Positions 1 to 64,000 of a stretch of DNA of 64,000 bases are shown here, piece after piece (the stretch's first letter is position 1; each line of letters starts with the position of its first letter). This DNA is from the human T2T-CHM13v2.0 reference genome, Homo sapiens. The notes beneath the pieces are model-generated. The model was not told where the DNA came from. It made no database searches and was given only the letters and a program-made list of their open reading frames with translations. The stretch lies in the NCBI RefSeq assembly GCF_009914755.1, contig NC_060940.1. One strand, given 5' to 3'. The translations under genes were made by a program, and so were the position numbers.

Positions 1-599
1 CTTTTCATATCTTATTGCTTCTGCTTTGGGCAATTCCCTATTCATATCTGCCCATTTTGCAGTTGGAGTTGAGAGTTGATCATGCATATCGATTTGCAGG
101 GCTTCTTTGTAAATCCTGGTTACTAATTTGCATTGCTAGACTTTTGTGCTGGTCTAGAGCTTGTCTTTTTACTTGTTTATGGTACCCTTTGATGTTCAGG
201 GGTTTTTTTTCTATAATTTTAATATAGTCAAATGCTTCAAGCTTCAAGGCTCATCTTGTTTAAGAAATGCCTCCCTATACCAAGGTTATGGAAATATTGT
301 CTTACATTTTCTACTAAATATTTTCAAGTGTTGTTTCCCACATTTTGGCCTCCATCCGCCCGGAATTCATTTGTGTGTGGCATATGAAAATAGTCTAATT
401 TTAGTTTCCCAAGTACCGTGCCAGAGGCTGCCACCACCCCGTTTCATGCTCTGCTCTCCCCGATGGCCTGAGGCTTGTCCTCTGCCCTGCAGGCTCCAGT
501 GTTTCCCTCCGAAGGGTGGGGCACTCATCACCAGGAAGCATCTTGCCTGCCCCAAGGGTGAGTCCAGCTGGCACCTGTAGCGGTGGCCGCATTCTTCTG

Positions 600-740
600 G
601 CAGGGGCTGCAGGGATGAGGACTATAGGAGAGTCCCGAGGCTGCCGGAACAAAATTCCACAAACTTTATGCCTTCAGGTAACAAAAATGTATTCTCTCAC
701 AAGTCAGGAGGCCACAAATCCGAATCAGGTTGTCAGCAGG
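600..740 (-). mobile_element. MLT1-type MaLR LTR, left part (continues 2679-3010)
   Basis: Typical MLT1 text (aacaaaattccacaaact...attctctcaca...ggaggcc), interrupted at gttgtcagcagg and resuming at 2679. Confidence 0.7.
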
Positions 741-840
741 TGGAGGGAATGTAAACTAGTATAACCATGGAAAACATAGTTATACTAAACTAATATAACC
801 ATGGAAAACAGTGTGGAGATTCCTTAAAGAACAAAAGTAA

Positions 841-1126
<286 letters not shown>

Positions 1127-1179
1127 GAACTGAAAGTAGATCTACCATTTGATCCAGCAATTCCGCTCCTGGATATCTA

Positions 1180-1536
<357 letters not shown>

Positions 1537-1609
1537 TTATAACAGCACAATTTGCAGTTGCAAAAATGTGTAACCAAATGGCCATCAATCAACAAGTAGA
1601 CAAGGGAAC

Positions 1610-1772
1610 TGTGGTATATATATATATATATACCACATATATATACACCATATATATATATATACCACATATATATACCGTATATATATATACCACATAT
1701 ATATATACAGTATATATATGTGGTATATATATGTGGTATATATATGTGTGTGTGTATATATGTGTATATATA

Positions 1773-1827
<55 letters not shown>
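1610..1827. repeat. Compound (TA)n/(TG)n microsatellite with palindromic units
   Basis: Read directly from the sequence. Confidence 0.95.
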
Positions 1828-1832
<5 letters not shown>

Positions 1833-2008
1833 AATACTACTCAGCCATAAAAAGGAATGAATTAATGGCATTCACAGCAACCTGGATGAGACTGGAGGTC
1901 ATTATTCTAAGTGAAGTAACTCAAGAATTGAAAACCAAATATCATACGTTCTCACTCATAAGTGGGAGCTAAGCTATGAGGATGCAAAGGCATAAGAATG
2001 ATACAGTG

Positions 2009-2385
<377 letters not shown>

Positions 2386-2678
2386 TTACCGCTAAAGAAC
2401 TTACTAATGAAACCAAGTACCACCTGTTCCCCAAAAATCTATGGAAATAAAAAATTAAAAATAAATAAATAAATATTAGTTAAAAAATGCTTGTATAGAA
2501 AAAATACACATAAAGTCACTATAGCACAGCTTTAAATGGAAAAAACCCTGATGTGATTATTACACATTTTATGCTTGTATCAAAATATCTCATATAACCC
2601 ATAAATATATATGCCTAATATGTATCCAAAAAAATGAAAACTAAACATTTAAAAAAATTTTTAAAAAGAATAAACAAA

Positions 2679-3010
2679 GTTGTCAGCAGGGTTGGTTTCT
2701 TCTGGAGGCACTGAGGGAGAAACCACTCGACGCCTCTCTCCCAGCTTCCGGGGGCCTTGGATTCCTTGGTTGTGGACACATCACTCCTGGCTCTGCCTCT
2801 GTCTTCCTTTGCCTTCTTCCCTGGGCCTCGGTCTTGTTTCCCCTGCTCTTCTAATAACTTGTCATCAGATTTAGAGTCCATCCAAAGATGATTTATCTTG
2901 AGGTCCTTCACTTAATTCCATTTGCTCAGACCCTTTTTCCAAATAAGGCCACATTCACAGATTCTGAGTGGGCATATCTTTTGAGGGGGAAACCAACATT
3001 CAGCCCACTG
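2679..3010 (-). mobile_element. MLT1-type LTR, right part
   Basis: gttggtttcttctggagg...ccctttttccaaataaggccacattcacag...attcagcccact. Confidence 0.75.
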
Positions 3011-3343
3011 TAGGATCTGTTTGTGAAATGGGAAGGAAAGCTCCTAGTGACGATGGTGGGAAAGCGCTCCTTCAACAACCATGTTCCCTTGACACCGTGC
3101 ACTTCCTTCCAGCTCCTTTATTGGATAAATTTTGCCCAATCTGCCATTTTTTAAAATTTCCTCCTGCTCCCACAAGTGCAGTGATGCGTTCTCCCACTCT
3201 TAGAAATTTATCTTAAGAAAATGATTCATGAGTATAGGGGAAAAAAATTACCTCTTTTTGTTGTTGCATTGTTACTTATATTAAAAAGTTGGAAACAACC
3301 CCCAGGAGAGGAGGTAATTACTTAATTACTTCAATAACATTTA

Positions 3344-3811
<468 letters not shown>

Positions 3812-4045
3812 TTACCCAGAAGTCTCAGCTAGTCCTTGGAGTCATGAAGGATGAGTTGAGTCCCTGAAGCAGGACTCACCACCAGGGACAGACAGGAAGG
3901 AGGTTCCTAGAGGAGGGGCAGCTTCCACAAAGACTACAGGAATCATTCAACCTCCTGAGACCCATGTGTGGTCATCAAAATGACAAAAAACATGGCAACA
4001 GAAAAGCTATGGTTAGGCAAAAAATACGGAATAAAAATTAACTCA

Positions 4046-4334
4046 GGCTGGGTGAGGTGGTTCATGCCTGTAATCCCAGCATTTTGGGAGACTGAAGCAG
4101 GAAGATCACTTGAGCCCAGGAGTTTGAGACCAGCTTAGGCAACAACCTCACCTCTACAAAAAATAAAAATAAAACTAGCCGGGTGTGATGGTACACACCT
4201 GTACTCCCAGGCACTTGAGGGTCTGAAATGGGAGGATCACTTGAGCCTGGGAGGTCGACGCTGTAGTGAGCCATGGTTGTGCCACTGTACTTCAGCTTGG
4301 GTGACAAAATGAGAATCTGTCTCAAAAAAAAAAT
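4046..4334 (+). mobile_element. Alu (AluJ-like)
   Basis: Full dimer with poly-A. Confidence 0.93.
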
Positions 4335-5560
<1,226 letters not shown>

Positions 5561-5618
5561 TAGAAAGGACTCCTAGTATGCTATTAGATTGGAGGAAGGA
5601 CGTTCAAATCCCAGCTAG

Positions 5619-5953
<335 letters not shown>

Positions 5954-6581
5954 GGAATATTTATTAATCCTGTTCAGGCTCCAGGACAACAGGCCCAAGA
6001 AAGCAGACAAGATGGCCGCCTTCCTGAAGGTTACAGTCAAGAGGAGAAGCAGGTGTTTAATAAAGTCAAGTCCCATCACCAACCCTTGACTCTACATCAA
6101 TTATTAGCGCTGTGACCTTGGGCAAGGCAGTTCTCCTTCCTGAGTTTGCTTCCTTCTCTGTAAAAATGGAGACCATGGTGCTCACCTGCCAGAGTTGCCG
6201 GAGGATTAATGAGGCTCTTCTAAGTGGTGCAGTGAGAGTGCTTAGCTCAGAACAGGCGCTCCGTATGTGTTACTTCCTTTTCGTAGCTCTACATCAGAAA
6301 TTTATGCTCAAGGACACACTAGCGTCATTGGTGGTGCACAAGGGTAGACTCATGCAGTATGTACATTTTCTAGCCATTTAAAGTCCTTTTATATGCATAG
6401 ATCTAGAAGGATCTCCATCAAGATGTTAAGAGGAGGTGATGGGATGACAGGCAGGAATTTTTTTTTTTTTTAATCTACATTCAGGGATGTGGTGACAGAG
6501 GGAATCTTGGGTAAATTACTCGACACCTCTAGACCTCATTTCAGTGTCCTCGGCTGCAAAATAATAGCGCCTACCTCATAG

Positions 6582-6591
6582 TTTTTTTTTG

Positions 6592-6622
<31 letters not shown>

Positions 6623-6820
6623 GAGAGAGGGTCTCATTCTGTCACTGGAGCATAGTGGCATGATCACAGCTTGATTACAACTCGCTGCAGCCTCTATCTT
6701 CCAGGCTCAAGTGATCCCCCCACCTCGGCCCCTCAAGCAGCTGGGGTTCCAGGCACACGCCACCATGCCCCGCTAATTTTTGTGTTTTTTGTAGAGAGAG
6801 GGTTTCGCCATGTTGCCCAG
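6582..6820 (-). mobile_element. Partial AluJ with (TTTTG)n tail
   Basis: caggctcaagtgatcc, gccatgttgcccagg. Confidence 0.85.
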
Positions 6821-7554
6821 GTTTTAATTTTTTATTATCAGAATTTTCAGCTGTTGACAAAAGAAGAAGGAATAGTTAATGAACCTCCATTATCCAGCAC
6901 CCATCTTCAACAATTATCAGTGAATTGCCAATCTTGTTTCATCTCTACCTCCCCAGCCTCATCCCTACTGGTTATTTTCAAGCAAATCCCAAGCCTGGAG
7001 ACTCTGTTAAAAATTAAAAAATTTCTATGATATCATTAATACACGTACGTATAATTTTTCTAAGCAATTTCCTAATAACATCTAATATCTAATCACTGTT
7101 CATTCATCCTCCATTATCCCATAAATGTCTTTTTACATGTGATTTGTTTCAATCAAGATCCACAAAGCCCTCACATTATGTTCGGCTGATAGATCCTCCT
7201 CCAAACCCCAGCATTTTATTAGGTCAATTTTCAATCTACAGCAAACGGGAATGAATTCTACAGCGAGCACCTGAATAAGCCCCTAGACGCAGCTATTAAC
7301 CCATTACTGCAGCTGTTCTGTCCTCCATCCATCTGCCTGTTTCTCTACAGTCCATAATCCTTTTAAGTCTCTTTTCATCCAAAATACTATCCCCCTTTCA
7401 CATTTTTTTCTTGCCATTTATTTGTTGAAGACACTATGTCATTGCCCTATAGAATTTCTCTTATTTTGAGGATCAAATAAGCTAAGTACATAGTGTTTAG
7501 ACTATAGTATGTACCTAATTAATATTCTTGAACTGATTATTATTGGCTTTTTAA

Positions 7555-7884
<330 letters not shown>

Positions 7885-8571
7885 AAAAATATATCATTTT
7901 TGAAAAAAAAAATTTTTTTAAAGAGTTCCTAGACTTGTTATGGCCACATTGTTTTGTGGCCACCAGGGGGTTTGTCTGCACTCTTTGCTGGGCTTGCCCC
8001 AGGCAATTGGCCAATGGGAAGATTTGCCAGCATCGGGCAGCTGAAGGTGGTGGAGCAAGGGGGAAGGGAGTGCGAACCTGAGCCAGAGGGGCTCCAGGGA
8101 AATGGCTGCAGTGGAACCAGGGCAAGGGACAAGGCTCAGAGCCTTCTCTAGGGCTGAGGATGGTGACACCAGGAGGGAGGCCCAGAGAAAGCACCAGGAA
8201 AGGTGTGGAAAGTTGCAGAACTCCCAAGAGCTGGTGGAAGCAACAGCACACATCATCAGGGAGCAAGGCAGAGTGCGCAGCAGGGTTTCAAGGGGCTGGG
8301 GCAGATGGAACAGGAGGAAAATGAACCTCCCCAGGGACTTGTCACCACTAACTTAGATGATAAGCAGGCAGGTGAGAAATACACAGGCCTTTGGCAGGCT
8401 CCATCAGAGGCCAGAGGAAAAAAGGAGGAGATCAGTTGGGGGAGGTCTGAGCTGGGGGGCCAGGAATGCCGAACCTGGTTTTGCCATCTGTCACCCGTGT
8501 GGTCTTGGGGAAGGCTTCTTCTTCCCTTCTTTGAGCCTTAGTTCTCCCTACCTGCAAAAGAGACAGGGTGG

Positions 8572-8892
<321 letters not shown>

Positions 8893-9011
8893 TTAAAATT
8901 TTTTTTTTTTTAGCCCTGGCAAGAAAAATGTTCTAGCTTGCTGATCTCTTCCTGGGGATAAGTAAGAGTGACATGGCTGCTAGAATTAGTATGTATTGAT
9001 GGCCCCTTTAG

Positions 9012-10221
<1,210 letters not shown>

Positions 10222-10884
10222 TCATGGTCAAAGAAATGAGTCAGCTTTCCCACTTTCATACAGATCTAGGGTTTCTCAGCTGCAACTAACCTTTGAGAGA
10301 GATTTGCCTAGTTAACCCCTGAGTAAAATCTGCTTAAGATTTTTAGCCAAACAAAATAGAAAAAAATGAATAAAGAGAGAAGTAAACTACTTGCCTGAAT
10401 CCCTGGCCCAGGACCCAGCCACCTGTCAACCACTGCTATTGTGAAACCACTCAGGCAGAGGGGACACTGTCCAGCTCAGATTCACGGGTCATTGTCATCC
10501 ACGCTGAATGAAACTCATTAGTCCTTTGTGAGCTGTTCAGGTTTAATGCCTCTAAAATTGCCTGATGAAACTGGAGCGTGGTTGGGAAACAGACAATGGG
10601 CCGTCCGGCTGAACAAAGCTGTCCTAAGTGCTCAGCGCAAAGTCGAGTCAGGTCCCGCCCATGGCACCCGGAGTGGAGCCTCAGAAATCATGACTGCTCC
10701 CTGTGAATATTCTAGTGTGAGCTCGAGGACAGTAGGGCAGACTTGGGTCCATGCCTGTCCCAGATAAAACCGGGTGAGCGACGCCCTGGGGGCTGAATGG
10801 AGGCCCGGCGAGCAGGGTGTGCTTACGGAGAACCAGCCGGGCTGGGGGCAGAACACATGCACTGCTGTGGTGGGCTTTGGGCTC

Positions 10885-11304
10885 TGCTATGGATTGGATT
10901 GTGCGCTCCCAAAATACAAGTCCTAGCCCTCAGCATGTGACCTTTTTTGGAAATAAAGTTTTTGCAGATGTAATAAGTGAAGATGAGGTCATACTGGAGC
11001 AGGGTGGGCCCCGATCCGATGACTGTGTCCTTATAAAAAGGGGAAGTTTGGACACAGACACACAGGGAGAACGCCTTGAGCATGAAGGCAGAGATTGCGA
11101 TGATGTGTCTGTCTACAAGCCAAGGAATGCCAAAGATCACCAGCAGAGAGAGGCATGGAACAGACACTTCCCCCACAGCCCGCAGAAGGAACCAGCCTGC
11201 CAACATCTTGATCTTGGACTTCTGGCCCCCAGAACTATGAGAAAATAAATTTCTTGTAGTTGTTTAAAGCCCCCTAGTTGGCGGCAGCTCCATGGAACTG
11301 ATAC
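10885..11304 (+). mobile_element. MLT1 (MLT1C-like) MaLR solo LTR
   Basis: tgctatgg start; gtgaccttttttggaaataaagtttttgcagatgtaat, caagccaaggaatgccaaag, ccagaactatgagaaaataaatttc; ends gataca. Confidence 0.85.
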
Positions 11305-11409
11305 AGAAACCTGGCTTTGAGGCCGTCTCTCTGGAAGACTTTGGGCAAATGACTTTCCTCTTTGAGCCTGGGGTTGGGAACCTGAGACTGGGGAGGCCTG
11401 GCTGTATAG

Positions 11410-11733
<324 letters not shown>

Positions 11734-12459
11734 AAGAGATCACAGGCCCTTCAGACCCCTTATCCCGACATTTAGAGGTGGAAAACCAGCAGATGGTGAC
11801 CACTTCACCCTGGGCAACTGGGCTGAAGTGGCCTATTGGGGCCCGGGGCCAGACACAGAAGCAGAGGCAGCCTGTCAGGAAGGCCAGGGGCTGGACAGGC
11901 TCACAGAGAGGGTAGGAAGAAACACAAGAGAGAGGAGGCTTTCCGATGATTCCGCGGTTCCTGCTCCCGTGAGGCCTGGTTATTCAGCTTTTGCGGGCCT
12001 CCCTTGTGTGAATTCCTTCCATCAATTACCTTCTTGAAGGTTTCACAGGGGCAATATTTTAACTGATCTCTTTCCCTGTCTTTGGAAGTGCTTTGAAAGC
12101 TGTAGTGCGAGATACACATTTTCTCGGCAACCACAAACGGTATCCAGCACCTGCTGTATGCAGATGCAGGGTAACAGCCTAGCAGCTGCGGATCTCGGCC
12201 CCAGGTGGTCACAGGCCAGTGGGAGTGTCCTGGGGCTGCACGAGACCCTGACATGCCCCGAGAACGTGGCAGTGCCTTCTCCCTCAACTCTGGGTCAAAA
12301 TAAAAACAGGGAGATGGCCAGCAAAGTGCCCCTGTGTTCCGTTGTTGGCTGTTAAATGCTTTGGTGAAATGTCACATCTCAAATACTTCCCCTTCCTCAT
12401 CTTTTTTTATTTTGAGAGACATGGGCTAACAGATGAATTGTAAAAAATATGACTGAGGC

Positions 12460-12762
<303 letters not shown>

Positions 12763-12779
12763 TATGACTGAGGCTAAAA

Positions 12780-13684
<905 letters not shown>

Positions 13685-14899
13685 ATTATTATTATTAATA
13701 GGAGGAAGAAATGCCCTGCCCAGTTCGCAATGACCCACTTGACTGTCCTTTTCACCTGTAGGGGTTGATCACCAGCAACCACATTTGTCCAGGTTGGCTC
13801 AGATACTGACTGGGGTGCGTATCTGGCCCAAGCCAAGTCCTTCCCTCAGAACTGGGCTCAACAGATCCTAGCTCAATCTGGGATGCCCTCTCCAATGGCC
13901 ACCTCCTGTCATGCAAAAGTAACATAGCAAATTAAGTCAGCCTAACCCAGAGATAAACAGAAACATAAAGTACAGAGAAGGTCCGTGGGTCCTTGGATCT
14001 TTGGCCCCTTTTGGGCTGGCTACCTTCACACCACTGGGGCCCTGGGAGGCACCCGTGACTCCTAACAACCCATGTCTATTCTTTGTTTAATCCACTCTGA
14101 TTAGTTACTATTGCAACAGAGGCATCTGGAGGCTTTGGCCTGCCTTCTTCTCTCTTCTTTGCATCTGTGAGGCTCTGCTCCCTGGAGCTACAAGAAAATA
14201 TCCACTCCTTTTTCCTCAGCCCAGGCAGGCTGGAGTCAGTTCCAACTTCATGCTGTAGCTCAAGAAAGGAGCCCAAGGGTTGAGAAGCCATTTCTCCCTA
14301 CCATTATATTGAGAACTGACTTCTTCCGACATCTTGTCCTGAGCACCTTCATGCATTATCTGCTTAGCTCAATTGTATCACAATTCAATCTCCATTTCAC
14401 AGATAGGAGTCTGAGGTTCAGAGAGATTAAGAGATTTGGTTGGCGGAACCCAGCTGAAGATGATGGAAACCTGGGCTTCAAATCTAAGGTCTGTCTTCTT
14501 GATGTCTTTGCTTTTCTACCTGGAGTCCCTGGATGGAGTTTCTTGCACCACCCCCAACCCCCCGCTGTTGCTGTGGGGTTTTAGTTGAACCCTTGACCTT
14601 GCCTCAGCTTCCTAATCTGCAAAATGGGGTGATATCATCACCCATCCTTATCTGAGGATTGTCTAGACTGACCCATGCAAATGGGGGTGTGGGTGAGTTT
14701 TGGAAGATCAGTACCTGCTCCACAAGTCTAAACCACTTCTCCTCCCCAATTCCTTCCTTTCATTGCTTCTTGGCAACTGACTTAGAGATGATGGAGAGGA
14801 AAGAAAGGCAATCACATTTAAATTGGTCAATTTGAGCAGCCTCACTGCTAAAACTGGTGTGGGAGACAGATGTAATTAATCTGAAAAACACAGTGGATT

Positions 14900-15314
<415 letters not shown>

Positions 15315-15759
15315 TAAAGTCTCTGTGAGTTTCTTTAAAAATAAATGGCATTAAAAAAATTAAAATGAATTGAAAACAAAACTTACTCATAAGAGGAATA
15401 TCTGTGTCATGGATATATTAGTCAGCAACAAAACAGAACAGACAACGATACAAACACCAACGTGGACAAATCTCAAATCCTTCTATACCGAGCCAAAGAA
15501 TTCAGAAGAAAAGGAATGCATACTTTTTGGTATTATGTATATGACATTCGATAAAGGGTGAAACTATCTACAGTGACAGAGGGCAGATCAAGGATTGCCT
15601 GGGGCTGGCAGTGGGTGACTGGGATCAACTATAAAGGAGCAGGAAGGTATTTTTTGAGTCTGTGGGAAAGTTCCAGGTCCATGTCTTGATTGAGGTGATG
15701 GTCACATGTGTGTATATATGTGTCAAAACTTGTCAATCTATTCTTTTAAAATGGGTTCT

Positions 15760-16601
<842 letters not shown>

Positions 16602-17564
16602 AGGACAAAGGGTTGCCCGTAATCCCATCTCTCTGGAGATAACCACTATTGTTTTGGTGTATGTAGGAAAAGCGATCAATCAATCGATTGTAAGAAATAT
16701 TAGTTCTAGGAAAGCACTGAGTCCTCTGTAGTACTTTCTCAGCGATTCCAGACTTATTTATTTGGTGACAGTGAGAAGGGAAGGGGGAGAGGCTGGCACT
16801 TCACGTTCCCTTGTTGCCCTCCCTCGTCTCCTGTAAGCAGAGAGGGTGGGGAGCTATCATTCGGCTCCCCAGCATCACAGGCGGCTGAACGTGAATCAGC
16901 TTCCCCTCTCCTCCCTTCCCACTGCTGGAGCTAGAGAATGGGCTGGCTTCACATCAGCCCAGAAGAGGAAGGAGGATGTTCACCAACTTCACAAAACACG
17001 ACTCCTCTTTTTACACCGGGAGAATGAGCACATTTTATTATTTGATCAGCACATTAAACGCCATCAGTACGGAGTGTCTGTTCCCTTACGCTAGTACCTG
17101 ATTCCTGTTATAAATGAGGTTCAGGAATGCTCTCCTGGCTGATGTAATTTTGAGACAGAGTTTTCAGATGGAACTTCCAAAGAATCCCCCAAAAGCAACA
17201 GCGTCATGGGTAGATACAAAATTGGGATTGCTTAAGAACAATTTTTTGCCTGCTTTTGGTTCCTGACATTTTATTACACACACGGCCTCACGCCATTAAA
17301 CGGACTCCAAAACCACGACTTAATACAAGTTGCATCTCATTCCATTGTATGGGGCCCTATGTTCCTTGACGGTCTGATAAAGTTGGCTAGAAGCCAGTTT
17401 GTTACTAGACCCCATAAGTGGCATCTGAGGAGGAACGTGTCAGGGCACGAGTGTGAACAATATGATCTCCCGAGACTGTGACCCACAGGATGACTGATGA
17501 GGAGGTGGCTGACACCACAGCATCCTCTGCCAGCTGAGAGGGAGAAATAAACATCTTCCTTGAA

Positions 17565-17941
17565 ACCAGGGGTGATTTTGCCTCCTAGGTGACAAAGGCG
17601 GGCGCGGTGGCTCACGCCTGTAATCCCAGCACTTTGGGAGGCCAAGGTGGGCGGATCATGAGGTCAGGAGATCAAGACCGTTCTGGCTAACACAGTGAAA
17701 CCCCGTCTCTACTAAAAAATACAAAAAAAAAAAAAAAAGTAGCCGGGAGTGGCGGTGGACGCCTGTAGTCCCAGCTACAAGGTCCAGAGAAATTTTTGGT
17801 TGTTATGACTTGCGGATGCTCCTAGCATCCAACAGGTAGAGGCCAGGGATGCTGCAGAACATCTCAGACTGCACAGGACAGCTGCCTGCCACAAAGTGTC
17901 ATCCATCCCAAATGTGAATAGAGCCCAAGTTGGAAACCCTG
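17565..17941. mobile_element. MER20 (hAT) interrupted by a 3'-truncated Alu (17597-17778)
   Basis: ggggtgattttgcctcc...gtagaggccagggatgctgc...gcacaggacag...aaatgtgaatag...gttggaaaccctg. Confidence 0.8.
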
Positions 17942-18317
17942 CTTCCAATCCTGCAGAGATGCTGTGTCTAGAGTGTCTATACCCAGTTGCTGGGCGAATG
18001 GGAAAGATTCAGAGAGGTGGTCTGGATGGAAGGCCCGTTGCCACGGTCATGCCAATACGGGTTCTAAAATAACGGTGGTAATGTGAAATAGCTAACACTA
18101 TTGTGAGTGCTTACTCTGGGCTCGGCTTGATCATCTCACTGAATTTCTGCGACCTGGGAGGAAGGTACTATGACGACTCCACTTGACGGTAAATCAATCA
18201 AAGACACATACAGCTGGTAAGCAAAAGAGCAGAGAGTTTGTTTTTTTCTTGGTATACTTTTTTGGGGGGCGGTTGTGATGATTTTTTGTGAGGGCGTCTG
18301 GCTTTCCCACATGACTG

Positions 18318-19801
18318 TGAGCTCCCATGAGGACAACATCATATGTGTGATGGAGCTGCAGTATCCGGCAAAGTCCCTGCCACTCAATTCGGTGCTAATA
18401 AACAGGTGTTTAATGGAATCAAATAAAAGAAGGAATGAAGCAGGGTAATGTAGCTCAGGAGTTAGGACACTGGCGTCTCAGCTAGATCCAGCCATTCAAC
18501 AGATAATCATGGTGCATTTACTTTGTGACATGCCCTGGAGAAACAAGCAGCGGTGTCCTGAAGCCGATCTGTAATGGCTCATGACAGCTGATTGTTAATT
18601 TTTCAGAAATTTTGCAAGCTGGTTGTCAAACAGCCAGTAAAAAAAATTAAGTTATGTAAAGTTACAAGTAAATAATATTTTTAAAAGGTAATACAACTCA
18701 TCACTTCCTAATTATTTTACTACATTTTGCCGGTATCTCTCTTCTTGAAGTTATTTATGTCGATTGTAGCGGTCGCCAAACTTTTTCTGTAAAGGGGCCA
18801 GAGAGTGAATATTTTAGGCTTTGCAGTCCATGGCTGAATCTGGCCCCTTGCTGGTGTATTGTATCTGTGTGGTGGAAACTCTGCCGTGGGGTGCATGTCT
18901 TCCTAACTCCATGTCCAAGGACACATGTTGGTAGCTTGTATAATAATTGGCCATGGTGGTTGTATTTGCACCAGGGAAATTGTCAAACTTTATAGATCAG
19001 GCTTTCCTTTTTTCAGCAGGCTGACTATTGAACACGACCCTGGATACAGTGGTGAGCAAAACCAGAATGAACCCTGCCCGCTTGGAGGGTACAGTGCAGT
19101 GCATTGGGGTTTGTGCACCATTTCATGGTGGGGTGGGGCAAGGAGAGAGAGCTGTGCAGAGGCTGGAGTGGATCTCCACTGGAGACTGCTGGTTGTTAAA
19201 CAGCCAGTTAAAAAAAAGATTAAGTTATGTAAAGTTACAATTAAATGAATAATATTTTTTAAAAGGTAATACAACTCATCGTTTCCTAATTATTTTAGTA
19301 CATTTTGCCGGTATCTCTCTTCTTGAAGTTATTTATGTCTATTGTAAGGGTTGCCAAACTTTTTCTGAAAAGGGGCCAGAGAGTGAATATTTTAGGCTTT
19401 GGAGTCCATGGGCTGAATCTGGCCCCTTGACTATAGTTGCTGACCCCCCATGACAATAGTTGCTGAGCTCCCATGAGGGCAGCATTTTGTGTGCTATGGA
19501 TCTGTAGTACCCAACACCGTCCCCGGCCCTCAAATAGGTGCTAATAAACAGATGTTTAATGGAATCAAATAAAAGAAAATGAATGAAGCAGTGTCACGTA
19601 GCTCAGGGGTGAGGACATTGACATCGCAGCGAGATCCAGCCATTCAACCGAAAATCACTATGCATTTACTTTGCCCGCTTCATTCATTCTTTCTTTTATT
19701 TAATTCCGTTAAACACCTGTTTATTAGCACCTATTTGAGGGCTGGGGACGGTGCTGGGTGCTACAGATCCATAGCACATAAAATGCTGCCCTCATGGGAG
19801 C
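18318..19801. repeat. Local duplication/inversion: A(18318-18525) B(18618-18850) ... B'(19188-19429) A'(19464-19673) invA''(19677-19801)
   Basis: Manual alignment of the segments. Confidence 0.92.
18547..19002 (+). mobile_element. MER63-like hAT element containing an internally deleted MER58-like insert (~18768-18850)
   Basis: gctgattgttaatttttcagaaattttgcaagctggttgt...catcacttcctaattattttactacatttt...ggccatggtgg. Insert gccaaactttttctgtaaaggggccagagagtgaatattttaggctttgc. Confidence 0.7.
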
Positions 19802-22800
19802 AGGGGGAACATCCACTTACAGGTGTGGCTGCTGGAAGGCGCCTCAGCTCAACCTCTCCTAGGCTGCCCCTCAGCTCCACTGCTCTCCTCCCCAACAGGT
19901 ACTTTGCCACCTCATCAAATTCCTTAATGGCAGCCTGGGTAGCGGGTGTGTCTTTCCCTTCTGAGTTAGCTACAGGGGACACCTCAGAGAACTCGAGTTG
20001 AGACTGTGCCCATGAAGGCACTTTACTGTTCAGTTTGGCATCCCAGCTCCTAGCATTGAGTTGATCGAGTGGGTCCTCCACCAGTGTGGCCCGGGGTGAC
20101 CCCACAGTGGGCTGTTGAACGAAAGCGGTAGTTCAGGTGAGGGCACACGTCATCCTTTGGAACCTGGCTCAAACAAGGAGACACCGCCAGCAAAGAATGC
20201 AGAAAATGACAGGTTTGTCTGGTGAACTGGCCTCTGGTTAGTGAACGAGCCTGCGAGAGCCCAAGGGGAGTGAAGGGTGCGTGAACCGCCGTGCCCTTCC
20301 TGCTACTCCGTAAGCTTCTCAAGTTCAGTGTTGGAAGGGGAGGCTCTTAGGGGCTCGGACCATTCTTTGGAGGGTCTGGAGTTCCAGGGCATTGAGCACA
20401 ACTCGGGGACATGGTCCATCCACGGGAGCTCGACGGGCTCATGTTTCCTATAATTTGGGGAGCTCCAGGGATGGGGCTCTGATGGAATCTGATGGCTGGA
20501 TTCAGATTCCTTTCTAGGTTGGGAGCCTGGGATAGTGGAAGGTGGAGGGGCTCTGCAATGAGTTAGCCAAATCCCAGTCTAGGAGGCTGTGGACTCAACT
20601 GTCACACTGTCACAGACTGAGTACTAACGCCATCCCAGCTCATCCCCCGCAACTTACTGACCCAGTCCTGTGGCTGGACCTTTGCTAAGCACCAAGGAGT
20701 ATGTTTTTGACAATCAATCCCTGTGTATTTGCTGCACCCCAGCTTTGTCCAGGCACTGAGCTAGTGCTGTTGCCAGACAGGCGCTTCTGGCTTCTGCCCT
20801 CAGGAACTTTCTTTGCCGTGTCTTGGGGGCTCCATTTCACTGATTTGAAACTATATTCAAGAAATACTGCTATTTAAAGAGGACACTGATTGAATTCAAT
20901 ACTTTCTTCCTGAATGCCTGCTCAGGACAACATTACAAAGACAGACATTTGTAATGTCCTCCTAAATTCCCAGAGGAGTGGGAAGCACATGGAATTTGAG
21001 GTCGAACAGAATCTGAGGTTCAAACCTCGGCTGGATCCTGATAGTTGTCTGACCCTGTCTGAGCCTCAACTTCCTCACTTAAGATGGGGATGGTAATAGT
21101 TCCTACCTCCTAGGCTGGTGGGGAGGAATAAACGAGAACAAATACATAAGGCCTCCAGCATGGTATCTGGTGCTTGGGTACCGGTCATTATTATCACGGT
21201 ATGTCCTACTTAATGTTTACAAATCAACCACTGTACTGGGCTGCATGGAGGATGTCTGGAATGGTCCTGGAATATATCAGGGATTTGCATCCTGCTAAAT
21301 CTCCTCCTTCTACTGGAGTTTTGTGCCCTGTATGGGTAGGGGCGTGTCCACAGATGTCCCCGAAGTGGACAGCAGCTGCTTTGCTTGCCACTGGGCCACT
21401 CCACCCAGTGACTTTGTGCTAGCCCTTGTTGCTTCCTTCTGTGGGGGGTAGGTGAGCATGAAAGTCTCCTCACTGGCCTCCTTGCCTCTAGGTTTCTCCT
21501 CTGCAATGCTCATCTGTGCCACACTGCAGCCTTTTGAAGAAGCCATGTACAAGTCACTCCTTTGCATGGCCCATGTGGTGTCTCCCCACTGCTCTAGTCC
21601 CTGGGTTTGCATTTCAGGGTGCTGCTTGCTCACCGCCTACATCTCTGCTCCACCTCCTCCAGGGACCTTGCACCCCATGGCAAGTGAGTTCAGTTTCCTG
21701 AACAAGCTGAGCATCCTCCCATCTCTTTGCCTTGGTAGGAGCCAGTTCGTCTTCTTGGAGCACCTATCCCCTTCTTTACTTGATTCCTAAAGAACTCTTA
21801 GAGTACCCTGGTCCCCCACACTGGGTTAGACATCCCCCTTTCTGTTCCTGGAGCACCAAGCACAATGTCTGTTACTGTTCTGGACTCTGACCTCCATGCT
21901 TTGTGGTTGAGGATGAGGACAGCACCTATGTCATAGGGTGTGAGAAGAGAATGATGTGTGCGTACAAAATTCTTAGCACATAGGAAGCCTCTGGCCACTG
22001 TGGTTATTATAGTCATTACCATTAATACCCTAGTGCCTGGCCTGTGACCAGCATACAGCAGGAGCTCAATGAAAATATTTGAACAAAGGATCTAATCCCA
22101 CCCGCTTAATGGACTGGGGGGTTTCTTGGCCCCAACCACCCCCCAACACCCACATATCTAGGGCTTGCCCCTTCATGCTTGGTGGTTTTCTCAAGGCTGT
22201 TCAAGCTCAAAACTGGAAGGAAATGGCAGCAAATTGTGGGGAGCTAAGGAATTTCTAACTTTCTAATCTAATTGTGCCTCCCCAAGGAGGCATCTCCTGG
22301 GCAGGCTGGATGTGAGTCTTCTTTCCTTGGTGAGGGATGCAGCCTGGGACCTGCCTTTCATCCCCTGCCTGAAACCCTGGCCAGGCTCGGGGAGAGGGTC
22401 CTCTGGGGAGCACCTTCATGCTGCCTGTTCTTGGGAGAGGGGGGGTGAATAATTTCCACCAACGGCACAGATGCTGTGGATATTCCGCAGTGTTCACGAC
22501 GCAGTTCAACACACGCTGCACACATTCATGTGTTCACTACAGAGGCGCCTTCACTTAAAAAGGCAAAAATCTAGGGTTTTAACGTTATTAGCTGCAGGAG
22601 CACGTGGAGATAAGAAAACCTGGCTGAGGAGCTGAGCATTTGCTAGGTGGCCTTAGGTGCCGGCTGCTTGTGATGGCAGAAAGGGAGCTTTTTGCATCCA
22701 GGCTGCAGTTCCTGATACCCTGGGTCACAAGAGAATCGAATATGGTTCTCTCGTGGGCTGGTGCTGGGCCTGTGAACTCAGATAAAATGACCAGGTGGGG

Positions 22801-23327
22801 TCCCAGGGAAGGTGAAGTAGGGGGAGCTGCTGGGGTGCGCACAAGAGGGGTGGCTGTGTAGGTTGGGGGGTGCTTTAAGTGGGTTCCTAGAAGAGGCTCT
22901 GTCTCCCTGGGCAGAAGAAAGAAGGGGGATGGGCGGACCGTCCCCTCTCTCCAGAAGGTTTGAGGACCCCCAAGGCCAAAGCCAGCAGACGTCAAAGGCC
23001 AGGAGTTCGAGGCCGGCTGGGTCCCGCAGTGGGAGACAGGGCAGGGTGGGCTCATCCTCCGGATCACCGCGGGGACACTTTCAGTCGGGAAGGCGTCCCC
23101 GTCCCACGGCCCCATCTGGCCAGCCCGCTGGACAGCCTGGACAGCGGAGGGGGCGTCAGGGGTCGAGGGTTCCAGTCCCCGTCCTTCCACCCAGCCCCCG
23201 GCCCTCGGGTATCCTTCTTTACCCGTCCGAGTCCGGCCCGGGGGCGGCGGGGGTGGGTGAGGCGCGGGCCCCCAGGCTCCGGCAGCCTGGCTGGGCTCCC
23301 GCCCGGGCACCCGCGGGGGCGCGGCTG

Positions 23328-23341
23328 GCGTGACGTCACGC
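23328..23341. promoter_or_regulatory. CRE (TGACGTCA) within 14-bp perfect palindrome GCGTGACGTCACGC
   Basis: Exact consensus CRE read directly, followed by GC boxes. Confidence 0.75.
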
Positions 23342-23537
23342 GCCCCGCCCCCGCGCCCCGCCCCCTCCCCACATTCCAGGCGGGGCGGGCCGGGACCCCG
23401 CGGGGCTCGCCCGCCCCAGCCCCCTCCCCAGGGGCTGCCCCTCCCGTCGGGCCGCGCCTCCCCGTCGTGGGCCGCGACCCCGCCCGGACCGCGGACTCCG
23501 CCCGCGAGAGGCCGAAGCCGCCGCGGCCGCCGCCGTT

Positions 23538-23586
23538 GCCGCCATTGACGTCAGAGGGGCGGGCACATGACCCTGCGGGGACCAAT
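23538..23586 (+). promoter_or_regulatory. Proximal promoter module: YY1-like GCCGCCAT, CRE (23546-23553), GC box, M-box/E-box CACATGA, CCAAT
   Basis: Motifs read directly and packed within 50 bp, about 60-100 bp upstream of the Inr-like site. Confidence 0.6.
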
Positions 23587-23640
23587 CGCGCGGGCGCCCC
23601 GGGCTCCGCGAGCCCGGCGCGCGGCCCGCCCCGCCCGCGG

Positions 23641-23647
23641 CCACTCT
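23641..23647 (+). promoter_or_regulatory. Putative initiator/TSS (A at 23643)
   Basis: CCACTCT matches YYANWYY and lies about 57 bp downstream of the CCAAT box. The TSS position is inferred. Confidence 0.45.
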
Positions 23648-23833
23648 CGCCCGGACGGCCGCGCGGACACACGCTCTGTACACACGCGCGCGGCGGCGCG
23701 GGGCCCCGAGACACGCCCGCCCCCACCCCGCCGCCCCCACCCCGGCGCCCGCCCTCCGCGCCTGGCCCCGGCCCGCCCTCGGCCTCCCCCGCCCCTCCCC
23801 GTCGCCCGCCGAGCCCGGTCAGCCGCCGCGAGC

Positions 23834-23851
23834 ATGCACCCGACGAGCTAG
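23834..23851 (+). other. uORF MHPTS* in CMIP 5'UTR
   Basis: Only ATG between the putative TSS and the main ATG: ATG CAC CCG ACG AGC TAG, with A at -3. Confidence 0.6.
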
Positions 23852-25039
<1,188 letters not shown>

Positions 25040-28000
25040 TAGAAGCTGCTTGGTGGAGCCCTGGTCCGGCATTGTCTGTAGAGTGTGTGTATACGTGTGT
25101 GTTTTGTTGCTGGAGGTTTAATTTTGTTATTGTTTTTAAATACATGGGTAGGACTGGGTCAGCTGGATGAGTCGGAGAGGAAAAACCATTGATCTGTTTC
25201 TGAAATCAGATCTGCAAATGGTGGCCTTCTTCGTACGTGGAGAAAGACAGCTGTGGTGGGGTCGAGGGGAGAGTGGGGGTGGCGGGTAGGAGCCTGAACA
25301 GGATGCTTTGTGTTTTGAAACAAGGACAGTTTCAAATACCGGCTGTGGCTTGGGCCTGAGGCTTGCCGTGGGGGTCCCATCCTCATTGGGGGTGTAGCTT
25401 GTCTTCCCCAGAATGCACACTCCTCCCTGGGGCCACCGTGATCCTGTTTACTAAGCGCAGTGGGAGGGGGCCGAATCCACTGCCTGCCCACACCTGTGCC
25501 AAGAAAACCCAGCCAGGAAATAGGGTGTCGCTTACATGGCATGTCACAAACGTGTAGCGTGTGTAGACATTTCCCTGGCATCCATGTTCCCTTGGCGGTG
25601 TGTCACAGGCCATGACACATGCCCCAAGGAATGGGGAGGGGGGAAAAGTTAGCTGAAGAATCCTACTCTTTGAACCAGTCCCCCACCCCCCACCCCAGAG
25701 CGTTGCAGCCCTCGAGGACTTTTATTCTTAATTTGGGGTCCGACATGCTTAGAGCACCTATTTTCTCTTTCCTGTGGGCACGTTGGTGCAATATCTGCAA
25801 AGACTCCTTTTTCAGGGAGGATTGCTGGTCGCGGGGAGGCGGCCCAGTCCCCGGTCAGGCTGGTGCATGTTCTCAAGCCCGTCCCGCGCCACAGGCCGCA
25901 GCATTTGGCTTTCCAATGGATGGAGGCGGGAGAGAGCCTCCGAAAATTTGCCAGTACGGAGTGTTTCTGATGTGGGGAGGAACTGGTGACCGCGGTGCCC
26001 CCTGCCTGGATTCTGGAGACCCCAGATCTGGCTTCAGAATTTTCACCTGGCTCAGGGGGACTTTATTGGGCTTTTTTTTTTTTTTTCCTCTTACACTCCA
26101 CAAAATGAAGGGTTGTTGGTGGTGGGGTAGGAAAATGGTTAGAAGGAACAGTGACCTGCCATGGGAAGGCCAGGAGGAGCCCCTTCTCCCTCTGGGAGAA
26201 GCCAGGAGTGAGTGTCCCGCTGCTACCGTCCTGTTTCCGGAAAGCCAGCTCTCGAGGCTAATGCCTCCCCACTTACCTCCGATTGCTCAGGAGGTATATC
26301 TGAGAGAAAGAGGGAAGGAAGAAAGACCTGAATAGCCAGAGGCCCCTCGCTCACCTTGGCCAGCCCAGGTAGGTGGCACCATCGGTAGTGTGGGCCTTTC
26401 CGGAAAGCACCTGTCTAGTACTGGGGACTGAGGCTTATCCATGGAGCAAGATTCTCTTGGCAGAGCCATGCTCTGGTGTTAGGAAATGTGGCAAGAGGAA
26501 CTATAAGGAAGTGTTTGATGGACTGGCATAATCCCCTTTCCGCTGCCTTTCGTCACCAAGCACTACAGGCAGGGGGTGTCCTTAAGTCTTACCCTTGCCC
26601 TCTGGTGGGCTCCAGGGGGCCTTGCCTCAGGGCCTGTGAGCCTGGAGGTGGGGCTGTGAGGGCTGGCCTGGCTGGAGCGCTGGCCTCCCGGGTAGAGGTG
26701 AGGTTGGGACTGCCACCAGGGCTCTCGTCCCATCATGAGACACCTGGTTGGTGTCCAGGCTCTCGGGGAAGCAGCGGAGCCCCTGTGGGGTTTCCCTGAG
26801 GCCTGGACATTATGTAATCTGTCTGCGTTTTATAGTGCGGCCCAAGCACTCTATTGAGAAATATGAGCCCAAATAAAACAAAGGTGAATTTGAGTGCAGT
26901 TCCCTAGAACAAAAACCCTTTGCAGTCCTGTGGCTTCGCAGCAGCCGCTGGCCCAGCCCTGAGCTCCCGATATTCCAAGTATGTTTCCTATAGAGTCATA
27001 TCCTTACTTGAAATATCAGTCATCCATATTTTAAGCCATCTACACAGCCCAACTCAGAATCATCTGGTAATTATCTGGTTAATTGTATGGGCTTCAGGAA
27101 CAAGACCCAGAGTGATTGATAGGGATTCAAACCAATAAACAAGCCAAATACTCTTTTTTGCCCAAACCTTTTGCAGTCTGTTTCCATTGATCCAATTAAC
27201 CGAATCTGAGAGATTTAAGACCGTGCTTCCAGGAGCACATCTGCATCAGGCTGGGATGCAGGCAGACTCGGGCTCCCAGTCCCACCTGCTGGGTGACACC
27301 GGCTAGGTACACCTTTTAGTCTGGGGTCCAAGGGACCTGATAGCCCTCCAGGCTGTCTTACCGGTGGAGCCAGCAGCCTCACCCGCCTGGCCTGCCTGTA
27401 AACTTTGCCTCCTGTGGGATCAGGTCGCAGCTTGCCCTGCCCTGGTCTCCTGGGCCAGTTACTGATTAAATCCTTGCAGAGCCAACAGCGTGCCTAATGT
27501 GGCTTGTGACGGCCGCCAGGTCTGATGCACCCTGTGCTTGGAGACTTTGGATCCGAAATGCTCGTAAACAAAGGAGGAAGCAGATAGGCGACAGCTGACT
27601 TGGGAGGGGAGATAGGGAGGCCAGGGCCCCCTCCCTTGGGGACCCAGGACTGCACCTTTGTGGGGAAGGGCCTGTCTGCCCAGGCTGTGGCCTGAATGTG
27701 GTGCCCCATTCCCTCTTTGTACCCAAACTTCCCAGTTCCTGGGCCTCACTGGCTCTTCATGGCTGGTGATGGTCGTGTTGGTTGTAAATGACAGCCAGGG
27801 CAGCCAGGGGTTCTGCATAAGCGGCCGGGTTCGGCAGGACCAGAATCCATTTTGCTGCTCTCGTCTGTGGGTTGAATTTGATCACCTGCTAGGCATGTTT
27901 GTCCGTGGGCAGAGGGCTTTGTCTGTAGGCTTTGTTTCTTCTGCACCACAGAAGTACAAATAAGCTGCCTACCTTTTATTTCATCTTACTTTTAAGAGAA

Positions 28001-29941
28001 TGTGGCACACGGTATTTCAGAATGGTGGATCCACTCAGAAAGTCCTTTATTCAGGGGTCGGGGCACAGGTGACAGTAGTGTTCTTTATTCTCAAGCCATA
28101 ATTCATCAGTGGCTTGTTTTTAAATTTTCACCACTCTGCTGTTTGATTGCAATGTTTCTGGGCATCTTGATATGGATGGGAAAGGAGAAGCCACCTTCAT
28201 TCTCATTGGTTTCTTTAGTCTGGTGTTTTCTGAACTTGGACTTTGTTTAGCACAGGCTTACTGCATGCCTACTGTGTGTCACTTGCTGAGCTAAGAGTTA
28301 CACATCCACATGGCTTGGTTTCTACCTAAGAATTAAAATCTATGTCCTCCAGGGTAGTCACAGATCCCACGAGAACTCATCTGTGCCCACATGCACGCAT
28401 GTTAATTGCTTTTTCACTTTTGTTACATACCCCCCTTCCCCCCATGTGCCTAGCCTGCCTTTAATTTATTTGATGTTTTTTTGTGGCAGTAAACACACAG
28501 ATTTCCCCCCCCCCCCTTTCCATGCCATTTGTCATAGGAGGATTTTGGAGTGTATCAAAATTGTTTCCTAGACAACTTGTCTGATTGGAGGTGGTGGAGG
28601 GGAGGGGCTGAGACAGAGAGGAGAAAAAGTCAAAATTCTCTGTAAATTGCAAACGTGGTCTGCCTTTCCCAGGCTGTAATAAGTAAGTGCATTTTAAGGA
28701 AGGAGTAAGTTTTGATGCTCGCATTTGCCTGGTGCAATCTGAGATGCCTGTTCCGGCCACGGCAACATCATGCCAGTCCAGGTGGAAGGAATTTCACTGC
28801 ATGTGGCTGAGCTTTCCTGCAAGTGGGTGACAGAGGTGGCAGTTGCTGCTGGCTTGGGCTGCTTGGCCCACAGATTGACTGATGTGGCGGCCCTGCCTGC
28901 TCCTTAGTGTCTCATCGGGCAGTGAGAGGGCATTTCTGGGGCACTGTCCTGGGCAGGGCTCAGGGGGACCTGGTAGAAGGCAAAGCTGTCCCAGGGTACC
29001 TCAACTGCTGCCAGCCAGGACTGACTCGTCTTGAAGGTACCCAATTGGTGTTTTGTTGGCATGGACATTGCAGGGGGTCAGCTTACACCTTTGATTAAAG
29101 GAATACATGAGATTAGGTGAGGCAGCCTGATATGGGGCATCTCCTCTGTGGGGGAGAACAGATTTGGGTTTTGCGTTCTCATGGCGCTGGATCTGGATTT
29201 GAAGGGTGCAGTTTCCTGGCTGTGTGACTTTTGGTGCTTTGCTTTCCCTTGCTGGGCCTTGTTTTTCCTCCATCCTTAGGGAGAGCACCTCATGTCTAGG
29301 GTTGCTGTAAGGATTGGAGAGGATAGATAAGCACCTACTAGTATAGTCAGCATACAGTGACCAGGATTCCAATTCCTGTTTTGCTAATTGCCCTGAAAGA
29401 GCTTCATGACTTTCTGCACAAATGGAAGGGATTATTGTTACCTAAAAATGGGTGGCCTCCAGAGAGTTCCCTGAGATGAATAGTGCATTGGGGAAAGCTA
29501 GGGGTGTTTAGCAGGTCTCATAGGTAGGAAGGCAATGAAATTCTTGCCAGCAGTTTAAGAAAAATTCCTTGCGGGGCGTAGTCTAGTTTCTTAAAATAAA
29601 TTACAAAAATTGAAATACTCATGTATGCATCAGGTAGATTTGATTAGTATAACAAGGTGTTTAATGAAAAATGAAGCTTCCCTTACTCGACGTCCACACA
29701 GCCCCTAGTGGCCCTCCTTGGAGGCAAGCACTGCTGCTCATTTCTTGTGTATCTGGACATGCATGCACACAGCTGTCTACCGTGGTTCTTCACTGGACAG
29801 TATATTTTGGAGACCCTCCATGCGTGTGCAGCTGCCTTGTTCTTTTTCATTGCTGCATAGTGTTCTGTTGTAGAAGTGTATCACAGTAATGTAGGTAGAC
29901 CCTCCCCTGTTGATGGGCATTGAGGTTAGTCCCAGCCTCTT

Positions 29942-30304
29942 TGATATGGTTTGGATGTGTTCCCACTTAAATCTCATCTTGAGTTGTAGCTCCCATAATT
30001 CCCTTGTGTTGTGGGAGGGACCCAGTGGGAGATAATTGACTCATGGGGCGCTTTCCCCCATACTGTTCTCTTGGTAGTGAATAAGTCTCACGAGATCTGA
30101 TGGTTTTATAAGGGGAAACCCGTTTCGCCTAGCTCTTTCATTCTCCTCTTGTCTGCCACCATGTAAGACGTGCCTTTCACCTTCCACCATGGTTGTAAGT
30201 TCCCCCCAGCCACGTGGAACTGTGAGTCCATTAAACCTCTGTCTTTTGTAAATTGCCCAGTCTCAGGTATGTCTTTATCAGCAGCGTGGGAACGGACTAA
30301 TACA
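29942..30304 (+). mobile_element. THE1 (THE1C/D-like) MaLR solo LTR, sense to CMIP
   Basis: TGATATGGTTTGG...GGACTAATACA termini, 363 bp, perfect 5-bp TSD CTCTT at 29937-29941 and 30305-30309. Confidence 0.95.
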
Positions 30305-33300
30305 CTCTTGTTCCTTGAAAGAAAACATTTTCTATTTTTACTGAATGGAGTTGTCTCTATTTTGATGTTCTTTTGCTTAATTCTTTGGGATGGGGGAGCT
30401 GAGCCTCCTTTTGAAGAGGGAAGGGCAGTGTTTCCTGGGGTTATTGCTACCTGGAGTCATGCTTTGTTCTGGCTGAAAGGTCACCAACCAGGGATCCCCC
30501 TCAGAGGGTCTGGCCACTTGGTCTTCCCTGCAGCTGAAGGAACATAGGTGACCAGGGGGCTCTGACAAGGATGCGCTGACTTCCACCCACAGAACAAGGG
30601 TCTGTGCAGCTCCACCTGAGGGCATTGCTTTTTGTTCCCTGACTTCCTGCTTTCCCCAGGATGGAAGCCAGGCCACCCAGCCCCATGGTGGAGGAAGAGA
30701 GGAAGTGAGAGTTTCTCTTCCTTGCTCCTGGCTCTGGTGATGAACCACCCAGTGTATTCAACAGGCACCGAGGGAGACTGTGCGCATTTTGAAAGGAAGC
30801 TTCGCTTACATCAGCAGAGCCCTAACCGAAGGGTGATGAGACGTGCGTGTGGGGGAGGTGTTTGCTGTGTGTATTGAGGCAAAGGAGATGGCAGAGAAAA
30901 TATTTCTGGTGCTGAAATTGGTTCCTGACTTCAGTAGCCATTTCGTTACCCCTCCCATGTGCACAGCGCTCGTCCTGGCATTTGGGGTGTGCAGTGAGGC
31001 CACAGGAAGAGAACACGGCAGACCCAGTGGAGTAGGGGAGTGAGGACCTGGACTTTGAAATCAGACAGGGGAGCTTGAATCCTGCCTCTGCAGTGTCCCA
31101 GGTGGTGACCTTGGGCAGGTCCCCTAGCCTGTGTCCTTATCTGTAAAGCGAGGATCAGAGAAACTTCCTCTTAGCATTGATGTCAGGGTAAATGAGGTGA
31201 GGCCTGGCGGTGCTTTCATGCCTCCATTCAGCAGTTAAGTGTCACCGTTCTAGGCACTCGGAAGAAAACAGGAGCCTGCCCTCGTGGAGCCTGTGTTGGT
31301 GGGAGTGGACAAACAACTAAGTTAAGAGCAAGTAATTATAAAATCCGATGACAGGGATCGTGGAGAAAAGCAAGCAGGGTGGGGCGAGTGGTGGGCTGCT
31401 TTGTACATAGTGGTCAGGGAAGCGGGTGATAGGACTTCCAGGGGGAAGAGCGTTCCAGGTAGAGGGAACAGCAATTGCAAAGGCCCTGAGGGAGGAGATC
31501 ATCTGTGGAAATCACCCAGTAAAGTGGCTTGCACCTGGTACATGTTCTATGATTGTCAGTTTCCTTCCTCCTGCTCTGTGGAGCTGTTATTATCTGTTTA
31601 AAAAATTAATGAGTATGTAGAATGTGCGAGGTGATGGACACACAGGCAGCTCCTTGCCCCGTAAAGCTTCCATTCTTTTGCTTCTGTTGTGTGTTTTTTC
31701 TTTTGTTTTTTTTTTGTTTTGTTTTTTTTTTTTTTTTTTTGCAAACCTGGCTGCCTCCCAATAAATAGTGAAGAATAGCCCTGGTAGCAGTGCCTTAAGA
31801 GATTCTTAAATGACAAAGCCCAGCAGAACTTTGAAAACGCAACTCCCTTTGTCCATAACTACACTCTAAGGATCCTAGGATCTAGAACACACTAGTGCTC
31901 TGATTCACCTCTGGTTTTGCCAGCGAGGAAGGGGTGAGGGGAAGTGTGTCGGCAAAGACCCTTGCAGCTGGCTCAGCAGCCCACCTGGGATTCAAACCCA
32001 GACTCCTGCCTTCCCATGGCATCCTTTGTTCGTGGCTCTACTGCTTTCAAGCTACTGTCAGAAATGGTAGGGTGGACGGAGCGACTAAACTGATTGTGCT
32101 GGGCGAACTCTTTTTGGAGGGAAGCACGTGGTCTGGATCGTCTGGTCCCTGGTGGATATAGGATTTGAGTGTATGGAATCAAACAGCCATCTGGGTGCTT
32201 CCCTTGGGCTGGGCTGGCTGCATCCAGCTCAGGTGGGGTCATATGGAGAAGGAAGATCACACCGGGACTGCTGCTAGCTTCTCTGGGTGTCCTGGGCCAG
32301 TGCCAGTTTCCTTAGAGGTCCAGGATATCTGAAAATTGGAGCACACAGTCTGAGCAGACCCAGGCCTGGCTCTCCTCCCTCGCATGTTGGCTCCCTGTGT
32401 GGACTAGGTGACCCTGTTTACCAACACACACACCGGTGCGAGGCTCTGCAGGGAAGGAGAGCCACGGGTATGGAAGGGGCTGTGTGTTCCCCAGGCAGGC
32501 TAGCTGCCGTAACACGCAGCCCTGGCATCTGGGTGGCTTCATGCAGCCCAGTTCTTGCAGTCCTGCAGGGGTCTCCCGAGGGTTCTGCCCCCTCTTTTTC
32601 TTGTGAAATGGGTCTGCCCTCCCCTAGGTCCTTCATTGTCAGGGGGATGGGGAAAGAGTGAGCACCACAGCCAAGCCGTTTGTAGATCTGGCCGCTTGGT
32701 TGGCTAGAACTCAGACACACGGCCACACGGAGTGCAGGGGAAGACTTGGGAACATGGTTTACATGTGCGTCTGGGAGGAAGAGGAGAGCATGGAAGCGAT
32801 GACTACTCCCACCCCAGCATCCTTGGGATGCAGCAGCAGATCTTGAGGTCTCCAGGGTGCCAAGAGCAGAGCTGCTTCCCTAGAAAGGAAATTCACATGA
32901 CCGTGATCTCATCTGGTTCCTGGGTTTGAGGTTGGGGGCATTTCGGCCAAGCTTGCAGTCTTCTCTGGTGGGGAATAAAGTAGGGTGAGCAAATCCGTTG
33001 TAAGAGATGGACCTATATGTTCCTGGTTGCAACGATATTTATCGTATCCCTACTGTGTGCCGGGCACAGTGCTCATTTAATTTTCACAACAATCCTGTGG
33101 GGTAGGTGTTTATTCCCATTTTACAGATGCTCTAATGGAGTCTCAGATAAAGAGAGCTGGGAGGAAGTAGAGTTTAGTGTCAAAGCCAGGTCTGACCCCG
33201 TGTCTGTGTGGGTCCATCAATGTATATGCACCTGGTAGATGCACATGAAACTATTTCAGCCTCCTGCAGAAACATCTTAGGTAGAAATAAGTGAGCTTTT

Positions 33301-36300
33301 CAGTTTAGTGTTTGCCAAGGTTGGCGGACATTCCTTTGTGATTTTGTCAAAAAAGTTAAGGGAACCGATGTGGGAAATTGAATGCCAGCTATTCGTAAAG
33401 GGTAAGCATTAGGTGTATAACTTGAACACCATATATTATTTGTGCAAATTGAGTGTTCTGGGGCACTGTTCTTGCATAGTGAGTGCTCTCAGGCATGGCA
33501 CTTGGAAAGTCAGACATACTCTTCCCTCCCAAGGGACTCATAGTTAAATGGGGGTATTACAATTATGATACACCATTGAACAAAGCACATTGCTTAGAGA
33601 GGTTTATGTCTTGTCCTGTGTTTGGACGGAGGAAGAGACGCCATCATGGGGGTGGGGAGTTTCAGGAAGGACTTCTTTGTAGGAGACAGGCATCTGGATG
33701 GAGAGGTAGGATGGAGACTGATGGAGATGAGGGTGGCAGGTCGGAGGTGGGAATGAGCAGAGGGAACAGTGAGCAAAGGGACAGGCCAGAGCGGCTGGGC
33801 ACATTCCGGGAGTCTGTGCAGTTTTTATGGGGTGGACACCGTAAGACGGCATAGGAATTAAAGATAGAGGTGGGTTTGCCTCCTAGAGCAGAGTCTACCA
33901 GTGTGGGGTGATTAATGCTGGGTAAACCCATGCACCCTGGGGCGGGTGGTGCTTTACGATGCAGAGAGACTAAGGACTGGCCGGCCAGCCGGGAGCCCGG
34001 GATGTCACAGATTGGAAGGCTTAGGAGTGCAGGGATCTCCGAGTCGCCAGGACCAGGCAGTTAGTCACAGTAGTGACCGTGCAGCGGCCACTCGTGTGAT
34101 TAGTGTGTTTCCTCTTGCCAGGGGCTATGCTATGCAGGTTTTATCAGTGATCCGTACAACCCAGTTAGATACTGTTACTCTCTCCATTTTACCGATGGGG
34201 ACACTGAGGCACTGCCCCTCAACAGACATAGTTTGGATGAATGAACAGCTTGCCTAGTTGGGAGGTCCGTCCTGTTGGAAGGGGAGAGGGACCCACGGAG
34301 AGGGAGGCGCAAGCCCAGATCTCTACCCCTCCACTTCCTTGTAACCCCACGGGCCTCTGGCCCTCTGCGTAAGTGCGAGTTCTACCACTCCCCTGCTGCA
34401 GGGCTCTGTCCGTACTGAAAGCAGGGGATTGCGTACATGGTGTCTCCAACACATGGCCCAGCTGTGGTGCACACAGCCTTTCTCGGTGTGCACACAGGCC
34501 CTAGGATTCCGAGCCCACCCCTGTGGCCTGTGAAGAGTGGTGGTAATGGCGTCAGGCTGCTGGGCTCAGCCTGGTGAGCTCCTGGTGGGCTTTCCACTAG
34601 AGACCCCTGCTACTCCAAATCCCAGGCCTGAGCTGTGGCTCACAGGACCCCTTTCTTGAACCTTCCCTTCAGGGAGGCCTGGTGGGAAGGCCCTGCCTAG
34701 GCCTGTGCTGTCTCGAAGGTGATCCCATCAGGCTGGACCTCAGGGCCAGGGACACAGTTGGGCACCTTGTAGGCGACGCAGGAGTGGCACTCTGCCTCTT
34801 GTCTGCAGTGGGGGAAGTGCAGTGGGGTCTCAGCTGGCAGGTTACAGGGGCAGGTCTGCCCATTGGAAAGGGGAATGATGACTTGTTGACATCTGTTTGT
34901 CGCCCTGGTTGGTTCATGTTTCACGACCCTGTGACTGAGGCTTGCTTCAGGGTAGGAAAATGGAAGAGCTCGAACTGTCCCAGCAGGCTGGTGGCAACTG
35001 AGCTCGGGGAGTCCCAGCAGGGCCAGACAGAGCCCAGAGCCAGATGATAGTCATGTCCAAGGTGAGTGGAGGGGACCGCGGGGTAATCATGACCATTTCC
35101 TCCAGTCATTCTCAGACCTTTAGGCGTGTGCGCATTTCGTCCTCTCATCAGCCCCGTGAGGCGTTAGCAGGGGAAATGGAGACCTCAAGAGTTCAAGGTT
35201 ACACAGCTGGAACCCAGGCAGCCTAACTCCAGAGCCAGTGGCCTCCAGATGTCACGACGAGTCCCTGGTGGGGTGTGAGCACAGGAACCCTGGCAGCAAG
35301 GGCCGAATCACCAGCAAGGCAACAGTAAGGATAGTGAGCACTTACCCAGAACCTGTTTTATGCCAGACACTACTTGAGCCCTTTGTGCAGATGTACATTC
35401 ATCTAATCCTCACGATGCCCCTGCGAGGTGGTGCTGTCATTGTCCCCCTTATACAGATGAGCAAACTGAGGCCCGGAGAGGAGAGGTCCCTACTTACCCA
35501 GCTTGTAATTGTGGAGCGAGGATTTGACCCCAGGCTGTCTGGCTCCAGAGTATCACTGCCTGTGGCTGGTAAGCAGAGTTTTGGGGCTGCAAAGCAGAAT
35601 GTCAGAAAGGCCCACAGTGGCCAGGCTGGCTGTGAGCTGAGAGGAGGGCCTTGTGGAAGGGAGAGCGTGTGGACAGAGCAGAAGGGTCTACCCTGACTGC
35701 ACTGGGGCCCCTTCCGGGAGCTTCCTGGGCCAGCTTCCTGCAGACCCATCTCCGGAGGAGCCGTGGCAGAGGATCGCTTCTCACCTGCCCTCGTTGAACC
35801 TGGGGTGGTCACCTCAGCCTCCTCGCCTGAGACCACCTGACCCTGCAGAGCGCTCTGTCACAGCCGGTGGTGAGGACTGGATCACAGTGAGCACGAAGTT
35901 CAAAGTCTACTGTGGAGCGAGCCTCCCGCCCTGTCTGGCTTCTGGCCTCAGCTTCCCCATGCCTCTGACCTTTGGCACACGCCTCTTCTTTCTGCTTGGA
36001 ACCCCTCCGACCCCCCCGCCAGTCAGTGGTTTTCCAGGGCTACCTTCCCCAGTTGGAGCCAGGGCTTGCTCCCCTGTGGCGCGGCACCACCCCAGCTGGG
36101 CAGCCAGGTCGCCTTTGCCTCTTGCCTTCTCCACTCCACATTTACCTCCCCTCTCTTGTAAAAGCAAAACTGAAGCCATCATACAGGGCTGACGACAATC
36201 TTACAAAATCAAGAAGAAAAAAATCCTCCCAGAATCCCACCACCTGGAAATCACCCGTATTAACCATGTGGGGTGGAGCCATCTACCCTTTCTCCTAAAT

Positions 36301-37769
36301 GAGTGCGTGTGACATAGGTACACAGGGAGCAGGAGGAGCTTTTATTCTAGGTTGGCCTCCACCTGCCAGGTGCTGGCCCACTGCTCCCCACAGTTGTAAC
36401 AACCCGTGATACGTAACAAGCAGGCTCTGCCACATGTCCCCGGGGGGCCACATTACCCCTGGTTGAGAACTGCTGTGTTCATTCATTTAATCATCACACC
36501 TACCTCGTGAGGTCCCATTTTCTGGAGCAGGCAGGGGCTGCCCGGGCTGGCATGTGACAGAGCTGGGAACTCCTGCACCGTCCCACAGTCACCTCGTCTC
36601 TTCAGAACTGGCCCACAGGAGGTCTGAAAAACAATGTGGGGGCCTTAGGAGCCCTGTCCCCATGTCTGGCATGGTGTGGGGCCAAGAGCCGGTGGGCCAC
36701 GGCACCCCAGGCCCCCAGAAGGAAATCCCAGCTGGCCTGGGCGTTGGCAAGCTCCCCCCTACCTTTGATCCCTCCCGACTGACCTCCCCCTCGCTGTCCC
36801 TGCCTTCGCCCTGATGACTCAGGACTTCAGAGATCTGGGTTGTTGAAAAGGGGAATTACATCATGCCAATAAGAGAGAGGGGGAGAAATTAGCATTAGAA
36901 AGTTTTGGCGTAAGGAAAAATGACTTCAAAACCTGCTTCTTGTGCCCTGTCTGAATTGAAGCAGGTTTTTGGGGGAGATGAGGAAGTGGGGAGGAGAGGG
37001 GATAGGGACCCTGGCTTCTCACCTCTTCTAAAGAGGCCTTCATCTGTTTGACCCCAGACCCATCCACGGCTGGGCAGTGGGTCCCTCTCCTTTTTATAGC
37101 TGAACCCCATCACCTGGAAGGCTATTAAAAAGCAAGGTTCTGGAGTTGGCATGCAGGTTCTACCCGCAGGCTTGGTGAAGGGGGGTAGGGGTCAGGGAGC
37201 ACTGCAAAGACGAACAGTCTGGGGTTCTTCTGTTGCCCCCAGTGGTAAGCAGGGCACCCTCTCTGGGCCAGCACAGCCCTGGCTGGGGGCATGACTAGAG
37301 GAGGGGATCCCGGCTGATCTCAGTCCCACTGGCCTCCACTGGGTGCTCCTGCGTAGGGCCCTCCCTGCTCAGCCATTCTGGGAAGCTTTGCTTGAAGGGG
37401 ATCAGGAAGGAGGAAACCCCCTGCCTCCACTTTGAAACCCGCACACTGTTTCCCCATTACGTCTTGCAGGGAGGTGGAGGCGTTAAATCCCCTGCCTGCC
37501 CAGGTCAGTCCTTCCCTAAAACAGGACAGTGATCGGGCAGGGTGATTAGGAGGGCTGGCCAGGCTTTTTGATCCAGACATTTCATATGAGGCCATTTAAC
37601 CAGTGGTGTGATCCAGCTCTCAGTTTCCTCATCTGAAAGCTGGGGATATAAGAGTAGCCACTCCCTAGGATAAAGGGGAGAATACATGGAATTCTGAGAA
37701 TAAAGGAGAGAATACATGGAAAGTACTTAGTAGAGTGTGGACACGTGGCATGTGCTCAACAGATGTTTG

Positions 37770-37912
37770 CTACCATCATCATCATCATCATGACCCCTAC
37801 CATTACTGTCATCTCCGCTGTCACCATCACTGTCACCATCACCGTCACCGTCACCATCACCATCACCATCACCATCACTGTCACCGTCACCGTCACCATC
37901 ACTGTCATTACT
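37770..37912. repeat. (CAT)n/(CACCAT/CACCGT)n simple repeat at a MIR tail
   Basis: Read directly; MIR core ctcagtttcctcatctg at about 37619. Confidence 0.9.
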
Positions 37913-38155
37913 GTGGCTACCGCTTCTCTTGTGTTGGGTTTGCCACCTGTATACCTTCCTGCTTCCTGCAGGACTGTGAGCTTGAAGGCAGGGTTTGGGT
38001 CCGTTTTTCCAGGAATACCCGATGTCAATAAAGGCCTTTGTCTGTTGCATGGTGGGGGACCTTGGCATCCAGGCTGTGAAGGGACAGGAAAGTCTCACAG
38101 TTTTCTTGGAAACCTTCTGGTGACCTTGGAGTCAAGGGAAGCTCTTCTTGGGTGT

Positions 38156-38232
38156 GCCCGTGGCCCTGTGCTGTGACCCTGCGCTGTGACCCCGTGCCGT
38201 GACCCTGCTCCGTGACCTCGCTCCGTGACCTC
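38156..38232. repeat. 13-bp tandem repeat x6 (consensus ~CCGTGACCCTGCT)
   Basis: GTG(A/G)CC recurs at 38160, 38173, 38186, 38199, 38212 and 38225. Confidence 0.85.
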
Positions 38233-40202
38233 AGGCACCATTATTTGGAATGGGCTCTCAGCCCCTGTCCTAACCCCAGCCACCAAGCTCCCAACCCAAG
38301 CAAGATGGAAACCCGCCGTTGGGAGGATTAAGATATTATTGGTGGTTTTCACCTCAGCTTTCAGCAGCAGTGCTTGGGAAATAAGATTTTGATCTCGGAA
38401 AATATGATTTAAAAACAGAATTGAAAGTCGCTTTTATTTTCTAAACGATATTGCCCCTGACGCATGCACTGCCTCTGACTGGTGGCCTCCGGTCTGAGCA
38501 CACCCGTGGGGTAAACTGCGTAGCAATTCCAGGGGTGTGCTCTCTGGATTTTATAGACTTCCACCCCAAGCAGGCCCTGCCTTTGATCCCCCACTCGGGT
38601 CTGCAGTGACAGAGCACCTGCTTTAGACCAAGCCCAGGAGGCTGCTGCTTCTTTGGGGAATTGTCTTAGCCTTTCCCACTCTTAGGAGGTGGCCTTGTCA
38701 GATGCCAGCTGAAGGGGTCTTCTTCCTCCGAGCCCTGCTGGGCTCACCTTTGAATGCCACAAACCAAACCCATGGACCAAGGGGACTTTGGCCACATCCC
38801 AGTGTCCCCTCCAGTGGGGAAGGGAAGTTCCTTTCCTTCCTGTTGTGTGAGGGCTAGGGGCACTGAGTCCCCACAAGGCCTCACCATGGAGGCTCTGAGA
38901 GGTGAGGTTTGGCTCCCCTGGCCACCCCAGAGTCAACACAGGGCCTGTGTGTTTTTCTTTGCCTCTGGGCCCATGTTCTATTCTTTCCAGCCTTTGCCTT
39001 GGAAACCCCACCCTCCATTCTTTTCTGCTCCCCTGCCTTCTGGGTGGGTCTGGCCAGTGGAGAGCCTGGGGGAGATGGAGGATGGGAGGAGGGTGAGTGG
39101 GCTATTTATTCCCTCCTCCCTTTTCCTTCGGGTTGCCAGCGGTTGCCATGGGTGGGTGGCGTCCCTCAGCCACTCCTGCAGTCATGTCACTCCCTCTACC
39201 CAGGTTTTTCTGTAACTGCTCCTTCCCCTGCAGTGTCAGGCCCAGGGATAGAAATACATGGGGGAGAAATGAAGTGACTGCTGTCCTGGTTTGCCCAGGA
39301 CTGTCCCAGGTTTTTGCAGTGAAAGTCCTGTGGCCCAGGAAGCCCCTCAGTCCTGGGCACACTTGGACGGCTGGTCACCCTAGGTAGAAAAACCATCTTT
39401 TGTGCTTCCCCTGTACGCTGCCCATGCCTTAATATATTGTCCTTTTGTGAAAATTTCCTCTGCCATCTGTTTCCTCCCAGGACCCTGGCTGATGCACCAG
39501 GAGCTTGAGGAGATGGAGTGGTGTTCAGAGCCTCTTCCCTTTAGAGTTCAGAGCAACCAAATGGGCATCATGCTGAACGTGGGAGAAACAAAAGAATCTC
39601 TTGCACTTGGACTCTTTTCTGAAAATTTGCCCCCTGCAAAGCAAAATGGTGGTGGTGATGATGACGGTGATGATGGTAGTGGCCATTTCTTTGCCTACCC
39701 ACTGTGGCCTTGTTGTGAAGAACTTTGATGCCCTGTTGTATGTGATCGTTATGACAATCCTGTGAAGTTTTTCAATGATGAAGGAAACTGAGGCTTAGAG
39801 AGTTGGAGTAATCTGTGAAGGCTCAGGATGGGCAAGAGGTCCCGCCCAGGTTTGAGCCCAGATGCGAGGTTACCACGCTTCCTGGTGAGGTGTTTTACAA
39901 CTAAGGCCAAGCCAGGCAAAACCCATTGTTCTGCAGCTTCTGGCTTGGATTGGGTGTCTTGTTGAGTATGTGGGCAGTGGATCTGATGTTTTCCACTTCC
40001 TCCCATGTGGCAGGGCTGTGTGCATGGAGCATGAGGGGCTGGCTGGGCAGACAGCCTTGATTTGACTGAATTCAGCCATGGCCCATGTTGGAAAATGTTA
40101 GCCTATTTTTCCTTCTCCATTTGCCCCTTCCCCCTTTTTTTGTTTTTATAATTAGAATCAGAGCCAGCCATAGTTGGAAGAGAACTTGAAGTTCATCTAG
40201 TT

Positions 40203-40369
40203 CTGGGATGGCAAATAAGTGACACATGTGCTGCCACTCCTCATTGCCTTGACCGTGGTAGACATTGCTAATCAACCCTAGCGTAATTAGTCTTCCCAGT
40301 GAGCTCAGAGACAGCCACTAATAATCAATTGTTGTTGGCATGCAACGGGGACCCTATTTGCCATTCTTG
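40203..40369. mobile_element. Small hAT MITE (MER117-like) inside a MIR
   Basis: Terminal inverted repeats gggatggcaaata / tatttgccattc; internal gtagacattgctaatc and cagccacta. Confidence 0.65.
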
Positions 40370-43313
40370 ATGTAGCCCAGCTTCTTTCACTGCATAGATT
40401 AGGAACTTAAGGCCCAGAGTCGTTAAATGACCCTCAAGGGAGCCAGTGGGATTTTTTTGAAGCCTTCTCCACACCAGGGTGTTCGCTCTTAAGAGATGAT
40501 TTTGGGTTAAACAAAGTGTGGTATAGAGGAAAGCACCTGGGTTTGCAAAGCAGTGCCTGGATCTGGGTTCACATCCCAGCAATGCCTCTTGTTGCTTGTA
40601 ACTCTGGGTAGATCACATGAGTTCTCTGACCCTCATCTTGGAAACTGAAATTCCCATCCCTACATCCCAGGATTGTGAGAGTAAATGACATGGTATATTT
40701 ATCCAACATTCAGCAGTATGTGCTGGGCACCGTTCTAGGCATTGCGTGTTGCGGTGAGCTGCATAGGCAGTTCTCATGGAGCTGGCTGCCCTCATAAAGA
40801 TGAGGCTAGTTTTCTTCCTCTTTCCTTCTCGGAAACCCATGGAACTGTGTTGTCATCATTATCTTTTACTTCTCTTCTGTCATATCCACTTAAATTTTGG
40901 TCCATTTCTGCATCCCATGACTTGCTTTGGGAAGTGATTTATTTTTTCTTTCATTCCTGGTCTCATTTCCATTCTTGTGTCTGGGTGGATGGTCAGTGAG
41001 TCCTTTGTCACAGTCACCAAAAATCAAAATGACAGACTATTCCCTGCTGAATGGATGTTCTGGGGTACTGGGTCTAGATTTGGGAATGACATACTCCCTT
41101 TGAAAATGTGCTGAAAGCTATGGATCCTTGGGCTGGCAAAATGGTAAGACAGAGCAGGGCTTATAAAACTTAGCAACTATGTGTTTTTTAGCATCCATAA
41201 TATAGGCATTCTTAGGGATTCATGGACACCTCCCTCTCTAGGGCAATAAACCAGGCTAGGGGGTCAGTGACGCTTCCCCAGCAGGAAATGGAGCTTTGCA
41301 CAGAAATAAACATGTAAGTGATAAAAAAAAAAATGTTTCATTAAGTAGAAAGATCAAGGTTTTTATTCAGAGTTTTGCTCCTTTGGCCAGGTAAGTGTGG
41401 GGCTGGTCCCTGCAGCGTTTTCTGTACTTGCTTGAGCTGTGTTTAGTCTTCTTGGTTATGGTGAAATATTTTTTCTTTTATCCCAGTCTGGAGTTTCAAG
41501 GTTGGCACTTCTTGCCCCTAAAATGTTTGTTTTAAGATTTAGAGCAGTTCTTCACTCTCTGATAAGGTGTAGTGCATCACTGGAGCTGCGTTGTGATTGA
41601 GTCCGAGGGCTGTTCTGCTGGAATCAGGCAGATGGTGGCTCACTGCTCAGCTTTGCCCTGGCTCTCAGTGTGACCTTGGGCTGCCTCACCTCCCTGACCT
41701 GTAAAGCAGAGGGACAGAGTGACCACAAACCCTTGATGACCAACGATTAAAGAATACTAAGCATGAGAAAATATGCCCAGGGAGTATCCACAGAGGCAAA
41801 GGCAGTCTTGGCATTTGAACGCCTGGAATTTGGGAAGTATGGATCCTTTACTGAGTCTCTATCATGGAGGCTACCTGGCAAATTCAGCTGATGTGAATGG
41901 AGCAGTGGACGATGAGTGCAGGTCTAATGGGCTCCTTCCTTCTGGATACCAAGGACTTCACCTTCAGCAATGGTAAGCAAGCACCACTAAGAGAAGCTGA
42001 GGGTTTTCCTTGGTTGTTAACATTTTAAGGACCCCAATAAACAAGTTTCCTCATTGTCTTTGTTTCTCCCCAGGTTGGCTGGCCCCGATCTTTAGCCACA
42101 CCCTAGAGCAAAACGTCACTTAAATGACTAGAGAGGGACAGAGTTCCTTGGGGCCATTTCAGATTTAGACATGGAATTTTTCTGGGATAATTCCTTTGCC
42201 ACTGAATTTTGCATTTGCATGTTCTAAAGCCAAAAAAAGGAGTTGAACTTTCCCTTTTGTTTGCTTCATTACTCCCACTACGTTTGGCGGGACGGCGGTT
42301 GTGGTTTTTATTCTCAGATTTGTTTTTATGAGCGTGCTGTGCGCATGGAGTCCTCTCTCCTCCCTGAGGATTTTGTAGGACGATTCAAGCCGGCTCTCTG
42401 CCCAGCTGGGTACCGATTGCCAGGGCTGGACCGGGTGAAATAATGGAACCTGCCATTTCTCAGGCACCTATGATGTGCCAGGCACTTATTCAGCCCCCTG
42501 GGTGGGCAGTGTCCCCGTGTTACAAGAGAGGGGACAGGTACCCCAGGCCCTTGGCCTCCAGGGTCACATGGCTGTGGGTTGTGGAGCTGCGATGCAAACC
42601 CAGGTCAGGCCGACTCGAGCTCGTGTGTCTTTTCCTAGGCTCCACTGCTTTTCCTGAGACCTCAGGGGACTTCCCAGGTGTCCTTTATGTGCCCACTCTT
42701 GTATGGTTCCACCTAAGGAAAAATGAAGTAGGTGTTGGTTGGACAACAAGGCAGGCCTTGGAGAGTTCTCCTTCATTTCTCCTGCCCCTCAGCCTCCTTG
42801 CCAAGCTTGAGTGCAGCCAGGATTTTCCTAGTCCCTTGAGTTACCTGGCCGGGGTGGCTTTTTCCAGGCAGCCAGCTCAGGGAAGAAGCTAGGGCTCCAT
42901 CCACCTCACCTTTGTGATCTTCTGAGGGAGCCGCAGCCAGTGTGTAAGGGAAGCAGGGGTAGAGACAGTAGCTTTGTCATTAGTCTCCGCATTTCACAGG
43001 TGAGAAAAGGAGTCTCCCAGGGGAAGTGGCGTGGGCACAGTGAGAGGTGGCTGGCTAAGCCAGAGCTCTTCCTAGTGCCAGCACCTTCCTAGAATTAGCT
43101 GTGAGACTGAAGAGAGGAAAGATGACATCTGGTCACAGGCTCCACATCTGGTCCGATGGGGCAGATGCCTTGATTTCACAGTTGGCGAAACTGAGGCCCA
43201 GGTAGAGAGACTGCCCCAGTCGCTGTCCCTACCCCGGTACAGCATGCTGTTTTCTCACTTTGTCTATTTGATGATGCAACCAGGAAAATCTTGATCAGGG
43301 AAGAGTGAAGGTC

Positions 43314-43347
43314 TCATTCATTCATTCATTCATTCATTCATTCATTC
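43314..43347. repeat. (TTCA)n
   Basis: Read directly from the sequence. Confidence 0.9.
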
Positions 43348-43374
43348 GTTTTGGCAGCTGAAGTTCTGAGGTTT

Positions 43375-43890
43375 TAAAAAAATTTTTTTATTGTGGTAAA
43401 ATATGCATAACACAATACTTATCATTTTATCCATTTGTAAGTGTACAATTCAGTGGCATTAAATACATTCACAGTCACCACTGTCTACACCCAGAACTTT
43501 TTCATCATCCCCAGCACAAACTCTGTACCCATTCTCTCCTCGTCCCAGCCCCTGGTCACTGCTGTTCTACTTGCTGTCTCTATGAGTTTGCCTATTGAAG
43601 TACCTGAGCTAAGTGGAATCATACGGTATTTGTCCTTCTGTGTCTGGCTTATGTCACTTAGTGTGAGGTTTTTACGTTCCCCCCATGTTTAGCACATGCC
43701 AGAATTTCCTTCCTTTTTAAGGCCAAATAATGTTCCATTGACTGGATAGACCACATTTGATTTATCCATTCTTCGGTCGACAGACACTTGAGTTGTTCCC
43801 TTGTTGGCTGTTGTGGGTAACGCTCCTGTGAACATTGGTGCAAGTATTTATTATCGCCCCTGCTTTTGGTTCTTTTGGATATACATCTAC
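43375..43890 (-). mobile_element. L1M (L1MB-like) 3' fragment
   Basis: ttattgtggtaaaatatgcataac...gtacaattcagtggcatt...cctttttaaggccaaataatgttccattg. Confidence 0.8.
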
Positions 43891-44849
43891 GAGCGGACAT
43901 TTATTTTTTAAAGATGTTCACCCCCCTTACCCATTACATAAAGAACTCGGGTTTGTTGTAGCACAGTTAGATAACGCAAATAAACAGAAGAAAACCAAAT
44001 CCACCTAGAATGCCGACAGCCAGAGATGATAATTAACATTTTTGTAGGGTGTTCATTTGCATGTGCCGTTTTTTCCATCCATACTTGATGATGCTGTACC
44101 TGGACAGTCTTTGGTGTTGTGGGCTGGATCTTCATTTAGAAACATATATAAACCAGGCCTGAGGCCCTGCTGTGGAGGGAGGGGATGCCAGCTGGACTTT
44201 CACTACCACCAGGTTGCGTCCTTGATAGGGGCAGGATGCACCCCGTGTCTGACGCTGTGTCCTGCTGTGCTTGCTTCCTTTTCCTGTTCTCTGTCCCCAG
44301 ACTGGACCCCGTACGTTTGTTACCAGTCCCTAACACTCACTGTCCCAAGAAGGCTGCCTCGCACAATGCCTGGTTGTGGTTAGTGCTCAATAAGTATTTG
44401 TTGAATGAGCTAATAAGAAATGATCGATTGAATGAACGAATGAGAGAAATTCCCCAGCGAGCTGACCTTGGGCCTGGCTCAGCTGAACCGTGAGAGGGCC
44501 TCTCTGGCTCGACCATTTCGCCTGTGGTGGTGACTGGGCAGAGTGACCCAGCACGGTGAGCTGTCCTTGCTGTCACCTGTGGGAAAGGCAGGGGTTGTGC
44601 CTGTGGCCCTGGCTCAGACAGCAGGGCCCTGTGAGTTCCCTCGCTCCAGACCTTCGCTCAGGGTCTTCTGGGTGTCAGGTGCCCGGCTGAGGGCTGGGCT
44701 GTGGGGTGAACCAAACACAGCCCCACTAGAACACCTTCGTTCCAGTCGGGGAGACAACCCTTGCAGAGAAGAAGCTGGTAATTTCAGGTGGCAAGAAGTC
44801 GATGATGAAAAATACATCCTTGTCCTTTCCTTTTTCTTTTCTTCTCTCT

Positions 44850-45177
44850 TGTTTTCATTTGTTTTTTTTTTACTTTTTATTTTGTCTTATTTTTTTGAGG
44901 TAGGGTCTCGCCCTGTCACCTAGGCTAGAGTTCAGTGGCACAATCACAGCTTGCTGCAGCCTCAGCTTCCTGGGCTCAAGTGATCCTCCCACCTCAGCCT
45001 CTCGAGTAGCTGGGCCTGCGGGTGTGTGCCACCACATCCAGCTAATTTTTAAATTTTTTGTAGAGATGGGGTTTTGCCATCTTGTCCAGGCTGGTCTTGA
45101 ACTCCTGCGATCAAGTGATCCTCCTGCCTTGGCCTCCCAAAGTGTTGGGATTACAGGCATGAGCCACTAGGCCTGGC
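44850..45177 (-). mobile_element. Alu (AluJ-like)
   Basis: Antisense dimer; ctgggctcaagtgatcctcccacctcagcc. Confidence 0.93.
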
Positions 45178-46269
45178 CTCTTTCCCTTTTTAAAAAAATT
45201 ACTTCATTTGGCTGTTTCTTGGTTGATTGGAGGCCAGGGATGTGCAGTTGCTGTGTTTGAATCTTAGCTCTGCCACTTACTAGTGATGATCTTGGCAATG
45301 GTTTTGAGCTTGGCGAGCCTCAGTTTCCTTGTCTGTGTAACGAAAGATGGGGGTGTGTCTACATCACAGGGTTATCATGAGGCATAACTGAGACATTGCT
45401 CAGGAAGCACTTCTTATTGGTATTACTTACGAACGGGCCATGATTGCATAATGAATCTGATGGCTACATGCTTTTGAAATTACAAAACCAATGCCATCCA
45501 ATTGATTGGTGATCTGCCTGGGATAGGAGCAAGTTAATGCATTGACCATGGGGGGCTTAGCACAGCGCCGTTTCCCTGGGAGACTTGGGCTGAACCGAAT
45601 TTGTTCAGCCAAAGATTCTGCCTCCTCCCTGGGAACTAGGAACAAAAGGGCCTTGCTTGAAAGAGGCTGTTGTTCCTTCACCAAGTTTAGAAAGCCAAAG
45701 TTCAGTTTCTGCAACCAGTTCCAGGAGTTATGTGGCAGGGCTAGACTTTTTCCTTTTTTCTTGTGCCTAATTTTGGGCCAGTTCTTCTGGTTAGATGATT
45801 GAGGTGACCAGAACATACAGGAAAATAAACAGAAACCCCCAAACTGCCCTTTGAAGCTGTCCATCCTCGCTGGGCAGGAACAAGGATCTTCTTGGGCTCT
45901 AGAAGTTTTTTTTAGTTGAGCGAGTTTCCATCCCACCAGGCAAGGGGCTTAGGCGAGGTTGTGTGATGTGGGCCCACGCCCTTGGGCTGGACGTGGACCC
46001 ATGTTTGTCACCGGTCCCTAACACTCACTCTGGGACCTGGGCACATCCCGCAACCAGTCTGAGTGCCCCAGCCTGGTGTTCCCATCCCAGATGAGGCGCT
46101 TGACAACCTTCTGCCCCGTTGGGAAGGTGGGACAAAGCCTGCCTAGTGAGGCAGGGGCTTAACATAGAGCAGCCTCTATAGCAGTGCCCCCAGCAGCGGT
46201 GCCTCTCCCCCTCTGTGAGGCTCCCCTCAGTTTCTCTTTACCCCGTAAAGGCCTCCTGTGAGAAGATGA

Positions 46270-46869
<600 letters not shown>

Positions 46870-49454
46870 CTTGCTCCTTTGTTTCTAATGTGGGGCTCCT
46901 GTGGTCCTCTAGTCCAGGTGAACAAGTCTTTGAAATGCACGATCAGGGGCAACCTTTTGGGTAGCTTTTTGGAGCCCAAGATAATGAGCGGGCTTTCCTG
47001 GGCAGGGGCCAGAGGGCTGGGGAGGCAGAAGGCCATGGTTCTCTATGTTCATCTCAGGCTCCCAAGCCTGTCTTCAAGATAAACTGTAAAGTGTGCTCAC
47101 TCTCCCACTGCCCACTCAGACCCCCAGGTGATGTGTCCGTTTTCTGGAAGTAGAGCGCAAACTCAGAGAGAGGCCGGGGCTGGAATTCCAGCTCTGCGGC
47201 CCCATCTGCATGAGTGTCCCTCTCCTTGCGGGTAAATTGAGGGCAAGGATGGAACCTTCCGCACCTTGTAGGGTGAGAACGAAGTGAGAAGTGAGCAGAT
47301 ATGCCCCAGGCCTCTCGCAGGGGCCTGCGCGTGCCGTGCCCTCTGTGCTTTCAGAGTGTTCTCTCATTCAGCAGTTAGGCATCGTGCCTGAAGCATGCCC
47401 TTATGGGGCACCTCCTGGGTACCAGGCATTGTGCTAAGGGTTGGGAGTGTGGAGACAACAGCATGGGAGAAGAGAGTTATGGACAATCGGTTCCAGTGCC
47501 CGCAAACGAGGGTGACTCAGGGTGGGCACTCGTGGGAAGCAGCAGGGTCCCTGGAGAGAAGGCTGCTGATCCAAGAATGGGTCCGCTCAGGCCAGGAGGA
47601 GAAAGCAGGGAGGAGCTTTCTGGGCAGAACACAGCATTGGGAAAGTCCGAGGGGCCTGGTGAGGCCTGGCACACGCTCCATAGGCCTCAGGTGTATTGAG
47701 TGGGCTGGGGGCTGGTGGAATTGTGGAGGGCGGACGCAGTGAGCTGCCTGCATGCTGGCCTTGGGACTTTGGACTTCAACATGGAAGCCGAATTACAGGA
47801 AGGCCCCATGAACGTCTTGTTCTTTCCTACTCCGCTTTGAGAGGACCTAATTCTTTGCCCCGATTTGGATCAACCTTAGGCCCAAGAACCTGGCAATGGC
47901 TGAGCTGATCAGGAGTGTGGGGCCCAGTTCGTTGCCAACAGGGAAATGTCCTCTGTCCCTCAACCTTTGACGTTGGTGGGGAAACCCAAAGGGGCTGGCA
48001 GCCCTTGGGGTCATTCTGGACTAGAAGCATCTAGACCCAAGATAATGCAAAGAATTGTCACGTATAGGAAAACTGGGATCAGCCCAGGCCAGTAATCAAA
48101 ACAGCATGTTGGAAGTTCTACCTTGGGCTCTGCCACTTGCCTGCTGTGTGACCTTGGTCAAGTAACTTCACCTCTCTGAGCTTTTGTTTTTCATCAGTAC
48201 AATGGGGCAGATAGCGGTACCAACTCCATGGGCTTCTGTGAAGGATTCAGTGAGATAATGCACATCTGGTGTTAGCCTTGTGTCTGACACAGAGAAAGTA
48301 TACAGGAAAAACAGAGGGCTCTTATTACTGCCGTTACCACTGTCATTGCTACTGTTACCAAGATTACAGAGGAGGGGACCTGACTACACCCAAGGTCTGA
48401 GGGGCCAGAGAGGGCTTCCCAGGGCAGGTGACGTCAGGCTTTGGAGTCAGACCTTCTTAAGTTCAGGCTTTGCCTGAACTGTGGATTCACAGTTCTTCAG
48501 AGAACTCACTATGTGTGACATTGGGCAAGTTAGTTATTGAAATTAAGTTGAGCATGTTATTTACATTCTGATTACGTTAGTTAAACTCTACCTGGAAAAT
48601 GGGATAATAACACCCGACAGCCAGGCTGCCGTGGGAGTATCAGAGCCACCAGGCCAGTTCTGTTTGAACATTTCCCTGAATGTCTTGGAGGATGGGATGG
48701 GGAGGGATGAGGAGGGCCTTCTTTGGGGTCCTCCTGTCTGCTGCACCCTTGACCTTGTCTGGTGTCTGACAGCAGCAGCAGGTAAAGAGCAGGCCTCAGT
48801 GATCTCCTGCATTTCCTCTGGCCCTCACTGGGAGCTCTTGCCTTGCCTGACAGTTCACCAAGTACTGTGTACTATCTTGTGCAGAAATCATGAGCAGGAG
48901 GAAGAACAAACCACTTCCTCTACAACCTTCAGATTTATCAGACACAACTTTTGACAGTTTCAGTTTAAAGAGAATTTCAAAAGAAGATGTTGAAAGCAAT
49001 AGGGAAATAAAGCGGCCCCTGGCCTCAGCTCTCTGCTGCTTCCACATTTGAGACAAAGGCGCCGCAGGGATGCTGGGAGAGAGCCCCAGCGGTTCAAGAG
49101 GTGCCCCATCCAGGCGCCCCGTCCAGGCAGCTTGGGTCCAGAGCCTTCTTTGCACGTGCAGCCTGCTGGCTGTGGTGGCTGGGGTTCTGGGCATCTGCAG
49201 GGTGCTTTTCATGTCCTGGGAGTAGTGGCGTTTGCACAGAGGCCGGGTCACAGAGACAGATGTTTCAGAAGTTTGACCTCAAAACAGCTTTCTTTTCCCT
49301 TGGGTTGTCTGGAGAAAGTGCTAAAAATAAGGCTGGATCTGAGCAGGCGCTGCTGACAGGCCACCTGGAGGTTCGAGTCCACCACGAAGGTGGAGTCTTG
49401 GGGTTATACTGGCTGGAGCCATAGGAAATTGAGATTTAAAAAAGCTATTAAAAA

Positions 49455-49594
<140 letters not shown>

Positions 49595-49747
49595 TAGAAA
49601 ATGATTAAATATTGGTTCCATATAGTTTGTAAGTAAACACAATTCTTGACTTCCTCATGTCATCTCTTCGCTGTAGCCCTGAAACTCCTAAGATCAGTAC
49701 AAAAAGAAATCCTTTCTTGGGAAAGAAAAGGGAGTGTTATGATTGGT

Positions 49748-50412
49748 GTACATACACATAGGCACACACATATGCATACACACATGCACACAGGCACAAA
49801 CGTGCATACACACATGCACACAGGCACACATGTGCGCACAAACATGTGCATACACACATGCACACAGGCACAATGCGTGCATACAAATATACCCATATGC
49901 ACACACACGTACACATAAATGCATGTAGACATACTTGTGCATATACACACATACATGCATACATATGTACATATACACGTATACACATAGGCACAATACA
50001 TGCATATAAATATACTCACATGCGCACACACATACATGTACACATACATGCACACATAGAAATACATATACACATACCATATATACTTGCTTGTACACAC
50101 AGGCACAATATATGCATATAAATGTACCCACACGCACACATATGCACACATAAATATGTATAGGTGCACACATATGTATACATGTATGTGTATACATGTG
50201 CATATGCATATACACGTACAAATGCATACACACATACATGTACATGCACATACATTTGTACATGCATATGTACACATACACATGTATGCAGACATGCACA
50301 CAGATACATAGGCATACATATCCACATGTGCAGACATGTAATACACATACCAGTGTACACATACACACATGTGCACACACACATGCATACACAAATACAC
50401 ACACACACACAC
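49748..50412. repeat. ~665-bp degenerate (CA/TA/TG) purine-pyrimidine repeat; continues 50836-50960
   Basis: Read directly from the sequence. Confidence 0.95.
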
Positions 50413-50419
50413 AGTTATA

Positions 50420-50832
50420 CAGTAGTCCACTCTCATCCTTGGGGGATATGTGTCAGGATTCCCAGTAGATGCCTGAAATGGTGGAGAGTACTGAAACCTA
50501 CATAGACTCTGTTTCATCCTACGCGTACATACTGGTGATAAAGTTTAATTTATACATAAAATAAGGGTGACTTGAACACAAGCACCATGATACCATGGCA
50601 GTGGAATTGATTACAGAGAGGGCTGCTGAGTGACTCACAGGCAGCTAGGACATGCAGTGTGGACAAACTGGACAGAGGGAGGACTCACGTCCTGGACAAG
50701 ATGCAGCAGGACAGTGTGGGATTGAAGACTAAAGAATTGTCTGGAATTTTCCACCTAATCTTTTTAGACTGCGGTTGACTATGGGTCACTGACACTGCGG
50801 AAAGTGAAACCTCAGCTCAGGGGGCACTGCTG
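50420..50832 (+). mobile_element. MER44/Tigger7-family (TcMar) element
   Basis: cagtagtccactctcatcc start after TA; gatgcctgaaa, gataaagtttaattt, cttgaacacaagcac, ggaattttcca; end gggggcactgctg. Confidence 0.8.
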
Positions 50833-53800
50833 CAGGTGCACACACAGATTCACGGACATGTACATGCATATGCACTCAATGTATATGCCGTGTACACACA
50901 CACTCACGCACATGCACATGTGCTCTCAGTATACACATGTATGCACGTGCACACAGGTACATCCTCACCCGCCATCTTTGAAATCTCACTTATTGCATTT
51001 GTGTTTCTGATGTATATGTAACTTTGGGCAAGTTGTGTGACGTCTCTGCCTCAGTTTCCTCGTCTATAAGATGAGATTAGCAGCAGTGTTTATGACCTGG
51101 AATTGTGGTCAGGATTCCATGAGAGGATGTATGAACCAACTTGAGAGCAAGGCTCAGAACCCCAGAAGTGCTTCGTGAAGATGAGCTGTTCGTATTTCCA
51201 GTGTCCTTCATGGTGGCTCATCTGGCCGCCCGTTCTGGTATCCTGTGTGTGGCGTGCCCCATGCGTGGAGGAGTGGCCCATCTCCCCAGGGGTCCCCTGG
51301 GTCTTGTAGGCACTGATCACAGCCACTCACTTGACACCGTTGAGTGTCAGCTACATGCCATGCCCTGTCCTAGGGTGCCCCAACATGGGCCCTGCTCTCA
51401 GGAACCTGAGCATTCACTGGGGGTGGCACCCGCAAATGTGTCAGCCAATCACCAGAGCCCCTTCAGAGGTGGCAGGTGCTAGGACAGTAGAGGGGCAGGG
51501 TGAAGGGGTGGAGAGATGGGAGGCCCCTCAGGAGGTGGCCTGGAGGCAGGAGCTGATCCTGTGCAGATGTGGAGAGGCCGTTGGGATGGTGAGTGCAGAG
51601 GCCCTGGGGTGGCTGAGGTGCACAGTGGGGTGTGGAGGCTGGAGGGACATCCAGGGGCACATCGTGGCATCTGTGGTGATCTGCAGCCTGCGCCCAGTAC
51701 TTTGTCCTGTTCCTTTCGGGGCTTGGCCACACCGCAGCTGCCCAGTGAGTGTGTGAGGGGCTGGTCTGTTTAACTGCTTGCCCTGAAGGTGCGAGGAGAG
51801 CCTGTTCGCCTTGCATCCAGTGGGCCAAGCTTACATAGATCCCATCTCCTCTGCATACCCTCAGCATCCTGATCTATAAAATGGGAGTGAATATAGCACC
51901 TTCAGCCACACCACCAGCCTGCCTGCGGCCCCTGCCTCCTGCCCGGCCTCCTCTGAGGTCAGTGCCTTCAGCTCCTGCTGCACTGGTGGCCACCGCCTGC
52001 AAGTGCTTATGTCGGCCTCTGTCTCTGCAGGACGACGTGAACAGGCTGCGGCTGTCACTGACGTGTCTTCCTTCGTGTTTGCCGTGGGGGGCATATAATT
52101 GCATTCCTCATGAGGGAATGACACAGAAAGGGCAGGGGGTGTCAGCAGGGGCCGCTCTGTAATTTCCATGTCTGGGACGGATTTCAGGACTGAGCTGTTT
52201 TCCTCTTTGACCCGGCAGAGGCTGTTGCCCAAGTCAACAGTGGTGCGTTTTTGAATTTGTCTTTGTTGGTTTTCTTTTTCCCTTTCTTCTTCTTTTTAAA
52301 ATAGGTCTTTTTTTTTTTTTTTCCATCCTATGAAATAAAACTGGAGACTTGGTTGTAGTGGGTAAGAATTAGCAGTTCCTGTCCTTTTGGTGTGGGAGTT
52401 GGGCGGGGGTTGACTTAAATATTTATTTCCCATTAAGGGATTCATGGGCTTGGACGCTTGTGTTGGAATGGGGTGATCTCAAATCTCACTCATGATTTTC
52501 GACCCCTGTAGGACTTGGGCCTGCCTTTGGGGGACGCGGGGACGCAGGGACGCATTGAGCAGAAGCTGCAAGCGGATGACCCATGGGCCAAGTCAAGTCT
52601 GCTGACGTGTTTTACTTGGCCCACACAGTGGTTTTTTTTTTTTTTTTTTTTCTTAAAGCTTCAGTAAGTTGTCTGCCTTTAAAGTTGGGAGCATTCCCCT
52701 AAAAAGTTCCGGATATCCATTTTCTAATAATAACAACAGAAGCAAACATTTCTATGTGACTTACCACAGGCCTGGCTCAGCTCTAGACGACTCCCATCCC
52801 TTTGCTCCTGGGATCCCCAGACAGTTCCGAGGTGGTGCTTCCTGTGATCATCCCCATTCTACAGCTAAAGAAGCAGAGGCAGGCCTTTAACCGGGCACTC
52901 CTGGCTGTGCCCATGTTCCTGTGTGGCCACCCCTTCAGGCTGGGCACGGCCTCTCCACTCCCCCAGCCTCCTAGCCCACTGTACTCAGGTTCCCCCCTGC
53001 TCAGAGCTTGTGGGCGTGGACTTTGTACCCCCCGGGCTTGGAGAGGGCAAGGTGACTGTGGGAGTCCAGCTGCTGCTCCTTAAGTTGAGTTGTCTGTCAC
53101 TGACTTACCCTCCCTCCCTCTCTCCCTACTGTCTCCATTCTTCTCTTTCCCCCTTCTTTCTCCTGCACCCTCTTTTTCCATTCCTCCCTTCCCCCTTCCT
53201 TTCTCCGCTCTCTCTTTCCTTCACTCCCTTCCTCCCATTCATCTGGTGCTTACCGGGGGCCACCAGGTAGGCACGTCGCACACTACTTCTGCTTCATGTG
53301 AGGGGTTCATGGTGGCTTCTCCCTACCTTCAGACCACACCTCTGGTGGGAGGTGCTGCGTGAGGATCCCAGGGGTGAACTGAGTCAGGTCAGAGGAGCAG
53401 GGAGCCCCAGCCCCTGGTGTCTTCTTACTGTGTGGTCTCTTCCGTGTCACCGCACTTCTGTGGAAGGGGAATGATGGGGGAAGTGGAGGAACCACTGTCC
53501 GCCTGCGGAGGGGCCTCAGTGTTGGCCGTGCTCATGGCGCCCTCCTCCTGGGGCTCCCTCTCCTCTGGTCCTGCCTCTCCTGCACGCCCTTCCTGCCTCC
53601 TTGGTGCCAGGGGAGCCAGCCCAGGACAGTCTCTGTGCCTAGGCCCTGCCAGCCTGGCTGCCCTGCCTCCAGCCATGGGGGGCGGGCGGGGAGGGAGTCG
53701 ACCAGTGCTTGTCTTTGCAGAACTGCTGGTGGACTGAATGTGGTTCTGGGGGTGGCCAGGCCTGAGGGTAACTCATTTTGGAAGGTTTGGGATGTCACTT

Positions 53801-54312
53801 CACTTAAGGAGCCTTCAGCAACATGGAGTTTAAGTGGCCCTCTTCACCGTGGCCTTGTGGCTTCATGAATGGAGCTGCTGTGGTCAGCATGGCTGGCCCT
53901 CTGGAGAGGAGGGTGGGCCATGAGGAGAAGATGCTGTGTCTGGAGGCCTTAACCCTTTCCTCCCTTCTCTCCCTCCCTCCCTCCTGTCTCTTTCTCTCTC
54001 TGTCTCTTTCTCTCTAGGTGCATAAAAAAAATTGCTTTCAGATAAAGTTGACATGCAATAAACTGCATATTCTCCCTTTGCTTTTAAAATGATGATCTGT
54101 TTCAGCCATGCAAAGCAGGGTATAAAATAATATTTCAGTGTAACCACTCAGCGGAAGAAATAAACCATTCCAGTTGCAATACCTGATGTACCGTTCTCTG
54201 ATTTCAAACCCTTCCTTTTCTCTGCCCCGACTTTGATGTTTATTCTTGTGCATATTTTTGTACTTGTACAACTACATACTCTTATAGAACACTCCATAAT
54301 GTTTCCTAGATT

Positions 54313-55387
<1,075 letters not shown>

Positions 55388-55984
55388 ATGTTTCCTAGAT
55401 TGTAAAGTTTCATATAAATAGTATCATTACTTGGGCCTTCTTGTGCAACTTGCCTTTTTAGTTTGCTTACTTTCTGTATATGAGATCCATTGTATGAAGA
55501 AGCCGTGGCATATTTATTTATGCATTCTGTTGATGGTCTTCTAGATTGCTTCTAGATTTTTGCTGCTGTAAACAATGCCACAGTGAACATCTTCATAGAT
55601 AATCTCCATTTACAGGAATCCAAGAGTTTCTCCCATTTCCTGTTTCTTCTCCCTCCCACCCCTTCTTTCCTTTTGTCCTTACTTCCCGACGTCAGCCAAG
55701 TTCAGCTTCTCAGGCTCCCTAAGGATCTTTAGGAGACCGTGAAGATGAATGAAAAGACCCCAGCCCCAGCGTGGAGGTCAGGGCTCCTGGGTTTCAGCCT
55801 CAACTTGGTGGACCTCTTTGGGCTTCATCTATAGTAGGACCATTTTTATCTCGTGGGGCTAATTCATGCCGCGTTGAGCTGAGCACCTGGGCATATGGTT
55901 GATGCTTGAAAAATGGCAGCTGGTTGTGTCTATCTTCTGATTTTGAAGATACACATCGGGCTTGGAAATGTCGGCCCTGAACTC

Positions 55985-56280
55985 TTTTTTTTTGAAATGG
56001 AATCTTGCTGTGTTGCCCAGGCTGGAGTGCAGTGGTGTGGTCTCGGCTCACTGCAACCTCAGCCTCCTGGGTTCAAGTAATTTCCTGTCCCAGCTTCCTG
56101 AGTAGCGGGGATTACAAGCTTACACCACCACACCCACGCCTGGCTAATTTTTATATTTTTAGTAGAGACAGGGTTTCACCATGTTGGCCAGGCTCGTCTC
56201 GAACTCCTGGCCTCAGTTGATCTGCCTGCCTTGGCCTCCCAAAGTGCTGGGATTACAGGCGTGAGCCACCGCACCTAGCC
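55985..56280 (-). mobile_element. Alu (AluS-like)
   Basis: Antisense dimer. Confidence 0.93.
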
Positions 56281-58149
56281 TGAATTCTTAAGGGGTAGAT
56301 ACAGGGCAGGGTATGGACTGTGCATCCAGGTCCCCTCCTTTCCCACTGAAGGCAATGGCTGCCCTCCCTGTGTGAAGGCGGCTGGACTGTCGTCATCAGC
56401 ACTCAGAACTCCTTGCTCCTGCATGTAAGACTCCGGGATCATATAATATTTAAAAATGCAGCAGCTTAAACACAGCAGAAGCTTGTTTGTTTTCTCTCGT
56501 ATAAAGGAAATCTAGGGTCTAAGTCGTGTGAGGGTTGCCGTGGCTGGCCTGTGGCTTTGAGGGCCTAGGGCCCCTCCATGTGGCTGCTCCTCCGTTCTTA
56601 GCACCATGGGCCGAGAGAGGCTCAAGTTCCTGCCATTTTGCCTGCCTTCCAGTTAGTGGGAAATGGGATCTTACCATTTCGTTTGCATTCCAGTTAGCAG
56701 AAAGTGGGAGTGGCAGGGGAGTGGAAAAGGACTTCTGCCCTGTTAAGGTGACTTCTGCTTTCACCTTACTGGCCAGACCATCATGTGGCATCCCCGGCTG
56801 CAAGAGCATCTGGGAAATGTAAGTGGGAGCCATGAATCCCACCCCACAGCAGGATTTTTATTATTGAGAAGGGAGAGGAGGCCAGAATAGGGTGTTGGCA
56901 TGGGCCACGCTAGCCATCTCTGCCACTGCCCTTCCCCCCCACCCCAGAAAGTATCCCAGGGCCAGTCTCCACTTCACTCTTGGGAAGGCGAAGGCTGGTC
57001 AGGGAGACACATTGCGTGGGCATTCCCTCAAGCTTCCGGAACAGGCCATCCTTTGAAAGCCACTCACATGTAGCACAGTGGAAGGAAGCAAGGCTTTTAC
57101 AGGGGCAGAGGGAGTGGTAAGGTATCAGCAAGCCGTAGAGTAGAACAGGGAGCCGCCAGTTCTGCATGGCGCCAGCAGCTCCTGGGAAGGGGTTGTAGGG
57201 CCGAGATTTTGGCGTCCTGTATGGAGAGGAGCAGCCTGCCGGAGAAGATAGTGAGCTCCCTGAGAAAGCAGGTGTGCAAGCAAAGGTCAGATGGACATGT
57301 GTCAGTCAGGGAGGCCACCGAGTGCGTTCTAGATCCAGAAAGCACATTCATGGAATTCCATTGAGGAATTATGGAAGGGATCTCATGCAGGGATGGTGAA
57401 TGCACAGACCATGTGTGGTCCCCTCCACCCTCCAGCCCTTGTTGGTCCTCCTGGTGCCCTGCAGAGCCGCAGCCACCCCAGAGCCTCCCGGTGGGAAGAA
57501 GTTGGCACCTGAGATAAACCCATTTGCTTTTCCCACTTGAATTCAGTTCTCTTGTTCCTATAGGTGTGGACGTTGAGGGCCAGCCTGGAAGCGCCATATC
57601 CAGAGGCACTCAGGGAGGGGAGCAGGAGACCCAGGGCTCTGGGATTCAGGTCCCTCTGTCACACCCTGCCCTTCTTCTGGGTCTTTCTTCCCCACCTCCC
57701 AGCCAGAAATTGCCTCCTGGAGCCAGCCCAGCCTCGTCTTGTTCATTGGAGCTCAGTTGGAGACCCGTCCTCACCCGAAGCAGGGTGAGAGGACAGCACC
57801 TGCCACCTTTAAGTCTGGGCTTTGCTGGACGCCTAGGAGAAGCCGGGTCCTCAGGCACTCGAGTGGGAAGTGAAAGTGTGCACCAGCTCTTTAGTTCTGC
57901 TATTGACCGGACAGGGTTTTTCCTGGGGGGAGGGGGAAGGAGCTGCTGTGTTTTCTTTGCTTAATCTGGCCTTGCCCCACAGAGAAAACACATGCGTAGC
58001 CTCCATCCTGTTTGTAAAGAGGGCGGTCAGCTACTCGAAGTTGCTCGCCTGGAAAAACTGGGAAGATGTCATCTCCTATGGTAAGGAGGTGGGGGCTACA
58101 GGTAGCTGAGGTGGGCAATGAATGTCTTGAGGGACTGTCAGCATGTGAC

Positions 58150-58650
58150 CTTTTTTTAAATGATGATAAAATACACGTAACATAAAATGGGCCATTTTAA
58201 CCAGTTTTAAGTGTGCAGTTCATTGAGTACGTTCACATTGTTGCACAACCATCACCCCCATCCATCTCCAGAACTTTCTCATCTTCTCAAACTGAAACTG
58301 TCCCCATTAAATGTTAACTCCTAGTCCCCCTCCCCCAGCCCCTGGCAGCCACCATTCTCTCTTCATTTTCTATGACTTTGACTCCTTTAGGGACCACATA
58401 TGAATGGGTTAATATAGGATTTGTCTTTTTCGTGTCTGGGTTATGATTATTATTATTTTGCTTTTTTTGTTGAGGTGAGATTTACATAACATAAAATCAA
58501 CCATTTTAAAGTGAAGAATTCAGTGATATTTAGCCACTACCACCTCTGTCTAGTTCCAAAACATCGTCACCCCAGAAGGAAATCCTGTACCCGTTAACAG
58601 TCACTCCTCTTTCCCCCTACCCCCGGCTCTTGAAAACCAACATATGACTT
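58150..58650 (-). mobile_element. Two L1M 3' fragments
   Basis: taacataaaat...ccattttaa...gtgcagttca; ccagcccctggcagccaccattct. Confidence 0.75.
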
Positions 58651-58793
58651 TAAATTTGATTTGCATTTGCATATATTAGGCCCTCTACAAATGTATGCTG
58701 AATGAATGAAAGAAAATCCTGGCCAGCTGAGAAATAATGATGAAAGCTTGGATTTCTTGAGTGCCTACTTTGTGCCAGGTCCACATAAGCATG

Positions 58794-58950
58794 TGTGGTT
58801 CTCAGCCCTGGCCGCACAATGGGATCACCTGGGGATCTTCGTAACCCCCAAAACCCAGGCCCCACCCCAGAGACGCTGATGGCTTTGGTCTGGGGGAGGT
58901 CTGGGCCATAGCCTTTTCCGAGCGATTCTAACATGAGAGTGAGTGGTAGG
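58794..58950. mobile_element. MER5A-like hAT element
   Basis: gtggttctcagccctggccgcac...atcacctgggga...caggccccaccccagaga...gattctaa. Confidence 0.65.
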
Positions 58951-59077
58951 CAGTATTTCCTTGGGTCATAGCAGTCCTTTGGGGTAGGTAATATTATCTC
59001 CATTTTGTGGATAGGGAAACAGGTTATAGAGGTCAGGTAACTTACCCAAGCTCTCTCAGCTTCAAATCTCCATCTGA

Positions 59078-59467
<390 letters not shown>

Positions 59468-60424
59468 TTATGTGTTTGCTATGGGGTAAAATAATTAAAA
59501 ACTATCTAATTGGGATTTATGGGGTGCCAGCTGTATGCCAGGCACTGATTCACGTTCTCTCATTTTACCTTTACAGCCACCTTGTGCAAGGGGACTGTTA
59601 TGATGACATCAGTTTCCCCAACATTGTTGGGAAAGGACGGGGGTGGTTTGCCTCACTTATCATGGAGGGAGTCTCCCCTTGGCCCTCCTGGTGGGGACCT
59701 CAGCTGAAGCAGAGTGGGAGAGAAGCCTGTGTGTGATGTCAGGGTGGGGTCCAAAGTTGAGGCTGAATGCAGTGTTTTCACGGGATGGCTTTGACATCGG
59801 TGAGAGCTGCTCTGCCCAGTTTGAACTAGTGGTGGGCCATTGAATGGAGCTGGAGAAGCTGTGCACACCTCAGGGCTTTGGCCCGGCTGTCTCCCTCAGC
59901 TGCACATGGTTTGTCCCTCCTATTTGCGTTTGAGATTTTTGATGGCTGTGGGACTCATGATTTATTCAACAAATATTGTTGAGACCTGATAGCTGGGCGC
60001 CGTCTGGGGCTCTTAGGAATATGCGGTGATGAGACAGGCACAGTCTCCATTATCCTCATGGTCTGGCAGGTGGTACGGATTGTTGTGTCACCCTCATCTG
60101 GGTGTGCCGGGCCCTGTCTCTGCATGAGCTCCCTCATTCCAGCCTCATGGCAGGTGTACAGGTGAGGGCCTTGAGCGACTGTGTGTAACACATGAGGACA
60201 GGGCCGCTCAGGAAGGCTGAGAAGCTTTCCCAACGTTACACAGCTTGTGAGAAGCGGAGACTGAAATTGAATGTGAGCTGATGGCTTCAGAGCTTGACTA
60301 AGTAACACTGACAGATAATTATGAAAGAGGAAGTCCAGGGAGCATCTGCGTGGGATGGGGCCATGCCAGGGCCAGAGCGGCTCCCAGAGGGTGCTGTTTC
60401 AACTGAGGTCTTGGGGGGATGGGT

Positions 60425-61170
<746 letters not shown>

Positions 61171-62383
61171 CATAGCAGGGGAGAGTGAGGCTGGTGGGCA
61201 GGCAATCTAAGGCCTGGAGGTGAGTGGGTGCTTGGCTTTGGAGGGGTGCTGGGCGCCTAAGTACCTGGAGGAGGAGCTCCTGGAGGGGAGGGTGAGACAG
61301 CAGAGGGCCTTTTAAGTCATGGGGCAGACTGGGAGTTGGTCACCTGCTAAGTAGCTTCTGGAGAGAGGACCTCTGTTCCCACTTGAGCCTGGTGGACATG
61401 CGTGTCCCAGGAGGACGGTGTGTGTTGGGGAAGCCCCTGCCCCTCCCCCACCTAGGAGCTTCCCTTTCACAGTGACAGGAAGAGGGAGAGCTAGGAGCAT
61501 AATGTGCTTTGGGCAGGAAATGCAGGCTGCATCTTCCCATTGCTGGAGAAGGTGACAAACCCGGGCTTCGGAGTCACTGGGGCTGGGTTTGAATCCAGAC
61601 TCCACCACATCCTAAGCTGAGCCCGTTCCCAACTGTAAAATGGGGGTGAGATAGGGCCTGACTCACAGGGTCAGCCCTGGGGTCAGCGAGGCAGGTCATG
61701 GGACGCTGTTGGTGCACAGGCATGCCTGCTTGCTCGTCCGTTCAGCAGATGGCGGTGGCGCGTCCACTGTGCACCAGGCACCATTGCAGGCACGGAGCAA
61801 AGCAGGCATCATCCTGGCCTACTTGGAGCCCCCATTCTACTGGAGGAGGGGAAAATGAACACGGAAATATAGAATCTTGTCTGCTGCCACTAAGTGCTGT
61901 GGAGGAAACCATCAGACGAGGGAGGACAGAAGTATTGGTATGAATGGGGAGGGTGTGGCGTCTGTGTGTGGTGGCCTTTGGAATAGGGTGACCAAAGAAA
62001 ATCTGGATGAGAGGTGACACTTGAGCAGGTTTGGAAAAGGTAAGGGAGGAAGCTGTGCATGTGCAAAGGCCACGGGGCAGCGGCTAAAGGAGGTAAAGGA
62101 GCCATCCACAGCATGTGCAAAGGCCCTGGGGCAGCAATTTACCTGGTTTTTTTTCTAGGAATGCAAGGAGGTAAATGTGGATGGAGCAGAATGTGCCTTG
62201 AGGAGGGTGGAAGGAGGTGAGCTCTGTGAGTCACTAGTGGGGTCAGATGGTGTAGGGCCTTGTAAGAACTTTGGCCGTTAACTCTGAGGGAGAGGAGAGA
62301 GCTGTGTCTGCTCTAATACATTCAGGAAAGTGGCAGCTCTGAAGACCGAAGTGCCTCCTGGCTTGCCTCTCTCCCTCCCGCAG

Positions 62384-62441
62384 CCTCTTCCTCTTCCTCT
62401 TCCTCTTCCTCTTCCTCTTCCTCTCCCTCTCCCTCTCCCTG
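62384..62441. repeat. Pure pyrimidine (CTCTTC)n(CTCTCC)n tract
   Basis: Read directly from the sequence. Confidence 0.9.
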
Positions 62442-63819
62442 ACCCTCCCCCAGCTGCCCACTGTTTTGTGGGGATTGATTGGGCCCATTGAGGCCTGCTG
62501 CCTGGAGTAGCAGCCTTGCCCACAGTCCAGTCTGGGGACCTTTCTCGGCCATCCCCTCCTCCAGCTATCCTCAGTGTTGGTCACTTATGGCTTTTGCTAT
62601 TTATATAGCACAGTGGTTTATAAACTCTGCTTCTAGAATTTCGCAACCCGTCCTGCAGCATGTTATCTGTCCAGGCAGATAGTGGCGATCTTTATCCAAA
62701 TCAAAGGACTGAAATTAAGGGGATGGAATTGTCTGCATTTTATGTTTTCCACCCAACATATTTTGTCATAAACTGGGAACTTGTGTAAGGTGGCATCCAG
62801 TTTAGTTCAATCCTGTATGTAATCATTTCAAGCTTAATAAATTAGTTAATATTTGTTAAACACCTACTGTGTCTTGGGGTTTCTGCGAGATGTGAGATTC
62901 ATTGGCGGACAAACCAGATAGCGTTTTTGCCAAGTCACCGAGATAGTTTCAGGTCCTTGGCCATCATCTTTTTCCACCAACTCCAGGTCAGCTCAGGGGC
63001 CCACCAGGTGGAAGTCGCCCTTCCCTGGCGGACCTCGCCCGTTCCCATTCCTTCTGGCAAAGTCAGATTTGGTGAAAAGGCCACAGCAGCTGGGTGGAGT
63101 TCCACTTGCCAGCTCGAGGAAGAGTTCTGGGAGGCACGGGAAGCCAAAACCGCCTGTGAAGGAGGCCTGGTGCAGCTCAGAAAGCCCTGGCTCTGGCCGA
63201 GGTTTGGGATGTGTGGCTGCCATGGCAACCCGTCTCCCCGACGAAGGGTAGACGGGTTGGGCGCCGAACGCAGGGTGTTGCAGGTTGGGCTCCATTTTGA
63301 CTCTGGTGGAGAACGATCACCTGGCTGCAAAACCAACCTCCCCGCCCAGTACAAGCATCTCCTCTTCCCCCTTGGGCCACGAGGGTGGGGGACTTGAGGC
63401 AGGAGTGGGTTTTTGTAGTGGGATCATTGGGTAATCATCTCCGGCTCTCTGCTGCAGTTGGTGCGCACAGACCCGGCTAGTTTAAGGCCATTGATGGGAC
63501 TCCTGTAGACGCTAAGCGATGGAAACATTGTGCGCATCCAGTACTCGGCGTGCTCTGGATGGGGCTGGAAGATGCCAGGTGGGCTTCTGAAACGAGTGTG
63601 GGGTTCACTCTACCTTTGATCTTTGCCTGCCCGGGTGTCCTCATTCATTTAACTCTTGGCTTCCTTATTCCTCTGTCCTTATCCCCTTCCTAGGAGTGGG
63701 GTCTGCTCAGATATACCCTCTTCCCTGCCTCTTTCCCTCCCTCCCCTCCTGCCTTCCTCCTCCTGCCCCTGAAAACCTCTTTTTTTTTCTGTCCAAGGCT
63801 TTCTTGGGCGAGTTTAGAG

Positions 63820-63935
63820 CAGCAGTTTCCAACTTGAGCTGCGCATTGGAATTACTTGAGGAGCTTAAAAAATGTCCTGATGCCTGACTCCACCCCCAGA
63901 GGTTGAGATTCATTTGCTGTGTATGGGGCTCAGAC
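63820..63935. mobile_element. MER5-like fragment
   Basis: cagcagtttccaacttgagctgcgcattggaattacttgaggagcttaaaaaa...ccacccccagag. Confidence 0.6.
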
Positions 63936-64000
63936 GTCTTATTTTTTATTCCGACATCATTTGCTTGAATAGCTGTGGAGTATTCTATTGCGTATGTATA

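What the first reader, a model, noticed from the sequence alone, without database searches (positions are those of the whole stretch)
30107..30200. THE1 LTR has all parts of an in-frame alternative first exon for CMIP
Seen, in sense orientation: TATAAG (30107-30112); a Kozak start-stop GCCACCATGTAA (ATG 30161); a second, perfect Kozak CCACCATGG (ATG 30189); then ATG GTT followed by GTAAGT (30195-30200). This donor is phase 0, the same as CMIP exon 1, so splicing to exon 2 would give Met-Val fused in frame and replace the first 100 aa. Established: THE1 LTRs can act as promoters (e.g. THE1B-CSF1R in Hodgkin lymphoma), and CMIP has a known N-truncated isoform, Tc-mip, from an alternative first exon. 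Inference: a possible undescribed primate-specific LTR-driven PH-truncated CMIP isoform. The exonic side of the donor (GTT) is weak.
Basis: partly seen in the sequence, partly recalled or inferred. Interest (0 to 1): 0.7.

Follow-up and report, generated by a model that had tools for sequence, protein, structure and literature searches.

The report
Ordinary solo THE1 LTR in CMIP
This is an ordinary, roughly 30-55-million-year-old solitary THE1 retroviral LTR in the first intron of CMIP; it still has a promoter-like box, start codons and splice donors, but most sampled relatives share them and nothing shows this copy makes a CMIP transcript.

Summary
They lie in a solitary LTR, window 29942-30304 (363 nt, TG..CA), flanked by a 5-nt target duplication, in the sense of CMIP. 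It belongs to the THE1 group of MaLR elements. Its indel markers place it between print-labelled THE1B and THE1A. Distances give about 30-55 My.

Most of the "parts" are family features. Among 119 other copies, 107 keep the second ATG, 105 keep the downstream GT donor, and 81 have an open phase-0 frame between them. Only the GTAAGT hexamer and the +4 G are private to this copy.

Two curated chr16 transcripts that start in THE1-like LTRs (CNTNAP4 NM_138994.5, LINC02137) use the donor homologous to 30221|30222, not 30194|30195. Their start sites map to 30139-30142.

None of the 10 RefSeq CMIP models starts in the LTR, and four paper searches found no such transcript. The encoded protein would be nearly Tc-mip.

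Verdict: a real element with real coding potential, but generic and without evidence of use. Interest is low.

The parts
29937..29941 (.). left copy of the 5-nt target-site duplication (CTCTT)
   Evidence: the same five bases directly flank both ends of the LTR
29942..30304 (+). solitary THE1-type (ERVL-MaLR) LTR, 363 nt, TG..CA, in the sense of CMIP, in CMIP intron 1
   Evidence: all 40 scored places match over about the full length, 86-88% identity for the 39 non-self, out of 5718 first-look candidates; 72-79% identity to print-labelled THE1A/B/D copies; window flanks give 0 hits against 232 flanks of 116 copies, so no internal part is attached
30305..30309 (.). right copy of the target-site duplication (CTCTT)
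30037..30043 (+). AP-1 consensus heptamer (TGACTCA), nearly private to this copy
   Evidence: one of 9 matches in the window (10.6 expected by chance); the same heptamer in 1 of 119 other copies
30107..30112 (+). TATA-like box TATAAG
   Evidence: a TATAAG/TATAAA hexamer at this place in 75 of 119 other copies (25 of 29 nearest)
30139..30142 (+). inferred transcription start (start of R), by homology only
   Evidence: the SQOR gene start and the CNTNAP4 NM_138994.5 start map to 30139, the LINC02137 NR_187253.1 start to 30142; 27-30 nt after the TATA-like hexamer ends (32-35 nt from its first T)
30161..30166 (+). first ATG followed at once by TAA (start-stop mini-ORF) in a strong context
   Evidence: ATG plus stop at this place in 96 of 119 other copies
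30189..30221 (+). second ATG and open 11-codon frame up to the family donor; phase 0, like CMIP exon 1
   Evidence: 33 nt with no stop; the same frame is phase 0 in 92 and open in 81 of 119 other copies
30195..30200 (+).
   Evidence: GTAAGT here in 0 of 119 other copies, GT here in 84 of 119; U1 duplex -5.4 kcal/mol; no annotated THE1-initiated transcript examined uses this site
30222..30227 (+). GTGAGT, the donor of the family (exon end 30221)
   Evidence: homologous to the exon-1 donor of CNTNAP4 NM_138994.5 and of LINC02137 NR_187253.1; GTGAGT or GTAAGT here in 99 of 119 other copies; U1 duplex -5.5 kcal/mol
30230..30235 (+). ATTAAA, the LTR's own polyadenylation-type signal, 8 nt after the family donor
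   Evidence: ATTAAA or AATAAA here in 100 of 119 other copies

Best explanation
Window 29942-30304 is a solitary LTR of the THE1 group of MaLR (ERVL-MaLR) retrotransposons. It inserted in the sense orientation into what is now CMIP intron 1 in an early simian ancestor, and it lost its internal part by recombination between its two LTRs. It still carries the regulatory layout that the sampled well-kept copies of the family share. That layout is a TATA-like box, a start site about 30 nt further on (30139-30142), a start-stop mini-ORF, a second ATG, a splice donor at 30221|30222, and a poly(A)-type signal just behind it. Three private substitutions add a second good-looking donor at 30194|30195 and a G after the second ATG. 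If the LTR fired, its 80-83-nt exon (or a 53-56-nt one) could join CMIP exon 2, which lies 157 kb downstream. The product would be a Tc-mip-like protein of 684 or 675 residues. The most likely state is a silent or at best rarely used cryptic promoter-exon cassette, one of thousands of the same build, and not an established CMIP isoform. Shown: the element, its bounds, its family, the motifs, the frames, and the homology of start and donor to used sites elsewhere. Inferred: the start site in this copy, its silence, and any splicing to CMIP.
For: Element and solo state. The LTR has TG..CA ends and a 5-nt direct repeat. Full-length matches to genomic copies reach 86-88% identity. Neither window flank resembles any of 232 flanks of 116 copies.

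Family. Identity is 72-79% to LTRs named in print as THE1B (CSF1R, CRH, TNFRSF11A), THE1A (SQOR) and THE1D (IL2RB). Cluster and indel analysis place it between THE1B and THE1A.

Age. The private branch is 0.080 substitutions per site (0.069 without CpG sites). That gives 31-36 My at 2.2e-9 per site per year and 46-53 My at 1.5e-9. Print says THE1 is simian-only and more than 40 My old (PMC10735291, Results read).

Generic layout. Counts over 119 other copies are.

Used start and donor elsewhere. Of 2974 distinct chr16 first exons, 54 lie within one masked repeat, 21 passed my size filter, 12 were fetched, and 2 proved THE1-like in sense. Both use the homologue of 30221|30222 and start at the homologue of 30139-30142. 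The legend of Fig. [quoted passage not shown]

No use here. None of the 10 RefSeq/Gnomon CMIP models (8 different first exons) starts in the LTR, and no other RNA or CAGE/promoter feature overlaps it. Paper searches found nothing relevant.

Low prior. Print reports activation in about 1% of DUX4-bound THE1B copies (PMC3836709, Table 1 passage).
Against: The absence of a RefSeq model is weak evidence. RefSeq lists only 3 CAGE clusters and 3 promoters on all of chr16. Rare or tissue-restricted LTR transcripts are often unannotated. I could not see RNA-seq junctions, CAGE data or the supplements of the RACE-seq study (PMC6558280) that list active THE1 LTRs.

This copy is well kept where it matters: box, start region, both ATGs, both donors. 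It also has an AP-1 consensus that the sampled copies almost never have (1 of 119).

CMIP exon 2 already accepts four different upstream exons in the annotation.

The 119 comparison copies are the best-scoring neighbours of four seeds, so they over-represent well-kept copies.
Confidence: 0.85

Rival explanations
1. The LTR is a real, condition-specific alternative promoter and first exon of CMIP. When THE1 LTRs are derepressed, transcription starts near 30140 and splices from 30221 or 30194 to exon 2. After the start-stop mini-ORF is bypassed or re-initiated from, translation gives a PH-truncated, Tc-mip-like protein.
For: All parts are present and in frame. Start and donor are homologous to sites used by curated transcripts. 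CNTNAP4 NM_138994.5 is an annotated case of an intronic THE1-like LTR giving promoter, ATG and donor in frame. THE1 LTRs produce 'intragenic ... new shorter isoform' transcripts in Hodgkin lines (PMC6558280, passage). CMIP is induced in Hodgkin-Reed-Sternberg cells, although NF-kB represses its proximal promoter (PMC8068179, passages).
Against: No transcript model, paper or annotated feature supports it. CMIP occurs 0 times in the main text of PMC6558280. The acceptor is 157 kb away, with other first exons in between. Both donors pair weakly with U1: -5.4 and -5.5 against -10.5 kcal/mol for the CMIP exon 1 donor. The first ATG, in a strong context, is followed by a stop, which should lower use of the second ATG. 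No kappaB consensus lies in the LTR. Only about 1% of bound THE1B copies fire even under DUX4 (PMC3836709).
Confidence: 0.08
2. The LTR works as a distal enhancer or transcription-factor landing site for CMIP, for example through its AP-1 consensus, and not as a promoter or exon.
For: An AP-1 consensus lies at 30037-30043. CMIP intron 1 is dense in annotated enhancers. A RefSeq 'active region' lies at 30571-30910, 267 nt after the LTR end.
Against: No annotated enhancer overlaps the LTR itself. AP-1 matches in the window are at chance level: 9 found, 10.6 expected. I could see no chromatin data.
Confidence: 0.05
3. The similarity is an artefact and the stretch is not a retroelement remnant at all.
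For: Nothing found.
Against: All 40 places scored give full-length matches. The element has TG..CA ends and a 5-nt target duplication. It is similar to five LTRs named in print.
Confidence: 0.01

Closest known systems
CNTNAP4 NM_138994.5: curated RefSeq isoform whose first exon lies in an intronic THE1A-like LTR (chr16, T2T 82,365,967-82,366,021)
   Same: It is a sense LTR in intron 1 of the host gene. The start maps to window 30139 and the donor to window 30221|30222. The start codon lies inside the LTR exon, in frame with exon 2, and replaces the normal N-terminus.
   Different: It is annotated from transcript evidence, while the CMIP LTR is not. It uses a third ATG (10 coding nt, phase 1), which in the CMIP copy reads ACG. 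Its acceptor is 6.5 kb away, not 157 kb. That LTR copy is truncated and lacks the first ATG.
THE1B-CSF1R in Hodgkin lymphoma (Lamprecht 2010, seen only through the review PMC5134097 and PMC6558280, passages)
   Same: It is a solitary THE1 LTR that supplies the start site and a splice donor to a host gene. The LTR of that locus is 78% identical to this one.
   Different: It lies upstream of the gene and leaves the protein whole, and it is experimentally shown. It belongs to a different cluster: window-to-set identity is 0.797 against 0.875 for the window's own set. It keeps the ~10-nt segment that the CMIP copy lacks.
Tc-mip (CMIP isoform 2, NM_030629; PMC1865475)
   Same: The same exons 2-21 would be translated in the same frame, and the PH domain would lose the part encoded by exon 1 (PMC1865475, passages).
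   Different: Tc-mip starts from a non-LTR first exon at window coordinate 74145-74285 (6 codons), 44 kb downstream of the LTR. It has cDNA, Northern blot and protein evidence.
LINC02137 NR_187253.1: curated lncRNA starting in a THE1-like LTR
   Same: The start maps to window 30142 and the donor to 30221|30222.
   Different: It is non-coding and intergenic. That LTR carries the longer spacer typical of the older subfamilies.

Membership tests
THE1 LTR (ERVL-MaLR) | LTR ends TG..CA with a 5-nt target-site duplication (the 5-nt size for this class is recalled, not from a call) | tested here: met
   TG at 29942-43, CA at 30303-04, CTCTT on both sides
THE1 LTR (ERVL-MaLR) | full-length similarity to the many genomic copies of the family | tested here: met
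   5718 first-look candidates; the 39 non-self of 40 scored places cover query positions 1-4 to 360-364 at 86-88% identity
THE1 LTR (ERVL-MaLR) | similarity to copies that papers name as THE1 | tested here: met
   hits in 5 of 10 fetched stretches (CRH, CSF1R and TNFRSF11A as THE1B; SQOR as THE1A; IL2RB as THE1D); 74-79% identity in the alignment
THE1 LTR (ERVL-MaLR) | present in simians only (PMC10735291) | not testable with these tools
   no other primate genome is at hand; the distance-based age of 31-53 My is compatible
subfamily THE1B | keeps both segments that THE1A lost (printed as 226_235 and 303_312 in THE1B coordinates, PMC10735291) | tested here: not met
   the window copy and its 29 neighbours lack the ~10-nt segment but keep the 8-nt one; the three print-labelled THE1B copies keep both
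subfamily THE1A | 226_235del and 303_312delinsTT | tested here: not met
   the first is met and the second is not; identity to the THE1A set is 0.776 against 0.875 to its own set
subfamilies THE1C / THE1D | longer LTR with a 9-nt segment after the second ATG (seen here in the IL2RB THE1D set and in the copies upstream of ALDH1A1, CD48 and TM4SF5 that PMC4419796 lists under THE1C) | tested here: not met
   0 of 9 columns occupied in the window copy; identity to the D set is 0.741
LTR-derived alternative first exon of a host gene | sense orientation upstream of an acceptor, with a start site and donor homologous to used ones | tested here: met
LTR-derived alternative first exon of a host gene | start codon in frame with the downstream coding exons | tested here: met
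   6 nt or 33 nt, open, phase 0
LTR-derived alternative first exon of a host gene | transcript evidence (cDNA, model, capped 5' ends, junction reads) | tested here: not met
   0 of 10 CMIP models and no other RNA in intron 1; nothing in print. RNA-seq, CAGE and paper supplements could not be seen, so this covers annotation and searchable text only

The most novel reading that the evidence does not exclude
This LTR could be the 'alternative mechanism' that CMIP researchers ask for. NF-kB represses the proximal CMIP promoter, yet CMIP is induced in Hodgkin-Reed-Sternberg cells of lymphoma with minimal-change nephrotic syndrome (PMC8068179, passages). In the same cell type, THE1 LTRs are switched on genome-wide by NF-kB and inflammatory signals, and some give shorter intragenic isoforms (PMC6558280, passages). 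A sense THE1 LTR in CMIP intron 1 that has an intact box, start region, in-frame ATG and two donors, plus a nearly private AP-1 consensus, could then drive a Tc-mip-like, PH-truncated CMIP in such cells.
Probability: 0.05. Interest if true: 0.55.

Novelty: already known. Interest (0 to 1): 0.18.

Why it matters
As it stands it matters little. It is one well-kept copy of a family with tens of thousands of members (more than 37,000 THE1 loci per PMC5134097). Its "in-frame first exon" is a built-in property of that family's R region, and RefSeq already annotates the same arrangement for CNTNAP4.

The check is useful as calibration. A sense THE1 LTR ahead of any phase-0 exon will look like this, so the pattern alone should not be scored high.

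If junction reads were found, the locus would link LTR derepression with the unexplained induction of CMIP and Tc-mip in T cells and Hodgkin cells, which bears on nephrotic syndrome.

Tried and rejected
Donor scoring with an empirical weight matrix. I planned to fetch exon-dense chr16 stretches to build one. In its place I used U1 duplex energies and the donors actually used by annotated THE1-initiated transcripts. MaxEntScan and SpliceAI are not at hand.

Exact subfamily name. No repeat library is at hand. I used copies named in print as anchors. The window LTR as query found no THE1 LTR in the three stretches upstream of WNT5A or at the 5' ends of IL23R and THOC5 (5 of 10 fetched stretches without a hit), and these were dropped. 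Of 9 genes that PMC4419796 lists under THE1C, I could fetch only 3 upstream stretches. Each held one THE1-like LTR of the long, THE1D-like type. That these are the THE1C copies meant by the paper is my inference. Result: not C or D, and between B and A. The RepeatMasker name stays open.

Other checks. No kappaB consensus lies in the LTR: 17 matches in the window, 19.35 expected, the nearest at 30491-30500. The AP-1 site is at chance level for the window. No Rfam match at E up to 1 in 29000-31500. There is no second THE1-like LTR in the window. The cluster of three private substitutions in 30192-30200 is mildly more than the private branch rate predicts, by my own rough Poisson estimate and not a tool result. 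I give it no weight, because orthologues could not be compared.

Papers. THE1+CMIP gave 23 papers, of which 20 were listed; 19 were climate or environment papers and one was unrelated biology, by title and abstract. CMIP+THE1B as whole words gave 0. CMIP+LTR+'alternative promoter'+transposable gave 0. CMIP+LTR gave 6, none relevant by title and abstract. Lamprecht 2010 and Audard 2010 (PMC2890576) are not held, and I know them only through citing papers. Supplements are closed. The RACE-seq peak lists of PMC6558280 and the DUX4 tables of PMC3836709 could name this LTR, and I could not see them.

A slip. My first bounds (29943-30306) were one base short at the 5' end and two bases long at the 3' end, and one search corrected them. 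Searches used the first bounds. The 'LTR positions' printed count from 29943.

Full report
1. The observation.

One search shows every motif at the stated place:
- TATAAG at 30107-30112;
- GCCACCATGTAA with ATG at 30161 and an immediate TAA;
- CCACCATGG with ATG at 30189;
- GTT followed by GTAAGT at 30195-30200;
- ACT|GTGAGT with the last exonic base at 30221.

The annotation gives CMIP exon 1 a coding part of 300 nt (24077-24376). Exon 2 lies at window coordinate 187228, outside the window and 157 kb downstream, and is entered in phase 0. ATG 30189 to 30194 is 6 nt. ATG 30189 to 30221 is 33 nt and open, 11 codons. Both donors are therefore in phase.

2. What the stretch is.

The motifs sit in a 363-nt element, 29942-30304. 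It starts TG, ends CA, and is flanked on both sides by CTCTT (29937-29941 and 30305-30309). My first bounds were one base short at the 5' end and two bases long at the 3' end, and one search corrected them.

A search of the reference genome found 5718 first-look candidates. All 40 scored places matched over practically the full length. The 39 non-self places were 86-88% identical.

Neither 1-kb flank of the window LTR resembles any of 232 flanks of 116 fetched copies. By contrast, 36 of those 232 flanks share 200 nt or more with the flanks of at least five other copies, which is what an attached internal part looks like. So this is a solitary LTR with its target duplication intact, in the sense of CMIP. 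It is the only THE1-like LTR in the window. Rfam has nothing here.

3. Family.

- THE1B at CSF1R (PMC5134097, passages, with hg38 coordinates), at CRH and at TNFRSF11A (PMC6558280, passages).
- THE1A at the SQOR start (PMC10735291, Results read);
- THE1D at IL2RB. This label is recalled from Cohen 2011, which I did not see. PMC6558280 names a THE1D at WNT5A, which I did not find.

The window LTR hit an LTR in 5 of the 10 stretches fetched. Identities were 74-79% in a joint alignment.

I then took the 29 best genomic neighbours of each of four seeds and compared sets.
- Within-set median identities are 0.889 (window set), 0.887 (CSF1R set), 0.833 (IL2RB set) and 0.900 (SQOR set).
- Between sets, the window set stands at 0.809 to the CSF1R set, 0.803 to the SQOR set and 0.766 to the IL2RB set.
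- The CSF1R set stands at only 0.746 to the SQOR set.
- The window copy itself is at 0.875 to its own set and at 0.797, 0.776 and 0.741 to the others.

Indel characters agree with this. The window copy and its set lack a segment of about 10 nt that the THE1B- and THE1D-labelled copies have and THE1A lacks. This fits the printed '226_235del' of PMC10735291. They keep an 8-nt segment that only THE1A lacks, the printed '303_312delinsTT'.

Three LTRs upstream of ALDH1A1, CD48 and TM4SF5, genes that PMC4419796 lists under THE1C, are of the long THE1D-like type, with a 9-nt segment that the window copy lacks.

Conclusion: THE1 group of ERVL-MaLR, not C or D, on the line from THE1B to THE1A. The exact library name is left open. 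No inner genes were needed or are present.

4. Age.

I used pairwise Kimura distances only and built no consensus. The private branch of the window copy is 0.080 substitutions per site, or 0.069 without CpG sites. This gives 31-36 My at 2.2e-9 per site per year and 46-53 My at 1.5e-9. The neighbours were chosen for similarity, so this leans young.

Print says THE1 is found in simians only. It arose after the split from tarsiers (under 70 My). MaLR activity ran until about 45 My ago, and THE1 fossils are more than 40 My old (PMC10735291, Results read). A THE1B upstream of HEY1 is dated 40-75 My by synteny (PMC3836709, passage). I could not test orthologous loci.

5. Are the parts special?

Mostly not. 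Counts over 119 other copies (29 neighbours of the window, and 30 each from the three other sets with their seeds) are:
- a TATAAG or TATAAA hexamer at this place in 75 (0 of 30 in the THE1A set);
- an ATG followed directly by a stop in 96;
- the second ATG in 107;
- a GT at the 30222 donor in 105, and GTGAGT or GTAAGT there in 99;
- the second ATG and that donor in phase 0 in 92, and open in 81;
- an ATTAAA or AATAAA signal just after it in 100.

What is private to this copy is the GTAAGT hexamer at 30195-30200 (0 of 119, though 84 have a GT there) and the G after the second ATG. An AP-1 consensus at 30037-30043 is nearly private, occurring in 1 of 119 others. At that place 76 of 119 copies carry a homeobox-type heptamer instead.

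These copies are best-scoring neighbours, so they are better kept than the average family member.

6. Which start and donor does the family use?

Of 2974 distinct first exons annotated on chr16, 54 lie with start and donor inside one masked repeat. Of those, 21 passed a size filter (exon 40-120 nt, repeat 150-2500 nt). I fetched 12, and 2 proved to be THE1-like LTRs in sense: LINC02137 NR_187253.1 and CNTNAP4 NM_138994.5, both curated.

In an alignment with the window LTR, both first exons end at the homologue of 30221|30222. Their starts map to 30142 and 30139, and the SQOR gene start also maps to 30139. [quoted passage not shown] Reading that legend as start-to-donor is my own interpretation.

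None of the three uses the homologue of 30194|30195.

CNTNAP4 NM_138994.5 is a close precedent. It has an intronic sense LTR, and its coding part starts inside the LTR exon (10 nt) in frame with exon 2. It uses a third ATG, which in the window copy reads ACG.

By U1 pairing the two CMIP-LTR donors are equal, at -5.4 and -5.5 kcal/mol. Both are much weaker than the CMIP exon 1 donor at -10.5.

7. How it would work, and how likely.

If the LTR fired, transcription would start some 30 nt after the box. The leader before the first ATG would be only 19-22 nt. That ATG is in a strong context and is followed at once by a stop. From established knowledge of scanning, such a start-stop lowers but does not abolish use of the next ATG, 28 nt further on.

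The LTR's own poly(A)-type signal lies 8 nt after the family donor. A transcript that is not spliced would therefore end within the LTR. That U1 binding at the donor holds this signal down is an inference by analogy with other retroviral 5' LTRs.

Spliced to exon 2, the message would encode 2 or 11 LTR-derived residues plus the 673 residues of exons 2-21. That gives 675 or 684 aa, against 679 aa for Tc-mip, which has 6 own residues (PMC1865475, passages). The protein would thus be Tc-mip in all but its tip.

Evidence of use is nil. None of 10 RefSeq/Gnomon CMIP models, with 8 different first exons, starts in the LTR. No other RNA is annotated in intron 1 apart from PPIAP51 and MIR7854. No CAGE, promoter or enhancer feature overlaps the LTR. 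CMIP is not named in the main text of the THE1 RACE-seq paper. Four paper searches gave nothing.

Print puts the share of THE1B copies that fire at about 1% of those bound, even under forced DUX4 (PMC3836709, Table 1 passage). In a Hodgkin-type setting, 620 further LTRs were activated (PMC6558280, passage), out of more than 37,000 THE1 loci (PMC5134097).

I put the silent or at most cryptic reading at 0.85, a real condition-specific isoform at 0.08, and an enhancer role at 0.05.

8. Comparison and novelty.

The element is a known kind. LTR-derived in-frame first exons are known, and one is annotated on the same chromosome.

The boldest reading still open concerns Hodgkin cells. [quoted passage not shown] THE1 LTRs are activated by NF-kB and inflammatory signals in those same cells (PMC6558280, passages). 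This LTR could be that mechanism. I give it 0.05, and no kappaB consensus lies in the LTR.

9. Verdict.

The finding is an ordinary family feature without evidence of use. Interest 0.18.

Noticed in passing
window 29942-30304 and loci L002-L030: The window LTR and its 29 nearest copies form a tight cluster (median identity 0.889). The cluster carries one of the two larger deletions that print gives as marks of THE1A, but not the other. It may be a sizeable intermediate lineage between THE1B and THE1A. PMC10735291 reports only two intermediate elements among THE1A copies with internal parts.
   Followed up: partly
loci L041-L070 (neighbours of the CSF1R LTR): The CSF1R-type THE1B copies lack about 14 nt, in five small gaps, that the THE1D, window-type and THE1A sets all have. 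This cluster therefore looks like a side branch, not a direct ancestor of THE1A.
   Followed up: no
window 30211-30216 and the whole LTR: The window copy has 8 CpG against a median of 4 (range 0-9) in its 29 neighbours. Where two of the four LTRs aligned with it have the third ATG intact, it reads ACG, which makes an E-box-type CACGTG.
   Followed up: no
window 30491-30500 and 30571-30910: A perfect kappaB-type consensus lies 187 nt after the LTR end. A RefSeq 'active region_11182' enhancer feature lies 267 nt after it. Both are outside the element.
   Followed up: no
window 57564-64000 (runs on to 74285): Gnomon model XM_054314052.1 has a 16.7-kb internal exon that ends at the Tc-mip first-exon donor. 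It looks like an unspliced-precursor artefact and not a real exon.
   Followed up: no
G000 C5:21,492,645-21,594,459 (seen, not fetched): Six THE1B-type LTR matches have identical scores and lie about 20.3 kb apart on the same strand. This suggests a tandemly repeated 20-kb unit that carries one LTR per unit.
   Followed up: no
G000 C8:66,602,063-66,612,357 (genes table; L032): The RefSeq CRH gene spans about 10 kb in this annotation. A THE1-like LTR lies in the stretch fetched just upstream of the usual CRH unit. From recall, print describes a THE1B that controls placental CRH.
   Followed up: no
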